Part shown: positions 1-64,000 of the stretch, piece by piece
Numbering within the stretch: the first letter of the stretch is position 1
Layout of the letters: each line of letters starts with the position of its first letter
Assembly (NCBI GenBank): GCA_965197645.1
Contig: OZ240219.1
Coordinates: 2,624,001 to 2,688,000, forward strand
From: Dehalococcoidia bacterium
GTDB lineage: Bacteria; Chloroflexota; Dehalococcoidia; Plut-88900
DNA length: 64,000 nucleotides
Direction: 5' to 3'
The notes under the pieces: generated by a model
Told to the model about the DNA's origin: nothing
Seen by the model: the letters and a program-made list of their open reading frames with translations, nothing else
Database searches by the model: none
Position numbers and translations under genes: made by a program

Positions 1-1
1 G

Positions 2-520
2 CACGTCGGCAACGCCGGCACCAACATCGGCTCACTGCTTCACCCGGAGATAACCCTGCCGTCCTGGTGGGACTTCATCATCGGGCCCCTGGACACCGTC
101 GCCGCCTTCGTCAGCTTTTTCCAAGGCGCCGTCTTCGAACGCTTCCCCGATCTGAAGCTGATTGTCCTCGAATCGGACTGCGCCTGGATGCCGTGGCTCT
201 TGCACCGGATGGACGAGATGATGGACGTCATCGGGTTCACGACTCCGATGAAAATGCTGCCCGGCGAGTACTTCCAACGCCAGTGTTGGATCTCCATGGA
301 GCCGGAAGACAAACTGGCGTTGGACGCCGTCCAACACCTGGGCGCCGACAAGCTGGTCTGGGCCTACGACTACCCTCACTCCGACTCGGCCACCAACCCT
401 GTAGCCAACCTCACGTCCACCCTGAAAGACCTGCCCGAAGAGGACCGGCACAAGATCATCGGTGGCAACGCCATAGAGCTATACAAGCTGGAGCCAGTCC
501 CAAGAAGACGGACCTCTTAG
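2..520 (+). CDS. Amidohydrolase_2 family protein, 5'-truncated by the window edge
   Basis: Frame of ORF 188..520 is open back to base 2 (HVGNAGTN...GAVFERFPDLKLIVLESDCAWMPW); motif WAYDYPHSD; paralog of 58135..59310. Confidence 0.85.
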   Translation, partial: HVGNAGTNIGSLLHPEITLPSWWDFIIGPLDTVAAFVSFFQGAVFERFPDLKLIVLESDCAWMPWLLHRMDEMMDVIGFTTPMKMLPGEYFQRQCWISMEPEDKLALDAVQHLGADKLVWAYDYPHSDSATNPVANLTSTLKDLPEEDRHKIIGGNAIELYKLEPVPRRRTS

Positions 521-535
521 TCCCAACCAATTCCT

Positions 536-752
536 GGGAGTCCAGAGGGCTTCCCTCTGGCAGGGGGCTTGGGGGATGTGCCCCTAGATATCAAACGCAC
601 CAGGGTGGCTGGGAGGGCAAACCCAACCCAGCGGCGTGGGGAGCTGTCGGATGCAATGCGGGGAGTCCAGAGGGTTTCCCTCTGGCAGGGGGCCTGGGGG
701 ATGTGCCCCCAGATATTAAACGCCCCAGGGTGGGCGGGTGGGAAAACCAACC
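536..752 (+). repeat. Two tandem ~92-nt REP-like palindromic elements (family A; 536-628 and 661-752)
   Basis: Both read GGGAGTCCAGAGGG(c/t)TTCCCTCTGGCAGGGGGC(t/c)TGGGGGATGTGCCCC(t/c)AGATAT(c/t)AAACGC(a/c)CCAGGGTGG; located between convergent genes; third copy at 42218. Confidence 0.85.
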
Positions 753-807
753 TGGGGTGGGAGTATTCGCTGGTGGCGTAACGGGATGGGAAAGCCGATG
801 GTAGAGG

Positions 808-2379
808 CTAGTTGCGACCGCGACGCAGTGCCCTACCTGCCAGGGTGCCGTTGTGCTCACCCTGGTCCACCACCACCTTGCCGTTGACGATAACGTACTC
901 AATGCCTACCGGGTACTGCTTGGGGTTATCCCTGGTGGCGGGAGTGCTCACCGTGTCCGGGTTGAAGACCACGATGTCGGCGTACATCCCGTCCCTCAGG
1001 ATCCCCCGGTCCTTCAGGCCCAGCCTCTGGGCTGCGAAGGAGGTCATCTTCCGTATGGCCTCGGGCAAATCGAGGTACTGCTCGTCTCGTACGAACTCGC
1101 CTAATATGACGGGGTAGGCCCCATAAGTGCGAGGGCTGGGGAAATCGCCCAGGAGCAGTGCGTCGGTGCCCACCATCGAAAGGGGGTGCTTGACGAACTT
1201 GTGAAGCGTCAGGGCGTTGGCCCCAGCCGATACAAAGGAGGTCTGCAGATCCTCATCCACCAGCAGGTCGCATATGGCGTCCACGGGGTCCTTTCCCATG
1301 GCCTCGGCCACGGCGGTTACGGACCGGCCCTCGTACTGTTGGTTGTGGGGTTTCTTGAAGTAGGTGAGCCACGTCTGGTCCCATCCCGCCGAGCGCGGAG
1401 CCATTTCCTGGCGGAGCCGCGACCGGGCCTCGGGGGATTTCAACACCTCCATCGTTCTCTCCGGCCCGCCGTCCTGGGCCCACTGGGGAATGACGATGAG
1501 CAGTCGAGTGCTCCCGTAGACGTAGGGGTAGGTATCGAAAGTGACGTCCAGCCCCTCCTCCCGGGATCCCTCGACCATCTCCAGCAACGATGGCGACGGG
1601 CCTCTCACCGGCACCCTGTGGTAGAGATGGGTGAGGTGGCAGGGAATCTCGCCCTCGCGCCCAATCTGTATCGCCTCCTTGTAGGGATCTAGGAACCGGT
1701 CGCCGAGGCTGTATCTGACGTGAGTGTGATAGATTCCGCCCAACCGGGCCGCCTCCCGGCTCAGCTCGATGAGCTCCGCGGTGTCTGCGTAGCTGCCCGG
1801 AGGATAATCGAGACCCGTGGATATGCCGAAGGCGCCCTCCTCCATGCCCTCTCTCAAAAGGGACTTCATGTGCTCCATGTGCTGGCCCGAGGCTTTCTGG
1901 TCCTCCCAGCCCATGGCGCAGATCCGCAGCGGAGAGTTGCCGATGATATAGGCCACGTTCACGGCCACCTTGTTATCGAACATCGAAAGATACTCGGCTA
2001 CCGTGGACCAGCGGCCCGGCAGCTGCGGTGTGCCGTCCAGGCCCGCGTTCAGCTGAACGAACCTGTCGAAGTCGTCCTGGTCGGTGAAAGGGGCGTAGGA
2101 GCAGCCATCGATGCCGATTAGCTCGGTGGTGATGCCCTGTCTGACCTTGGGGTGATGCTCCGGCTCGGTCAGGATGACCAGGCCAGAGTGAGCGTGCATA
2201 TCGATGAAGCCGGGCGATACGATGCAGCCTGTGGCATCGATGGTACGTGCCGGCTCAAGATGGGAAACGTCGCCCCTGAACACCTGGACCCGGTCGCCGT
2301 CCGCCCCCACCGATCCGTAGTACCAGGTGCTCCCGGTACCATCGATGATCTTTCCTCCGGTTATCAGCAGGTCAAGCAT
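808..2379 (-). CDS. N-acyl-D-amino-acid deacylase (D-aminoacylase) family amidohydrolase
   Basis: PGFIDMHAHS, QGITTE, GISTGLDYPPG, YHTHVR, SPRTYG, GIEYVIVNG motifs. Confidence 0.88.
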   Translation of the reverse strand: MLDLLITGGKIIDGTGSTWYYGSVGADGDRVQVFRGDVSHLEPARTIDATGCIVSPGFIDMHAHSGLVILTEPEHHPKVRQGITTELIGIDGCSYAPFTDQDDFDRFVQLNAGLDGTPQLPGRWSTVAEYLSMFDNKVAVNVAYIIGNSPLRICAMGWEDQKASGQHMEHMKSLLREGMEEGAFGISTGLDYPPGSYADTAELIELSREAARLGGIYHTHVRYSLGDRFLDPYKEAIQIGREGEIPCHLTHLYHRVPVRGPSPSLLEMVEGSREEGLDVTFDTYPYVYGSTRLLIVIPQWAQDGGPERTMEVLKSPEARSRLRQEMAPRSAGWDQTWLTYFKKPHNQQYEGRSVTAVAEAMGKDPVDAICDLLVDEDLQTSFVSAGANALTLHKFVKHPLSMVGTDALLLGDFPSPRTYGAYPVILGEFVRDEQYLDLPEAIRKMTSFAAQRLGLKDRGILRDGMYADIVVFNPDTVSTPATRDNPKQYPVGIEYVIVNGKVVVDQGEHNGTLAGRALRRGRN

Positions 2380-2504
2380 TTCGCGCCTCGCTATCGGGTT
2401 GGGTTCCTGGGCTGGATGAAAGCCACCTCACGTGGGGATGCCAGCCCCGGGTTCTCCCTCCTGAGCTCCTGCGATAGATCTCCCGGTTCTTCGAGGTCTA
2501 GGGC

Positions 2505-2939
2505 TTAGGAATCTGGAATGACGACCAGAGCGTTGCCGGTGACGGCCCTTCGACCCTCGTTGTTTTCGACGTAGAGGTCCACATCGACGCAGTTCTCCCC
2601 GTCCCGCACCTCTTTATCGGTGATCAGCCCCTTGCACTCGATGGCCTCTTCGTGGAGGACGGGGGCCCGAAAGATGACGTCGAGACGCTTCAGGGAGATG
2701 TTGGGCGCCCAATCGGTCACGAGCTGGGAGAGATAGGCCATGCTCATGATTCCCGGAATGATCAGGTCGGGCACTCCTTCCTGTCGGGCCGTCTCTGCAT
2801 CGGTAAACCGGCTGGGCCCATCGATGCCGTAGGCCCGGCAGAAGGCCTTGACCTGCTCCAGGGTGGGCTTCTTTTGCAGGGTGGGGATCTCGTCGCCCAC
2901 GTCGACTTCGTCGTAGTAGATGGGTTTGTCGCTATACAT
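2505..2939 (-). CDS. MaoC-like (hotdog-fold) dehydratase subunit
   Basis: YDEVDVGDEIP, A...GVPDLIIPG, FRAPV pattern. Confidence 0.8.
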   Translation of the reverse strand: MYSDKPIYYDEVDVGDEIPTLQKKPTLEQVKAFCRAYGIDGPSRFTDAETARQEGVPDLIIPGIMSMAYLSQLVTDWAPNISLKRLDVIFRAPVLHEEAIECKGLITDKEVRDGENCVDVDLYVENNEGRRAVTGNALVVIPDS

Positions 2940-2961
2940 AACGTTCCAAATAACCGATGTC

Positions 2962-3405
2962 CTAGTCTACCTTCCTTCGTACGTGGGACACGCCGGCGAT
3001 GGACACCAGCTCGCCCTCCTGATTTACAAACCTGTATTCCATGACGATGAACGCCATCGGCCCCGACCGACCGGTCTTCCGGTAGACCTCCTTGACCCGT
3101 GCCGTACATTTGAGGACGTCTCCGGGCCTGATGGGGCCTATTGGCTCCACCCACTGGCCGCCGAGGAAATCCACCCCTTCAAACTTCAGCCCCAGCTCTG
3201 CGGGTTCCAGCCACTCGGTGAAAAGGCCTACGAAAGCGGCAGGCGCCGAGAGGGCGTTGGATGCAGCGTCTACATACCGGGGATTGGTCTCTCCCACCCC
3301 GGATATGAAGTCCTCAAGCAGCTCCCTGGTAACCTCGAACTCGCCGATGGGGTACTCGTGTTCAAAGATATTCCGATTGAACTCCAAGGTCTCCTGCTGG
3401 GCCAC
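2962..3405 (-). CDS. MaoC dehydratase N-terminal-type (hotdog) partner subunit
   Basis: VGETNPRY, PIRPGDVL, KTGRSG, FVNQEGELV; GTG start at 3405 after GGGAG preferred to the ORF-track start at 3486. Confidence 0.78.
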   Translation of the reverse strand: MAQQETLEFNRNIFEHEYPIGEFEVTRELLEDFISGVGETNPRYVDAASNALSAPAAFVGLFTEWLEPAELGLKFEGVDFLGGQWVEPIGPIRPGDVLKCTARVKEVYRKTGRSGPMAFIVMEYRFVNQEGELVSIAGVSHVRRKVD

Positions 3406-3551
3406 GTGCTGCTCCCGTGTGTGGACTAGATGTGAGGGCTTGGTTGGTGTGAAGACGGGGACGCTATTTCCCGCTTTCTGCGGCATCGATGATACGCGCG
3501 ATAGCAGTCCTTGTCCAGGGTAACGCGTTCTTTGAGCCGGTCACATGCAGA

Positions 3552-3586
3552 GGGCCGCTGCCAACGTATTGGCAGCGGCCCATTTT
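3552..3586. terminator. Strong hairpin downstream of the LLM gene
   Basis: 13-bp perfect stem GGGCCGCTGCCAA-cgta-TTGGCAGCGGCCC. Confidence 0.6.
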
Positions 3587-3607
3587 AGGTCCGTTCGTTA
3601 CCGAGGT

Positions 3608-4843
3608 CTAGCCGGCGGCCACGGCCATCTGCTTCTTCTTCAGGGTCTCGGGCCACCAGTGGTTCTCCCACTCGTCGTCCCAGATGTCCTGAATCTTGGG
3701 CTTGACCTCTTTGGCAAACATCTCGATGTTCTTCTTCGTCAGCTCGTGGGGCATGGAACCGATGTGCAGCAGCACCATCAGGTTTCCCACCCGCAGCCTG
3801 CCTATGGCGTCCTTCAGCTGGTCCACCACGGACTCGGGGCTTCCACCGATGACGTACTGCCTGTCCACGAAGTCTTTGAAGGTCCAGTCTTTCCACTGGC
3901 CCTCCTCGCGGGACGTGCCGCCACCCAGCCTCTTCATGGTCGTGACCATGCTCTTGTAGTCCTGATAGCCCGGGGCAGCGGCGAAGTAGGGGGGCACGTA
4001 CATGCACTTGTCGTAGAAGTACTTGATGTGCTCCATGTACTCCTCCTCGGCCTTGGCGTCCGTCTCCGATACCACCACAAGTTGGAGGAATCCCAAGCGG
4101 TAGGGGTTGGCGTCCAGGCCGTTCTGCTCGACTCGTTCCCAGTACATGTCTGTGATCTTGTTTGCGTAGATGTTCCCGTAGTAGCTCAGGTAGCAGTAGC
4201 AGTACTCGTGCTCAGATACGAAGTCCCAGGTGCTGGCGCTGCCGCCACCGGGCACCCAGACAGGCGGATGAGGCTTCTGTATCGGCTTGGGCCAGGGATT
4301 GACATAGCGCAACTGGGTGTACTTGCCGTTGAAAGCGAAGATATCGTCTCGGGTCCAGGACTGGAGGATGAGGTCGTGGGCCTCCCGGTATCGCTCCCGC
4401 TGTTCGATGGGTGGGATGCCGTAGCCGAAGTTGGCGTCGGAGGAAGTTCCCAGAGGCATGCCGGCAACCAGGCGACCACCGCTGATGCAGTCCAGCATGG
4501 CGTACTCTTCGGACACGCGTATGGGGGGTTGGGTGGTGGGGAGGGTCGCACCCATTTGCACGATGGCGACGTCCTCGGTATCGCGGGCCATAACGGAACC
4601 CATCAGGTTGGGGTTGGGCATGAAGCCGTAGGCGTTCTGATGGTGCTCGTTGACGCAGATGCCGTCCATGCCCATCTTCGCACCGTAGACAAGCTCGTCC
4701 AGGGTCCAGTTGTAGTACTGGCCGACCCTCTCCGCATCGCCCAGCTCGTTCCACGGTGGAGTCACCCACACCGATTCGTATTTGTCTTCGAAGTCCGCAG
4801 GGAGGTCTCGGTAAGGCATCAGGTGGAACATAGATACCTTCAT
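3608..4843 (-). CDS. LLM-class (luciferase-like) flavin-dependent oxidoreductase
   Basis: VNEHHQNAYG, EEYAMLDCISGGRLVAG, PKPIQKPHPPVW. Confidence 0.92.
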   Translation of the reverse strand: MKVSMFHLMPYRDLPADFEDKYESVWVTPPWNELGDAERVGQYYNWTLDELVYGAKMGMDGICVNEHHQNAYGFMPNPNLMGSVMARDTEDVAIVQMGATLPTTQPPIRVSEEYAMLDCISGGRLVAGMPLGTSSDANFGYGIPPIEQRERYREAHDLILQSWTRDDIFAFNGKYTQLRYVNPWPKPIQKPHPPVWVPGGGSASTWDFVSEHEYCYCYLSYYGNIYANKITDMYWERVEQNGLDANPYRLGFLQLVVVSETDAKAEEEYMEHIKYFYDKCMYVPPYFAAAPGYQDYKSMVTTMKRLGGGTSREEGQWKDWTFKDFVDRQYVIGGSPESVVDQLKDAIGRLRVGNLMVLLHIGSMPHELTKKNIEMFAKEVKPKIQDIWDDEWENHWWPETLKKKQMAVAAG

Positions 4844-4970
4844 TGGTGCACTCCTTCCTAACGCTCAGTGGTCCGTTCCGCCAAACTGGGATAAAGGGTA
4901 CACCCAAAAACATGGGTAGTCCAGAGCAGCGGAGAGCCGGCCGGGATGGATGTTCGAGAGAAACTCGGGG

Positions 4971-5549
4971 CTAATCCAATATCTTTACGATGTAGCGGGT
5001 TACCAGCCTGTAGCCCATGACGATAGCTGCTCCTCCGACTGCGCCGGTGAGGCCGATAATCGCCAGGCCGATGGTGCCGCCCAGAAAGGCGCCGATGACG
5101 GCGCCCAATACAACTCCCACCACGGCGCCCACGTAGGCCCTACCCAGACTCACGCCGAGCCCCATGAGAAACCCCAACACGATGCCAACCATCCCTCCAC
5201 ACACGAGACCCATGACCGCAATGGCGGCGGCGGTATGAACGGTGGAGTCCGGCCCCTCGAACAGCACGCCCAGGAGAGCCCCCAGCGCCGCGCCGGACAG
5301 CAGGCCCATTACCAGGCCCAGCACCAGGCCGATGGCCAGGCCGAGTAATCCCCTCAGGATGGTCTTTGCCGGGCCCCGACCGGATGAAGGTCGTGTCCAG
5401 AGGAGCCAGGGACTGGTCCCGGATTCGGAACATTCACGCATAGGGCAACAGGCCGTCGTCCTTGGGCGGGAGAGCTTCGCTAATTCTGCCGGATAGGTTA
5501 AAGTTATCATACTTGCGCCGAGGGATGTACTGTCAGCCGTCCCCTCCAT
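4971..5549 (-). CDS. Gly-rich (glycine-zipper-like) small membrane protein; start uncertain
   Basis: Long GxxxG-repeat hydrophobic helices in the C-terminal ~130 aa; the N-terminal part does not look coding. Confidence 0.55.
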   Translation of the reverse strand: MEGTADSTSLGASMITLTYPAELAKLSRPRTTACCPMRECSESGTSPWLLWTRPSSGRGPAKTILRGLLGLAIGLVLGLVMGLLSGAALGALLGVLFEGPDSTVHTAAAIAVMGLVCGGMVGIVLGFLMGLGVSLGRAYVGAVVGVVLGAVIGAFLGGTIGLAIIGLTGAVGGAAIVMGYRLVTRYIVKILD

Positions 5550-5648
5550 CGGTTAGAGTCATCAGGCAATGAACTCTCAAGTACGGCTGTTTTGTCTTGG
5601 CCTGCGTTGTAACCATTAGGACAAGCATCGGACAACAGGTGTCAGCAC

Positions 5649-7247
5649 ATGAAACTTCGTAAGACCAGGATCAGGTGGGTCGTCATCGCTATGGTGGCGG
5701 CCCTCGGTATTGCCGTAGTTGGATGCAGTACCGGACCGGGAGATGACCTCAGTCCCACCTCGACGTTGGAGCCAGCTGCGGCTACTCCTACGCCTACGCC
5801 AACCCCGTCGCCGGCTGCGACCATGGAGCCGGCAGCCGCCGAAACCCCAGCTCCTGTTACAACGTCGGTTTATGACCCGGAAGACTTGATGTACCTACTG
5901 TTGCAGGCGGGTATAGCCGGCGACGCCGCGCCGGCCGGCGCCGTTATTGGCTCCATACTAGAGGCTGGAGATCGGTCGTTCCTCCCCGTGTTTATCGATC
6001 TGCTACGCACGCCCACCAGCCAGGCCTCCTACAACTTCAACGTGAACGTCGTGCTTCCAGCGCTCCGGCAACTGAGCGGCCAGGACTTCGAGTATGACCC
6101 GAAGATATGGGGCGAATGGCTGGGCAGGCGGGATGACGTGACTACGCCTCCCGGATACGTGAGGTGGAAAGGTGTGGCGCTGTCCAGATTTGACCGGCGA
6201 TTTACCGATTTCTTCGCCGACAAGGAAACCAGAGGAAGTTTTCCTGAAAGCAAGGTGAAGCTGGACGTCACCCAGATAAACTGGGGCGGCGTGCTTAAGG
6301 ACGATGGATCAGGACAGAGTATCCCGTCCTTGGTCAACCCGGCCATGACCACCCCCGAAGAGGCTACCTATCTCGTAGAAGAGGACAGGGTCTTTGGAGT
6401 GTCTATCAACGGTGACCACAGGGCCTATCCCCTTCGCATAATGAACTGGCACGAGATGGCCAACGACGTCGTCGGTGGACAGCCCGTAGCCCTGGCCTAC
6501 TGCACCTTGTGTGGAGCGGGCATCCTCTTCGATACGATAGTCGATGACTCCGTTATCATCTTCCGGACCTCGGGACTGCTATACATCAGCAACAAGTTGA
6601 TGTATGACCTGGATACCAACACCCTGTGGAACCAGTTCACCGGCGAACCGGTGCTGGGCGAGCTGGCGGACAGCGGCATCGAGCTGGATGTGCTGCCGAT
6701 AACTTTGACCACCTGGGGCGAATGGCTAGCCGAACATCCCGATTCAGTGGTATTGGACATCAATACCGGCTACTCCCGGGACTACTCCTCCGAGGGGCAG
6801 CCGGGAGCAGCCTACAACGACTACTTCGCAAGGCCGGACACCTACTTCTCGGTGCCGGACACGGACGATCGGATGGAGATGAAGGCCCCGGTGTACGGCC
6901 TGGAGCTATACGGCGAAACCCGAGCCTACCCTATAGAGGCCCTGCAACAGACCCCCGTAGTCAACGATACTGTGGGGGGAGCCGACGTGGTCCTGGTGGC
7001 GGAACAGGGCACCCAGGGCGTGCGGGTCTACGAAAGAGATGGACGGACCTTCAGTCTCGATCTCGCGGATTCAACGGGCAGCACGCTCCTAGATGAAGAG
7101 GGCGTTGCCTGGAACATTTCCGAGGAGGCTCTCATTAACGCCTCCGATCCGGAGATGCAACTGACTAGGATCGGAGGACACGTGGCCTTCTGGTTCGGAT
7201 GGTTCGCCTTCCACCCGGAGACGACGGTTTACGGGGAAACTCCCTAG
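5649..7247 (+). CDS. DUF3179-family lipoprotein with a CxxC motif
   Basis: Lipobox VVGC, Pro/Thr linker, RAYPLRIMNWHEMAND, YCTLC, SGLLYISNKLMYD, FWFGWFAFHPET. Confidence 0.85.
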   Translation: MKLRKTRIRWVVIAMVAALGIAVVGCSTGPGDDLSPTSTLEPAAATPTPTPTPSPAATMEPAAAETPAPVTTSVYDPEDLMYLLLQAGIAGDAAPAGAVIGSILEAGDRSFLPVFIDLLRTPTSQASYNFNVNVVLPALRQLSGQDFEYDPKIWGEWLGRRDDVTTPPGYVRWKGVALSRFDRRFTDFFADKETRGSFPESKVKLDVTQINWGGVLKDDGSGQSIPSLVNPAMTTPEEATYLVEEDRVFGVSINGDHRAYPLRIMNWHEMANDVVGGQPVALAYCTLCGAGILFDTIVDDSVIIFRTSGLLYISNKLMYDLDTNTLWNQFTGEPVLGELADSGIELDVLPITLTTWGEWLAEHPDSVVLDINTGYSRDYSSEGQPGAAYNDYFARPDTYFSVPDTDDRMEMKAPVYGLELYGETRAYPIEALQQTPVVNDTVGGADVVLVAEQGTQGVRVYERDGRTFSLDLADSTGSTLLDEEGVAWNISEEALINASDPEMQLTRIGGHVAFWFGWFAFHPETTVYGETP

Positions 7248-7272
7248 CGAGGCTAGGACTGCCCCAGCGTGG

Positions 7273-8205
7273 CTAGGATCGGTAGTAGACTGCCCTGCTG
7301 AGTCTACGTTCCAGGTTGGCGCTGACCTCCTCCACCAGGGAAGCGGTGAATTTGGAGGCGATCCGCTGAAGCAGGGGGCGGTGGGGTCGGGCGTAGGCTA
7401 CTCGCTTTTCGACGTTGCCCAGCTTCGAGGCCAGATCCAGAGCGGTCTCCATGTCTCCCAGCTCGTCAACAAGGCCATTCTCGCGGGCCTGTTTGCCCGT
7501 GTAAATCTCGCCGGTGGCCAGCTCCCGCACCTCGTCTACCGACAGGTTGCGATGAGCAGCGACCAACTCTACGAAATCATCAAAGAACTGGGTCACCAGC
7601 TCTTTCTGCTTCTCCCGCTCCTCGTCGGTGGCGTCCCGGTAGAAGGCGCCCATGTCCTTGTAAGGGCCGCTCTTAGTCACCGTCATCTCGATCCCTATCC
7701 TGCTCAACAGGTCCTTCATAACTGGGTTGACGGAGATGACGCCGATGGACCCCACTATCGAGCCGGGCAGCGCGACGATCTTCGTGGCGGCGCAACTCAC
7801 CATGTATGCCCCCGAGGCGCCCAATCCCCTTACGAAAGCTATGACCGGCTTGTCGGCCGCCAATCTAGCCACCGACCGGTACAGATAGTCCGACGCCGGT
7901 GCCGAGCCTCCGGGCGAATCTATTTCGAGAACCACGGCCCTGACCCGTTTATCGACCCGCAGCGAATCGATCAAGTTAACATAATCGGAGGATTTTTGGC
8001 CTCCCTGTATCGGCCCGAAGAGCTCGACTACTGTGATACGGTCCTGCAGGGGTAGGGACGTCTTTCTGGCTGTCGACCTCACCGGGGCGGCTACTGTTGC
8101 GCTGGAGGTTTCAACTGTGCCGGAAAGCCTCTTATACAGATCGTAACCCAGCCCGGCCGCGACGGCGCCCACAGGAAGGATAACGGCTCCGTGCCATAGC
8201 TTCAT
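7273..8205 (-). CDS. sppA: Signal peptide peptidase SppA (short 36K type, S49)
   Basis: IDSPGGS, ASGAY (catalytic Ser), GSIGV, KSGPYKD, GLVDELG. Confidence 0.92.
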   Translation of the reverse strand: MKLWHGAVILPVGAVAAGLGYDLYKRLSGTVETSSATVAAPVRSTARKTSLPLQDRITVVELFGPIQGGQKSSDYVNLIDSLRVDKRVRAVVLEIDSPGGSAPASDYLYRSVARLAADKPVIAFVRGLGASGAYMVSCAATKIVALPGSIVGSIGVISVNPVMKDLLSRIGIEMTVTKSGPYKDMGAFYRDATDEEREKQKELVTQFFDDFVELVAAHRNLSVDEVRELATGEIYTGKQARENGLVDELGDMETALDLASKLGNVEKRVAYARPHRPLLQRIASKFTASLVEEVSANLERRLSRAVYYRS

Positions 8206-8305
8206 ACTCGGTTTCCTCGTAGAGATGGAGATGAGGATATTATAGCAAAGGAGGGACGAGGGTTTTCAGCCGAGATCAGTTTCCCAAAGGGTATCGGAGA
8301 GGGGC

Positions 8306-9103
8306 TTACCGGCGGAGACCCCGGGTCACTGATAAGCTGATGAGAGCGCCCAGAGCAGCTCCTCCCAGGGTGAAGGCGAGCATCTCCACCCCGCATCCGG
8401 TCCAGAAGGGGCCGGCGACCTTCTCAGGGCAGAAGAAAACCTTCGCCAGTACCGAGCCGGCCACCGCAAGTATGGCCATTAGCAGCATCGACCTCAGGAG
8501 CCGCTCGACGGTCCAGTGCAGGAAGCCTTGGCGAAGCCCCCACCGGTTCAACCGCCACGCCCCGTACGGGTGTAGAGCTATTTGATCTGCGGTAACGCCG
8601 GCATCCGACGGGAGCGGTGAGATGCGGGACCGTATGTCATCGATCGCCATCTGGGCAGCGACCTGGTGCTCAGTTGATGGTTTAGCGTCCGGTGCATACG
8701 TGGTCTCCACCCGACCGGAAGACGGCTCTTCTTCTGCGGGCGGCGTGGCCTCCGGCGCATCCGTGGTCTCCACCCGGTCGGGAGACGACTGTTTTTTCGC
8801 AGGCGCCTCGGGGCGTGGCACGGGTGGGCCTGCCGTGGGCGAGGGAGCCGGGGGCGGGCCTAACCTACCGCCGGCCGCCAGCATGTTGGCACTAACATCG
8901 TCTTGCGAGGCTTGGTCCTCGTTGGCCTGTCTTCTGTAAGCATCAGCCCTTGCCAGATAGGCTCGGCTACTGTTCGGGTCTGCTTCGATGGCCCGGGTGA
9001 AAAGCTCAATGGCCTCTTCCAGCTTACCCTGCCCAACGAGGTCTACCCCTTCATCGATCAGCTTGGTCGTCTCTGCCCGTCCCCAGTCTATGTCTGCCAT
9101 CAT
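8306..9103 (-). CDS. TPR-containing protein with Pro-rich linker and two C-terminal TM helices
   Basis: EEAIELFTRAIEADPNSSRAYLARADAY TPR; hydrophobic C-terminus. Confidence 0.7.
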   Translation of the reverse strand: MMADIDWGRAETTKLIDEGVDLVGQGKLEEAIELFTRAIEADPNSSRAYLARADAYRRQANEDQASQDDVSANMLAAGGRLGPPPAPSPTAGPPVPRPEAPAKKQSSPDRVETTDAPEATPPAEEEPSSGRVETTYAPDAKPSTEHQVAAQMAIDDIRSRISPLPSDAGVTADQIALHPYGAWRLNRWGLRQGFLHWTVERLLRSMLLMAILAVAGSVLAKVFFCPEKVAGPFWTGCGVEMLAFTLGGAALGALISLSVTRGLRR

Positions 9104-9128
9104 TCAATAGTAGCGGTTACGCAAAATA

Positions 9129-10547
9129 CTAGTCAACGGACGGCGCTTTTCTCATGAACCAGGTCGGCACCAGAGCCAGCAGGCACGCTCCCATAGCGGC
9201 GAGGAAGAAACCTTCAAACACGTTCAGCCCAACGTCGGTCAGCTCCGTTGCGTACTCTGGGTCCGCAATGGAGACGGCAATGTCGGATACCAGGACATCG
9301 AACCGGTTGGTGCCCCATGAGGAGAGGGCCGCTAAGCCCACCGTCATACCGACCATTCTCATTACGGTCAACAGCGCTGCCGCCGTGCCCATGTCGGCCG
9401 CCCGCACCGAGTCGATTGCGGCCGAAGCAATGGGCGCAATGACCAGACCGAAGCCGAGTCCGGCCAGGACCAGGTGCACCGTCATTATCGGATCGGCGAT
9501 ATCCACGCCCCATCCGCTCAGGAAATAGAATCCCAGCGCGCTCAGCAGCAGGCCTGCGCCAGTTGGAATTCGATAGCCGAGGCGGGAAGCGACAAAGCCC
9601 CCGATGATGGCGCCAACCGGTATCGCAGCGGTAAGCCGCACGAGACGCAGCCCCCCTTCCAGCGGTTCCTGGCCCAGCACCGTGTTGGTTATCAATGGCA
9701 CCGTGACCATCGCTATGATCAGGGCCACGCCGACCAGGAAATGGGTGGCGTTGGCCCCGGCAAAGGCGCTGTGCCTGAACAGGCTAGAGGGGGTGAGGGG
9801 GTTCGGGCTGGCCCGCTGGCTCAGGATGTACAAGACCAAGAGCACGATTCCCACTCCCAAGCCCACGGCCGCCAGCAAGGCCAGATCGCGCCACCTGGAC
9901 AGGGCCAGGGTGACGACTATCAGGATCAGGGCCAGGATTGCGCCGCCTCGGTAATCCACGGGTTGGGAAAGGCGTCGGCCGGCGGGAGTGAACATCAGCA
10001 GCAGAGCCACCGCTACCAGCACCAGGGGAACATTGATCCAGAAGACCCACCTCCAGTCCAGCGCGTTGTCGATTAGACTGCCCCACAAAGGCCCGATGAC
10101 GCCCCCCGCTTCCGCCGACGCCCCCACGATCCCCAGGGCGACAGGTCTTCGATCCTCGGGCAGGAGGCTGCCGGTTAGAGCTATCGTGACCGGGACCACG
10201 GCGCCTCCACCCACGGCCTGGAACACCCGGAACACCACCAGGGTGGCCAGGTTCTGCGAGACGGCCACCAGCACCGATCCGATCAGGAAGATCAGCATCG
10301 CCAGAATGTAGACGCGGCGATGGCCGTAGACGTCGGAGATGCGGCCCATCAGGGGCATGACCGCCGTGTATCCCAGTAGGTAGCCAGTGATGGTCCATGA
10401 GACCTGGTCCAGCTCGTTGATGCCGAGACGGAAGTCGGCCATGATGCTGGGGAGGATGGTAACGACGACGGTCTGGTCGTCGGCGGCGATGAATACACCC
10501 AGGCAGGCGACCAGAATGGTCAGGTAGGGGGAGCCGCGCCTCGTCAT
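9129..10547 (-). CDS. 14-TMS MFS transporter (DHA2/P55-like)
   Basis: DQTVVVTILP, GRISDVYGHRR, WRWVFWINVP. Confidence 0.92.
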   Translation of the reverse strand: MTRRGSPYLTILVACLGVFIAADDQTVVVTILPSIMADFRLGINELDQVSWTITGYLLGYTAVMPLMGRISDVYGHRRVYILAMLIFLIGSVLVAVSQNLATLVVFRVFQAVGGGAVVPVTIALTGSLLPEDRRPVALGIVGASAEAGGVIGPLWGSLIDNALDWRWVFWINVPLVLVAVALLLMFTPAGRRLSQPVDYRGGAILALILIVVTLALSRWRDLALLAAVGLGVGIVLLVLYILSQRASPNPLTPSSLFRHSAFAGANATHFLVGVALIIAMVTVPLITNTVLGQEPLEGGLRLVRLTAAIPVGAIIGGFVASRLGYRIPTGAGLLLSALGFYFLSGWGVDIADPIMTVHLVLAGLGFGLVIAPIASAAIDSVRAADMGTAAALLTVMRMVGMTVGLAALSSWGTNRFDVLVSDIAVSIADPEYATELTDVGLNVFEGFFLAAMGACLLALVPTWFMRKAPSVD

Positions 10548-10559
10548 GACCGCATTATA
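10548..10559 (-). promoter_or_regulatory. -10 element for a likely leaderless MFS transcript
   Basis: Perfect TATAAT (10559-10554) 6 nt before the ATG; no Shine-Dalgarno. Confidence 0.55.
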
Positions 10560-10577
10560 AGGTTAGCGAGGTTAGGG

Positions 10578-11348
10578 CTAGGGGGAGGAGTCAATTACGG
10601 GCGCCTCGATGGTGAAGGGCTGATCGAAGTCGGAGAGGGTTAGGGTCCTGAATATGCCGTCGTCCTCGTCGCTGGTGATACGGCCGTCCAGGGTTATCTG
10701 TCGCACCAGGAAATCGTCCATGCCGATCCATATCTCGGCATCCAGGATGATTCCCTCGACTGCGGACGCGAAGATCGAACGCAGGCTCTCCGAGGCCACC
10801 TTGCCCGCCACGTGGAATACGGGGACCTCGCCGAGGAACGTTTCAGCGATGAGCGTAGGTTCCTTAGCCTCCCTGATGATCGCCCCCACGCCCCTGGCGG
10901 GATCGAAGAAGCCGCCGGGCTTGATAGCGATGGAGATATCCTCGAACTCGCCGGTGAAGGGATTGGTCAAATAGGTGCTGTCACCGATGGCTATGGTGGT
11001 TACCTCCACGTAAAGGCCCCTAATGTTGGCCTCGATGTTCGCCGAGAGCTTGTCCGGCGCAACGGCGTTCCCCACCACTTTCTCCATCTCCAGTCCCATG
11101 GCAATGGGGGTGCCGCCGCCTTGGTGGTCCAACGTGAAATGAAAGGACTCGAGGGCCTCGAACCTTTCGGCGGCATTGGCAAGGACCTGCTGGACGGAAA
11201 GCGTCGTTGCTGTCTCGGTGGGAGTGGCAGTTACACCGGAACGGCAGGCCAATGAGAGCATAAGGGCCATCGTCAGCACCAGGGCTATTGCCGGTATCGT
11301 GGGGGGCCACGCCTTCAGGTGGGTAATCTTCGAGCAGCTGATTTTCAC
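10578..11348 (-). CDS. LppX/LprAFG-family lipoprotein
   Basis: Lipobox LSLAC, LESFHFTL, APDKL, YLTNPFTG, LSDFDQPFTIEAP. Confidence 0.8.
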   Translation of the reverse strand: MKISCSKITHLKAWPPTIPAIALVLTMALMLSLACRSGVTATPTETATTLSVQQVLANAAERFEALESFHFTLDHQGGGTPIAMGLEMEKVVGNAVAPDKLSANIEANIRGLYVEVTTIAIGDSTYLTNPFTGEFEDISIAIKPGGFFDPARGVGAIIREAKEPTLIAETFLGEVPVFHVAGKVASESLRSIFASAVEGIILDAEIWIGMDDFLVRQITLDGRITSDEDDGIFRTLTLSDFDQPFTIEAPVIDSSP

Positions 11349-11471
11349 AGTGTCACCCGGTGTCGGTCTGATTCGTAATCGGCTTCAGGTCTTGAAATCT
11401 CATCCCCTCAATTCGCATCCATTGTACCCGGTTAGACTAGATGGGTATGTTAGAATAGCGCAGGTGCTCAG

Positions 11472-12107
11472 ATGGAAGACCCAAGTTTACTGTCTCTGAT
11501 CCTGTCAGCCCTCGGAGCATACGTTATCGGCTCCATCCCCACGGCCTTTCTGGTGGTGAAACGTTTCTCCGGGCAAAACGTGATGGAGCAGGGGACCGGA
11601 AATGTAGGTACCCTCAACACCCTCAGGGCCACCGGTTCCAAGAAACTGACTGCCCTCGTGCTGCTCGGGGACTCCGGAAAAGGGGCGCTGGCCCTGCTGC
11701 TGAGTTACCTGGTTGCCCTCGGGTTCGGCCACGAACCGGAACTGCTGATGCAGGTAGGCGGGCTGGTGGCTATAGTCGGTCACAACTACTCCGCATTCCT
11801 GAAGCTGAAGGGAGGCAAGGGTCTGGCCACGGCGCTGCCCGTGCTGCTCTATCTGGAACCTATTTTGGTGGGGGTGTGGGTCGGCGCCTTCCTGCTTTCC
11901 GTTGCGACGACACGCCTGATGGTCATGGGTCAGATTATGGGGACGGTGGCGGCGGCCATCGTGGGAGCGGCCGCCTTTGGAGACTCCAGCATACCTGTGG
12001 GCATCCTGGCCGCCCTCGTTTTCATCAAGCACGCACCGAGGTTGAGGAATGTATTTAACGGCACCGAGCCGAAGATGTACTACAAGATCAAGGAGGCGGG
12101 CCGGTAG
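11472..12107 (+). CDS. plsY: Glycerol-3-phosphate acyltransferase PlsY-like (divergent)
   Basis: GSIP, GTGNVGTLNTLR, DSGKG, GHNY, GGKGLAT, GTEPK. Confidence 0.8.
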   Translation: MEDPSLLSLILSALGAYVIGSIPTAFLVVKRFSGQNVMEQGTGNVGTLNTLRATGSKKLTALVLLGDSGKGALALLLSYLVALGFGHEPELLMQVGGLVAIVGHNYSAFLKLKGGKGLATALPVLLYLEPILVGVWVGAFLLSVATTRLMVMGQIMGTVAAAIVGAAAFGDSSIPVGILAALVFIKHAPRLRNVFNGTEPKMYYKIKEAGR

Positions 12108-12125
12108 TCGGGCTCGGACCCATCG

Positions 12126-14297
12126 ATGCTAAGGCTGTACAACACACTCAGCAGGACCACCGACGAGATTAGAACGGTCACCCCGGGCCTGGTCAGGATG
12201 TACACCTGCGGCCCAACCGTCTACAGGGACGTCCACATCGGAAACCTGCGTTCCTACCTCATGGCGGACTGGATTCGCCGCACCCTGGAGTACCAGCAAT
12301 ACGAGGTGCTGCACGTCAAGAACATAACCGACGTGGGCCACATGCGGCAGGAGATGCTGGAGCAGGGTGAAGACAAGGTAATTGCCGAGGCGCTGGCCAA
12401 GGGCAGGACACCCCAGGAGATAGCCCAGCACTACACCGATTCCTTCCACCGAGACGAAGAGAAAGTCAACATTCTGCCCGCCCGATACTTCCCCAAGGCT
12501 ACCGACCACGTTCCGGAAATGGTGAGCCTGACCGAGACTCTGCTAGGCAAAGGCTCTGCCTACGAGGTCAATGGAAACGTCTACTTCGACGTGGACAACT
12601 CCCCCAGCTACGGCAAGCTATCCGGCAACACGGGCCAAGACATGCTGACCGGCGTCCGGATGGAGGCCGACCCCCAGAAACGAGACCCCAGGGACTTCAC
12701 TCTGTGGAAAGCCGCCGAACCGGGCAGGGAGCTCAAGTGGCCCAGCCCGTGGGGAGATGGGTTCCCCGGATGGCACATCGAATGCTCAGCCATGGCGGTC
12801 AAGTACCTGGGCACCGAGGTGGACCTGCATACCGGGGGAGTGGACAACATCTTTCCCCATCACGAAGGGGAGTTGGCGCAGAGCGAGGGGGCATACGGCG
12901 AACCCTACGTTCGGTGCTGGACCCACGGTCAGCACCTGCTAGCCGATGGGACCAAGATGGCCAAATCGGCGGCCAACGACTACACCTTATCGGACCTCGA
13001 ATCGCGAGGGTTCGATCCGCTGGCCTTGCGCTACCTGTGTCTCACGGTAAGGTACCGGACGCGATTGAATTTCACCTTCTCGGCCCTGAGGGCCGCCCAG
13101 AAGGGGCTGCAGAGGCTTCGCAACAGGGTTTGGGAATGGTCTACCATTGCGGAGAATGGCAGAGAACAGGAAAAGAGCGAGAGCTGGCGCACGGCTTTTC
13201 TGGAGCGCATCAACGATAATCTGGATATGCCCGGCGCACTCGTCGTAACGTGGGCGGCGGTCGGTTCGGAGCTGGACCCGGCTACCAAGCTAAAACTCTT
13301 GCTGGAGTTTGACCAAGTCCTGGGGCTGGGTCTTTCGGAGGTGCCGGAACGGTACGAGCCCACTGACCAGGTCCGCCGGCTGGTGGCGCAACGCCAGCCG
13401 CTGCGGGGGCAGAGCCTATTCGAGGATGCGGACCGGCTTCGCACCGAGGCTGGGTCGCTGGGATACGTGGTGGAGGATACGTCCAGCGGCAGCAGGGTAA
13501 GGCCCAAATCGGAGTTGGAGAAGAGAGAGCAGTTATGGCGGTCGATATCTTCTCCCAGGGAAGTGCCCTCGCTGCTGTCTCGCCCGGATGAGCTGGAATT
13601 CTCGGTAAACATCGTGGCCAGGGACCATCTAGAGGACATACGGAGGTGCGTGGAGGGCGTGCTGGAGTGGGGCCCTGGCAGCTCCATAGAGGCAGTGGTC
13701 GTCGACAACGGAGCCGAGGACAGTATCGGCCGGTGGCTGGAGGGCCTGTCCAAGGAGGACAGCCGGCTCCGGGTGTTCCACGCCGACCACGTCCTGGGAG
13801 AGGCGCAAGCCAGGAACATCTGCTTGGCTCAGAGCCTGGGCAAAAACGTCGTGCTCTTGGACACGAGCGTGGAGCTTAAAGGCGACATTTTTACGCCGAT
13901 AGCCCAGGCACTGGCAGGCAACTATGGCGGAGTGGTGGGGCCCTGGGGCCTCCGGTCCGAGGACTTCCATCACTTCCACGAAGAGATTACCGACGGCCTG
14001 TGCGATGCTATGCAGCTCTACTGCTTCGCCTTCCCTCGTGGTCTGGTATCGGAGATAGGCCTGCTGAGGGAAAGCTTTCGCTTTTACCGTAACCTGGATA
14101 TCGATTACAGCTTCCATTTCAAGGACAAAGGCTACAGCATCAGGGCCATTCCCAACTTGCCGCTGGAGCGCCACACCCACCGGGAGTGGGAGCGTCTCAG
14201 CCACGGTGAGCGTGACAAGCTGAGCCGGGTCAACTGGAAGCGTATGTTCAAGAAATGGGGTCATCGCAAGGACTTGTTGACGGCTTCCCACTCATAA
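12126..14297 (+). CDS. cysS: Cysteine--tRNA ligase fused to a C-terminal GT-A (family-2-like) glycosyltransferase domain
   Basis: YTCGPTVY, HIGN, NITDVGH, PGWHIECSAM, HTGGVDNIFPHHE, KMAKS, ADRLR...GYVVED; then VVVDNG...ARNICL...VLLDTSVEL. Confidence 0.88.
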   Translation: MLRLYNTLSRTTDEIRTVTPGLVRMYTCGPTVYRDVHIGNLRSYLMADWIRRTLEYQQYEVLHVKNITDVGHMRQEMLEQGEDKVIAEALAKGRTPQEIAQHYTDSFHRDEEKVNILPARYFPKATDHVPEMVSLTETLLGKGSAYEVNGNVYFDVDNSPSYGKLSGNTGQDMLTGVRMEADPQKRDPRDFTLWKAAEPGRELKWPSPWGDGFPGWHIECSAMAVKYLGTEVDLHTGGVDNIFPHHEGELAQSEGAYGEPYVRCWTHGQHLLADGTKMAKSAANDYTLSDLESRGFDPLALRYLCLTVRYRTRLNFTFSALRAAQKGLQRLRNRVWEWSTIAENGREQEKSESWRTAFLERINDNLDMPGALVVTWAAVGSELDPATKLKLLLEFDQVLGLGLSEVPERYEPTDQVRRLVAQRQPLRGQSLFEDADRLRTEAGSLGYVVEDTSSGSRVRPKSELEKREQLWRSISSPREVPSLLSRPDELEFSVNIVARDHLEDIRRCVEGVLEWGPGSSIEAVVVDNGAEDSIGRWLEGLSKEDSRLRVFHADHVLGEAQARNICLAQSLGKNVVLLDTSVELKGDIFTPIAQALAGNYGGVVGPWGLRSEDFHHFHEEITDGLCDAMQLYCFAFPRGLVSEIGLLRESFRFYRNLDIDYSFHFKDKGYSIRAIPNLPLERHTHREWERLSHGERDKLSRVNWKRMFKKWGHRKDLLTASHS

Positions 14298-14350
14298 GCG
14301 GTCCGAACACCATAAACGGTCAATATTTAGCCTATTAACTCGACATAACT

Positions 14351-15673
14351 ATGAAAGCACTACTGATAATCCCCGATGGACTGGGAGACCGGCCCGCCCC
14401 TGAGCTGGATGGTCAGACCCCGTTGGAAGCAGCCCACACACCCAACATGGACCGGCTGGCCGATGCCGGCATCAACGGTCTGTACAGCGTGTTCGGTCCC
14501 GGGATACCTGTCGGCAGCCCGATAGCGATCCACGTGATGTTCGGCTACGATCCCAAGGACTTTCCAGACCGTGGGGTGCTGCTCTCGGTAGCCAGGGGAC
14601 TGGAGACCAGCTACGACGACGTGGTCCTGGCGGCCCGGTTCGCCAGTGCGGCGCCGCAGAACGGTACTCTGCGCCTCATGGACAGGTTCATGCGAGGCCG
14701 GGAAGAGGCGTGTGAGGCCCTGTCTAAAGAGATCAGCCACTACGAGTCCGATGGTCTGACCTTCAGGTACACCTATTGCGGCAAAGGAGACGGCAACCTC
14801 TTCATCTCCGGTGGCGCCAGCCCGGATATCACAGATTCCGACCCCCTGGGTCTCGATCTCCCCGTCCTTAAGATAGAGGCGCTGGAAGGTTCGGCAGACC
14901 CGGAAGCAGCCCAGAGGACGGCCGCCGCTTTGAACCGGTACCTTTCATGGGCGTACGCAAAGATGAAGGACCACCCGGCGGCCTCCGGCGAGAATCCGGC
15001 CAACTTCCTCATCACCAAGTGGTCCGGCAAGAGAGTGAGGCTCGAGCCGTTTCCGGACAGGTACGGACTAAAGGCGGCCAGCATTCCCGACGAAGAGGTG
15101 GTCAAGGGGGTGGTGTCCGAGATGGGGATACAAACCGTCGACCTGCCCCGAATCATGGATGCGGAAAAGGATGTAAAGGACCGGTTGGAAGTGGCCGACA
15201 AGCTCTTCACAGAAGGCTACGAGTTCGTGCACCTCCACACCAAGGAGCCCGACTTCACATCCCATTGGAACGATCCGGTGAAGACCAAGGATGCTCTCGA
15301 GGACTGGGACCGAGGGTTTGCCGACTACTGGGAACGGTTCGGGGGCGACGAAGATCTGCTGACCATACTTACCTCCGATCACACCACGCCCAGCAAGTGG
15401 CAGGGCCTGGTGCCCGGCGACTTCAACGACCAGCACTCCGGAGAGCCCTGTTCGATGACGATAGCCGGCCGGCACGTGCGCCGAGACCACGTGGACAGGA
15501 TGGGCGAGCGTCCCGCTGCCACCGGTGGCCTGGGACTGGTCCGCGGCGGTGAGCTGATGGACCTGGTGCTGGCGTTAACGGACCGCACCAACCTCTACGG
15601 CATGCGCCCCACCCCGAGACCCCGCAAGTATCGCCCAACCAACGTCGAACCCTTCCGTATAGCCTCCGATTGA
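14351..15673 (+). CDS. ApgM-like alkaline-phosphatase-superfamily mutase/phosphotransferase (second paralog)
   Basis: DGLGDRP, TPLEAAHTPNMD, GS, FGYDP, HTKEPDFTSH, TSDHTTP, HSGEP. Confidence 0.8.
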   Translation: MKALLIIPDGLGDRPAPELDGQTPLEAAHTPNMDRLADAGINGLYSVFGPGIPVGSPIAIHVMFGYDPKDFPDRGVLLSVARGLETSYDDVVLAARFASAAPQNGTLRLMDRFMRGREEACEALSKEISHYESDGLTFRYTYCGKGDGNLFISGGASPDITDSDPLGLDLPVLKIEALEGSADPEAAQRTAAALNRYLSWAYAKMKDHPAASGENPANFLITKWSGKRVRLEPFPDRYGLKAASIPDEEVVKGVVSEMGIQTVDLPRIMDAEKDVKDRLEVADKLFTEGYEFVHLHTKEPDFTSHWNDPVKTKDALEDWDRGFADYWERFGGDEDLLTILTSDHTTPSKWQGLVPGDFNDQHSGEPCSMTIAGRHVRRDHVDRMGERPAATGGLGLVRGGELMDLVLALTDRTNLYGMRPTPRPRKYRPTNVEPFRIASD

Positions 15674-16012
15674 CGTTCCATCTTCGTCAAACCCGCTGTT
15701 CGGCGGAGGGCATTTGACATCAATCTCTCTTCGAACCTAGTCTTGAACCCAGTCCTTGCCGAGGTTTGACAAACGGGTGTAGAATTCCTGGTGTCACCAC
15801 CAACTGAGAGACTAGCGAGTCTCTGCGCGACGTTTCCATTGCCCGACAGATTCGGGGCAATGGCAAATGATTGCCGGCACGTTCACAACGGGATAGAAGG
15901 GGGTGAAAGCAGGTAGTGTAGGCCGCTGTATAGTCGCTACCGCAAAGACCAAAGCGGAACAGGTCAAGACCCCACGAGCCCAACGCTTATAGTGTTGAAA
16001 AGGAGTTACTGA

Positions 16013-16549
16013 ATGGAATCGTTTGTTTTCATAGTTATTGGTGCGGTGCTCTTCGCACAGGGTTGGAACCTGATCAGGGTAGTTGACCTGAGAACGGTGG
16101 GCTTTCTCGCCGGCGCTGGCGCCATTGGCATCCTGGGCGTAATCACCATAGGAGACATTCCAATGGCCTCCGATGGCATTTCCATGGCAGTAGCGGTGTC
16201 CATGGCCGTGTTGCTGGCCATGTACGCAGCGGTGTTGGCCGCCGTAGGCCTCTGGGACTTCGATTCCCGTACCCTGGGACTCTACTCCCTCTTCCTGGCG
16301 ATAGTCGTGCTGGTCCTTGGCGTCGGCGTTTACATTGGACTGATAGAGGACGCCAACCTTGAAATAAGCGACGCCGAAATCGTGCTAGGGGTAGGGATGT
16401 TGATCCTGGCGGCTCTGTTCGGCATGTTGTTCATCACCCTGGTACCGCCGCTCCGGAGGACGTATCAGACGATAACCGGTTACTGCGTCCTTGCCGGAGC
16501 CTCCGTAGTCACTCTACTTGGCCTAGTCGACTTCATAGAGATCGTGTAA
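16013..16549 (+). CDS. AmiS/UreI-like small-amide/urea channel membrane protein
   Basis: About 6 TM helices; GAVLF and D.RTLGLYSLFLA resemble AmiS/UreI; SD AAGGAG. Confidence 0.6.
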   Translation: MESFVFIVIGAVLFAQGWNLIRVVDLRTVGFLAGAGAIGILGVITIGDIPMASDGISMAVAVSMAVLLAMYAAVLAAVGLWDFDSRTLGLYSLFLAIVVLVLGVGVYIGLIEDANLEISDAEIVLGVGMLILAALFGMLFITLVPPLRRTYQTITGYCVLAGASVVTLLGLVDFIEIV

Positions 16550-16633
16550 GGACGTGTACAGATTGGCTACAACTAGGAACGGTCCATAGATCGGATCGTT
16601 GCGGGGACCACAAAACGAAATATCCCGTTGTCA

Positions 16634-16670
16634 GAAGAGGCGCTCCAGCCGGAGCGCCTCTTCCTTTTTC
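16634..16670 (+). terminator. Rho-independent terminator
   Basis: GAAGAGGCGCTCC-agcc-GGAGCGCCTCTTC followed by CTTTTTC. Confidence 0.85.
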
Positions 16671-16915
16671 CCGATTGAATCTCGGCATTCGGTGACGGAT
16701 ATACGAGTCAGCTATGCCGATGTATCAATGCCCGGCCCCCAGAGCCAATCACTCCATGTGTCAAGGTTTTCCGCTTGTTTCATTATGTCAATACGAACCC
16801 CTCCCCTGCTGGTGCATGGACATAACATATATAGTGCGAACCACTTCCAGGATGTTATTATGTCAAAGCAAGCCTTGATTTTGGCTACGCTGCTAGGTCC
16901 TCCCTTGGTCCTATG

Positions 16916-17896
16916 TCAACCGCCAATTTCATGTCCCGATAGCGCCTGAAGCGCAGCCGTGTATGGGTCTATCCTGTCGGACTCAACCTCTTGTAGCAGC
17001 GTAGAAAGTCGACCATCAGCGCTCGTTTGTTGGACAACCTGCGCCTCGGCCTCGTCCCTTATCGTCTGGAGAAACTCGTTTCTCCGGCGAGCGCGGCGCC
17101 TTTCCTGTATCGTGCCCGTTTCCATGGAGCTTTGCCGGTGGGCCTCTATCGAATCGGCCAACCCTTCGATCCCAATACCCTCATTGGCCTGGGTGTCGAG
17201 GACCAGTGGGATCCATGGCCGGCCCTCGCTCCCCATGGAGAGCATCGATGAGACGTACTTGACCATATCGTTGGAGCCGGGCCTGTCCGACTTGTTGACG
17301 ACAAAGACATCAGCGATCTCCATTAGGCCGGCCTTCATCGTCTGCAGGGAGTCGCCCCCTTCGGGCACCAGGACCACCACCACCGTGTCGGCCACATCCA
17401 TGATGTCCAGCTCGGCCTGACCCACGCCCACGGTTTCCACGATAATGAAGTCGGCCCCGAAGGCATCAAGGCACTTGACGGCCCTTCTAGTGGTCTTAGG
17501 CAAGCCGCCGTGACTCCCCCTGGTCGCCATGCTGCGTATGAAGACTCCCTGGTCCCGGTAGTGTCTCTGCATACGCACGCGGTCGGCCAGTATGGCGCCG
17601 CCTGAAAAGGGGCTGGTGGGGTCCGCGGCCAGGATGCCGACCGTGGGCGAACCCTCCTGCTTTCGGAGATTGAAGATCAGCTGATCCACCAGGGTGCTTT
17701 TCCCCGCACCAGGTGGGCCCGTAACTCCCAGGCAGTAGCCCTTACCGGCATGGGGATGGACGGCCTTGACCACCTCAGCAACGTCCAAGCCATCTCTCTC
17801 TATGATGGTGAGGAGCCGGGCGAGGGCACGCTTATCGCCTGTTACGAGCCTTTGTATAAGCTCTTGAGGCGCCTTCTGCCGGCGGTTAGCAGTCAT
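16916..17896 (-). CDS. meaB: MeaB/ArgK G3E-family GTPase (B12 mutase chaperone)
   Basis: GPPGAGKST, DPTSPFSGGAILADRVRM, RSMATRG, ETVGVGQ, NKSD; ATG at 17896 overlaps the LysR stop (ATGA). Confidence 0.9.
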   Translation of the reverse strand: MTANRRQKAPQELIQRLVTGDKRALARLLTIIERDGLDVAEVVKAVHPHAGKGYCLGVTGPPGAGKSTLVDQLIFNLRKQEGSPTVGILAADPTSPFSGGAILADRVRMQRHYRDQGVFIRSMATRGSHGGLPKTTRRAVKCLDAFGADFIIVETVGVGQAELDIMDVADTVVVVLVPEGGDSLQTMKAGLMEIADVFVVNKSDRPGSNDMVKYVSSMLSMGSEGRPWIPLVLDTQANEGIGIEGLADSIEAHRQSSMETGTIQERRRARRRNEFLQTIRDEAEAQVVQQTSADGRLSTLLQEVESDRIDPYTAALQALSGHEIGG

Positions 17897-18825
17897 CCCT
17901 GACCGACATCGATCTCCATCGGAGTTTGCTGTGATCTCGCCCACTGGATGGCAAAGGAGAGGAACTCGTGCTGAAGCCTGCTGGTCAGGTGGTTCTCCAG
18001 ATATGTTATGTAAAGATGGCGTTTCAACTCAACACCCTCTATCTTCAGCGACCTTATTGAGCCGGATTCTATGCTCCTTCGGGCGGCGTAAGAGGAAACG
18101 AAGGCCACGCCAAGCCTGGCTTCCACCGCTGAGACGATGGACTGGGTGCTGCCGAAAACGGGGGCTCGCTGCCATTTGCGGCCATCGAAACCCGCTTCGT
18201 TCAGCAGCTTATAGACGCTTTCCATGGTACCCGAGCCCGACTCTCGTGTGATCAGCTTCTCCCCCTCCAGCTCCTCCAGGTTGATGGTCTGCCGTCGGGC
18301 GAAGGGATGGGACTCGGACACGATCAGCACGAGGTCGTCATCCAGGAACTTCTCGATATGCAGGCCCCTCCCTTCCACAGGCGCTCCTACGAAAGCCAGG
18401 TCACACTCCGCGCCGAGGAGCCGCTGCGATATAACCGCGGTATCTCCGATCTCCACCGAGGCCTCGACGGCGGGATGGACCGCCGAAAAATCTCCCAACA
18501 ATCGAGGTACGATGTACTCCCCAGGGACGGTGCTGGCGCCCAGCTCCAGCTTGCCGCTGACCTCGCCGGTCAGGCCCTGGAGCCGCTCCGACAGCCGGTG
18601 CTGCTCCGAGAGCACGTTGAGAGCGAAGCTGTGAAACTGCTCTCCCGCCGAGGTCATGGTCACCGAGCCTTCTTTGCGGTCTAGAAGGTGCATGCCCAAG
18701 TCCCGCTCCAGCTTCTGGATCTGATGGGTTACCGCCGGCTGGCTCAGGGAAAGACGCTTGGCAGCCTCCGAGAAGCTGCTTCGTTTGACCACCTCTATGT
18801 AGGTCTTCAAATACTCGAGATTCAT
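17893..18825 (-). CDS. LysR-family regulator (CysL/CmpR-like; selenium-metabolism-associated type)
   Basis: MNLEYLKTY...SFSEAAKRLSLSQPAVT HTH; GASTVPGEY, RESGSGT. Confidence 0.88.
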   Translation of the reverse strand: MNLEYLKTYIEVVKRSSFSEAAKRLSLSQPAVTHQIQKLERDLGMHLLDRKEGSVTMTSAGEQFHSFALNVLSEQHRLSERLQGLTGEVSGKLELGASTVPGEYIVPRLLGDFSAVHPAVEASVEIGDTAVISQRLLGAECDLAFVGAPVEGRGLHIEKFLDDDLVLIVSESHPFARRQTINLEELEGEKLITRESGSGTMESVYKLLNEAGFDGRKWQRAPVFGSTQSIVSAVEARLGVAFVSSYAARRSIESGSIRSLKIEGVELKRHLYITYLENHLTSRLQHEFLSFAIQWARSQQTPMEIDVGQG

Positions 18826-18840
18826 CCGGTTGATATGCCG

Positions 18841-18855
18841 ATAGAAGTTGGCTAT
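18841..18855. promoter_or_regulatory. Candidate LysR operator ATAG-N7-CTAT
   Basis: ATAG aagttgg CTAT is a T-N11-A dyad in the divergent lysR/ABC gap. Confidence 0.6.
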
Positions 18856-18946
18856 ACTCTCCATTCAAGTTGTTTAACGGCTTGACTGGGCAGAGTACGC
18901 ATAGTCCCAGCCCACTGATTATAACCACTGGAAAGAGGAATTCACA

Positions 18947-19816
18947 TTGCGCAATCCGGTCAAGGCCATAGGACTGGTCCTATTGACGGTCCTGTTGCTG
19001 GCGGTTGCAGCCTGCGGAGACTCCGGCAAGACCCTTTACTTCAGCGGCATTCCCGACCAGAACGCTGCCGAGCTGGCGAGACGATACGGCGTGTTCTCCG
19101 ATTACCTGAGCGAACAGCTGGGTGTGGAGGTCAAGTTCATCCCCAGCGTGGACTATGCGGCGGTAGTAACCGGGTTCAAGACGGGGGACCTTCAGTTGGG
19201 CTGGTTTGGTGGCCTGACGGGCGTGCAGGCTCGCATAGCGGTACCCGACTCGGTGGCCATAGCACAGCGCCCCCGGGACACCGAGTTTCATTCCGAGTTC
19301 ATAGTCCAAGCGGACATAGAAGCTGATTCGCTGGAAGACCTGCGCGGGCTTACCTTCACCTTCGGCAGCGAAAACTCCACTTCAGGGCACCTGATGCCTC
19401 GCCATTTCCTGCTTGAGGCCGGCATCGACCCCGAAACCGATTTTCCCAGTGGACCCAACTACTCAGGGTCTCACGATAAGACGTGGCGGCTGGTCGAGAG
19501 CGGAGCGTTCCAGGCCGGGGCCCTTAACGAAGCGGTATGGGACAAAGCGGTCGAGGACGGCAGGGTGGACACCTCCGAGGTACGAGTGCTTGAAACGACG
19601 CCACCCTACTACGATTACAACTGGACCATCAGGGGCGATGTGGAGCAGGAGTTCGGCGCTGGATTCATCGAAAAGGTCAGGCAGGCGCTCCTGGATATAG
19701 ATGAGGAACAGCAGGAGATCCTGGACCTGTTCTCGGCGGAGGGGTTCATCGAGTCCGAAAACAGCAACTACGATGCCATACTCGATATAGCTAGAGACTT
19801 GGACATCGTTAGATGA
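18947..19816 (+). CDS. PhnD-like ABC substrate-binding lipoprotein (putative selenate-type subfamily)
   Basis: Lipobox VAAC, IPDQ, WFGGLTGVQAR, FTFGS.NSTSGHLMPR, SGSHDKT, TPPYYDYNWT. Confidence 0.82.
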   Translation: MRNPVKAIGLVLLTVLLLAVAACGDSGKTLYFSGIPDQNAAELARRYGVFSDYLSEQLGVEVKFIPSVDYAAVVTGFKTGDLQLGWFGGLTGVQARIAVPDSVAIAQRPRDTEFHSEFIVQADIEADSLEDLRGLTFTFGSENSTSGHLMPRHFLLEAGIDPETDFPSGPNYSGSHDKTWRLVESGAFQAGALNEAVWDKAVEDGRVDTSEVRVLETTPPYYDYNWTIRGDVEQEFGAGFIEKVRQALLDIDEEQQEILDLFSAEGFIESENSNYDAILDIARDLDIVR

Positions 19817-20604
19817 AAGTCGATCGAAACGGCAGCACGCCCATGTTCCTGCTTTCAGGCGCCGCCAAGCGGTACCCCGGCACCGTGGCGCTGGCCCCGA
19901 TCCGGCTGGAGATCGGACACGAGGAGCGGGTGGCCATCGTAGGGCCCAGCGGCAGCGGCAAGACGACCTTGCTTCACCTGCTGGGAGGTATAATCCAGCC
20001 CGACGTGGGAGGGGTTTTCATCGATGGGCGTCCCATGGCCAAGCAGTCCCCGGGACGAGAGCTGGCCGGCCTGGTGGGTATGATCCACCAACACTACGAC
20101 CTGGTCCCCAGGCTTTCGGTTGTGCACAACGTGCTGGCCGGGCGTCTCGGCTACTGGAGTTTCTGGCGCTCGCTGCTTTCCCTGGCCTCGCCTCAAGACC
20201 GCAACCATGCCCTAGAGGCCCTGAGGACGGCGGGAATCGAGGACAAGATAAACGAACGCACTTCGAGGCTCTCGGGGGGAGAACAGCAGAGAGTGGCCAT
20301 CGCCCGTTTGCTGGTGCAGGACCCCAGGGCCATCATCGCCGACGAGCCGGTGGCCTCATTGGACCCGACCCGCTCCACGGACCTGATGCGATTGCTGCGA
20401 GAGATAGCCGAGGCCTCCGGCAAGACCCTGGTCGCCAGCCTTCACTCCATTGAGTTAGTCAAGGAGCATTTCTCGCGGGTGATTGGACTGCGGGTCGGCG
20501 AGCTGGCTTTCGATATGCCGGTGGACCAATTGACCGACGAGGTCCTGGATGAGCTTTATCATATCGGAGAGACGGCAACCGACCGCCTGGTTCCGGTTTC
20601 TTGA
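19813..20604 (+). CDS. PhnC-like ABC ATPase
   Basis: GPSGSGKT, NVLAGRLG, LSGGEQQRV, ADEPVASLDP. Confidence 0.9.
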   Translation: MKVDRNGSTPMFLLSGAAKRYPGTVALAPIRLEIGHEERVAIVGPSGSGKTTLLHLLGGIIQPDVGGVFIDGRPMAKQSPGRELAGLVGMIHQHYDLVPRLSVVHNVLAGRLGYWSFWRSLLSLASPQDRNHALEALRTAGIEDKINERTSRLSGGEQQRVAIARLLVQDPRAIIADEPVASLDPTRSTDLMRLLREIAEASGKTLVASLHSIELVKEHFSRVIGLRVGELAFDMPVDQLTDEVLDELYHIGETATDRLVPVS

Positions 20605-21373
20605 GAGCCGTCGATTTCTAACAGTCCTGTTCCTGGCCGTACTGGCCTGGAGCCTCTACAACGTCGATTGGGGAGGCTCCATCATCCACACCGGCGGGGC
20701 ACGCTCCCTCGTAGACCTGGTCCGCACCTTCTTCACCCCTGAAATAGCGCCCTCATTTCTCAAGCTGGCCCTAGAAGCGACGTGGCTGACGGTGAGCTAC
20801 GCCGTTGCCGGCATCACCATCGCCATAGTGATAGGCCTGGTGATGGGAGTGATGGCTTCGGGTGTCCTGGCCCGGTCCGAGACCAACCGCCGCACGATGA
20901 TGATCGGCACCCGGGCCTTCCTGGCCGTCACCCGCTCGATTCATGAGCTGGTGTGGGCATGGTTCTTCGTGGTAGCCATCGGGCTGTCGCCCATGGCCGG
21001 GGTGCTCGGCCTCGCTATCCCCTACGGTGGCATACTGGGTCGGATATACGCCGATATCCTGAACGACGTGCCCCGAGAGCCGTTGAGGGCGCTTAGAGGC
21101 GCCGGCGCATCGGAGTGGAAGGTGCTGATATACGGCCGGCTCCCCATGGCCCTTCCGGATATGCTCAGCTACGGCTTCTACCGGTTCGAATGCGCTGTAA
21201 GGGCATCTGCGATCATGGGGTTCGTTGGTGTGGGCGGTCTCGGGCTGCAGATCCAGCTCTCCCTCGACGATCTGCTGTTCAACGAAGTGTGGACCCTGCT
21301 GTTCTTCCTCGTCGCCGTGGTGGTTGCGGTGGATTTGTGGAGCAGTGCGCTGCGCCGAAGGCTGACCAGATGA
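20549..21373 (+). CDS. PhnE-like ABC permease 1
   Basis: RSIHELVWA, YRFECAVRAS..GFVG.GGLG. Confidence 0.88.
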   Translation: MSFIISERRQPTAWFRFLESRRFLTVLFLAVLAWSLYNVDWGGSIIHTGGARSLVDLVRTFFTPEIAPSFLKLALEATWLTVSYAVAGITIAIVIGLVMGVMASGVLARSETNRRTMMIGTRAFLAVTRSIHELVWAWFFVVAIGLSPMAGVLGLAIPYGGILGRIYADILNDVPREPLRALRGAGASEWKVLIYGRLPMALPDMLSYGFYRFECAVRASAIMGFVGVGGLGLQIQLSLDDLLFNEVWTLLFFLVAVVVAVDLWSSALRRRLTR

Positions 21374-22245
21374 ACCGTACCCTGCCGGAAGAGCAACGTC
21401 ATAGGACTCGATGGCCCAGGTTGGGGGTGGTACGGGGCTCGGTCATAGGAGCGGTGCTGCTGGCCGCGGCCTCTTGGGCCTACATATTCGCTCAGGACGA
21501 CAACGGGATCGGAGACCTGTTCTCGCCCGGTTCATGGGCAGCCGCAGGTGGCTTCATCATGGAGCTTCTGGGCATAGGCGTAGACAGGACGCCGGCCTTC
21601 TTTAGCTGGAGCTCATGGGTAAGGACCGCCGAGCTGGCCTATCGGACCCTGGCGATGAGCATCCTGGCAGCGGTTTTTGCCGGCGCGGCCGTGCTTGTCA
21701 CCTTCCTCTTCGGTGCTAGAAACGTGGCCTCGGGAGAGATCGGTTCCGGGAGTCCGTATCTTCGCTACAGCCTGTTCATTGCAGCACGAGTGCTCTTCAC
21801 CTTCTCCAGGGCCGTTCCCGAGCTGATCTGGGCGATGATAATCATCTTCGTTCTCGCGCCGGGGATACTGCCGGGGGCGTTGGCGCTGGCGATACACAAC
21901 TACGGCATTCTGGGCAAGCTCAGCGCCGAGGTGGTGGAGGACCTGGACATCCGGCCCAGTAGAGCGCTCCGCGGGGCCGGCGCGGGCAACTTCCAGATGC
22001 TCTTCTACGGCGTCCTGCCCCAGGTGCTGCCCCAGTTCCTCACCTTCCTGCTGTACAGGTGGGAAGTGATCATCCGCACCACCCTCATAGTGGGGTTTGT
22101 CAGTGCCGGTGGTCTTGGGAAGCAGTTCAAGCTGAGCATGAGCTTCTTCCACTACACCGATGTGACCCTGCTGTTGCTGTGGTACATCATCCTGGTGGTC
22201 ATGGTCGATCTGGTCAGCACATGGCTCCGGCGCAAGGCTCGATAG
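21370..22245 (+). CDS. PhnE-like ABC permease 2
   Basis: RAVPELIWA, YRWEVIIR; ATG at 21370 overlaps the upstream stop. Confidence 0.88.
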   Translation: MNRTLPEEQRHRTRWPRLGVVRGSVIGAVLLAAASWAYIFAQDDNGIGDLFSPGSWAAAGGFIMELLGIGVDRTPAFFSWSSWVRTAELAYRTLAMSILAAVFAGAAVLVTFLFGARNVASGEIGSGSPYLRYSLFIAARVLFTFSRAVPELIWAMIIIFVLAPGILPGALALAIHNYGILGKLSAEVVEDLDIRPSRALRGAGAGNFQMLFYGVLPQVLPQFLTFLLYRWEVIIRTTLIVGFVSAGGLGKQFKLSMSFFHYTDVTLLLLWYIILVVMVDLVSTWLRRKAR

Positions 22246-22273
22246 CCTGCAGTAGTCCTAACCGATCCCACTA

Positions 22274-22395
22274 GACTGCCACGCCCCGACTTTGTCGGGG
22301 TTCGCAATGACGAAGATAGGGATTCAATCTCACCGTGGCCGTCGTTGCGAGCGAGGGGGAGTTCGTCTTGAGGGGGGGAGGGAGCGAAGCAATCT
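22274..22395. repeat. REP-like composite palindrome (family C, GTCATTGCGA...GCAATC type)
   Basis: Reverse complement matches 41997-42098 in both sub-units. Confidence 0.8.
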
Positions 22396-22431
22396 AGCCC
22401 GCTTCGACTGCCCCCTAGCCCCGCTCCAGGC

Positions 22432-22833
22432 CTAGTCCTTCGTGACGGCTATGACGTCGATCTCCACCAGGAGGTCGGGGTGGGCCAGTGCGACTACCAC
22501 GACACCGGTGGAGGTGGGCAGCGGATCGTCGGTGCCCAGGAACCGTCGTCGAACGGCGGATATCTTGGCAAAGTTGTCCGCCCCTACCACGAAGGTGAAC
22601 ACCTTTACTATGTCGCCCAGGCCCGATCCGGCAGCCTCCAGGACCTGCTTGATGTTGCCCCAGACGTACTCGGCCTGGGCCTCGACGTCCCCTTTGCCGA
22701 CCACGTCGCCGTCGGTCCCAAAGGCCACCTGTCCGGAAATGCGGATGGTGTTGCCGGTCTTAACGGCGTGGGATATCTTCAGATTGTCCTTGTACGAAAA
22801 TATCCCGTCTACGTTGATGGCTTCCCCGTTCAT
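22432..22833 (-). CDS. Rid (YjgF/UK114) family protein
   Basis: SHAVKTGNTI.ISGQV, LLVEIDVIA. Confidence 0.85.
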   Translation of the reverse strand: MNGEAINVDGIFSYKDNLKISHAVKTGNTIRISGQVAFGTDGDVVGKGDVEAQAEYVWGNIKQVLEAAGSGLGDIVKVFTFVVGADNFAKISAVRRRFLGTDDPLPTSTGVVVVALAHPDLLVEIDVIAVTKD

Positions 22834-22849
22834 GTATACCTCCTTATGT

Positions 22850-23248
22850 CTAATCGTCCACGACGGCGATGGCGCCTATCTCTATCAGGATTCCCGGGGG
22901 ATACAGCTCCTTGACGACCACCCCTACGCATGCGGGCAACGGGTCGGTGTTGAAGTAGCGCTTGCGGGTCTCGGCAATCTTGTCCCAGTCACCGTTGTCC
23001 AGGATGTAGACATCGTAGTTGACCACATCTTTCAGGCCGGCTCCCGCTTCTTCCAGGACAGCTTTCATGTTCTCGAAGGAGTCGGCGCATTGGGCAGCGA
23101 CGTCGCCTTCGTGGAGAACGTTTCCTTCAGCATTGGTCGGCGCCATCCCTGAAATGTAGATGGTGTTGCCGGCCTTGACGGCGTGGGAGCTGGCGTACAT
23201 GTCATAGGGGTATATCTGAGATGTTTTTATCGCTTTACGCTCCATCAT
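22850..23248 (-). CDS. Rid (YjgF/UK114) family protein, tandem paralog
   Basis: SHAVKAGNTIYISG, LIEIGAIA; SD AAGGAGG. Confidence 0.85.
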   Translation of the reverse strand: MMERKAIKTSQIYPYDMYASSHAVKAGNTIYISGMAPTNAEGNVLHEGDVAAQCADSFENMKAVLEEAGAGLKDVVNYDVYILDNGDWDKIAETRKRYFNTDPLPACVGVVVKELYPPGILIEIGAIAVVDD

Positions 23249-23458
23249 GTCCCTCCTTGGAGTGGGTCTCGTGCTAAGGCCCCGGAATTCCGCCGGCGAA
23301 AGTCGTTGTGTGTCCGGCCGCTATGGGAGCCAACGGGAGCAAAATGCTTCACTATCGCTGGCCTTTGGGACGTTCTGGAAACGGAACCCGGCTGACCAGC
23401 CGCTGCTCCGTACGTCCAAGGCATCAGCCCCGCAACCGTTATTCCTTCGACAGGGCGG

Positions 23459-24220
23459 CTATATGGCCATGTACCCGCCGTCGACGGTCATCGTGTGGCC
23501 GGTGACGAAGGAGGCGGCATCCGAACAGAGCCACACCACCGCTTCAGCTATCTCCTCCGCCTCACCCAGGCGTCCCATTGGAGTCTGAGCGATCATGCGG
23601 CGGCCGGATTCCGGGTCGGCTTCTATGCCGGGCACGGTCATCGGGGTCCGGATGTAGCCGGGACATACTGCATTGACCCGGATTCCTGCAGTAGCGTACT
23701 CCAGGGCCGCCACCCTGGTAACACCGACTACTCCATGTTTCGCCGCGTTGTAGGCGGTGCTCCCGGGAGCCCCGGCCAGGCCGTAGATGGAAGCGGTGTT
23801 CACAATCGACCCGCCTCCCTGCTCCTGCATGTGGGGTATCTCGTACTTCATGCACAGCCAGACGCTCTTCAGGTCGACGTTTATCACCCGGTCCCAGTCC
23901 TCTTCAGAAATGTCGACGGTGCTCGCGCCCCCTCCGGCTATCCCGGCGTTGTTGAAGGCGCAGTCCAGCCGGCCGTAGGTCTGGACCACCTTGTCGATGA
24001 GGGATTTGACCTCGTCGGAACTGGTAATCTCCACCTGGAACGCGGTGGCTTCGCCTCCCAGGTCCTCTACCATGCGAGCCGTCTCCTCCGCACCGGGGAG
24101 GTTAACGTCCGCAACGGCTACTTTAGCCCCCTCCCTGGCACAGGCCACACTGGTGGACCGCCCGATGCCCGAGCTCCCCCCGGTAACCAAAACGACTTTG
24201 TTCTCTAAGCTGGCCGCCAT
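23459..24220 (-). CDS. Classical SDR oxidoreductase
   Basis: TGGSSGIG, NNAG, YNAAK. Confidence 0.92.
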   Translation of the reverse strand: MAASLENKVVLVTGGSSGIGRSTSVACAREGAKVAVADVNLPGAEETARMVEDLGGEATAFQVEITSSDEVKSLIDKVVQTYGRLDCAFNNAGIAGGGASTVDISEEDWDRVINVDLKSVWLCMKYEIPHMQEQGGGSIVNTASIYGLAGAPGSTAYNAAKHGVVGVTRVAALEYATAGIRVNAVCPGYIRTPMTVPGIEADPESGRRMIAQTPMGRLGEAEEIAEAVVWLCSDAASFVTGHTMTVDGGYMAI

Positions 24221-24313
24221 GTGTCTGCTCCTTCATCCGGCCCGCGCTCGCCGCAGCCCGGGCGGTTACCGGCCCGATTTATGAACCTTCTGGGAAACCG
24301 TAGGATACCAGAA

Positions 24314-25633
24314 TTAGGAGTGAGAGTAGAAGCGCGCCTTGAGGGAGGTCTGCAGCTCGGCGCGAAAGTCCGGGTGCGCGATCGACACCAGCGCTTCGGC
24401 CCGTTCCTTCAGCGACCGGCCCAGCAGTTTGGCCACGCCGTGTTCCGTGACCACGTAGTCGGCCAGGGTGCGGGGTATCGTAACCGTGGAGCCCTCTCTC
24501 AACATGTGCACTATCCGGGATTCGGACGCGTCAGTATTCGTCGAACGGAGAGCGGTAATGGAACGTCCGCCCTTGGACATCAGTGCGCCGATGACGAACT
24601 CGGGCTGTCCGCCAGGCCCATTGATGGGCACGAGCTCAGGGTTGTTTTCGACGTTTATCTGCCCCGTCAGGTCCACGGATGCCGCGCCATTTATGGCGAC
24701 CATATTATCGTGGGCGGCTATCACCTTGATGTCGTTGGTGTAGTCTACGTCCTTGACGTGGATGAGCGGGTTGTCTACGGCCAGCTCCATATCCTTGCCG
24801 GCGCCGTTCAACGAGGTCACGACAGCTATGCCCGGGTTCAGGGTCTTGCGCTTGCCGTTGATAACCCCTGCTTGCACAAGCTGGGGTATGCCCGGAGCCG
24901 TGATCTCGGCGTGGATGCCCAGTTCCAGCTTATCGTCGAATACCCCCATGGCGGGCAGGGACATGGCCACGTTGCTCCAGCCGATCTGGATCGTATCCCC
25001 ATGATCTATCAGGCTGCCGATGTGGTGGCCCATCCGACGGCCTATGTCGTCCGGTTCAGGCACGGAATAGTAGGGTTCGGGTTCGGCAGGCGTGTTCTCG
25101 ACAAAGCAGTCGATCTTGCCGACGTGCACCCGGTTATCCCCGCAGGTGCGGATGTGCCGAGCGTTCACCTCGGCAAGGACAATACGAGACCAATCGATGT
25201 ATGCTCGCTTGTTCCAGAGGCTATGACCGAAGCTGCAGTATCCCTCCTCGTCGGGAGGAGAAACCGAGACCAGGTAGACGTCGGGGCGGGCCCATTCCCG
25301 CTCCCGCTGGGCCTTGAGGCTGAGGGTGAAGAGGAAGGGAACGAACTCGGCGCGGTTGTCGTGAAGTATGTCCCGGAACTCGCTGCGAAAAGTGTTCTGG
25401 ACCTTGATCCGAAAGTAGGGTCTCATTCCGGGTTCGAACCAGCCCTGGTCGAGGCCGGGGCCGGAGTACTCAACGGTGACGTTCTCAATCTCGCCGGCGC
25501 GGGCCTGGAGCATGGTGACGAGAAGGGGCGGTTCGTCGGAGTAGGCCACGTGGACTGTGTGGCCGGACCTGACCACAGACACCGCTTCTTCGGCGGAGAC
25601 CAGTCGAGCTGTATACGTATCCCTCCAGCTCAT
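24314..25633 (-). CDS. Acetyl-CoA hydrolase/4-hydroxybutyrate CoA-transferase family
   Basis: VSPPDEEGYCSFG, LGIHAE, VDLTGQ, GGQ, DYVVTEHGVA, IAHPDFR. Confidence 0.88.
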   Translation of the reverse strand: MSWRDTYTARLVSAEEAVSVVRSGHTVHVAYSDEPPLLVTMLQARAGEIENVTVEYSGPGLDQGWFEPGMRPYFRIKVQNTFRSEFRDILHDNRAEFVPFLFTLSLKAQREREWARPDVYLVSVSPPDEEGYCSFGHSLWNKRAYIDWSRIVLAEVNARHIRTCGDNRVHVGKIDCFVENTPAEPEPYYSVPEPDDIGRRMGHHIGSLIDHGDTIQIGWSNVAMSLPAMGVFDDKLELGIHAEITAPGIPQLVQAGVINGKRKTLNPGIAVVTSLNGAGKDMELAVDNPLIHVKDVDYTNDIKVIAAHDNMVAINGAASVDLTGQINVENNPELVPINGPGGQPEFVIGALMSKGGRSITALRSTNTDASESRIVHMLREGSTVTIPRTLADYVVTEHGVAKLLGRSLKERAEALVSIAHPDFRAELQTSLKARFYSHS

Positions 25634-25672
25634 GGAAACAGGATACGGGCCGGTTGGGGCGAAGGCAACCGG

Positions 25673-26830
25673 TTAGGTCACGGGTGAGCCGACGGCCAGC
25701 TTATCTCGAATGGCCCCAAGAAGATGGTCGAAGCACCAGCCTTTTTTGGCGGAGATGGTGACCATGTCATCGGGCATCCGTAGCTGAGGCAACAACCCCA
25801 GACCGTCGATTTCTCCGTTGGCCGACTTGCCATCGCTGCCGGAAAGGAGATCGATCTTGTTCAGTGCGGTGAGAGCCGGCTTGCCCGACAGTCCCAACTC
25901 GTTCAGGACTCCTTCCACCTCCTCCACCTGCTCGGGGGCGTTGGGGTGGTTCACGTCCACGACGTGAACGAGGAGGTCGGCGTCAGACAGCTCCTCCAGC
26001 GTGGCCCTGAAGGCAGCTACCAGAATGGGCGGCAGCTTCTGGATGAAGCCAACGGTATCGGTCAGGAGAACGTCGACGCCGTCCGCCAGGTGGAGCCGCC
26101 GTGTAACCGGGTCCAGGGTAGCGAAGAGCTTGTCTTCGGCCCGGACGCTGGCACTGGTGAGACGGTTTAGAAGGGTGCTCTTACCGGAGTTGGTGTACCC
26201 GACCAAGGCCACCACCAGCACCCCACGCCGCTTTCTATCGCTGCGGTACAGGGCACGATGGGTCCTGATCTCCTCGATCTGTCCCTTGAGGCGGTGGACC
26301 TTGTTCCTGATCAGTCGCCTGTCGGTCTCCAGCTGGGACTCGCCGGGGCCCCGGGTGCCGATGCCCCCACCCAGCCGCTCCAGGTGGCTCCATTGACCGG
26401 CCAGTCTAGGCAGCAGGTACTCGTGCTGCGCCAGCTCGACCTGGAGCTTTCCCTCACGGGTCTGGGCCCTTTGTGCGAACACGTCGAGGATGAGGGCCGT
26501 ACGGTCGATGATCTTCACCTTCAACCGGTCCTCTAGCGCCCTCTGCTGGGAGGGTGAAAGCTCGTCGTCGGCGATGACTACATCGAAGTGGAGGGAGCCC
26601 TTGAGATCCTTCAACTCCTGGAGTTTGCCCTTGCCCAGATAGGTCGGGCTGCTCCTGGGGAGCCGCTGCGTCAGCGAGCCGACCACTTCGGCGTTGGCGC
26701 TGCGAGCCAGCTGGGCCAGCTCTTCCAGCGAGTCTTCCATGCTCCAGGACGTCCTTTCACCCTTGACGCCGGCGCCTATCAGGAACGCCTGCTCGGGTGT
26801 CGGGTAGGTTGCCTTGGTAGATCGGCTGAT
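25673..26830 (-). CDS. hflX: GTPase HflX (probable non-canonical ATC start at 26830; first ATG at 26740)
   Basis: [44 protein letters not shown]; upstream in-frame PEQAFLIGA. Confidence 0.92.
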
Positions 26831-26873
26831 GGATCTCTCCTGGTTAATGAAGGTTGCCAGGTGAAAGAGATTG

Positions 26874-28034
26874 CTATGACGATACGGACGCTATTCGCTC
26901 CAGGGCCTCGTCTATCCGGTCGTCGGGCACGGTGAGGGACAGGCGTATATAGCCTTCGCCCTGGTCTCCGTAACCGAGGCCCGGGGTCACCACCACCGAT
27001 ACCTCGTCCAGCAGCTTGGCGGCGTAGTCGGCCGAGGTGTATCCCTCGGGGACCCTAGCCCACAGGTAGAAGCTGGCCTTGGGCGGCTGCACTCTCAGTC
27101 CCAGCTTGGCCAGGCCGGCAACCAGCCGGTCCCGGCGGTTCTGATAGATGGCTGCGTTTTCGGCCACACAGTCCTGGGGCCCTTCCAGCGCCTCTATGGC
27201 CGCGTACTGGATCGCTTGGGGGATCCCCGAGTCCAGGTTCGACTTGACCACGGTTAGTGCCCGGATAAGGTCGGCGTTGCCGACGGCCATCGCGATGCGC
27301 CATCCCGTCATATTGTAGGTCTTGGAGAAGGAGTGGAACTCTATCCCCACGTCCTTTGCTCCGTCCGCCTCCAGGAAGCTGGTGGGCCTATAGCCGTCGA
27401 AGGCCATCTCGCTGTAGGGGGCATCGTTGCAGACGGCCAGATCGTACTTGCGGGCGAACTCGGCCACCCTGTTGTAGAAGTCCAGGCCGGCCACGGCGCC
27501 GGTGGGATTGTTGGGATAGTTGATCCAGAGGACTCTTGCCCTGCTCAAAATGTCGGCTGGTATGTCGTCCAGCTCTGGAAGAAAGCCGTTCTCTTCCCGC
27601 AGTGGAACGGGGTAGGAGTCGCCGCCGGCAAAGAGAGTGCCCATGCTGTACACCGGGTAGGCGGGGTCCGGGACGAGAGCGATGTCGCCCTGGTCTATGA
27701 GACACAGCGCCACGTGGCCGATGCCCTCCTTGGAGCCGATCAGAGGCACCACCTCACTGTTGGGGTCCAGGTCGACGCCAAATCTGTCGCCGTACCACTT
27801 CGCTATCGCCGCCCTGAGCTCCGGGAGACCGTCGGATTCCGGGTAGCGATGGTTGGCCGGCACCGCGCTTTCCCGGACCATTCGATCGAGGATGTGGGTT
27901 GGGGTGGGCAGGTCCGGATCGCCGATGGCGAAGCTTATCACGTCCTCGCCCTGGGACTTCTTCTCGGCGATCTTGCGGCTGATCTCAACGAAGAGGTAAG
28001 GCGGCACCGCTTCTATACGACTGGCTAGTCTCAT
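26874..28034 (-). CDS. dapL: LL-diaminopimelate aminotransferase
   Basis: [35 protein letters not shown]; adjacent to dapF. Confidence 0.85.
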
Positions 28035-28066
28035 TCAATCCCCCTGTTCAATGGCAGATAAATCGA

Positions 28067-28906
28067 TTAGCCGTCCCACTCCCCGTTGAAGACGTACTCT
28101 GCCGGTCCGGACATGAAGATCTCTCCCTCTCCGTCCCACTCGATCTCGAGGACGCCTCCGGGCAAGGCGACATCCACCGGGCTGTTGGTGGCATCGTGCA
28201 AACGGGCCGCTATCCCTACGGCGCAAGCCCCCGTGCCGCAGGCCAGCGTCTCGCCCACGCCCCGTTCCCACACCCTAACAACCACCCGGGTCCGATCGAT
28301 GACGTTGACGATCTCGAAGTTGACCCGTTGGGGAAAGAAGGGGTGGTGTTCCACCTTCGGGCCTAGTTCGTGGAGGGGGTATTCGTCCACCGGCGTATCG
28401 ATGAAAGAGACAGCGTGAGGATTGCCCACGGAAACACAGGTCACCTTAACTTCCGTGCCATCCACGTCAAGCGTGTGGTCCATCACCGGTCCGGGCCCAT
28501 TCAGCGCGACCGGGACCTGTTCAGGCTTTAGCCTGGGCACGCCCATGGAGGCGCGTACTGAGTTTACAGTGCCGTTATGTCGAGTGACGCTCACTTTACC
28601 CACGGCGCCCAGGGTCTCAATCATCAGCTCGGCGGTCTGCGGAGGAGCTATGTCCTGCTCCACGAGGTACTTGGTGAACATGCGGATGCCGTTGCCGCAG
28701 GCTTCGGCCTCGGAGCCGTCCGGGTTGAATATCTGCATCCTATAGTCGGCGACGGAAGAGGGCCGGATCAGCAGAATGCCGTCGGAGCCGACACCGAAGT
28801 GCCTGTCGCACATGGCCAAAGCCAGCTTGGGCCAGTCCTCGTCCATCTCCCGCGCATCTATCAGGATGTAGTCGTTTCCGATCCCGTGCATCTTTGTGAA
28901 CTTCAT
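28067..28906 (-). CDS. dapF: Diaminopimelate epimerase
   Basis: FTKMHGIGND, CGNGIR, GNPH, ERGVGETLACGTG. Confidence 0.95.
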   Translation of the reverse strand: MKFTKMHGIGNDYILIDAREMDEDWPKLALAMCDRHFGVGSDGILLIRPSSVADYRMQIFNPDGSEAEACGNGIRMFTKYLVEQDIAPPQTAELMIETLGAVGKVSVTRHNGTVNSVRASMGVPRLKPEQVPVALNGPGPVMDHTLDVDGTEVKVTCVSVGNPHAVSFIDTPVDEYPLHELGPKVEHHPFFPQRVNFEIVNVIDRTRVVVRVWERGVGETLACGTGACAVGIAARLHDATNSPVDVALPGGVLEIEWDGEGEIFMSGPAEYVFNGEWDG

Positions 28907-29862
28907 TTGCCGGCCTCGACCTTTGATCCTGTCGACGCTGCCTCGGAGCTGAGGAAGCTCTCGACTTCCCTCACGGCTTCCCGCTTATAGTCCTTCGATA
29001 TATCGAACCAGTGAATCCTGGTATCGTCGGTCTTGAACCAGGCCCCCTGATGCCTGGCCAAGCGATGGGTCTCATACTTAGTCCTCTGCGCCGCCTCCTC
29101 CAACGAGGTGTCACCCTGAATGTAAGCGCCTATCTGTTTATACCCCACACTTGACATGGCTGGCAAGTCGAGGGCGTAACCCCTGTCCAGGAGCGCCCGC
29201 ACCTCCTCTACGAGACCGCTCTCTATCATCCGGTCTACCCTGCGGTCGATTCTCTCATATAGAAGCTGGCGATCTCCACCGAGGCCAAGGACCAGGAAGG
29301 GGAAGCCCGGCGCTTCCTTGCTAATCAGCTTCGAGAACGGGACGCCGGACTTGATGCACACTTCCAGGGCCCTGATGGTGCGACGGACGTTCCTGGGGTC
29401 GATCCGATCGGCGGCTTCCGGGTCTCTCTCCCTGAGCCTCTGGTGCAGGGCATGCGAGCCCTTATCCTTCGCTTCCCGCTCCAGCTCATCTCGCAGTTTC
29501 TGATCGGGTGGAACATTGGGAATCCGGAGGCCCTCGAGGAGGCCCCAGATATAGAGGCCGCTGCCACCAACGAGAATAGGTGTCTTTCCGCTATCGAATA
29601 TGTCCTCTATAGCCTCGGTTGCCCGCTCCAGATAGATAGCGAGGTTGAAGTCCTGGTCCGGGTCTACTACATCTATGAGGTGGTGAGGAGCATGGGCAAG
29701 CTCGTCGCTGGTGGGCTTGGCAGTGCCGATGTCCATGTACCGATACACCTGGCGGCTATCGGCGTTGACTATCTCGCCATCCACCGCCTCGGCCAGCTCC
29801 AGGGAAAGCCTGGTCTTGCCGGTGGCCGTAGGCCCGACTACAGCGATCAGGCCCCGGGTCAC
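28903..29862 (-). CDS. miaA: tRNA dimethylallyltransferase
   Basis: GPTATGKT, DSRQVYRYMDIGTAKP, VGGSGLY. Confidence 0.95.
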   Translation of the reverse strand: MTRGLIAVVGPTATGKTRLSLELAEAVDGEIVNADSRQVYRYMDIGTAKPTSDELAHAPHHLIDVVDPDQDFNLAIYLERATEAIEDIFDSGKTPILVGGSGLYIWGLLEGLRIPNVPPDQKLRDELEREAKDKGSHALHQRLRERDPEAADRIDPRNVRRTIRALEVCIKSGVPFSKLISKEAPGFPFLVLGLGGDRQLLYERIDRRVDRMIESGLVEEVRALLDRGYALDLPAMSSVGYKQIGAYIQGDTSLEEAAQRTKYETHRLARHQGAWFKTDDTRIHWFDISKDYKREAVREVESFLSSEAASTGSKVEAGK

Positions 29863-30623
29863 AGGCCCAGCCCGGATTGTGCCGCAACTTGGACGATCCT
29901 GGTGAACTGGTCGGCTTTCAGGCTGGCGCCTCCGACCAGGGCTCCGTCTATCTCCGCCATCTTCATGAAACTGCCGATGTTGTCGGCGTTGACGCTGCCG
30001 CCGTAGAGGATGCGGGTCTCGTCGGCGGCCTGCTTGCCGGCGATCTGGGCCAGGGTATCCCGGACCAGCTCAATGGTGGAGCTTGCATCCGACTCGGTCG
30101 CCGCCACTCCTGTGCCGATGGCCCACACCGGCTCGTAAGCGACGACAAGGCCGGCCTGCTCTTCCACGTCCCTCAAGCCATTTCGAGTTTGACTGACGAG
30201 GACCTCTTCCGTCTGGCCCGATTCTCGCTGGTCCAATGTCTCGCCGATGCAGAGTATGGGAAGGAGATTGCTGTTCCGAGCCGCTTTGACCTTCAGGTTG
30301 ATGAGTCGATCATCTTCACCAAACACGTGTCTTCGCTCCGAATGGCCCAGGATGACGTATTCGCAGAGTCCTTGAAGCATGAGAGGCGATATCTCTCCCG
30401 TGAAAGCGCCCTTGTCCTCGTTGTGCATGTTCTGGGCGCCCACCTTCAGGGACGAGCCATGGACGGCATCGTGGACGGCCACCAGGGAGATAGAGGGAGG
30501 GCATAGCAGCTTTTCCACAGCGCCGATCCCGTCGAGAGTCTCCACCAGCGTCCGGGCCAGGTCCCGCGCCTCCGCCACGGTGGTGTTCATCTTCCAGTTG
30601 CCGGCGACCAGGGGGAGTCTCAT
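29859..30623 (-). CDS. tpiA: Triose-phosphate isomerase
   Basis: AGNWKMN, GHSERR, AYEPVWAIGTG, YGGSV. Confidence 0.97.
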   Translation of the reverse strand: MRLPLVAGNWKMNTTVAEARDLARTLVETLDGIGAVEKLLCPPSISLVAVHDAVHGSSLKVGAQNMHNEDKGAFTGEISPLMLQGLCEYVILGHSERRHVFGEDDRLINLKVKAARNSNLLPILCIGETLDQRESGQTEEVLVSQTRNGLRDVEEQAGLVVAYEPVWAIGTGVAATESDASSTIELVRDTLAQIAGKQAADETRILYGGSVNADNIGSFMKMAEIDGALVGGASLKADQFTRIVQVAAQSGLGL

Positions 30624-30635
30624 GCCCTACAGCCT

Positions 30636-31841
30636 CTAGGCTCCGTACTTTGCCAGCTTTTCGGCGTAGGCCAGCACCGAGGGCATGATCTCTGTGGCGG
30701 GGAATCGGCCCAGGATGCCCCGGGAGCACGAGCGCTCGGTAAACTCGGCAGCGTCATCCCTCCTACCCCAGCGGGACCGTAGAAGGAATGGTACGGGATG
30801 CCAGCTATGAGCGGCGAAGGTTGCGGGAGTGGAGTGGTCGCCGGCCACCACTAACACTTCGGGCTGGAGGTCTATGAGCCGGGGCAGGCACCTGTCCAAC
30901 TCCTCCAATGCGTGCACTTTGGTCTCGAAATCGCCGTCTTCGCCGGCGGTATCGGCCCCCTTGAAATGAATGTAGAAGAAATCGTGGTCGTCGTAGCGTT
31001 CTATCAGCGTCTCCACCTCGTCCTGAAAGGTGGCGCCGGTCTCCAGCACCTCCATGCCCAGCAGCCTAGCGATGCCCCGGTACATGGGGTATGTGGCGAT
31101 GGCCGCAGGCGTCAGCTTGTACACCTGGGACATCGAGGGCAGGTCCGGGCGTTTCGAAAAACCCCTCAGCATGATCATGTTGGCGGTGCTTCGACCGTCG
31201 AGGGCCTCCCGGCACATCTCCACGAACCAGTTAACGGCGATGGCGGTGTGCTGGGCGTCGGGATTCAGCGCCCGTACCGGCAGCGGCGAAGAGGCCCTCA
31301 TCTGCGGGTCCGTTTCGGTGATATCTTCGCTGAGGCCTTCGCCGTGAAACACCACGGCGAAGCGATGGTCTCTTACGGCGTGAACCTCGACTCCGACGCC
31401 CTCCACCTGGATCTTGTCCAACTCCCTGCAGATAAGCCGGCTCTCCTCCGTAGGTATCCTTCCGGCGCGACGGTCTATGATCACGCCGTCCCCATCTACC
31501 GTGCAGAAGTTGCCCCGAGCCGCCAGATCGTTCTCGCCGAGGTCCAGTCCTATTCCCGTCGCCTCCAGCACCCCTCGTTTGACCAGGTACTGGACCGGGT
31601 CGTACCCAAAGAGTGCCAGGTGGCCGGGGCCGCTGCCCGGTGTGATTCCAGGCGCCACGGGGTCGGTCAGGCCGCACATCGCCTGGGACGCCAGACTGTC
31701 CAGGTTCGGGGTGTGGGCCGTCTCCAGCTCCGACTTGCCGGTGTCGGGATGGGGCAGACCGCCCAGACCATCGATCACCAGGAAGACGATCTTGGACGGC
31801 GTCGGGTGGGCCACTTGGGCTATCAGGTCCTGACGGGACAT
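30636..31841 (-). CDS. apgM: Cofactor-independent phosphoglycerate mutase, ApgM type
   Basis: DGLGG, PGSGPGHLALFGYDP, DRRAGRI, GDHSTP, HSWHPVP; between pgk and tpiA. Confidence 0.92.
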   Translation of the reverse strand: MSRQDLIAQVAHPTPSKIVFLVIDGLGGLPHPDTGKSELETAHTPNLDSLASQAMCGLTDPVAPGITPGSGPGHLALFGYDPVQYLVKRGVLEATGIGLDLGENDLAARGNFCTVDGDGVIIDRRAGRIPTEESRLICRELDKIQVEGVGVEVHAVRDHRFAVVFHGEGLSEDITETDPQMRASSPLPVRALNPDAQHTAIAVNWFVEMCREALDGRSTANMIMLRGFSKRPDLPSMSQVYKLTPAAIATYPMYRGIARLLGMEVLETGATFQDEVETLIERYDDHDFFYIHFKGADTAGEDGDFETKVHALEELDRCLPRLIDLQPEVLVVAGDHSTPATFAAHSWHPVPFLLRSRWGRRDDAAEFTERSCSRGILGRFPATEIMPSVLAYAEKLAKYGA

Positions 31842-31850
31842 CTCTGCTAC

Positions 31851-33047
31851 CTATACTTCCTCTTTATCTTGAAGGGCGGCCACTCCCGGGAGCGTCTTGC
31901 CTTCCACAAACTCCAGGGATGCGCCTCCCCCGGTGGAAACGTGGTCCATCTCGCCGGCGAGGCTCAGGTTGATCACCGCCTCGGCTGTAGAGCCTCCACC
32001 AACGATGGTAGTGGCATCCAGTCCCGCCATCATGCCGGCCAGGTTTCGGGTACCGCCGGCGAAGGTGGGAAACTCGTGCACGCCCATAGGACCGTTCCAG
32101 AAGACGGTCTTACTCTTTTCAAGGTGCCTTCCGAAGGTCTCTATCGTACGGGGGCCCACATCTAGGATGTGGCCCTCCGGAGCGACTTCATCGATCGGTA
32201 CGGTTTCGGCTGCGGCTTCGGCATCAAATCGATCGGCTACAACGACGTCCTCCGGCAAGACCATAGACGCGCCCTTCTTTTCGGCCTTTTCCATGATGCC
32301 GGCCACAAACTCCAAGCTCTCTTCCTCCAACAACGACCGACCTATCTCGTAGCCCTTGGCCTTGAGAAAAGTGGCCGCCATGCCACCGCCGATCAGCAAG
32401 ACGTCGATCCGGTCCAACAGGTTCTCCACTACGGCCATCTTATCGCTGATCTTGGCCCCTCCAAGTATAGCAACGAAGGGGTGGGCAGGCGCTCCGGCGG
32501 CCAGGCTGAGATATCTGAGCTCTCTCTCCATGAGAAAGCCGGCGACCGCAGGCAGATACTGTGCCACACCTACGGTCGAGGCGTGGGCTCGATGGGCAGT
32601 GCCGAAGGCGTCGTTGACGAAGATTTCGCCGAGGGAGGCCAGCTCCCTTGCGAAGTCCGGATCGTTGCTTTCCTCTTCGGAATGAAACCTGAGGTTCTCC
32701 AGGAGGAGTATCTCGCCTGGGGCCAGTCGTTCGGCCTCGGACCTCGCATCCGGGCCGATGCAGCAGGAGGTAGTCGCCACCTCCCTCCGGATCAGCTGGG
32801 AAAGGCGCTCTCCGATCGGCGCCATTCGTAGCGAATCTACCACCTTGCCCTTTGGCCGGCCGAGGTGAGAGCAGAGGACCAGGCGAGCATTCCTGTCCAA
32901 CAGGTACTTGAGGGTGGGCAGTGCGGCCCGGATGCGACTGTCGTCGGATATGCCGCCCGTCCTGGGATCGGTGGGCAGGTTGAAGTCCACCCTGACCAGT
33001 ACCCGCTTACCCTTGACATCGATATCGGCGACGGTCTTCTTGTTCAT
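31851..33047 (-). CDS. pgk: Phosphoglycerate kinase
   Basis: RVDFN, SHLGRP, NDAFGTAHRAHAS, STGGGASLE. Confidence 0.97.
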   Translation of the reverse strand: MNKKTVADIDVKGKRVLVRVDFNLPTDPRTGGISDDSRIRAALPTLKYLLDRNARLVLCSHLGRPKGKVVDSLRMAPIGERLSQLIRREVATTSCCIGPDARSEAERLAPGEILLLENLRFHSEEESNDPDFARELASLGEIFVNDAFGTAHRAHASTVGVAQYLPAVAGFLMERELRYLSLAAGAPAHPFVAILGGAKISDKMAVVENLLDRIDVLLIGGGMAATFLKAKGYEIGRSLLEEESLEFVAGIMEKAEKKGASMVLPEDVVVADRFDAEAAAETVPIDEVAPEGHILDVGPRTIETFGRHLEKSKTVFWNGPMGVHEFPTFAGGTRNLAGMMAGLDATTIVGGGSTAEAVINLSLAGEMDHVSTGGGASLEFVEGKTLPGVAALQDKEEV

Positions 33048-33050
33048 GGG

Positions 33051-33683
33051 CTAAGCCGGTTGAACAATCGCCCCGGCGACTTGCTCGATCTGATCAACCG
33101 GGATGGCGCCCTGTCTGACCAGGACGGGTGCGTCCCCCGATACGTCCACCACCGTCGAGGCCAGCCCGCCGCGACATTCGCCCCCATCGATCACGATGTC
33201 CACGGCGTCGGCCAGTTGGTCTCTGACCACTTCCGATGATACCGGGTCGGAGCCGCCGCTGCGATTTGCGCTGGTGCCGGTAATCGGCGCTCCCAACCTC
33301 CTGGCCAGCTCTCGGGGGATGGGATGGTCCGGAACGCGCAGCGCTATGGTATCGCCGCCGCCGGTGACAGCGTCCGGAACGCTGGACGACCTCTTGAGCA
33401 CCAGGGTCAGGGCGCCGGGCCAAAACCGGGCTGCCAGATCGATAGCTATCTGAGGGATATTCGTTGCCACCACTGAGAGAGCGTCGGGGGAGTCGATCAA
33501 AAGGGGCAGCGCCTTGAGCTGGCCTCGCCCCTTCGCCGCGTAGACCTTTCGAACGGCATATTCGTCAAGACCATCTGCGCCGAGGCCGTACAGGGTATCG
33601 GTTGGATATGCTACGAGACCACCCCGCCTCAGCACCTCCACGGCACGATGTAGAATGGCGTCATCGACCTGTAACATGGGCAT
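33051..33683 (-). CDS. tsaC: Threonylcarbamoyl-AMP synthase (Sua5/YrdC)
   Basis: PTDTLYGL, KGR, FWPGALT, TSANRSG. Confidence 0.93.
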   Translation of the reverse strand: MPMLQVDDAILHRAVEVLRRGGLVAYPTDTLYGLGADGLDEYAVRKVYAAKGRGQLKALPLLIDSPDALSVVATNIPQIAIDLAARFWPGALTLVLKRSSSVPDAVTGGGDTIALRVPDHPIPRELARRLGAPITGTSANRSGGSDPVSSEVVRDQLADAVDIVIDGGECRGGLASTVVDVSGDAPVLVRQGAIPVDQIEQVAGAIVQPA

Positions 33684-33772
33684 CGATTTCCGGTGGAAAA
33701 CTGCTTTTCTGGAGTCTTGACCGAGTATATCATGGGTGCTAATCTGAGGTCGAGAATCCCAGTGGAGGGCCC

Positions 33773-35455
33773 TTGGCAGAGGAGGAATCTAAGACCAAAA
33801 GCCGACGAGTAGCCGCCACCGACGATATGGAGGTATCCACCTACCTCGAGATCGCCGGCAGCAAGATAAAGCCGGGCCTCGCACCTACTGAGGAGCAGCC
33901 CGGCGAGCCTCAGCAAAAGCTGGAAACAGTGGTGGTGTTGGACTTCGGTTCCCAGTACAGCATGCTCATCGCCCGCCGGGTGAGAGAGTGCAAGGTCTTC
34001 TGCGAGATCCTTCCCTACGACACTCCCTGGGAACGCATAGCTCCCCTTAATCCCAAGGGTTTCATCCTGTCCGGTGGGCCCGCCAGCGTCTACGAGGAAA
34101 ACGCCCCTCTGGCGCCGTCCTACGTCTTCGAAAGCCGGCTGCCCGTGCTGGGAATCTGCTACGGGATGCAGGCCCTCACCCATCAGCTCGGCGGCAAGGT
34201 GGCGTCCGGAACCAAGCGGGAGTACGGACATGCGGTCCTCCACCAGAACGTAGCCGAGCATTCGATTTTCAGCGGCCTGGAAAAGGACCTGACGGTCTGG
34301 ATGAGTCACGGCGATGAGATCACCGATATGCCTCCAGGCTTCGAGAGATTGGCCTACACGGATAGCTCTCCCATCGCGGTAATGGGCAACGCGCAGGGGA
34401 TCATCGGGCTCCAGTTCCACCCGGAGGTGGCCCACACGCCCAACGGCAAGGAGATCCTCAACAACTTCCTCTACGAAATCTGCGGATGTAAGGGTGGCTG
34501 GACACCGGAGAACTTTATAGCTTCCGCCGTTGAACGGATCAGGGACCAGGTGGGCCATGGCCAGGTGATCTGCGCCCTATCCGGCGGTGTGGACTCGGCG
34601 GTTACGGCGGCGCTGGTCCACAGGGCGGTCGGCGACCAGTTGTGCTGCATTTTCGTCGACAACGGGCTCCTTAGACGGGAGGAGGCGGAGCGGATTCGTG
34701 CAGTGTTCGAGCGTCATCTCAACCTCCGGCTCATCTACGTCGACGCCAGCGAACGTTTCCTGGACCGGCTTGCCGAGGTTACCGACCCGGAAGACAAGAG
34801 ACACATCATCGGCGAAGAGTTCATCCGGGTGTTCGAGGAGGAGGCCGGTAAGCTGGGCGAGGTGCATTTCCTGGCCCAGGGCACCCTCTATCCGGATGTT
34901 ATCGAGAGCCAGCCTCCCAGGGATGCGCCCTCGGCGACGATCAAGACCCATCACAACGTGGGCGGGCTGCCCGAGGCGATGAAGCTGTCCCTCGTCGAGC
35001 CGCTGCGTCAGCTCTTCAAGGACGAGGTGCGGAACGTGGGCACGGCCCTCGGCATGCCCGAGGAGATGGTCTGGAGACAGCCCTTCCCCGGTCCGGGGCT
35101 GGCTATCCGGATCATAGGCGAGGTTACCGAGGAGCGGTTGGAGGTGCTGCGCCAGGCTGATTGGATCGTCATGGACGAGATCAAGGGAGCCAAGCTGTAC
35201 GGGCAGCTCTGGCAGAGTTTCGCCGTGCTGAGCTCCATGCACACCGTGGGAGTCATGGGCGACTATCGCACCTATGGCAACACCATCGCTATCAGGGCCG
35301 TCACCAGCGACGACGCCATGACCGCGGACTGGGCCCGCCTGCCTTACGATGTCTTGGCCAAGATCTCCAACCGCATAGTCAACGAAGTCCCTGGAGTGAA
35401 CAGGGTCGTATACGACATCTCCAGCAAACCACCCTCGACGATTGAATGGGAGTAG
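33773..35455 (+). CDS. guaA: GMP synthase (glutamine-hydrolysing) with ~50-aa N-terminal extension
   Basis: [40 protein letters not shown]. Confidence 0.96.
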
Positions 35456-35479
35456 ATTTCAACAAAAGGATGTGTCCGG

Positions 35480-35848
35480 TTGGCCTACTCACTTGATTTG
35501 AAAGAGCAGCTTGATCCTCGCCTGCTGCCGTGGGCCGGGGTGACCAGCCGGGAGATGTTCGGCGCCCTGTGCTACTTCCACGGGGACAAGATGTTCGTCA
35601 TAGTCACCGGGTCCTCGGTGGCCGTGAAGCTGTCCGAGGAGGAGAGGCAAGACGCTCTCGACAATCACGGCGCCACCGAGTTCGTGGTCAGCTCCGGACG
35701 GCCCTTCGGCCAGTGGGTCCAGTTCCCAATTTCGGAGCCATATGAGATCGATCCGGCCATGGACTGGATCGAAAAGAGCTATCGTTATGTCGAATACGAC
35801 ACCGCTCCCAGGCGTAGTAAGAGGCGCTCCAGAAGGGTTGTAGGTTGA
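35480..35848 (+). CDS. TfoX N-terminal-domain-like small protein
   Basis: REMFGALCYF.GDKMF pattern; basic C-terminal tail. Confidence 0.65.
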   Translation: MAYSLDLKEQLDPRLLPWAGVTSREMFGALCYFHGDKMFVIVTGSSVAVKLSEEERQDALDNHGATEFVVSSGRPFGQWVQFPISEPYEIDPAMDWIEKSYRYVEYDTAPRRSKRRSRRVVG

Positions 35849-37122
35849 ACGTTCTGGTAGTTGGAAGCGGGGCCAGGGAGCACGCCATCACCTGGAAGCT
35901 TCGCCAGAGCCCCAGGGTCGACGACCTGCTCGTCGCACCCGGCAACGCGGGCACGGCAGCGTTGGCCACTAATCTGGACATCGGGCCGGGTGACTTCGAA
36001 GGGATGGCGGCCGCGGTTGCGGAGCATGACGTGGGCCTGACGGTCGTTGGGCCGGAAGCTCCCCTGGCCGATGGCCTGGCGGACTACTTCGAGGAGCGAG
36101 GCCTGGCTGCCTTCGGCCCCAACAAAAGGGCCGCCCGCCTGGAATCCTCCAAGATCTTCGCCAACGATCTGATGACGAGGCACGGCATCCCCTGCGCCCG
36201 GAGTCGCGCCTTCTCCGATGCCGAAAAGGCTAAAGAGCACATATCCGGCGCCGAGCTGCCGCTGGTGGTCAAGGCCGACGGTCTCGCTGCGGGCAAAGGC
36301 GTAACCATCGCTCAAACTCACGAGGAAGCCTTCCAAGCGGTCTCCGATGCGATGGAGGCCCGGGTGTTTGGCGATGCCGGAGCTCGCGTTTCCATCGACG
36401 AGTACCTGACGGGCCGGGAGGTCAGCCTGTTCGCCTTCACCGATGGAGCGACGGTGAGCCCGCTGGTAGCCGCCTGCGACTACAAGGCTGTCCACGAGGG
36501 TGGCCGGGGCCCGAACACCGGCGGCATGGGAAGCTACAGCCCGCCCGAGTTCCTGGGCCGAGAGCTGACCGAACAGGTCCAGGAAGAGATACTCGCCGCC
36601 ATTGTCAGAGCGCTGGCATCCGATGGGATCGTGTATAGGGGTGCCCTGTACGGCGGCCTGATGATCACCGACGAAGGCCCCCGGGTCCTGGAGTTCAACG
36701 TCCGATTGGGAGACCCCGAGACCCAGGTGATACTACCGCGACTCGAAACGGACCTGGTGGACGTCATGATGGCCTCTGTACAGGGAAAGCTTCACGAGTT
36801 GGACATCCTGTGGAACGACGATGCCTGCGTGGCGGTGGTGCTCGCCTCTCCGGGGTACCCGGGCTCCTATCCCAAGGGATGTACCATCACAGGTCTGGAC
36901 TCGGTCGACGATGACGTTCTGGTCTTCCATGCCGGAACGGCCATGAATGGGTCCGACGTGGTGACGTCCGGGGGGCGAGTGCTTAGTGTGGTCGGCAGGG
37001 GGCCCACTTTGTCCGAGGCCCGTGCCAGTGCCTATCGAAACGTGGAGGTAGTCTCCTTCGAAGGTTGTCAGTACCGCCGTGACATCGCCGACGTGCCCGT
37101 ATCAATCGAAAGCAGTACTTAG
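35845..37122 (+). CDS. purD: Phosphoribosylamine--glycine ligase
   Basis: GSGAREHA, KADGLAAGKGV, GPNTGGMG, EFNVRLGDPETQ. Confidence 0.96.
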   Translation: MNVLVVGSGAREHAITWKLRQSPRVDDLLVAPGNAGTAALATNLDIGPGDFEGMAAAVAEHDVGLTVVGPEAPLADGLADYFEERGLAAFGPNKRAARLESSKIFANDLMTRHGIPCARSRAFSDAEKAKEHISGAELPLVVKADGLAAGKGVTIAQTHEEAFQAVSDAMEARVFGDAGARVSIDEYLTGREVSLFAFTDGATVSPLVAACDYKAVHEGGRGPNTGGMGSYSPPEFLGRELTEQVQEEILAAIVRALASDGIVYRGALYGGLMITDEGPRVLEFNVRLGDPETQVILPRLETDLVDVMMASVQGKLHELDILWNDDACVAVVLASPGYPGSYPKGCTITGLDSVDDDVLVFHAGTAMNGSDVVTSGGRVLSVVGRGPTLSEARASAYRNVEVVSFEGCQYRRDIADVPVSIESST

Positions 37123-37135
37123 GTAAGCCAGCCGG

Positions 37136-38296
37136 ATGTCAGCCACTGAGTCGTCAAGAACTCACGACGTCATAGTAATCGGGGCGGGGCCATCGGGCTC
37201 GGTCCTCGGGTACGAGCTGGCCAAGGTCGGGCTTGACGTGGTCATACTGGAAAAGGAGCGGATCCCCCGGTACAAGACCTGCGGCGGTGGTGTTAACGTG
37301 AGGACCGCCCGGCTGCTGGACTTCGATATCTCTCCCGTCACAGAGCGGACCGTATCGAACGGGGAGGTGACGTACAAGCTGGGCAGCGGGTTCATCAAAC
37401 GGTATCCTGAGCCGCTGACCTACATGGTGATGAGGGACCGGTTTGATCAGTACCTGGCGGAGAAAGCGGCTGACGCGGGAACGGCGGTTGTGGACGGCCA
37501 CAAGGTCACAAACATCGAGCGGATCAACGGCCATTTCTCCGTCACCTGCCAGAAGGAAGCGTTCTCGGGCAGGATCGTAGTCGGCGCGGATGGCGCCAAC
37601 AGCGTCGTGGCCAGGAAGCTGGGTCTGATGAAGGGCGCCGGGCTCAGCGTCGGGTTGGAGGCGGAGGTGGAAGTGCCGGCGCGGGTCCTGGAACGCTGGA
37701 TGTCCATGGTAACTATCGACGTCGGGGTGATTCCGGCAGGTTACGGCTGGGTGTTTCCCAAAGGTAACCATTTGTCCATCGGTGTCGTGGGGGACGTCCG
37801 GCACTCGGAAAAGCTGAGGGGCTACTTCGAGAGGTTCGTAGCCGGGCAAAAGCTGGGCGACTACAAAGTGCTCAAGTTCAAAGGCCACAAGCTGCCCATG
37901 CGCAGGCCCGGTATGACGATCCAGAAGGATAGAGGGCTCCTAGTTGGGGACGCCGCAGGGCTTATAGACCCGTTCAGCGGAGACGGCATATACTACGCTA
38001 TCCGAAGCGCCCAGATAGCCGCCCCCGCCGTGGTCGAGGAACTAACCTCGAATGAGGACGGCCTATCCGGCTATCAACGGGGTGTGGACGAAGAGTTGAT
38101 GGTGGAGAGGCAGGTATCGGCCACCATGTTGCGCCTCTTTAGCTGGGCGCCCGGCGTCTACTTTAGATGGCTGAAGCATCACGATGTTCCGTGGAAGGCT
38201 GCGTGCGAGATAATACGAGGCGATAAGAGATACACTAGCGTCAGAGAGAGGCTGGGTCCTATCGGCCCTCTCTTCGACATGGTAAGGGGGCTGTAA
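37136..38296 (+). CDS. Geranylgeranyl-reductase-family FAD oxidoreductase
   Basis: [45 protein letters not shown]. Confidence 0.88.
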
Positions 38297-38754
38297 TGCC
38301 GCTGGTAGGCGTGGTAATGGGTAGCAAGTCCGACGAACCTTACGTCAAGGAAACGGTAACGATCCTGGAAAATTTTGGCGTCGACCACGAAGTAAACATC
38401 ATGTCGGCCCATCGTACGCCCGAGCGGGCAAGGGAATATGGCAAGTCAGCTCGAGAGCGGGGCCTTGAAGTGCTGATCGCAGCCGCAGGAGGCGCCGCCC
38501 ATTTGCCCGGCGTCCTGGCTTCCTGGACCACCATCCCCGTCATAGGCGTGCCCCTTCCCACCACGGACCTCAATGGCGCCGACGCCCTTCACGCTATAGT
38601 CCAGATGCCCGGCGGGATTCCCGTGGCCACGGTGGCCGTGGGCACCGCCGGGTGCCGTAACGCCGCGTATCTCGCCGCCGAGATTCTCGGTCTCAAGCAT
38701 CCCGAGATAGCCAAGGCATACGAGGACTATCGGGCCACGTTCACCAAGCGTTGA
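38296..38754 (+). CDS. purE: N5-CAIR mutase
   Basis: [32 protein letters not shown]. Confidence 0.96.
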
Positions 38755-38797
38755 TCGGGAGATAAAGTCGGTAAGGTCCTAAAGAGCAAAAACGCCC

Positions 38798-40090
38798 ATG
38801 ATCCCACGATATTCCAGGCCCGAAATGGCACGGGTCTGGTCCGATGAAAGCAAGTTCGACAAGTGGCTCCTGGTGGAGATAGCCGTGTGCGAGGCGTGGA
38901 CGGAAGAGGGCGTCATTCCCCCGGAGGCCACGGCCAAGATACGGAACGCCCGGTATGACCCGGATATATTCCAGGAGGCGCTAAAGGAAACCCACCACGA
39001 CATGACCGCCTTCCTCCGCTCGGTGTACCCCAGCCTCGGAGAAGAATCTCGGTACATTCATATGGGCCTCACCACCTCCGATGTGTGGGACACCGCCACC
39101 AGTCTCCAGATGGTGGATGCGGCCGATCTCCTGGCGAACGATCTGGACCTGCTGCTGGATGCCGTCGAGGCCAGGGCCAGGGAGCATAAAGATTCCATCA
39201 TGATCGGCAGGACCCACGGCGTTCACGCCGAGCCGGTCACCCTGGGGTTGAAGCTGGCGCTGTGGGCAGACGAGATCCGCCGCAACATCGAAAGGTTGAA
39301 GGACGCCAGGAGCGCCGTGGCAGTGGGCAAGATATCCGGTGCGGTGGGGACCTATGCCCTGGTGTCACCGAAGATCGAGGAACGGGTCTGCTCCAGTCTG
39401 GGAATTCGAGCGGCGCCTGTATCCAACCAGGTAATACAGCGAGACATCCACGCCCAGTACGTTATGACCTTGGCCCTGATCGCCGCATCCCTGGAGAAGT
39501 TCGCCACGGAGATAAGAAGCCTTCAACGCACGGAGATCCTGGAGCTGGAGGAACCCTTCGGCGCCGGCCAGACCGGTTCCTCGTCGATGCCTCACAAGCG
39601 CAACCCTGAGAAGTGCGAGCGGGTCTGCGGGCTGGCCAGATTGATACGGGGCTACGCCGTTACCGCCCTGGAGAACGTGGCGCTGTGGAACGAACGAGAT
39701 ATCAGCCATTCATCTACGGAGCGTATCATCCTGCCCGATGCCTGCCTGTCCCTGGACTACAGCCTGGACCTGCTGACCGGCATCATCAAGGGCTTGAAGG
39801 TGAACCTGAAGAACATGGAGCGGAACCTGGAGCTGACGCGGGGGCTCGCCTTCTCGCAGCGAGTATTGACCAGCCTGGTCGAATCAGGAACGGGGCGGGA
39901 GGAGGCCTACAAGATCGTACAGCGAAACGCGATGAAGGCCTGGAATGAGGACTTGGACTTCAGGCAGCTGCTCAGGGACGACCCGGAAGTATCCGCCATA
40001 ATGTCATTGGAAGAGTTGGAATCGTTGTTCGATTACCGGTTCTACGTGAGGCACGTAGACGAAGTATTCAAGCGGCTAGACCTGGAATGA
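38798..40090 (+). CDS. purB: Adenylosuccinate lyase
   Basis: GRTHGVHAEP, GSSSMPHKRNP, ERDISHSS. Confidence 0.96.
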   Translation: MIPRYSRPEMARVWSDESKFDKWLLVEIAVCEAWTEEGVIPPEATAKIRNARYDPDIFQEALKETHHDMTAFLRSVYPSLGEESRYIHMGLTTSDVWDTATSLQMVDAADLLANDLDLLLDAVEARAREHKDSIMIGRTHGVHAEPVTLGLKLALWADEIRRNIERLKDARSAVAVGKISGAVGTYALVSPKIEERVCSSLGIRAAPVSNQVIQRDIHAQYVMTLALIAASLEKFATEIRSLQRTEILELEEPFGAGQTGSSSMPHKRNPEKCERVCGLARLIRGYAVTALENVALWNERDISHSSTERIILPDACLSLDYSLDLLTGIIKGLKVNLKNMERNLELTRGLAFSQRVLTSLVESGTGREEAYKIVQRNAMKAWNEDLDFRQLLRDDPEVSAIMSLEELESLFDYRFYVRHVDEVFKRLDLE

Positions 40091-40101
40091 AGAGGGTATA
40101 G

Positions 40102-40977
40102 ATGACGACTATAGTTGAGACCCACCTGCCGAACATGGCCTATAGGGGCAAGGTGCGTGACACCTACGATCTGGATGAATACCTGCTGATGGTAGCCACC
40201 GATCGCATCTCGGCCTTCGATGTTGTGCTGCCCACGGGCATCCCGGGCAAGGGCGAAATCCTGTCCCGTCTCTCCGTTTTCTGGTTTGAGAAAACGGCCC
40301 ACCTGTTGCCCAACCACTATGTCGCCATGGCGACCGATGCGTCCGGTCTGACGGTTAGCCTCCCGGAGCTGGACGACGAGGTGGCAAAGCGGGCAATGGT
40401 GGTCAGGAAGGCAGAGCGTATCGACGTGGAATGCATAGTGCGGGGCTACATCACCGGCTCGGCCTGGGCCGAGTACAGGAAGCAAGGGACCGTGGGAGGT
40501 TCGCCCATGCCATCGGGGCTGCAGGACAGCCAGGAGTTCCCCCAGCCCCTTTTCACCCCCACCACCAAGGCCGAAACGGGCCACGACGAGAGCATAACCA
40601 TCGATGAGATGAAGGAGATGGTCGGGGCCGATCTGACGGAAGATCTCAGGGAGAAGAGCCTGCAGATCTACTCCTTCGCACGGCAGTTCGCCGCAACGAA
40701 GGGGATAATAATAGCCGATACGAAGATGGAGTTCGGGCTGATAGATGGACAGGTAACCTTGATAGATGAGGTGTTGACCCCCGATTCCAGCCGTTTCTGG
40801 GACGCCGAGCAGTATTCGCCGGGCAGATCTCAGCCCAATTTCGATAAGCAGTTCGTTCGGGACTGGCTGATCGAATCGGGATGGGACCGGGAACCCCCGG
40901 CCCCGCCTCTACCGGACGACGTTGTGGAGAGAACGGCGGAACGCTACTGGGAGGCTTTCCGCAGGTTGACAGGCTAG
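40102..40977 (+). CDS. purC: SAICAR synthase
   Basis: GKVRDTY, TDRISAFD, DTKMEFG, DEVLTPDSSRFW, DKQFVRDW. Confidence 0.96.
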   Translation: MTTIVETHLPNMAYRGKVRDTYDLDEYLLMVATDRISAFDVVLPTGIPGKGEILSRLSVFWFEKTAHLLPNHYVAMATDASGLTVSLPELDDEVAKRAMVVRKAERIDVECIVRGYITGSAWAEYRKQGTVGGSPMPSGLQDSQEFPQPLFTPTTKAETGHDESITIDEMKEMVGADLTEDLREKSLQIYSFARQFAATKGIIIADTKMEFGLIDGQVTLIDEVLTPDSSRFWDAEQYSPGRSQPNFDKQFVRDWLIESGWDREPPAPPLPDDVVERTAERYWEAFRRLTG

Positions 40978-41036
40978 AGCATATGGTGGGATACTGGACG
41001 AGTAGTACGTAATTTATTTCACACAGAGAGGTACTT

Positions 41037-41678
41037 TTGGCGAGGAGAAGAGGCGGCCCAACTCCGCCACCCATCCCATCTTTTTGGCAACGCTATAGAT
41101 GGTTCATCTTCGGCGGCATTGGCCTGTTCTTCATCATAAGCGTAATCGCTCCGGCCCTTGGCAACCCGCCAGAGACGGAAGAGGAGGAGGGGACAACCGA
41201 CCCAACGGACGGAGCTCCCCAATTGCTGGTCGGAGAGCTGTACTTTCAGGCCGTGGCAATCGATAGCCGGGAGCACATCCCCGTCGGGCAGGCAGCTCGC
41301 TCCTATTCCAGCAATCCTCCCACCTCCGGGCCTCACTGGAACGCGGTGGGTATTGCGCCAACACCCTGGGGCCTAAAGGCGGACGTAATTCCGGACGAGG
41401 CTCTGGTGCACAATCTGGAGCACGGCGGCATAGTCATCCACTACCAGACTACCGCCCCTCAGAACCTCATCGATCAGCTCACTAGCTTCGTTCAAAGCCA
41501 GGCCAATTTCCCCAACGGATATGTTCTGGCCCCGCGAGAAGCCTTGCCCGCCACCATCACCCTGAGCGCGTGGGAATACTATCTCCCTCTGTTCCAGTTT
41601 AACGAGCAGCAGATGCGGGCCTTCGTAAGCGCCCACTACGATCAGGGGCCGGAGACTCTGGACGGCCAACTCAAGTAA
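41037..41678 (+). CDS. DUF3105-like membrane-anchored protein
   Basis: N-terminal TM helix; YSSNPPTSGPHW, VHNLEHGG, GPE. Confidence 0.78.
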   Translation: MARRRGGPTPPPIPSFWQRYRWFIFGGIGLFFIISVIAPALGNPPETEEEEGTTDPTDGAPQLLVGELYFQAVAIDSREHIPVGQAARSYSSNPPTSGPHWNAVGIAPTPWGLKADVIPDEALVHNLEHGGIVIHYQTTAPQNLIDQLTSFVQSQANFPNGYVLAPREALPATITLSAWEYYLPLFQFNEQQMRAFVSAHYDQGPETLDGQLK

Positions 41679-41698
41679 GAGCTAGGCCGAACCTAGCC

Positions 41699-41953
41699 AT
41701 GTTTCTGGCCAAGGTTTTCGTCACGCTAAAGCCGACAGTGAACGACCCCCAGGGACTCACCATCCTGGGGGCTCTTCATTCTCTGGGGTTTTCCTCCGCC
41801 AAATCGGTACGGGCCGGGAAGTACATGGAGGTACGGCTGGAGGGTTCAGATCTCTCGGGAGCCGAGGCGGAGGTGGAGCAGATGGGCCAAAAGCTGCTGG
41901 CGAACCCGGTCATCGAGGACTTTCGGTTCGACCTGGAGCGGATCGCAGACTAG
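41699..41953 (+). CDS. purS: FGAM synthase subunit PurS
   Basis: DPQG, VRAGKY, LLANPVIE. Confidence 0.93.
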   Translation: MFLAKVFVTLKPTVNDPQGLTILGALHSLGFSSAKSVRAGKYMEVRLEGSDLSGAEAEVEQMGQKLLANPVIEDFRFDLERIAD

Positions 41954-41978
41954 CTAGCTGATATCCTGCCTCTGACTC

Positions 41979-42360
41979 TTCCTCCCGCCCACCCCGGATT
42001 GCTTAGCTGCCGTCGACTCCCCTCTGAACAAACTCCCCCGTCGCTGGCAACGACGGCATCGTCATTGCGAGACTCGACGAAGTCGGGGCCTGGCAATCCC
42101 GCCATATCTCACCGTTGATCCGGCGGATACGGCCTCTTGAGGACTAACAATGCGTGGGAGGGATGCGGAGGGGTTCTGCTCCTCTGCACACCCCCACGTA
42201 CCTTGACCTCAACCAGAGAGTCCAGAGGGTTTCCCTCTGGCAGGGGGGTTGGGGGATGTCCCCCCAAGTCCAAAATCGTCTCAGGGTGGGTAGGAGGGCA
42301 GAATCACCTGGGGCAAGGGCCTTCCCGGCAGAAAAGGGGCCAGGGGGTATGGTCGAAAGA
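41979..42360. repeat. Cluster of REP-like elements (family C 41997-42098; hairpin 42153-42198; family A 42218-42360)
   Basis: Direct matches to 22274-22395 (reverse complement), 661-752, and 51410/52334 (reverse complement). Confidence 0.8.
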
Positions 42361-42376
42361 GGTTTTCGACGCCCCG

Positions 42377-42982
42377 CTATGTCCCGCTTTCGATGACGCC
42401 CTTGGTGCTGGGCACCTGCCCCGAAATCCTGGCGTCCACCTGGGTTGCAGCGTCCAGGGCCCGGGCCAGGGCCTTGAACAGCGCCTCGATCTTGTGATGA
42501 TCGTTGAGGCCGGCGAGGAACTTGGCGTGCAGGCTAAACCTCCCCTCCGCGGCAAAGGTCTCCAGAAAATGACGAGCCATATCGGGCAGCAGGTCGCCGA
42601 TCTTTTCTACGCCAAAGGGCATGTCGACCACAGCGTAACCCCTGCCACCCACGTCCACGGCAACCATTGCCAACGCCTCGTCCAGCGGCACCACGGCGTG
42701 GGCCATCCGGGTGATCCCCTTGCGGTCGCCCAGCGCCTGACCGAAGGCCTGTCCCAACACTATGGCTATGTCCTCCACGACATGATGGCCGTCAGGATCG
42801 CTGGTAGCGGTGGCCGTAACCACGAGATCGAAGGTGCCGTGGCGGGCTAGCTGGGACAGCATGTGGTCCAGCATGGAGATGCCGGTGTCCACCTCGTTGC
42901 GCCCACTCCCATCGAGGCTGACCTCGACCGAGACCTGGGTCTCACCGGTGGACCTCTGGAGAGATGCGGATCGATCAGCCAC
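42377..42982 (-). CDS. hisB: Imidazoleglycerol-phosphate dehydratase (monofunctional)
   Basis: DHML, HHVVED, PLDEAL, NDHHKIEALFKA, PSTKG. Confidence 0.95.
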   Translation of the reverse strand: MADRSASLQRSTGETQVSVEVSLDGSGRNEVDTGISMLDHMLSQLARHGTFDLVVTATATSDPDGHHVVEDIAIVLGQAFGQALGDRKGITRMAHAVVPLDEALAMVAVDVGGRGYAVVDMPFGVEKIGDLLPDMARHFLETFAAEGRFSLHAKFLAGLNDHHKIEALFKALARALDAATQVDARISGQVPSTKGVIESGT

Positions 42983-44099
42983 CGGACTCCCCTTCTATGG
43001 TCCTCAACACATCCATCACTATGTCCGTCTGCTCGGGGGTGCCGACGCTTATCCTGACGAAGTTGCGGAGCAACGGAGTGTCGAAGTACCGGATGTGGAT
43101 CTGTCTCTCCTTGAGCTGCTGGTGAAGAGCCTCGGCGTCCATGCCGAGCACCTCGCACATTATGTAGTTGCCCTGAGAGGGAATCGGCCGGAGGAGCTTT
43201 AGCTGGGTTAAGAGGGAGTGCATACGGTCTCGTTCCCGGACGATCTTCTGCACGTTCCCGAGGAGGTAGTCCAGGTCGTTCAACGACTCGATGCCGGCTC
43301 TCTGGGCCATGGTGCTGAGATTGTAGGGCATCTTGATCCTGGAGAGACAGGCAGCAACTTCAGGCGAGAAGACTCCATAGCCGATGCGAATGCCCGCCAG
43401 GCCGGCCCACTTGCTGAAGGTGCGTATCACCATGAGATTGTCATATCGAGAGACCAACGGCACGGCCGATTGGCCGCAGAACTCATAGTACGCCTCGTCG
43501 ACGATAACAGCCACACCGGTTTCCAGCAGCTGGGTTATCTCCGCATCCGTCACCGAGTTGCCGGTGGGATTGTTGGGAGACGTGATGAACACCATCTTTG
43601 TCCTGTCGTCTATGGCGTCCCGGATGGCTTCCACGTCCAGATCGTAGCTGGGGGTCCGTGCGACGTTTATCTCTTGGGCGCCGCTCACGTCCACGATGAA
43701 CTTGTACATACCGAAGGTGGGCGGGCAGTTGATCACCTTGTCGCCCGGCTCCAGCAGCAGTTGCGCTATCAGGCCCAGGAGCTCGTCCGCGCCGGCGCCG
43801 GCAACGATGCGCTCCGCTCCGACACCCACGTAGTCGGCGAGGGCGGCCCGCAGCTCACGATGGTTCGGATCGGGGTACAGGTGAAACAGGCTCTCATCGT
43901 CGAATATGCCACGAATCTTGGGGGAGCTGCCGTAGGGGTTTTCGTTGCCGTCCAGCTTAACAATCCGGGCCGGCGGAGCTTCCTTGGCCCCGCCAGAGTC
44001 CGACTTCTCGGCCGGCTGCACCCCTCGATATCCCACAAGGTCCCGAAGGTGGGGCCGTACCAGTTTCATCACTCCAGATTCGGTATTACGGGCGGTCAT
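42975..44099 (-). CDS. hisC: Histidinol-phosphate aminotransferase
   Basis: KLDGNENPYG, SPNNPTG, DEAY, RTFSKWAGLAGIR. Confidence 0.93.
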   Translation of the reverse strand: MTARNTESGVMKLVRPHLRDLVGYRGVQPAEKSDSGGAKEAPPARIVKLDGNENPYGSSPKIRGIFDDESLFHLYPDPNHRELRAALADYVGVGAERIVAGAGADELLGLIAQLLLEPGDKVINCPPTFGMYKFIVDVSGAQEINVARTPSYDLDVEAIRDAIDDRTKMVFITSPNNPTGNSVTDAEITQLLETGVAVIVDEAYYEFCGQSAVPLVSRYDNLMVIRTFSKWAGLAGIRIGYGVFSPEVAACLSRIKMPYNLSTMAQRAGIESLNDLDYLLGNVQKIVRERDRMHSLLTQLKLLRPIPSQGNYIMCEVLGMDAEALHQQLKERQIHIRYFDTPLLRNFVRISVGTPEQTDIVMDVLRTIEGESGG

Positions 44100-44107
44100 A
44101 AACTCCT

Positions 44108-45448
44108 TTATGCGCCTCGCCGGACGGCGTCCCGCGTCCTGGACTCGACGGACCGTGCGTGGGCCTCCAGTCCCTCTGACCTGGCTATGGTGGAGGCGGG
44201 TCCGATCAACGGCGCCGCTTCCCGGTCGGATAGTGATACCACCGACGTAACCTTTAGGAAATCATTCACGCCGAGAGCCGAGCTGTACCGGGCGGCCCCC
44301 GCCGTCGGCAGGGCGTGGCTGGGGCCTGCTACGTAGTCCCCGAGAACGTGGGGCGAGTCCTCGCCCAGGAACAGGGCGCCGGCGTTTTCCACCAGGGAAA
44401 CGTATCTCTCAGCATCTCGTATCAGAAGACACAGATGTTCTGGGGCGTACAGGTTGGAGAGGTGGACCGCCTGCTCGATGGTAGCTATCAGTATGATGGC
44501 GCCGTTGGCCTCCAGGGATGACCGAAGAATCGACTCTCGAGAGGCCATGCCCAGCTGTCTTTCCACCTCGGCGTCGACGTCGGAGGCCAGGCGGGCCGAA
44601 GTGGTGATGAGGATAGAAGTAGCCTGGGGATCGTGCTCCGCTTGGGCCAGAATATCGGCGGCGCACCCCTCGGGATTGGTGCTATCGTCGGCTACTAGGA
44701 CGGCTTCCGTCGGGCCCTGGATGGTATCTATCCCGACCGTGCCGAATACCTGGCGCTTGGCCTCCTGCACGAAGACGTTGCCGGGCCCGAATATCTTGTC
44801 CACGGCCGGGACCGTTTCGGTGCCAAGGGCCATGGCGGCGATGGCCTGGGCTCCGCCAAGCTTGAACACCCTGTCCGCCCCGGCGATTTCGGCGGCGGCC
44901 AGCACTACGGGAGCAACGGCGCCGTCCGGTCCGGGAGGTGTGGCGAGAACGATTTCCCCTACTCCGGCAACCCTGGCGGGGACCGCCGTCATCAGGACGG
45001 TGGAGGGGTATATCGCTCTACCGCCTGGCACATAGAGACCCGCTCGGTTGATGGCGGTTACCCTCTGGCCCAGACCGTCCCGGTGGTAGTCTCTGAGGCC
45101 GTTCTCTCTTGCGTCCTTTTGATAGGACTCGATACGCTGGGCCGCCAGCTCAAGAGATTCCATCAGGTCGCCAGGGACGTTCTTGGAGGCGTCGATACGC
45201 TCGGCATCGGTAACTTCGAGCTTGTCCATGTCCAGGCCGTCGATGCGACGCATATAGTCCAGGACCGCCCAGTCACCGAGCTGGGCAACATCGCGAATGA
45301 TCCGGGATACCGCCTCCTGGACACTCAGCTTCCGGCCGAAGACCCTTTCGATGCCGCCGGAGAGCTCCGGGCTCAGGGGCTCATCGTGCAGCGCAGATGT
45401 CCGGGTTAGGAACTCCTTGGCAGGCTCGAAACCCTTGATCAACCTCAA
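44108..45448 (-). CDS. hisD: Histidinol dehydrogenase
   Basis: GLYVPGG, GGAQAIAAMA, GPGN, QAEHD, APEHL; TTG at 45448 overlaps the upstream stop (TTGA). Confidence 0.93.
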   Translation of the reverse strand: MRLIKGFEPAKEFLTRTSALHDEPLSPELSGGIERVFGRKLSVQEAVSRIIRDVAQLGDWAVLDYMRRIDGLDMDKLEVTDAERIDASKNVPGDLMESLELAAQRIESYQKDARENGLRDYHRDGLGQRVTAINRAGLYVPGGRAIYPSTVLMTAVPARVAGVGEIVLATPPGPDGAVAPVVLAAAEIAGADRVFKLGGAQAIAAMALGTETVPAVDKIFGPGNVFVQEAKRQVFGTVGIDTIQGPTEAVLVADDSTNPEGCAADILAQAEHDPQATSILITTSARLASDVDAEVERQLGMASRESILRSSLEANGAIILIATIEQAVHLSNLYAPEHLCLLIRDAERYVSLVENAGALFLGEDSPHVLGDYVAGPSHALPTAGAARYSSALGVNDFLKVTSVVSLSDREAAPLIGPASTIARSEGLEAHARSVESRTRDAVRRGA

Positions 45449-46197
45449 TCCAGGTACTCTCCCAGGATACTGACGAACCGATCGATGGCCTGGTTGCGAA
45501 AGTCGGATATCACCTGCTCTGGAACGTGGGACTTGCCGCGCTGCCGTAACGATTGCACGTCGTCGACCACGGAGTCCAAGGTCTGTTGATCGTCTTTCAG
45601 GTGCCTGGGCAGCCCCCTCCGAGCGAACCACCGGAAGTGATCCCAGGTCATTTCCTGTGAGCTGCGTTCATGGACTATCTCTCGCCACTTGCGCAGGACA
45701 TCCCGGTCGATGAAGCTTATCTCCACTTCCCGCTCACTCTCTTTCAGCAGGCCCAGCACGTCATCGATGGGGCCAAGGAGCTTGCGTTCCCTCTGGTCCA
45801 TCTCGAACTGGACGACCCGGTCAATCACGTTTCGCATGGGGTCGTCTGCTATGGAGGACGCAGAGCCGAAGTAGGGCCGGTATACGTCCACTATCCAGGT
45901 TTCGTCCGTGACCAGGTGGGACATGTAGCCGGCGATGAAGGACTTGGTGTCGCGGCCCAGTTTGCCGATCTCCGTCAGCTCGGGATGGTGCTTGAACAGG
46001 CCCTCGATCCCCTTGCCGGGGCTATCGCTATCCAGGTGAAAGAAGTGGGTGTCGTACCTGTCCCATCCCGTCATGTTTCGGATGTCGGGCGAGGTGGACC
46101 CCAGCAAAAAGCTGCCCATCCGATTGTTGAGCACTGGGTGGTCCAGCCGTCTGGCCGCCTCCTGGGCGAAGGACATGTGTAGCGAGATGTTGGGCAT
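45445..46197 (-). CDS. Zinc-dependent phospholipase C/P1-nuclease-fold protein
   Basis: N-terminal MPxxxxH, GSTSPD, THF, GYMSHLVTD. Confidence 0.75.
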   Translation of the reverse strand: MPNISLHMSFAQEAARRLDHPVLNNRMGSFLLGSTSPDIRNMTGWDRYDTHFFHLDSDSPGKGIEGLFKHHPELTEIGKLGRDTKSFIAGYMSHLVTDETWIVDVYRPYFGSASSIADDPMRNVIDRVVQFEMDQRERKLLGPIDDVLGLLKESEREVEISFIDRDVLRKWREIVHERSSQEMTWDHFRWFARRGLPRHLKDDQQTLDSVVDDVQSLRQRGKSHVPEQVISDFRNQAIDRFVSILGEYLD

Positions 46198-46222
46198 TCT
46201 TACACTAAAGCGAGACCGGCCC

Positions 46223-47245
46223 CTAAGACTCGACCTGCTTGATCAGGTTGCACAGGATTCCGGTGGCGCCCTTCTCCCGAAGACGGGCCCTGACCTGGAG
46301 GTAGCGGGACTTGGGCACGGCGATGTTGACTGCATAGCCGATGGTCCTGCGGTCGACGTCGAGGAGCTCCGCCACGGTGGGGCCTTTGAGAGCCAGACGC
46401 TCCTGCTTGAGAAACATCAGGATGCGATCTAGGTCATCAGAGTCCACGTTGAATTTGACGTCGTAGTGTTTCCTGCCGTTGATGACTCCGCTCAGCAGCT
46501 CGCCAACCTCGGTCACCTTATCGGCCTTCCACGGGTCTTCGACTATGTTTCGTCGGGAGTACAGCCCCGCGGACGATTTCATTATCACTTCCAGCTTCAC
46601 GCCCCCTGCCCGCTGCAAGCTGGTCCCGGACTGTGTGTTGTCCACTATGGGGAAGCCCCGTCCGAGATACGCTTCGGTGGCGCCCTGAGAGTGGATGATC
46701 TGCACCTTGTCGTTGTCACCCTCCACGTAGCCAAAGACCTCGGTCTTGGGCGTCAGGCCTGGGTAGAGCTCTTGATAGCCATCGTTGTCCATCAGGTAGT
46801 TTCGGGTAAGGATCGGGTACTCGGTGTAGAAGGTCTGCGGCTCTTCATGATCCCGGGCCTGGAACAACAGCCCGGTAAGGTCCGCTATCCCCGAGTCCTT
46901 GGGAACGGCGACTACGACCTGGACGTTGCCATACTCCAGATCGACGATTTTGGTGAACTCGCCCGCTCCGCCGGGCCAGTTGTATATGCAGTCGTCGCCG
47001 GTGATGCTGAGGTCCAGCAGGCCACGGCTCAGGTCTCCGGGCACGTTGGCCGCCTTTACCAGGTGGGGGGATATCTCGTCATCGTTGAGGATGGCCAGCT
47101 GGCTCCGGTGTTCCCGCCCGGCCGCGTACCCGACGATGTCATAGCCGGCGTCGATGAACAGACCCTCGGTATCGCCTCTACCCGGAGTGTTCAGGCTGCC
47201 GCTGGGCAGACCCAGGTGCAGTTTGTTATTGTTATCGGATCCCAT
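46223..47245 (-). CDS. hisG: ATP phosphoribosyltransferase, long form, divergent
   Basis: LGLPSGSL, DLSITGDD, DLEYG, TEYP, GATE, IVDNTQSGTSL; C-terminal regulatory domain; at the head of the his genes. Confidence 0.8.
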   Translation of the reverse strand: MGSDNNNKLHLGLPSGSLNTPGRGDTEGLFIDAGYDIVGYAAGREHRSQLAILNDDEISPHLVKAANVPGDLSRGLLDLSITGDDCIYNWPGGAGEFTKIVDLEYGNVQVVVAVPKDSGIADLTGLLFQARDHEEPQTFYTEYPILTRNYLMDNDGYQELYPGLTPKTEVFGYVEGDNDKVQIIHSQGATEAYLGRGFPIVDNTQSGTSLQRAGGVKLEVIMKSSAGLYSRRNIVEDPWKADKVTEVGELLSGVINGRKHYDVKFNVDSDDLDRILMFLKQERLALKGPTVAELLDVDRRTIGYAVNIAVPKSRYLQVRARLREKGATGILCNLIKQVES

Positions 47246-47416
47246 GTGACCGTCTTCCGGCAGCTATTCTACCGTATTGAGCGCAGGCCATTCAATGAAG
47301 ACGCGGAACCGTGTCCGCTTGCCGGCCCACAGTTGAGTCGCTCCGGAGAGCCGGTGTCCATCAGTTGATAGCGGACTTTGGCTTAAGGCGTCGCTCCCAG
47401 GAGTTCGGGGTGCTCG

Positions 47417-47833
47417 TTACCTGGCGGCCAGGAACTCGAACTCTACGAAGAACCCGGGTCGGGCCAGGGCATGGATTACCCGCAGAGTGCCGGCGGCCGG
47501 CTTGGGGTCTACGTCTTTGAAGGCATCGGCCCAGACCTGGAAGATGCCGTCCCGGTGCACGTCCAGGTCTACGTCCTTGGTCACGGTGATCTCCACTCGT
47601 ATGACGTCGTGCACGGACCAGCCTTCTTGATCGAGCATTCCCACCAGGCTATCGAAGACTCCCTGGGTCTGCCCGACGGGATCATCGGGATGGCGGCAGC
47701 TGCCGTCGGGGTCGCTGTCCACCTGGCCGGTCAGTATGAAGATCTCCTTGAAATCGGAGACTTTGAGTCCCCAGTTGAAGTTGGAGCTTCGATCGGGAGC
47801 GGTGTGGCACGGCACGGCGGTTTTCACGGCCAT
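47417..47833 (-). CDS. Rid-like protein
   Basis: LTGQV, ALARPGFFVEFEFLA. Confidence 0.72.
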   Translation of the reverse strand: MAVKTAVPCHTAPDRSSNFNWGLKVSDFKEIFILTGQVDSDPDGSCRHPDDPVGQTQGVFDSLVGMLDQEGWSVHDVIRVEITVTKDVDLDVHRDGIFQVWADAFKDVDPKPAAGTLRVIHALARPGFFVEFEFLAAR

Positions 47834-47872
47834 GGGGTTACCTCCTTCATTTACTCATCTGGTTAATCGCTG

Positions 47873-48859
47873 TTATGTCAATTGGTGCAGCACCTCTTCG
47901 ACACACCTTTTGAACTGGCCCTGCTGGTCCCACGATGGGAAGCGGAGCAGGATATCGGTGGCGCCGGCGTCGATGAACCCCTGGAGCTGCTGGACACATT
48001 GCTGGGGTGATCCGCAGGCCACCCATCCTTCCACCACGTCGCGGGGATACTTCTGGGGGGTATAGTACTGCTCCAGGTAGTCGGTGGACTCTCTGATGGC
48101 CTCTTCCCGGTCGTCGTTGATGTTGATGTTGTAGTAGAGGGCGCATGGAAGGTCGCTGAAATCGCGTCCCTCCTCTGTGGCATAGCCAAGGATCCGCTCT
48201 CTCAGGCCGGCGAACCGTGCGGCGGGGTAGGCAGTGGTCAGCCAGCCATCGCCCAGCCGGGCTACGCGGCGTAGGTTCCGTTCTACGATCCGTTTTTTGC
48301 CTTCCTCCGGCGGGTCTCCCACCATCCAGATAGGTGGGGGAGTCTGTACCGGTTTCGGAAGCACGAAGGCATCCTTCAGAGTGTGGTACTTGCCCTCGTA
48401 GTCGACGCTATCTTCGGTCCACAGCCGACGCATGATGTGGATGCCCTCCTCCAGCCGGTGCCGGCGCTGGACGTTGGTGATGCCCATGTTGAACAGCTCC
48501 AGCCGGGCGAGGTTCTCCGATTCCGGAACGCCCATACAGGCGCCCATGATCATCCGTCCGTTGGAGAGGAGGTCCAGGCTGGCCCACTGGTAAGCGAGGA
48601 GAACGGGATGTCTAGAGGGGAAGCTCGCCATGCACGCCGGGCCTATCCTCACACGATTGGTACGAGCGGCGATGGCCGCCATCAGGGTGAGGGACTCCAT
48701 GCGGGGCTTGGCCATGATCTGGTCGCCCACCCAAACGTGGTCGAAAACGCCGGCTGCTTCGGCCTTCTCGGCCATCTCCAGCATCTCGGTAGGGTTGGTG
48801 AGTCCCAGGACGACGCCCCGGTTGGAAAGAGTCAGTCCGAATCTGGCTTTATTTGCCAT
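47873..48859 (-). CDS. LLM-class flavin/F420-dependent oxidoreductase
   Basis: FDHVWVGD, AIAART, WASLDLLSNGR, PKPVQTPPPIW. Confidence 0.9.
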   Translation of the reverse strand: MANKARFGLTLSNRGVVLGLTNPTEMLEMAEKAEAAGVFDHVWVGDQIMAKPRMESLTLMAAIAARTNRVRIGPACMASFPSRHPVLLAYQWASLDLLSNGRMIMGACMGVPESENLARLELFNMGITNVQRRHRLEEGIHIMRRLWTEDSVDYEGKYHTLKDAFVLPKPVQTPPPIWMVGDPPEEGKKRIVERNLRRVARLGDGWLTTAYPAARFAGLRERILGYATEEGRDFSDLPCALYYNININDDREEAIRESTDYLEQYYTPQKYPRDVVEGWVACGSPQQCVQQLQGFIDAGATDILLRFPSWDQQGQFKRCVEEVLHQLT

Positions 48860-48930
48860 GAGCTATTCCTTTGCTTTCTCCGACACATCCTGGGACTCCA
48901 GGACGGGCGTTATCCTTCCGTGCGCTGACC

Positions 48931-49752
48931 CTAGTCGTCAAAGTGGAGGGTGACCTCCCCACCAATCAGGGTCTTGAGTGAGCCGTCGGCCAGCCTCAAC
49001 AACAGGCGGCCTTCCTCATCCACCGACTCTGCGAGTCCCTGTTCAACCCAGCCCACCTCATCTTCTCGACGCCACTGCGCCCGGATCTGCCGCCCGATGG
49101 TGGACACGTACGGCTTCCAGGCGGTCAACGGGCTGTTTCCCGCTTTCGTGGAGTCGTAGAGGGCGTCCATTTCCGTGAAGAGCGCTTGGAGGACCTGCGT
49201 TCGGGACACCCGTTCCCCGACTTCGACCATGAGGCTGGTGGCCGGCGGGTGGATCTCGGACAGGGTTTCGGGAGCGATGTTGACGTTGATCCCGATGCCA
49301 ACGTTGACGTGGGACAGGCTATCGCCGCTATAGGTGTTGGTGATGAGAATGCCTGAGACCTTCTTGCCGCTCAGCTGGACGTCGTTTGGCCACTTGATGC
49401 GCGGCGCCAGGCCGCAGCACTTCTCTATCGACCGGACGATTCCCAGGGAAGCGATCATGTTGATCTTGGGCAGCACCTCCATCGTCGGCCTGAGAATGAG
49501 GGATATGGCGACGTTGGTCCCCCTGGGAGTAACCCACTTCCTATCGAACCGCCCTCTCCCCGCCGACTGATGGTTGGCCACCACCGCCGTTCCCTCAGCA
49601 GCCCCATCGTTGGCGAGCCGGTCGGCGACGTCCATAGTCGTTGGCAAGGAGTCGAAGTAGTGGACCTCCCGACCGATCAATCGGGTGTTCAGGCCGGACC
49701 GGATTGTTTCTGCGGAGTACTCGTCGGTAACCAAAGGCGACCCCTGCGGCAA
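48931..49752 (-). CDS. birA: Biotin--protein ligase (no HTH domain)
   Basis: QSAGRGR..RKW, KWPND, KVSGIL, GIGINVN. Confidence 0.9.
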   Translation of the reverse strand: MPQGSPLVTDEYSAETIRSGLNTRLIGREVHYFDSLPTTMDVADRLANDGAAEGTAVVANHQSAGRGRFDRKWVTPRGTNVAISLILRPTMEVLPKINMIASLGIVRSIEKCCGLAPRIKWPNDVQLSGKKVSGILITNTYSGDSLSHVNVGIGINVNIAPETLSEIHPPATSLMVEVGERVSRTQVLQALFTEMDALYDSTKAGNSPLTAWKPYVSTIGRQIRAQWRREDEVGWVEQGLAESVDEEGRLLLRLADGSLKTLIGGEVTLHFDD

Positions 49753-49800
49753 TGATAAGAACTGCGCGGCATGGTGTCAAAAGATTGGGCTGGGGGACAT

Positions 49801-50334
49801 CTATATGAAGACCAACAGCAGGTTTAGGACCAGCAGATGCGCCAGGAACCCGAGCACCGTTACCACCACCGCCTTCATGGTGCTGTTGTAGTCCAGGGCC
49901 TGTCGAACGGCGATTATCACGGCAACGATCCGCCAGATGTACGCAGCAGCTACGATGACAATGGATACGATGGTGATGGGAATGATGGCTAGCAAGGTCA
50001 ATAGCAGAGGGGTGGTGGCGAATCCCATGGTCCGCGCCAACTGGCCCCAGCTGGCCTCGGTTTGAGGCTCGCGGATCAACCTAGTGCCGATGAAGTACAC
50101 GGCGTATGCCCACACGGCCCAGCCCAATAACCCGAAGAGTATGTAGAAGGCCACGCCGGCCGCTCCCAGGGTCCCGAAGCTGCCTATCCCCAGGGCCAGG
50201 CTGGTGATCAGGACAACCACCATGGCCTGGATGGTTGCCGTCCGGTCGGCTTCCACCTCCTCGTACAGAGAGACGTCCAGTTTTGCGGCGCGTATCATCC
50301 GCGGGATGAGCATCCGGCTTCGGGTATCTTGCAT
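49801..50334 (-). CDS. YIP1-like membrane protein
   Basis: YEEVEAD, RTMGFA, AVRQALD; about 5 TM helices. Confidence 0.7.
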   Translation of the reverse strand: MQDTRSRMLIPRMIRAAKLDVSLYEEVEADRTATIQAMVVVLITSLALGIGSFGTLGAAGVAFYILFGLLGWAVWAYAVYFIGTRLIREPQTEASWGQLARTMGFATTPLLLTLLAIIPITIVSIVIVAAAYIWRIVAVIIAVRQALDYNSTMKAVVVTVLGFLAHLLVLNLLLVFI

Positions 50335-50488
50335 CTTGGGGCCGGCCCTCCTTGCTTGGGTGTCGCTTAGTCGTGAGTATCCTGTGTTGTGTAACGTCGG
50401 TCAATACCTGCAGGATACCGGTTATCGACACTGCTGCAACCTAAGACTATAATTTTCGCATCTGGAAGGCCGAAAAAGGGGGAGTCAA

Positions 50489-51397
50489 GTGACAAATGAG
50501 CGAATCGTCTACCTAAACGGTGAAATGGTCCCCGAAAGCAAAGCCGTGATCTCGATCCACGATCGAGGCTTTATCGCCGGCGACGCCGTATTCGACAATA
50601 CCCGTACCTTCAACGGGGTCGTGTTCAAGATGAAGGAGCATATCGACCGGCTGTACGCATCGGCTAGGTACCTTCGCATCGATCCGGGAATGAGCAAGGA
50701 GAAGATGGCCGAGCTGACCCAGCAGGTGGTGGACGCCAACTTCCCCATCGAGCAGGAGGACTTCTGGGTGATCCAACGCATAACCCGGGGCGTGGAAGCG
50801 CCGTCTCACAGCTCTGCCGACAGCAGCCAGCCCACAGTAATCATCCAGTGCGAGCCCATCCCCTTCGCCAGCAGGGCCCACTACTACAGGAACGGCATCC
50901 CCCTGATCACCCCCTCGATCAGACGAACGCCTCCCTCCTCGATGAGCCCCAGGGCCAAGATCCAAAATTATGTTAACGTGACCCTCGCCAGTCTGGAGGT
51001 GGAGGCCCAGAACGAGGACGCCTGGGCCCTGCTGCTGGACACCAACGGCAACATCTGCGAGGGCACCGGTCAGAACATATTCCTGGTCAAGGATGGGACC
51101 CTCTACACACCCGACGAAAGGTACACGCTGCAAGGGGTCAGCCGGCAGACGGTGATCGATCTTGCGCGAGAGCTGGATGTCAACCTGGTGGAAGGCGACA
51201 TGGATATGTTCGACGCATACAACGCCGATGAGGCGTTTATGACGGCCACCAGCCTGTGCATCTGTCCGGTATCCAGCATCAACGGTGCGCCCGTCGGCAC
51301 GGGCAACGTGCCCGGTCCCGTGACGGAGAGGCTGACCAACGCCTACAGCGGATTTGTGGGCCTGGATATCACCGAGCAGTATCTATCGAAGCTGTAG
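50489..51397 (+). CDS. Class IV PLP aminotransferase (BCAT/DAAT-like)
   Basis: DRGF..GDAVF, HIDRL, AKIQNY, EGTGQNIF, L.GVSR. Confidence 0.88.
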   Translation: MTNERIVYLNGEMVPESKAVISIHDRGFIAGDAVFDNTRTFNGVVFKMKEHIDRLYASARYLRIDPGMSKEKMAELTQQVVDANFPIEQEDFWVIQRITRGVEAPSHSSADSSQPTVIIQCEPIPFASRAHYYRNGIPLITPSIRRTPPSSMSPRAKIQNYVNVTLASLEVEAQNEDAWALLLDTNGNICEGTGQNIFLVKDGTLYTPDERYTLQGVSRQTVIDLARELDVNLVEGDMDMFDAYNADEAFMTATSLCICPVSSINGAPVGTGNVPGPVTERLTNAYSGFVGLDITEQYLSKL

Positions 51398-51409
51398 AAC
51401 GCCTCTCGC

Positions 51410-51520
51410 GACCATCCCCCTAGCCCCCTTCCTGGCCAGGAAGGGGGCACAAAAAGAGATAAGTTCTGAGGGACACCCTCAGGCTCCCAGCAAAGGGGCT
51501 TAGCCCCTCTGCACACCCCG
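51410..51520 (-). repeat. REP-like element (family A-related)
   Basis: GACCATCCCCCT..CCC.TTCCTGGCCAGGA...CTGAGGGACACCCTCAG...CCCCTCTGCACACCCC; same orientation as 52334. Confidence 0.8.
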
Positions 51521-51566
51521 TGTTTTGTCAACCTGCTATCAGCAGTTGGGCAACGTTCGCGATGGA

Positions 51567-52295
51567 TTACAGGTTGAGGATGGAGAAGGACACCGCGTAA
51601 TCGCAGCCCACCTGCTCTCCGACCGCTGCGGCGCCGAAGGTGAGGAACATCTCGGGATCGAAGCCGCCTTCCAGGTTGTCGATGTAGACCTTGTGCTCCT
51701 TCAGTGAGGCCACTCCCCTATCGATGTAGTCGGTGACGTCGACGTAGTAGGTCGGCTGGGGAGGGTGGCTGATGAATATCCTCTTGACCCCTGTCCAGGG
51801 ATCGTATCCCTCGGCAACCAGTTCCGGGAAGATCCACCGGTTACCGGCGTCGCGGGCGGCGTCCAGCACGGCCAAGCCCACCCAGCGGTGGTCGGCCATG
51901 TTGAAGGTCTCGGAGCCCCAGGTCAGCTCGTGGTTGCCCGAGAGGATAACGTCGGGCTTGTGCTTACGGATGACCCTGGAAATGTCCCGGCGGAGATCGT
52001 TTCCGTATTCGATAACGCCATCGACGTGGTCCAGGAACTCGACGACGTCGACACCCACCACTTTTGCGCTCGCTATCTGCTCCAGCTCCCGGAGGGGCCC
52101 GGCTTCTTCTGGCGCCACCGAGTCGATACCGGCCTCGCCCCGGGTGACCATGAGATAGATCACCTCTTTGCCCTCGTCAGTCCAGCGAGCAATGGCGCTG
52201 GAGGATCCGAACTCCAGGTCGTCCGGGTGGGCGACTATGGCCATCATCTTGTTCCAATCTTCGGGAAGTTCTTGCAGCTCGGGTTGTTCGGACAT
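51567..52295 (-). CDS. PIG-L family deacetylase
   Basis: AHPDD, TRGEAG, REQ-like motif, ADH. Confidence 0.9.
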   Translation of the reverse strand: MSEQPELQELPEDWNKMMAIVAHPDDLEFGSSSAIARWTDEGKEVIYLMVTRGEAGIDSVAPEEAGPLRELEQIASAKVVGVDVVEFLDHVDGVIEYGNDLRRDISRVIRKHKPDVILSGNHELTWGSETFNMADHRWVGLAVLDAARDAGNRWIFPELVAEGYDPWTGVKRIFISHPPQPTYYVDVTDYIDRGVASLKEHKVYIDNLEGGFDPEMFLTFGAAAVGEQVGCDYAVSFSILNL

Positions 52296-52333
52296 CCGTT
52301 ACCTCGCTCTAGTACGGTACTGAAAGGCCTTTC

Positions 52334-52458
52334 GACCATCCCCCTGTCCCCCTTCCTGGCCAGGAGGGGGAAACAAGAGGTTTCTGAGGGACGCCCTCAG
52401 ACTCCCGGCCCCCCAGCAGGCGGTCACAGAAAAAGTGCTCCGCCCCTCTGCACACCCC
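52334..52458 (-). repeat. REP-like element (family A-related)
   Basis: Near-copy of 51410-51520. Confidence 0.8.
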
Positions 52459-52509
52459 TAGCCTGGTTGACAGGCGGTCTGGGACAAGACGGAGGGTAGT
52501 CTAGCACAT

Positions 52510-52899
52510 GGGACGGCAAGGAGACCTGTAAGCCGAGTTCTGTGTCTCGACGGAATCGAGACGGTGGCCATCTATCTAGGCCCGACGTTGCCGGCGGGCT
52601 CAAGCGGCCAACCCGAGGACGGGCCGGGGCCCATAGTCCTCCTATTTGGCCTTGCTCCGGATGGGGTTTGCCCAGCTAGCCGGTCTCCCGGTCTACTGGT
52701 GAGCTCTTACCTCGCCATTTCACCCTTACCCCGACTCGCCGGCCTGAGCCGGCCCATCGGGGCGGTACGTTTCTGTGGCACTTTCCGTAGGGTTTCCCCT
52801 CCTGGGAGTTACCCAGCATCCTGCCCGGTGGAGCTCGGACTTTCCTCTCCGGCCCTTCCGAGGAAGGACTGAAGCGACCACCCGGTCTCCATGCGTCCC
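52510..52899 (-). ncRNA. rnpB: RNase P RNA (type A)
   Basis: Reverse complement has GAGGAAAGTCCGAGC, AAGTGCCACAGAAA, GGGTGAAA, GAGCAAGGCCAAATAGG, ACAGAACTCGGCTTA; the ends pair as P1. Confidence 0.95.
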
Positions 52900-52904
52900 G
52901 CTTA

Positions 52905-52934
52905 AGCGTACTGTAACTGCTCGCAGCGGGTCAA
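52905..52934 (-). promoter_or_regulatory. Sigma70-type promoter for rnpB
   Basis: TTGACC (52934-52929), 18 nt, TACGCT (52910-52905); the -35 overlaps the rnhA stop. Confidence 0.6.
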
Positions 52935-53350
52935 ACCCGTCTCCGGTCCAGCGCCCGATTGCAGAGCGCGTCGGCGTGGCGGTTCTGCGACCGAGGCACG
53001 TGCCGGATGGTGTACTGATCGAACCGGTCCAGGAGCCGCTGGGCCTCTCCGGCCAGGGACCTGAGGTTCGGCTTCTTGATCCGGTATCCGCCGCTGAGTT
53101 GCTTGACCACCAGCTCCGAGTCCAGCCTGATCTGGACAGAACCGATCCCCAGCTCGAGGGCCTTGGAGAGGGTCTCGATGAGAGCCTGGTACTCGGCAAC
53201 GTTGTTGGTGGTCCTGCCGATGATACGACTCACCTCGCCCAGCACTCCGCCGTTGGGGTCCTGGACTACGCCTCCGATGGCCGCCGGCCCGGGGTTGCCC
53301 CGCGATCAGCCATCGGAGTACACCTGCGCTGTAGTAACCTTCTCCGCCAT
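52931..53350 (-). CDS. rnhA: Ribonuclease HI with in-frame UGA at codon 15 (selenocysteine candidate, or pseudogene/sequence error)
   Basis: MAEKVTTAQVYSDG*SRGNPGPAAIG...TNNVAEY...LDSELV...HVPRSQNRHADAL; the ORF track starts it only at 53245. Confidence 0.85.
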
Positions 53351-53357
53351 CTATTGC

Positions 53358-54056
53358 TCAGCTTACGTAGAGGATCCGGCTACAGCTGGTACACTGCACG
53401 ACTTCTTGACCGACCCGCGCCCTCTGCACGATTCCGACAGGGAGGGTGATGCGGCATCCCTGGCACATCCCTCGTTCAACCTTGGCTATCGTCGAGACAC
53501 CCTTGGAGCTTCGGACGGACTCGTAGACGCCAACAGCGCCGCGATCGATGGCGGCCGCCAGGCCTTGCCGCTTCTTTCCCAGATCGCTCAGCTGCACTTC
53601 AAGCCTGGCCTTCTCGTCCGCTAGCCGCTTGAGGTCATCGTCCCGCTGGGTCTCCAGGGCGGCGAACTCGGAGGAAGACTCCTCCAGATTGATCCTGGCT
53701 TCGTCCACCTTGTCCATCAGAATCAGGGACTTTTCTTCCACATCTCCTATCTGTCTTTTCAGGATAGCCGCCTCCAGAGCGAAGCCCTCGAGCTCCCGGG
53801 GGTTGGTTATCGAGCCTCCGTAGGCCTTCTGCTCGACCGATTTCAGCTTGGTCTGAAGGTCGGAAAGGGTGTTGTCCACATCTCGCTGTTCCCTGTCCAG
53901 GCCGGCGAGCTCTTCCGTACGACTAGAGACGAGCTGCTTCAGCTTCTTCAGGGCCTCGTCGTCTTCCAGTTGCCGTATCACCTCGGACAAGTCCGATTCC
54001 CGATCGTGGATATCCACGTCCAGAAGGTGCAGCTGATACAGATCTCTGGTGCTCAT
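53358..54056 (-). CDS. Coiled-coil C4 zinc-ribbon protein (DUF164-like)
   Basis: Long coiled coil then CQGC...CTSCSRILY; upstream of rnhA-rnpB. Confidence 0.85.
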   Translation of the reverse strand: MSTRDLYQLHLLDVDIHDRESDLSEVIRQLEDDEALKKLKQLVSSRTEELAGLDREQRDVDNTLSDLQTKLKSVEQKAYGGSITNPRELEGFALEAAILKRQIGDVEEKSLILMDKVDEARINLEESSSEFAALETQRDDDLKRLADEKARLEVQLSDLGKKRQGLAAAIDRGAVGVYESVRSSKGVSTIAKVERGMCQGCRITLPVGIVQRARVGQEVVQCTSCSRILYVS

Positions 54057-54292
54057 GTCAAATCCCAAGGATACAAAAAGGGCCGGGAAACGTTGTTAGA
54101 GATAACGAACGCCACCTCGATTGGTTCAATTCTAAAAACAGGGCTGGGCGGTGTCAATGAATCGCTCTCCCACAAAATCTGCTGCGAGAACTACGGAGGC
54201 CATAAACTGTTCTGCAGTATGGTCCGGGTCAGGCGCCTGATAATGTGCTAAACTTTTTTTGTTGCTCGGATGACCTTCGATAGGCATCAGTT

Positions 54293-55702
54293 ATGTCGCG
54301 AACCAGACTAACACTCGTTATTATGGTCCTCACCATGGTCGCCGTGGTAGGCATCGCCTGCCGGACTTCCGGTGCGGCTACATCAGGAGAGCCTGAGGCC
54401 ACGCCTATCCCCGAGGTGTTCATCCCAGACGAAGGACGCATCCTCTACGAGGCGTGGCGGGTCATTATGCAGGACTTCGTCGAGCAGGACATTCTCGACC
54501 CCCGGCTACTGAGCGACGGCTCGATACTGGGGATCATAGCCAGCGATGAGGAGACTGTTCTATCTCTGCAAGCGGCCAGAGACCTGGTATACGACCTGGA
54601 CAACGCCGGCGGATTCTTCGATATCCCGGGCGGGGAGCAGCTGCGGGAGGCCTACGAGGTCTGGGCCTATGCCTACGAAGAAACGGTGGAAGAAGGCGAT
54701 AGGACCGTGCCGGAGCTCAACGAGGCAGCGATACGGGGATTGGTCGGCGCCCTGGGAGACCCGTACACCTCCTATCTGACGGCCACCGACCTGGAACTGG
54801 ACCGGTCGGACCTGAGAGGCTCCTTCGAGGGGATTGGCGCCTACGTTTCGACCAACGACGACGGATACCTGGTGATCATAGCTCCCATTGAAAACACTCC
54901 TGCGGAGGCGGCCGGAATACGTCCCGGAGACATCGTCCTGGAGGTCAATCGAGAGCCGACCAATCTGATGACCCTGCAGGAAGCCATCTTGAAGATAAGG
55001 GGTCCCGAGGGTACGTCGGTCCACCTGCTGGTCAAACACCTGCTGGACGACGAGCCCGTGGAGATAACCATCACCCGGGGCGAGATACCCAGGTACAGCG
55101 TGGCCATGTACATGGAGAGCGACTTGGTAGCCCGGATCAGGATAGGGGTGTTCACTCAGAGAACTCCCGAAGAGGTGGAACTGGCGATAAGGCAAGCAGA
55201 AGAGGCTGGGGCCCAGGGGTTGATTATAGACGTGCGGCAGAATCCGGGAGGCCTCTTGGCCGAAACTGTCGAGACGACAGGGATTTTCCTCGACGGCGGC
55301 CTGGTACTGACGGAGGAAGACGGTACCGGTAGGGTGGTCGATTGGACCGCCAAGTCCGGCGGGACAACCGATATACCGTTGGCAGTACTCGTAGACCAGT
55401 TCAGCGCCAGCGGCGCTGAAGTGCTGGCCGGAGCGCTCCAGGACAGAGGCCGAGCCGTCCTCATTGGCGATCTTACCTTCGGCAAGGGCAGCGTGACCCA
55501 CCTGAGAATCCTTAGCGACGGATCGGGCATCTACATCACCTTCGCTCGCTGGTACACACCCTCCGGCGAGCTGATAGAGGGTGAGGGGGTCGAGCCCGAT
55601 ATCGAGGTGCTCTTCACGGAAGCTGACCTGGCTGCTCAGCGAGACCCCCAGGTGGAGGAAGCGTTGCGATACCTGGAGGAGCTTGTCACTGCCGGGACTT
55701 AG
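54293..55702 (+). CDS. ctpA: S41 carboxy-terminal processing protease (lipoprotein)
   Basis: GIAC lipobox, DPYTSY, FEGIG PDZ, DVRQNPGG, SASGAE, TFGKGSV. Confidence 0.92.
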   Translation: MSRTRLTLVIMVLTMVAVVGIACRTSGAATSGEPEATPIPEVFIPDEGRILYEAWRVIMQDFVEQDILDPRLLSDGSILGIIASDEETVLSLQAARDLVYDLDNAGGFFDIPGGEQLREAYEVWAYAYEETVEEGDRTVPELNEAAIRGLVGALGDPYTSYLTATDLELDRSDLRGSFEGIGAYVSTNDDGYLVIIAPIENTPAEAAGIRPGDIVLEVNREPTNLMTLQEAILKIRGPEGTSVHLLVKHLLDDEPVEITITRGEIPRYSVAMYMESDLVARIRIGVFTQRTPEEVELAIRQAEEAGAQGLIIDVRQNPGGLLAETVETTGIFLDGGLVLTEEDGTGRVVDWTAKSGGTTDIPLAVLVDQFSASGAEVLAGALQDRGRAVLIGDLTFGKGSVTHLRILSDGSGIYITFARWYTPSGELIEGEGVEPDIEVLFTEADLAAQRDPQVEEALRYLEELVTAGT

Positions 55703-55744
55703 GCCCGGCCTCATCGGCCCCGGCGTCACCAACCTTTTCCTGCA

Positions 55745-56206
55745 ATGAAGACCATCACCGTCAACCGGAAGGCCCGGCATAACTACCACATTCTCGAAAC
55801 CGTGGAGGCGGGCCTGGTGCTGACCGGAACGGAGATCAAATCGATTCGAGCAGGGCGGGTGAGCATCGCCGAGGCGTTCGCCCGGGCCCAAAACGACGAG
55901 CTCTGGCTTTATAACGCCCACATAGCCGAGTACCCGGGCGCCAGTGTCAACAACCACGAGCCCACCAGGCCGAGGAAGCTGCTCCTCCACTACGATGAGA
56001 TGCGGAATCTCATAAGCAAGTCCGAGGAAAGAGGCCTGGCCCTGGTCCCCCTCAGGCTTTACATCTCGAACCACAGGGCCAAAACAGAGCTGGCGCTGGC
56101 GAAGGGCAAGAAGCTGTACGATAAACGTCGCAGCATTGCCGAAAAGGACGCCCAGCGTAACATTCAGAGGGCGATACGCCGCCGAGTCGGGCAGCTCACG
56201 TCCTGA
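55745..56206 (+). CDS. smpB: SsrA-binding protein
   Basis: NRKARHNY, EAGLVLTGTEIKSIR, RKLLLH, KGKKLYDKR. Confidence 0.97.
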   Translation: MKTITVNRKARHNYHILETVEAGLVLTGTEIKSIRAGRVSIAEAFARAQNDELWLYNAHIAEYPGASVNNHEPTRPRKLLLHYDEMRNLISKSEERGLALVPLRLYISNHRAKTELALAKGKKLYDKRRSIAEKDAQRNIQRAIRRRVGQLTS

Positions 56207-56252
56207 GCCCCTTTCCTAACTCCTCTCCAGGCCCCAACCACGCAGGCATCCG

Positions 56253-56261
56253 TGCTATAAT
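56253..56261 (+). promoter_or_regulatory. Extended -10 promoter of ssrA
   Basis: TGcTATAAT 17 nt upstream of the mature 5' end. Confidence 0.7.
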
Positions 56262-56278
56262 TTGACCGTTGTAACCGT

Positions 56279-56635
56279 GGGGACGCGTGGGTTCGACAGA
56301 GGGCGGGACTGTTCAGGGTTGCAGGCCGAGGTGCCGTTAACCTCGTAAAACAAGCGGCACAACTGTAACTGGCAACCGTCAGTTAGCAATGGCTGCCTAG
56401 TAACTTAGGTGGTCCGTCCAACCCGGTCTCCCTCGAAGGTTGGGATTGGGCGCCGATAAATCGAGGTGCGGCGGCCCCGATGCCGATAAGGGACGAGTAA
56501 GACATCATCGGATAGCCCGAAGGAACTCGGTCGGTAGAGGTCCGAAGGGCGAAACTCAAAGAGCCGACTAAGCCTGTAGTGGCTCTGGATGGCCCCCTTC
56601 TGGACGGGGAGTTCGACCCTCCCCCGTCTCCACCA
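56279..56635 (+). ncRNA. ssrA: tmRNA; tag (A)GNRQLAMAA** at 56371-56403
   Basis: 5' GGGGACG pairs with 3' CGTCTCC-ACCA including a G3.U pair; T-loop GTTCGAC; directly after smpB. Confidence 0.95.
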
Positions 56636-56650
56636 AGAGCGCATATTTGC

Positions 56651-56681
56651 CGCCCCCGGACTACCCGGGGGCGTCTCTGTT
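56651..56681 (+). terminator. Hairpin terminator after ssrA
   Basis: CGCCCCCGG-actac-CCGGGGGCG followed by TCTCTGTT. Confidence 0.65.
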
Positions 56682-56712
56682 ATCAGTGCCGTTCCGGTTG
56701 TGACGGCAAAGG

Positions 56713-57144
56713 ATGGCTGCGGGAAAACGTATAGGTCTGATGATGCCGGAATTGACGAGTTCGCAGACGGCAGAGCCAGAGGTGGATGAGGGACCGGTGA
56801 CCGTGGTAGCCACTTACCTGAAACTGCGAAGCTGGCTGCGGCTCTGGCGGTTCTTCAGAGTGAACGGGAAAGTCGAGCGCCAACTGAAGACCACGCCCGG
56901 CCTGATCGGCTACTGGTTGAACGCCGACTTTCTACGGTTGCGATTCTCCACACTGTCAGTGTGGGAAAATGACCCTGCCGTCGATACTTTCGTGAGGACC
57001 GGCTCCCACCGGGAAGCCATGGCCATGTTCGATAAAATCGCTCTCCGAGATGAGTCCCACTTCGTGCGATGGAAAACGTCGGACCCTCACGAGACCACCT
57101 GGGAGGAAGCCGACCGGCGGCTGTCCGGAATGGGTCATTCCTAA
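56713..57144 (+). CDS. DUF3291/ABM-like small protein (start may be 56740)
   Basis: PGLIGY, TLSVWEN, H.EAM dimeric alpha-beta barrel pattern. Confidence 0.65.
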   Translation: MAAGKRIGLMMPELTSSQTAEPEVDEGPVTVVATYLKLRSWLRLWRFFRVNGKVERQLKTTPGLIGYWLNADFLRLRFSTLSVWENDPAVDTFVRTGSHREAMAMFDKIALRDESHFVRWKTSDPHETTWEEADRRLSGMGHS

Positions 57145-57253
57145 CGTTACCGGCAGACTGAGGACAATCGAAGGTCTAAACTCGGTGCCCCTCTATACCG
57201 GGTTTGCGACGTCCGGAGTGTTTTCGGTAGTGGAGCCTCAAAGGCAGGGGCTG

Positions 57254-58024
57254 CTACCAGGCTGTCCAACCACCGTCCACGCTCAAGACCTGGCCGGTGA
57301 CGTAGGTCGATGCATCTGAGGCGAACAACAGCAATGCCCCGGCAAGCTCCTCGGGCTGTCCCATACGCCCCATGGGAGTGCGCTGCTCAATCTCCTCCAA
57401 GACGTCGGGATTCTCGTGGACCCCTCCGCCAAGGTCGCTGGGAAAGTAGGCCGGGGCAATGGCATTTACGGTAATGCCCGTTTTCGCCCACTGAACGGCG
57501 AACTCCTTGGTCAGACCGATGACCCCGCTCTTCGAGGGCGTGTATCCTATGCTGGCGTCCGCCGGCATGGCTGCATTGATGCCGGATACTGAGGCGATGT
57601 TTACGATCCTACCGTACCCCCGGGCAAGCATCTCTTTGCCCACCTGCTGGGATAGGTTGAAAACGCTGACCAGATTTACGTCTATCTCCTCGACGAACTC
57701 TTCCAGCGTCTTCTCATCCGCCACTCCCGTCGAGCCTATCCCTGCGTTGTTCACCAGGATGTCGATTTTTCCGTACTCGTCCAGGGTCCTGGCGACGAAC
57801 TCTTGGACTTGGTCGTTCTGGCTCACGTCCGTTTGTAGCGTGAGGCACCTTCGTCCCAGAGCACGAACCATCTCTCCCGTCTCTTCCAACGGCGCCTGTC
57901 TGCGAGCGCAGATCGATAGGTCGGCCCCTGCCTCTGCCAGCACCCGGGCAAAGGTAACACCCAGTCCGCCGGAAGCTCCTGTGACTATTGCCACTCTTCC
58001 ATCGAGTCTAAACAGATCGGTCAT
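57254..58024 (-). CDS. SDR oxidoreductase (gluconate-5-dehydrogenase/FabG-like)
   Basis: TGASGGLG, NNAG, YTPSK, VDGGWTAW. Confidence 0.92.
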   Translation of the reverse strand: MTDLFRLDGRVAIVTGASGGLGVTFARVLAEAGADLSICARRQAPLEETGEMVRALGRRCLTLQTDVSQNDQVQEFVARTLDEYGKIDILVNNAGIGSTGVADEKTLEEFVEEIDVNLVSVFNLSQQVGKEMLARGYGRIVNIASVSGINAAMPADASIGYTPSKSGVIGLTKEFAVQWAKTGITVNAIAPAYFPSDLGGGVHENPDVLEEIEQRTPMGRMGQPEELAGALLLFASDASTYVTGQVLSVDGGWTAW

Positions 58025-58134
58025 GAAGGCATAGTCCAGACCTGGGCGTAGTTAGTATGACCCCTACCCTCTGGAGGAGTTCGGATGATCCCCAAGGTTG
58101 CCGGCGCGTTGTCGCCTAGGTAAAGCGTCGCCTC

Positions 58135-59310
58135 TTACGACGTGACGTTGTAGACCTTCAAGGCGTTCTCGCCCAGTATCTTCTTCTGGTCCGCCGCCGA
58201 CATCCCTCCGATGTGCTCCCTTATCTCCTTGACCGGCTCGGGGAAGGCATCGGTGTGAGGGTAGTCCGAGGCCCAGAACAGCTTGTCTGCTCCCAGTTCC
58301 TCGGCTATGAACGTCGCCGTATGGTCCTCGGGCTCCATGGAAATCCAGCACTGTCGCTGGAAGTACTCGGTGGGACTGCAGCTCCTGTCGGCAAACCTGT
58401 ACTTGTAGACCTCCGTCAGGTGGTCCATCCTGTCCAGCCAGTGGGGCATCCAGCCTGCGCCCGTCTCCAGGACCAGGGTCTTCAGCCTGGGAAACCGCTC
58501 GAACACACCCTCATAGACCATGTTTGTGAAGGCCATCTGGACGTCCAGGCTGAACAGAACGTCGCTCCACCAAACGGCATCGGACTGGTTCACACCATCA
58601 CCTTTGTACATGTGGTCTCCAACGTAGTTGGGGCCCAGGATGGGATGGATCCCTGCGGCTATGTTCATGTCCTGCAGAGCCTCCCAGTACCTATCGTTGT
58701 CGCGATGGCCAAAGGGCCGTTCGGAGAGCCATGGGGGCCTGGCATACACGAACACTCCGCCAACTCCCTTATCAGCGACCCGCTCAAGCTCGGTTATGGC
58801 CATATCCATGTCCAGCAGAGAGATGTGAGCAACCGGCTTCAGGCGGTCGGGGTCCGGGCTGCAGAAATCGAACAACCAATTGTTGTATGCCCTGCAGTAG
58901 GCCGCAGCCAACTCCGGGTCGGGACACTCCTGTTCCCAGGCTATACCGATAGTGGGATACATGAATGCCATGTCTATCCCGTCCTTGTCCATCACCTTGA
59001 GGCGCTCGTTGCCGTCATAGCCCCCCGGGGGCGATGCGTTAGCGAAGGTGGTCTCCTCGGTGGCGGTCAGGAAATGCTGGACAACGTCCGGGTCTCCGAT
59101 GGCGCCCAGGGCGCCTATCGTTCCCCCCTGCATCGCCGCCGACTTCTTCCCGGCCACCTCCAGGTATTCCAGCCCATTCTCATCCTTCTTGAATCGTATA
59201 GCCCGGTCCTTGTACTCGGGCTCCAGGTACTTCTCCCAGAGGTCCGGCGGCTCCATGATGTGCCCGTCGGCGTCGACGGTGGTAGTTTCCACGTGTATCT
59301 TCTCTGCCAT
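58135..59310 (-). CDS. Amidohydrolase_2 family protein
   Basis: DADGHIMEP, RAYNNW, GIHP, WASDYPHTD. Confidence 0.9.
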   Translation of the reverse strand: MAEKIHVETTTVDADGHIMEPPDLWEKYLEPEYKDRAIRFKKDENGLEYLEVAGKKSAAMQGGTIGALGAIGDPDVVQHFLTATEETTFANASPPGGYDGNERLKVMDKDGIDMAFMYPTIGIAWEQECPDPELAAAYCRAYNNWLFDFCSPDPDRLKPVAHISLLDMDMAITELERVADKGVGGVFVYARPPWLSERPFGHRDNDRYWEALQDMNIAAGIHPILGPNYVGDHMYKGDGVNQSDAVWWSDVLFSLDVQMAFTNMVYEGVFERFPRLKTLVLETGAGWMPHWLDRMDHLTEVYKYRFADRSCSPTEYFQRQCWISMEPEDHTATFIAEELGADKLFWASDYPHTDAFPEPVKEIREHIGGMSAADQKKILGENALKVYNVTS

Positions 59311-59501
59311 AGCTATCCTCCCTCTCTAGCGTGTCACCCTTGAACTGCCCCTAAGTTACCACAATAGTGTCCGTTTTGTCTTTGGTCGCCGGAGCATGGT
59401 CAATCATGCTGGGCGGCGGCACTGACCCACTCCAAATCCCTCGGCCTCTACGGAGCCCGGACGAAGAGTCATGGCGATGCTCCGGTCCTGTGTCCGTCAA
59501 C

Positions 59502-60521
59502 CTAGCGACGGTACTCGTCTCCGCAGTCGCCGACAATTGAGAACAGGTTGCTCGATTTATCTACGACCGCCCGGATCCGCTCTCCGTCTTCCTCGCTCAG
59601 AGATATGTCGAATGCCCGGGCGTTATCCTGAATATGTTGGGCGACCCCCAGCCGTACACCAACAGCAACGCCCGCAACGGCAGGGCGATCGAGTATGTAA
59701 CGAACGGCCACGTTGGCCGTGCTGACGCCATGCCCGGCGGCAACGGAGTTCAACGTTCCCAGCAACTCTTGAAACAGGCCCCAGCCGCCCCAGGCGTCTA
59801 TCATCTGCTTGTACTTCCTCAGACTGGCCGTGTTCAGCTCCCTGTACGTTGGCTCGGGTTGGCCCAGATACCTGTCGGAGAGAAGTCCACCGCAAAGCGT
59901 CCCGTAGGCCAGTAGCCCGACGCCGTGACCTTGACAGAACTGGGCCATTCGGACCTCTGGCCTCAGGTCCACCAGCGAGTACTGCACCTGGTTGGAGACG
60001 ATATCGATGCCACCTTCGACTATTCGCTCAAGGGTCTCGGTGCTGAAGTTGGTGAGGCTCAGATGCCGGATCTTGCCCTCGTCACGCAACTGGGCCAGGT
60101 GATGCAGGGCGTCAAAGTACCTGGAATCCTGGTAGTCCCACCAGTGGAACTGCAGCATATCCAGCGCTTCGACATCCATTCTTCTCAATGATACGTCGAT
60201 ATTGCTCTCGACCACCTCCCTGGTCATCGGCCCCGGTTGGGGCACCCACTTGGTAAATGCCTGCACCTGCTCCAGCTCATTCGCTCCCCTAGAGGCAGCC
60301 AGCCTTCGTCTGAACTCACCGATGAAGCTCTCCGCCGGGCCGTAGTGATCAGCCAGGTCCCAGGTGGTGAAACCCGCTGCATGGTGTGCCATCATGCTTT
60401 CGATAGCAGAGTCGGGATCAATCGGGCCGTGAGCGCCGGACACCTGCCACATCCCGTTCAGAAGGCGACACATCGACATGTCGGGCGTAATCTGGAACCT
60501 GCTGGTTTCGGGCAAGCCCAT
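59502..60521 (-). CDS. Aldo/keto reductase
   Basis: GMWQ, DLADHYG, FTKW, LQFHWW, SNQVQYS; ATG at 60521 after GGAGG. Confidence 0.9.
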   Translation of the reverse strand: MGLPETSRFQITPDMSMCRLLNGMWQVSGAHGPIDPDSAIESMMAHHAAGFTTWDLADHYGPAESFIGEFRRRLAASRGANELEQVQAFTKWVPQPGPMTREVVESNIDVSLRRMDVEALDMLQFHWWDYQDSRYFDALHHLAQLRDEGKIRHLSLTNFSTETLERIVEGGIDIVSNQVQYSLVDLRPEVRMAQFCQGHGVGLLAYGTLCGGLLSDRYLGQPEPTYRELNTASLRKYKQMIDAWGGWGLFQELLGTLNSVAAGHGVSTANVAVRYILDRPAVAGVAVGVRLGVAQHIQDNARAFDISLSEEDGERIRAVVDKSSNLFSIVGDCGDEYRR

Positions 60522-60667
60522 TTGTGCCTCCGGGGGACGCAGCAATGGCTGGTCGCTTGGAGAGAAGTGTATCGGTCGGACGGCCCTGTTGGGCTCCGTC
60601 GTAGCCCCGGGTATCACTATCTAAAGTGGTCTCTGAACGCCTAAGAAAAGGACCCGCGGCGCCGGCC

Positions 60668-61966
60668 CTAAACGCCGACCTTCTGCGCCAGCTCGATGCC
60701 GAACTGTTCGACGGCCGTGCCGCCCATCATCAGGGCGATGGTGGACTCCTCTACGTCCGCTCTGGTGAGGGTTTCGATGGCGTCCCAGGCGCTCGTTGTG
60801 TCCTGGTTGGGATAGCGGGAGCCCCAGACTATCTTCTCGGCGAAGGGGCGAGGCAGCTCCGGTATGAGCCGCTCCTCAGCGTCGAAACCCAGGACCACCC
60901 GGCCTTCCTCCCACATGTCCTCGGGGTCCGTTCTGACCGGGTAGTAGTGCTGGAGTGGGATCACCTTGGTCGAGGCCTCCATCTTTTCCAGCACCTCTTC
61001 CGCCCAGGTGGCCTTACCGTGGGACACCACTACCTTCATGTTGGGGAACCGTTGCATCAGCGAGTAGCCGACCAGCGAGGATGCCACGAACATGTGGTTG
61101 TCCAGCCAGTAGGACAGGATCGGCGCGAGATGATGGCCCAGGGGCAGCCGTGCATCCCCGATGAACCCCCGCTCGCCTCCACCGGCCAGGGGTCCTGCCC
61201 CCGCTGCCGTATTGGGGGTCAGCCACATGCCGGCCTCCACCATCCGGCCCTGCAGTCGCTCGACGAAGGGGCCGTGGGATGTCCACTCAGGGTTCCACAA
61301 GCCGGGTGTGGGGTGAACGGCGGCGGTCACGCCCAGGTTTTCCAGCTCCGTCCACAGCGGGTCGTAGTAAGGATGGGTGAAGTATCGCTCCTCTATGAAC
61401 ATGGGCCGGATGAAGGCGCCGCGGAAGCAGGGGACTTTGGACGTTCGATGCAGCTCCTCGATAGCGAACTCCATGTTCTGGAGCGGCAGCATGGCAGCAG
61501 CGAAGAGGCGGTCCGGCGCCGCGGCGCAGAAATCGGCCATCCAGTCGTTGTAGGCACGCGCCAACGCATAGGCGACGTCCGGGTCCTCCACGAGGTGGAA
61601 GCCCTCGGCGAACCAGGTCGGGTACAGGAAAGCCTGGTCGATTCCCATGGCGTCCATGTCCCGAAGCCGAGCCTCGGGGTCCCAGGCGCCCTCGTTCATC
61701 GGGTGGGGGACATCGGGATCTAGGGACCCTATGTCGCTCCAGGTGGTACCAGGACGCCAGATGGCATGGCGAGGGATGTTGGTGTTGCCCGTATCCCGGA
61801 ACATCTTGCCGTTGACCTTGAGATACGAGCCCAGCCTCCCCTCCTCCCGCCACAGGGCTGATTTACCCAGAACGCGGTACTCCGGTTCCAGGTACTTCGT
61901 CCAGACCTCCGGGGGCTCCACCACGTGGGAGTCGCTATCGAATACCGTGAAGCGCTTCTTCGTCAT
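60668..61966 (-). CDS. Amidohydrolase_2 family protein with degenerate beta-8 motif
   Basis: DSDSHVVEP, RAYNDW, VHPTP; WGSRYPNQD in place of WxSDYPHxD. Confidence 0.85.
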   Translation of the reverse strand: MTKKRFTVFDSDSHVVEPPEVWTKYLEPEYRVLGKSALWREEGRLGSYLKVNGKMFRDTGNTNIPRHAIWRPGTTWSDIGSLDPDVPHPMNEGAWDPEARLRDMDAMGIDQAFLYPTWFAEGFHLVEDPDVAYALARAYNDWMADFCAAAPDRLFAAAMLPLQNMEFAIEELHRTSKVPCFRGAFIRPMFIEERYFTHPYYDPLWTELENLGVTAAVHPTPGLWNPEWTSHGPFVERLQGRMVEAGMWLTPNTAAGAGPLAGGGERGFIGDARLPLGHHLAPILSYWLDNHMFVASSLVGYSLMQRFPNMKVVVSHGKATWAEEVLEKMEASTKVIPLQHYYPVRTDPEDMWEEGRVVLGFDAEERLIPELPRPFAEKIVWGSRYPNQDTTSAWDAIETLTRADVEESTIALMMGGTAVEQFGIELAQKVGV

Positions 61967-62033
61967 GATCGCCGTTCCCCTCGCCTTGAGTGCATTTCGG
62001 AGCCATGAGTAACCGGTTGAGAAGGGAGGTCCG

Positions 62034-63437
62034 TTAACTCACCCTCACGGTGCCTGGAGGTATGCCGGCCTCAGGCCGGAGGGACTCCTGCACCTCTTCG
62101 TCAGTGGGCCACCAGTCGGGCCGCTCCAGCTCCGTGACTCTATCCCGGACGATCTTTCCGGGTGGGGCGATGCTGTACAGCCGCCGGGCGTTCTCTCCCA
62201 GAAACTTGGCCTGATAGGAGACCGGGAGCTCCGTCTTCTGCATCGTCTCGATGGCCTTCCAGACGTCGTCCCCATCGTGGTGGTAGACATCGGACGACCA
62301 GGCCAGAATATCCTGATAGAAATCGGGCAAACGCGATGGGGGCGCCTCGTCGCCTTCGAAGCCGGTGACGCAGTGTTGGAAGAAGGTCTCGCTGGGCCGC
62401 CGTTCCAGGGGAGGGAAGCTGCGGTCGTTGCGATAGAGCTCGAAAGCCTTGTCGCACTCGTCGAGGAGGAAGCTCAACCAGGTGGACGAGGCCTCGAACA
62501 CGGCCGCTTTCAGCTTGGCGTGCCGTTCGAAGAACCCGGACATCAGCGTCATGACCACCCACGTCGAGGCTTCGGCCTGGAAGTTCTGGACGTTGGTCAG
62601 GAACAGATGAGGCAGGCCGGAGGTCTTCATGGACCGCTCGATCAGCTCCGCACCGGAGTACTGCTGGGTATAGCCGGGTGGCTTCAGCCGGCCCGCTGCG
62701 GGGAAGGGGTGCATTCCATATACCATGCCCGTGTCCTCCATGGCGTCCCACAGAGGCTCATACTTGGGCTGGATGGGGAAGTTGCCCATGGCGTCCATCG
62801 GTCGCACGAGAGCGACACGGCAGCCCTTTTCCGCCACCCGGTACAGCTCCTCCACGGCGTACGAGGGGTCCTGGAGCGGGAGCATGGCAGCGAAGTAGAG
62901 ACGCTCCGGGTCTTCCTGGCAGTAATTGTAGGCCCACTCGTTGTACGCCTTGCAGAAGGCCTTGGCGCCGAGGGCGTTCTGAAGCCAGGGGTAGGTATCG
63001 ATGTCGGTGGGGATGATCATCACCTGGTCGATGCCCTGAAAGTCCATGTCCTGCAGTCGAGGCTTGGGCTCATAGGAGCCCTTGTGGTCCAGGTAGTCCG
63101 CCTGCTCCTCGTTCATGGCCCTGTCCGGGTGGAGGTTGCGCACGTTGAAGGCCCTCTGGACGTCGTGCTTCATGCCGGGCCCGGCGCTGGTGAGAACGTG
63201 AAGATGACCGGGTATCCCACCGAAGTTCTGGGAGCCGATGCCACCGCCAACCTTGCCGTTGACGATGAGCTGCTTGCTCTCGGAGTCGTACCATATGGTG
63301 GAGCGGAGCGCCTCCAGCTCTTCCCTGGTCAGGTGTTCCTCGGCGCGCTCCCAGATCAAGGCAGGCTCGGTCACGTGGGCGTCGCAATCGAAGGTGGCGA
63401 AGTCCTTCGTCATGGGCTGGAATCTCTGGACTGGCAT
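62034..63437 (-). CDS. Amidohydrolase_2 family protein
   Basis: DCDAHVTEP, KAYNEW, GMHP, WSSDVYHHD; ATG at 63437 after GAGGAG. Confidence 0.88.
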   Translation of the reverse strand: MPVQRFQPMTKDFATFDCDAHVTEPALIWERAEEHLTREELEALRSTIWYDSESKQLIVNGKVGGGIGSQNFGGIPGHLHVLTSAGPGMKHDVQRAFNVRNLHPDRAMNEEQADYLDHKGSYEPKPRLQDMDFQGIDQVMIIPTDIDTYPWLQNALGAKAFCKAYNEWAYNYCQEDPERLYFAAMLPLQDPSYAVEELYRVAEKGCRVALVRPMDAMGNFPIQPKYEPLWDAMEDTGMVYGMHPFPAAGRLKPPGYTQQYSGAELIERSMKTSGLPHLFLTNVQNFQAEASTWVVMTLMSGFFERHAKLKAAVFEASSTWLSFLLDECDKAFELYRNDRSFPPLERRPSETFFQHCVTGFEGDEAPPSRLPDFYQDILAWSSDVYHHDGDDVWKAIETMQKTELPVSYQAKFLGENARRLYSIAPPGKIVRDRVTELERPDWWPTDEEVQESLRPEAGIPPGTVRVS

Positions 63438-63733
63438 ACCGTAACTCCTCACAGCATAGCAGTTGAAGCCTCTCCCCTCGTTGGAGTCCTATTTAGCACG
63501 CCTCGATTGGAAAGTCAACCGACTATCACGCCCCACCAGTGCCCGAGGGGTATGGTACGACGCGGCCGGCCCGCGTACTCCACGGCGGAGGATATAATGT
63601 TATGTAACGAGGAGCGGGTACGGCAATAGCGCTTGGAAGAGGAACGGCCATGAGTAACCCTTCGACGTGATGGCAATCTACGCCCTCTATCAGGAGGTCT
63701 CAAGGTAAGTAGGATGATAGAGTCTAGCGACGC

Positions 63734-64000
63734 ATGGCACTCCCTTTGAAACATAACCCTCTTGTTGTGGTGCTAATCGTCCTCTTGCTCGTTTCCGGAT
63801 GTGCGGCTGTAGTTTACGGGTTCATGGTCTACAATGACCCATTCCCGTCGACTTCGTGGCCAGGCCGAGAATACACACCCCCCAAGTATGTAGAGATACC
63901 AGTTGAGGCATGCTCCGACGGAATCGTGGTACCCGACCCCACAGCAGAGACTAGCCACGGTCTTGTGAGCGACTGCCGGATTCTCGTCGAGATGATGAAC
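63734..64000 (+). CDS. Secreted/membrane-anchored protein, 3'-truncated by the window edge
   Basis: Open frame MALPLKHNPLVVVLIVLLLVSGC...EACSDGIVVPDP...GLVSDCRILVEMMN runs off the window; absent from the ORF track. Confidence 0.6.
   Translation, partial: MALPLKHNPLVVVLIVLLLVSGCAAVVYGFMVYNDPFPSTSWPGREYTPPKYVEIPVEACSDGIVVPDPTAETSHGLVSDCRILVEMMN

Follow-up and report, generated by a model that had tools for sequence, protein, structure and literature searches.

We describe here an rnhA-like gene, the second RNase H gene of a Dehalococcoidia genome, in which codon 15 is an in-frame UGA located two residues past the catalytic aspartate Asp13. The best-supported reading of the gene is that this UGA specifies selenocysteine (Sec) in an otherwise intact RNase HI, and we consider it probable that codon 15 is decoded in this way to yield a putative Sec-RNase HI. 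The gene lies on the minus strand of a 64,000-nucleotide stretch of genomic DNA, the whole of which we call the window and whose coordinates are used throughout. The features of the locus, in the direction of transcription, are as follows.

53358-54068, minus strand: upstream co-oriented gene encoding a CT398-like coiled coil and a C4 Zn ribbon (Pfam)
52931-53350, minus strand: rnhA-like gene (RVT_3 / type 1 RNase H), identified by sequence, Pfam, PDB sequence matches and AlphaFold2
53309-53350, minus strand: N-terminal 14 codons (MAEKVTTAQVYSDG), with predicted strand beta-1 and catalytic Asp13 (53314-53312)
53306-53308, minus strand: in-frame UGA, codon 15, two residues past catalytic Asp13, proposed Sec codon
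53271-53294, minus strand: candidate SECIS hairpin, CCCC-G-GGCC-GGC-GGCC-AUC-GG-A-GG, -8.4 kcal/mol
53233-53245, minus strand: internal GTG codons taken as starts by gene callers
53192-53194, minus strand: catalytic Glu53 (NNVAEY), an invariant column in alignment A1
53120-53122, minus strand: catalytic Asp77 (LDSEL), an invariant column in alignment A1
52970-52972, minus strand: catalytic Asp127 (RHAD), an invariant column in alignment A1
52961-52963, minus strand: Cys130, three residues past Asp127 in the last predicted helix, the only other Cys/Sec-type residue
52513-52893, minus strand: rnpB, bacterial RNase P RNA class A (Rfam RF00010, 301.8 bits)

Read from the ATG at 53350, the ORF (53350-52931, 139 codons) gives MAEKVTTAQVYSDG-TGA-SRGNPGPAAIGG... 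and terminates at a second TGA (52933-52931). The TGA at codon 15 (53308-53306) is a single internal stop, with no frameshift and no other lesion in the 139 codons. The upstream gene matches CT398_CC (4.7e-11) and Zn_ribbon_9 (9e-10) in Pfam and has its TGA stop 7 nt upstream of the rnhA ATG, and rnpB starts 37 nt downstream of rnhA. The first internal start, a GTG at 53245, opens a 104-aa ORF that lacks Asp13, and the database call P0002 (100 aa) starts at the GTG at 53233; all database copies that we found carry the same kind of mis-annotation, listing the gene as a fragment of 100 to 104 residues. An earlier note, made from the sequence letters, had claimed the in-frame TGA in an otherwise intact RNase HI, a start at ATG 53350 7 nt after the Zn-ribbon gene, the gene order Zn ribbon-rnhA-rnpB, four intact acidic catalytic residues, and the loss of the first of these from a product begun at a downstream GTG. 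Direct reading of the ORF together with the Pfam and Rfam matches bears out all of these points, and Asp13, Glu53, Asp77 and Asp127 are all present.

The encoded protein is recognized by Pfam RVT_3 over residues 12-133 (97.5 bits against a cut-off of 21.6, 7e-28) and by Pfam RNase_H (39.8 bits against a cut-off of 25.8, 6e-10), and a PF00075 search of the genome finds the same gene. Its sequence matches in the PDB are Halobacterium RNase HI (4e19, 4.7e-34), 3u3g, Rv2228c (3hst) and 2ehg. Asp13 is at least 90% conserved in alignment A1, and Asp13, Glu53, Asp77 and Asp127 align with the corresponding residues of solved RNases H. Modelled in AlphaFold2 with residue 15 set to Cys (pLDDT 95.4, pTM 0.90), the protein has strands at residues 7-16, 21-30, 36-47, 71-76 and 112-117 and helices at residues 49-66, 79-85, 94-107 and 120-138; it is predicted to adopt an RNase H fold with a five-stranded sheet and flanking helices.

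The UGA is real in the DNA and is fixed in the species. The earlier note had proposed verifying the codon in reads, and we found Logan contigs from three runs in three studies that span 52821-54100 with 0 differences (X1), 13 differences (X3), and 19 differences plus one gap (X4) relative to the window. Two of the three contigs are distinct haplotypes; the differences listed for them all lie outside 53306-53308, and every contig keeps the TGA. Run X1 is possibly the sample of origin. A contig from an RNA library (metatranscriptome contig X11, 53259-53508, 0 differences) also covers the codon-15 TGA; since coverage of rnhA in the RNA run consists of this single 250-nt contig, from a library that may contain DNA, it carries no evidence of expression level. 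With three studies and an RNA library all retaining TGA, a sequencing error at codon 15 is ruled out. Truncated gene calls of 100 to 103 aa occur for the same species on the 3.21 Mb contig of the window genome, on a second contig of 3.15 Mb, and on an ENA contig.

We examined which residue homologs carry at the position of the UGA. Column 15 is Ala or Gly in nearly all of them. The closest full-length homolog, P0004 (69% identical), has Cys at this position and reads YADGCSRGNPGPAAIGGVVQ, G002/L025 (60%) has Cys encoded by TGT, and P0018 likewise has Cys; P0004, G002 and P0018 share one clade (support 99/95). Elsewhere Cys15 is rare: it occurs in two of the 113 top protein matches, both in this clade, in 1/80 metagenome loci, and in 1/78 GTDB loci, the latter being G002 again. 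L095 is an independent Cys15 sequence outside the clade. The expectation that related genomes would show UGA or Cys at this position was thus borne out for Cys, which is found in the nearest homologs, but not for UGA, which is found in none of the genomes read (28 relatives' loci, 80 metagenome loci and 78 GTDB loci). Apart from the window genome, there was no internal stop at column 15 among the matches listed, which cover 149 of the 177 matching genomes (401 genomes in the class). The family comprises 12 genomes, and our searches yielded no closer relative with readable DNA, the best metagenome contig being 55% identical and the best GTDB contig 60% identical to P0005, the truncated protein of a sister species.

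Two further candidate signals in these alignments were rejected. TGA flags in G011, G009, G004 and G006 had suggested a UGA conserved in the sister genus, and a class-wide search raised similar flags in G356, G308, G231 and G190; all are terminal stops and not column-15 UGAs. The second candidate was covariation between residue 15 and Cys130. Cys130 is present in 22 of 115 aligned rows (113 reference homologs, the rnhA-like gene and P0005), among them the rnhA-like gene, P0004, P0018 and P0005; G002 also has Cys130, so that every Cys15 sequence of the P0004/G002/P0018 clade carries it. We discarded this pairing as an independent signal because Ala15 relatives also have Cys130, and because the independent Cys15 sequence L095 has Ala130.

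The genome encodes the machinery for Sec incorporation. The earlier note had called for confirmation of selA, selB, selC and selD, and we found selA (547.7 bits), selB (346.8 bits), selD (379.7 bits, itself with a UGA) and a tRNA-Sec (66.4 bits) that ARAGORN calls as tRNA-SeC with anticodon tca; all four matches exceed their curated cut-offs. At least 13 selenoprotein genes are present, each with a Pfam or NCBIfam match consistent with one protein read through the UGA: GRDA, three GRDB, ArsC, OsmC, DSBA, rhodanese, SelD, two AhpC-TSA, Thioredoxin_8-NHL, and Zn-ADH. According to BSepDB (PMC13326102), two of the ten bacteria with the most selenoprotein genes are Dehalococcoidia. A selenate-type transporter that had been claimed for the window is absent among its 20 largest coding ORFs. 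An MFS_3 gene and a DUF1989 gene of this genome are also interrupted by UGA and may be plain pseudogenes. No base rate of pseudogenes could be derived from TAG- or TAA-interrupted ORFs, as the codon-score scan was too noisy: its 105 TAG and 21 TAA candidates were mainly adjacent genes or antisense frames.

Evidence for a SECIS element ranges from neutral to negative. A SECIS-like fold had been claimed at 53294-53271, and the hairpin does exist, with a GGCC-GGC-GGCC core whose GGC triloop places its G at +23 from the U of the UGA, but it is distinguishable neither from background nor from UGA-free orthologs. The 64 nt past the UGA fold no better than shuffled sequences (-21.9 kcal/mol versus -26.6 for shuffles, z +1.73), and when 600 in-frame coding positions were drawn at random from the same genome, 23.5% had an equally good G-loop hairpin. 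The same position in UGA-free RNase H genes folds better on average (-14.1 versus -12.2), and in a ranking of 109 loci that includes the window locus, the latter comes 76th. Perfect stems of at least 6 bp are found in 9/13 confirmed selenoprotein genes against a background of 11%, whereas rnhA has a perfect stem of 4 bp, for which the background is 50%. Perfect stems likewise do not exceed 4 bp in the genome's GrdA, OsmC, Prx and ADH genes, so a weak hairpin does not exclude Sec here. The GGN-triloop form, a motif defined post hoc, is shared with the three GrdB genes and the rhodanese gene and is found at 1.3% of 30,000 coding positions taken as background, as well as at 8/187 UGA-free orthologous positions. 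Rfam SECIS families gave no match to the rnhA region at E values up to 10. A constrained-hairpin energy score ranged from -3.3 to -17.9 in the 13 true selenoprotein genes, against a mean of -9.3 at random coding positions; because it fails to separate the two, this score is without power.

The alternative that survives best, although we judge it unlikely, is that the gene is a nonsense pseudogene, in which a TGY codon became TGA and was fixed in the redundant second RNase H of a symbiont-like lineage, leaving a gene that is dead but not yet decayed. TGA is one step from the TGT of G002, and since the change from TGY to TGA is a single mutation, a nonsense origin would be easy. The window genome further encodes a canonical RNase HI, which is intact, as well as an RNase HII. 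In 5/9 genomes of the sister genus, the Zn-ribbon gene lies 67-190 nt from rnpB and rnhA has been deleted; judged by this gene content, the rnhA-like gene is dispensable in that genus. The ordinary hairpin, the confinement of the column-15 UGA to this one genome among the matches listed, and the other possibly broken genes of the genome all fit a pseudogene as well.

Against a pseudogene stands, besides the lack of a second lesion across 139 codons, the pattern of sequence conservation. The sister-species protein P0005 (104 aa, 82% identical, starting MGEVSRF...) comes from a gene call truncated at the same place. P0005 and P0123, a full-length Zn-ribbon ortholog (232 aa, 76% identical), each lie on a Logan contig of 1376 nt, which we take to be the same one; the N-terminal part of the sister rnhA must therefore lie inside the contig but be uncallable, and a search for a recorded N-terminal fragment of 30-75 aa found none. 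From this truncated call, the sister species appears to carry the UGA interruption too, in which case a pseudogene requires either an independent recent event in the sister or a misread sister contig. The window gene and P0005 differ at 17/102 columns, yet the 30 columns with at least 90% conservation contain none of these differences (hypergeometric P=0.0014), and the 41 columns with at least 80% conservation contain only two (P=0.007). The rnhA-like gene is also better conserved than the functional gene that flanks it, both between species (82 versus 76% and 69 versus 59% identity in two pairs) and among strains, where the X contigs vary at 1/420 rnhA positions versus 12 and 18 of 711 in the neighboring gene. 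Upstream of the UGA, where the comparison is with homologs more distant than P0005, and from the UGA to the internal GTG, the sequence (residues 1-37) still matches the family consensus at 13/13 columns that are at least 90% conserved. These comparisons strongly support protein-level constraint on the downstream reading frame during its evolution, and they point to conservation of the protein both before and after the UGA.

A second alternative, which we regard as improbable, is that the gene functions without Sec, either through low-level near-cognate read-through (inserting Trp or Cys) or as a non-catalytic product of 100 to 104 residues begun at GTG. The constraint on the downstream ORF would be compatible with translation of that part by any route, GTG codons are present inside the gene, and the SECIS is weak. 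However, the products of the internal GTG starts would lack not only Asp13 but, by the predicted fold, beta-1, beta-2 and the start of beta-3, which makes a truncated product implausible. Nor would such a product explain why Glu53, Asp77 and Asp127 are retained, all three being invariant in alignment A1 including P0005, and the N-terminal part keeps the consensus. As to read-through, a working SelB system would compete at the UGA, and in E. coli a UGA with U as the next base terminates strongly, a point that we count against near-cognate decoding.

An artefact or a different genetic code can be dismissed: although GGA is one change from TGA and Gly is common at column 15, three independent assemblies and the RNA-library contig all have TGA, and reassignment of TGA to Gly or Trp is ruled out in this genome of 60% G+C, where 760/2482 long coding ORFs, including rnhA itself and its upstream neighbor, end in TGA.

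Returning to selenocysteine at codon 15, we propose that the gene would produce a full-length type 1 RNase H, predicted to be active and belonging to the small class that lacks a basic protrusion, with the UGA decoded as Sec by the SelB/tRNA-Sec system of the host. Cys (TGY) would be ancestral in the lineage, and one substitution would have converted it to UGA before the species and its sister (P0005) split. SelB may use the GC-rich hairpin formed by the G-P-A-A-I-G-G codons, with its G-rich triloop 23 nt past the U of the UGA; because related genes are also able to form this hairpin, the structure would have been available for exaptation. In the predicted fold, Sec would sit on strand beta-1, two residues past the metal-binding Asp13. 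Its likeliest roles are a redox-sensitive switch, by analogy with human RNase H1 and possibly involving Cys130, or a near-neutral replacement of Cys by Sec in a Sec-rich lineage. That R-loop and primer processing might depend on redox state or selenium, as the earlier note envisaged, is pure speculation. The fullest form of the proposal, in which this is the first selenoprotein nuclease, present in two related Dehalococcoidia species, served by a SECIS exapted from the GC-rich hairpin to which the conserved G-N-P-G-P-A-A-I-G codons are prone, and using a selenol next to the metal site (possibly with Cys130) to switch RNA/DNA hybrid hydrolysis according to redox or selenium status, is tentative and, taken as a whole, doubtful.

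If the gene is a pseudogene, the finding is an ordinary one. If Sec is indeed inserted, its position adjoining a metal-binding aspartate of a phosphodiesterase would widen the known uses of selenium, and removal of R-loops and primers could be tied to redox or selenium status, echoing the cysteine switch of human RNase H1. The gene would also be a clean and young case of selenoprotein birth, in which a Cys codon one mutation from UGA was followed by conserved codons already able to fold into a suitably spaced hairpin, and in which the lineage makes heavy use of a Sec system that is relaxed. We found no report of an RNase H selenoprotein in literature full texts, including those on sponge and Dehalococcoidia selenoproteomes. 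Neither BSepDB (PMC13326102) nor deep-Sep (PMC12013277) uses the words "RNase," "ribonuclease" or "nuclease" in its main text, although their supplementary family lists might include such a protein.

Among characterized enzymes, the rnhA product most resembles the small type 1 RNases H without a basic protrusion: Halobacterium RNase HI (4e19/4nyn), a metagenomic RNase H (3u3g/4h8k), the Sulfolobus tokodaii enzyme (2ehg/3aly), and the N-terminal domain of Rv2228c (3hst). LC11 RNase HI is likewise a small enzyme without this protrusion. The rnhA product aligns with this group over residues 9-136 with E values from 4.7e-34 to 6.5e-14 and shares with it the motifs DG-x-SRGNPGP, NNVAEY, DSEL and a final ADxL, the Pfam RVT_3 assignment, and a confidently predicted RNase H-like order of strands and helices. 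It differs in the residue that follows the catalytic DG, which is Ala or Gly in all four of the solved sequences aligned and is encoded by UGA in the gene described here. The order of Zn-ribbon gene, RNase H gene and rnpB is, we assume, also that of Rv2229c-Rv2228c-rnpB in M. tuberculosis. Rv2228c presumably carries a fused CobC-type phosphatase domain, which some database names mention and which the rnhA-like gene lacks.

The closest precedent for a redox switch is human RNase H1, whose vicinal cysteines in the catalytic domain probably follow the catalytic Asp-Gly directly, at the same column as the UGA. The human enzyme has two adjacent cysteines and no selenium, whereas the protein described here combines a single Sec/Cys column with Cys130 on the last predicted helix. 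Human RNase H1 is described as losing activity when cysteines of its catalytic domain are oxidized (PMC3750045, citing Lima et al, 2003).

As a selenoprotein, the rnhA product would be unusual. Known selenoproteins, and the families that they form, are to our knowledge overwhelmingly oxidoreductases whose Sec occupies the position of a redox-active Cys. By contrast, this gene belongs to a family of metal-dependent phosphodiesterases in which the column in question is normally Ala or Gly. In other respects, it resembles lineage-specific selenoproteins that acquired Sec from Cys, a theme of earlier work (PMC1794560): its in-frame UGA aligns to the Cys of the nearest homologs, its database gene calls are truncated, and its host is of the Dehalococcoidia type.

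The best explanation for the in-frame UGA of the rnhA-like gene is, in our judgment, a selenocysteine (Sec)-containing RNase HI. We regard this reading as reasonably probable: the UGA at codon 15, two residues past the catalytic Asp, would be decoded as Sec. The earlier note had correctly described the reading frame, its TGA, the catalytic residues and the gene order:

53350-52931, minus strand: rnhA-like frame of 139 codons, from ATG at 53350 to TGA at 52933-52931 (ORF reading)
53308-53306, minus strand: in-frame TGA, between MAEKVTTAQVYSDG on the 5' side and SRGNPGPAAIGG on the 3' side
TGA stop 7 nt upstream of rnhA: CT398-like coiled-coil/Zn-ribbon gene (ORF and Pfam)
37 nt downstream of rnhA: RNase P RNA (Rfam)

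Reading through the internal TGA gives a product with Pfam matches to RVT_3 (97.5 bits, residues 12-133) and RNase_H, and with sequence matches to the solved small RNases H of Halobacterium (RNase HI, 4e19; E = 4.7e-34), 3u3g, the Rv2228c N-domain (3hst) and Sulfolobus 2ehg. Catalytic residues D13, E53, D77 and D127 are all present in the alignment. An AlphaFold2 model from a 32-sequence alignment (pLDDT 95.4, pTM 0.90) places beta-1 at residues 7-16, so the UGA column is predicted to lie inside the first strand, two residues past the catalytic Asp. The window also holds a tmRNA at 56279-56635 (+; tag peptide GNRQLAMAA), ~3 kb from rnpB, and between the two an S41-type (PDZ) protease-like ORF (54293-55702), identified by eye.

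Homologs nearly always carry Ala or Gly at the UGA column. We counted Ala 25, Cys 1, Gly 1 and Ser 1 in 28 relatives' loci with the motif (one more locus, without it, is outside this count); Gly 44, Ala 34, Cys 1 and Leu 1 in 80 metagenome loci; Ala 83, Gly 26, Cys 2, Val 1 and Ser 1 in the 113 best protein matches with the motif; and Gly 60, Ala 16 and Cys 1 in 78 GTDB loci, including one spurious off-frame match. Cys, which the earlier note had suggested looking for in homologs, is concentrated beside the window gene: it occupies the column in the nearest full-length homolog, P0004 (69%), in P0018 and in a relative's genome, G002 (TGT). These three and the window gene fall in one clade (support 99/95), the rest of which is two Ala subclades; the classic Sec/Cys pairing is thus present. 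No UGA occurs at the column elsewhere in the relatives', metagenome or GTDB loci read, nor among the 149 matches listed in a class survey (401 genomes sampled, 177 matching, 28 unlisted). Other flagged TGAs at homologs were rejected, all being terminal stops.

The most informative result of our analysis is P0005, a 104-residue protein from a sister species that is 82% identical to the window gene and starts with MGEVSRF, in the same region where callers begin the truncated window gene. Its source is one 1376-nt Logan contig, and P0123, a full-length ortholog of the upstream Zn-ribbon gene (232 aa, 76%), likewise comes from a Logan contig of 1376 nt. The two genes and spacer require ~1126 of the 1376 nt; the contig would therefore contain the first 36 codons of the P0005 rnhA, although these could not be called with the rest of the gene, and the protein database has no N-terminal fragment of 30-75 residues on record for it. 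In the tree, the window gene groups with P0005 as its sister (support 99/93; branch lengths 0.18 and 0.10). Measured against column conservation in 113 other homologs, none of their 17 differences over 102 columns falls in the 30 columns with conservation of 90% or more (hypergeometric P = 0.0014), and two fall in the 41 with 80% or more (P = 0.007). All 13 highly conserved columns within the window gene's N-terminal 37 residues still match the consensus. rnhA is also better conserved than its functional Zn-ribbon neighbor in both pairs compared, at 82 versus 76% identity between the window and P0005, and 69 versus 59% with the intact Cys homolog P0004. In the simplest reading, which takes the truncated P0005 call to mark the same interruption, the interruption would predate the split of the two species, purifying selection would have acted on the whole protein since then, and the UGA would be decoded.

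This avoidance of conserved columns, together with the intact N-terminal consensus, makes it unlikely that the gene is a fixed nonsense pseudogene, but a nonsense origin is easy as well, since TGY to TGA takes one mutation, and rnhA is dispensable in the family of the source organism. It has been cleanly lost in five of nine sister-genus genomes (loci L244-L248, in G005, G003, G007, G010 and G008), where only 67-190 nt and no rnhA separate the Zn-ribbon gene from rnpB; rnhA, with Ala at the UGA column, is retained in four other species of that genus. The window genome itself encodes an intact canonical RNase HI elsewhere (150.8 bits) and RNase HII. Read-through of some other kind, or a truncated product with a function, is less probable still: the truncated protein would, in the model, be without beta-1, beta-2 and part of beta-3, yet the catalytic residues are kept. 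An artefact or a genetic-code change can be set aside, as the TGA is kept in Logan contigs of three studies and TGA terminates 760 of 2482 long coding ORFs, a normal stop in this genome.

The codon, which the earlier note had wanted checked in raw reads, is real. Logan contigs from three runs covering 52821-54100 differ from the window at 0, 13 and 19 positions (plus one gap); the run with 0 differences is possibly the source sample itself, and the other two are distinct haplotypes. None of the differences, all of which were listed, touches 53306-53308, and the sole one within rnhA is 53088 C>T (G88E), in a variable column. A 250-nt metatranscriptome-library contig (53259-53508) is identical to the window across the TGA codon. 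For the window species, the protein database holds truncated calls only:

100 aa: window genome's own 3.21-Mb contig
100 aa, with E88: second contig, 3.15 Mb
103 aa: ENA contig

Genome-wide, long coding ORFs end in TAG (1272), TGA (760) or TAA (450); the TAG dominance is unusual at 60% G+C and might be linked to heavy UGA recoding. Near G000:C1 2460203 (+), a sulfatase-like frame, recognized from its translated motif (TTDHGF..GEHGG after the stop), appears to be broken by an in-frame TAG, which suggests a pseudogene.

The organism is clearly able to make selenoproteins. The machinery that the earlier note had wanted confirmed is complete: selA, selB and selD (with its own in-frame TGA) score above curated cut-offs, and tRNA-Sec is found by Rfam (66.4 bits) and ARAGORN (SeC, tca). 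A codon-score scan for TGA flanked on both sides by coding sequence gave 47 candidates, 13 with a domain match that fits a single protein read through UGA. In twelve, one Pfam domain extends across the UGA (GRDA, three GRDB, ArsC, OsmC, DSBA, rhodanese, two AhpC-TSA, a Thioredoxin_8-NHL protein and a Zn-dependent alcohol dehydrogenase), and SelD is backed instead by TIGR00476. Database names of relatives likewise point to Dehalococcoidia-type genomes as rich in selenoprotein genes, and BSepDB places Dehalococcoidia among the richest (PMC13326102). Three loci were also noted:

G000:C1:2857715-2858809, minus strand (L142): the alcohol dehydrogenase (ADH_N + ADH_zinc_N), TGA in GASGV-U-HSDLH, within the ADH_N match; weak downstream hairpin (-3.3 kcal/mol)
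G000:C1:103540-104826, plus strand (L144): MFS_3/MFS_1 transporter, TGA in hydrophobic VVMFH-U-ILIMSF, Pfam domain across the codon
G000:C1:1494195-1494836, minus strand (L147): DUF1989 protein, TGA in FLLNA-U-SPALFE, Pfam domain across the codon

We take the L142 TGA to occupy the position of a Cys ligand of the catalytic zinc; if so, Sec would stand in for a metal ligand there. L144 and L147 could represent either new selenoproteins or genes inactivated by a nonsense mutation.

The hairpin proposed as a SECIS element in the earlier note is present (GGCC-GGC-GGCC, with the loop G at +23 and another 4-bp tier that is interrupted; -8.4 kcal/mol), but does not rise above background. The 64 nt 3' of the UGA fold less well than shuffles (z = +1.73), a G-loop hairpin at least as good is present at 23.5% of 600 coding positions picked at random in this genome, and the same position in UGA-free RNase H genes folds better on average, the window locus ranking 76 of 109 scored. 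Rfam gave no SECIS match downstream of the UGA. Perfect stems of at least 6 bp occur in 9 of 13 genuine selenoprotein genes of the genome (background, 11% of 20,000); that of rnhA is 4 bp (background 50%), and GrdA, OsmC, Prx and ADH are as weak by stem length. One motif, defined post hoc as a GGN triloop at +19 to +25 on a stem of at least 4 bp, is found in rnhA, the rhodanese gene and three GrdB genes, and at 1.3% of 30,000 background and 8 of 187 orthologous positions, which is mild support. The hairpin is absent from the nearest relatives whose DNA was read because of synonymous differences. Overall, the SECIS evidence is neutral, and we do not count the hairpin as evidence.

A selenate-type transporter, also reported in the earlier note, was not recovered: the window's 20 largest coding ORFs include no sulfate/selenate permease family member. 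At 17896-21373, a LysR regulator adjoins an ABC system whose periplasmic binding protein is of the Phosphonate-bd type. In a 723-residue ORF (12126-14294, +), a catalytic domain of the class I Cys-tRNA-synthetase type (tRNA-synt_1e) is joined to a glycosyltransferase domain of family 2; with a deacetylase-like ORF assigned from its AHPDD motif (51567-52295), this fusion may belong to a low-molecular-weight-thiol pathway.

RNase H is not a redox enzyme, and no report of RNase H as a selenoprotein was found in the texts searched, the main texts of BSepDB and deep-Sep among them. Neither the homolog alignment nor L095, an independent Cys15 sequence, gave independent support for Cys130 as a partner of residue 15. 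The switch cysteines of human RNase H1 presumably lie at the same column as the rnhA UGA. The only precedent documented here for what Sec might do in the rnhA product is the oxidation-sensitive cysteine switch of that human enzyme (PMC3750045).
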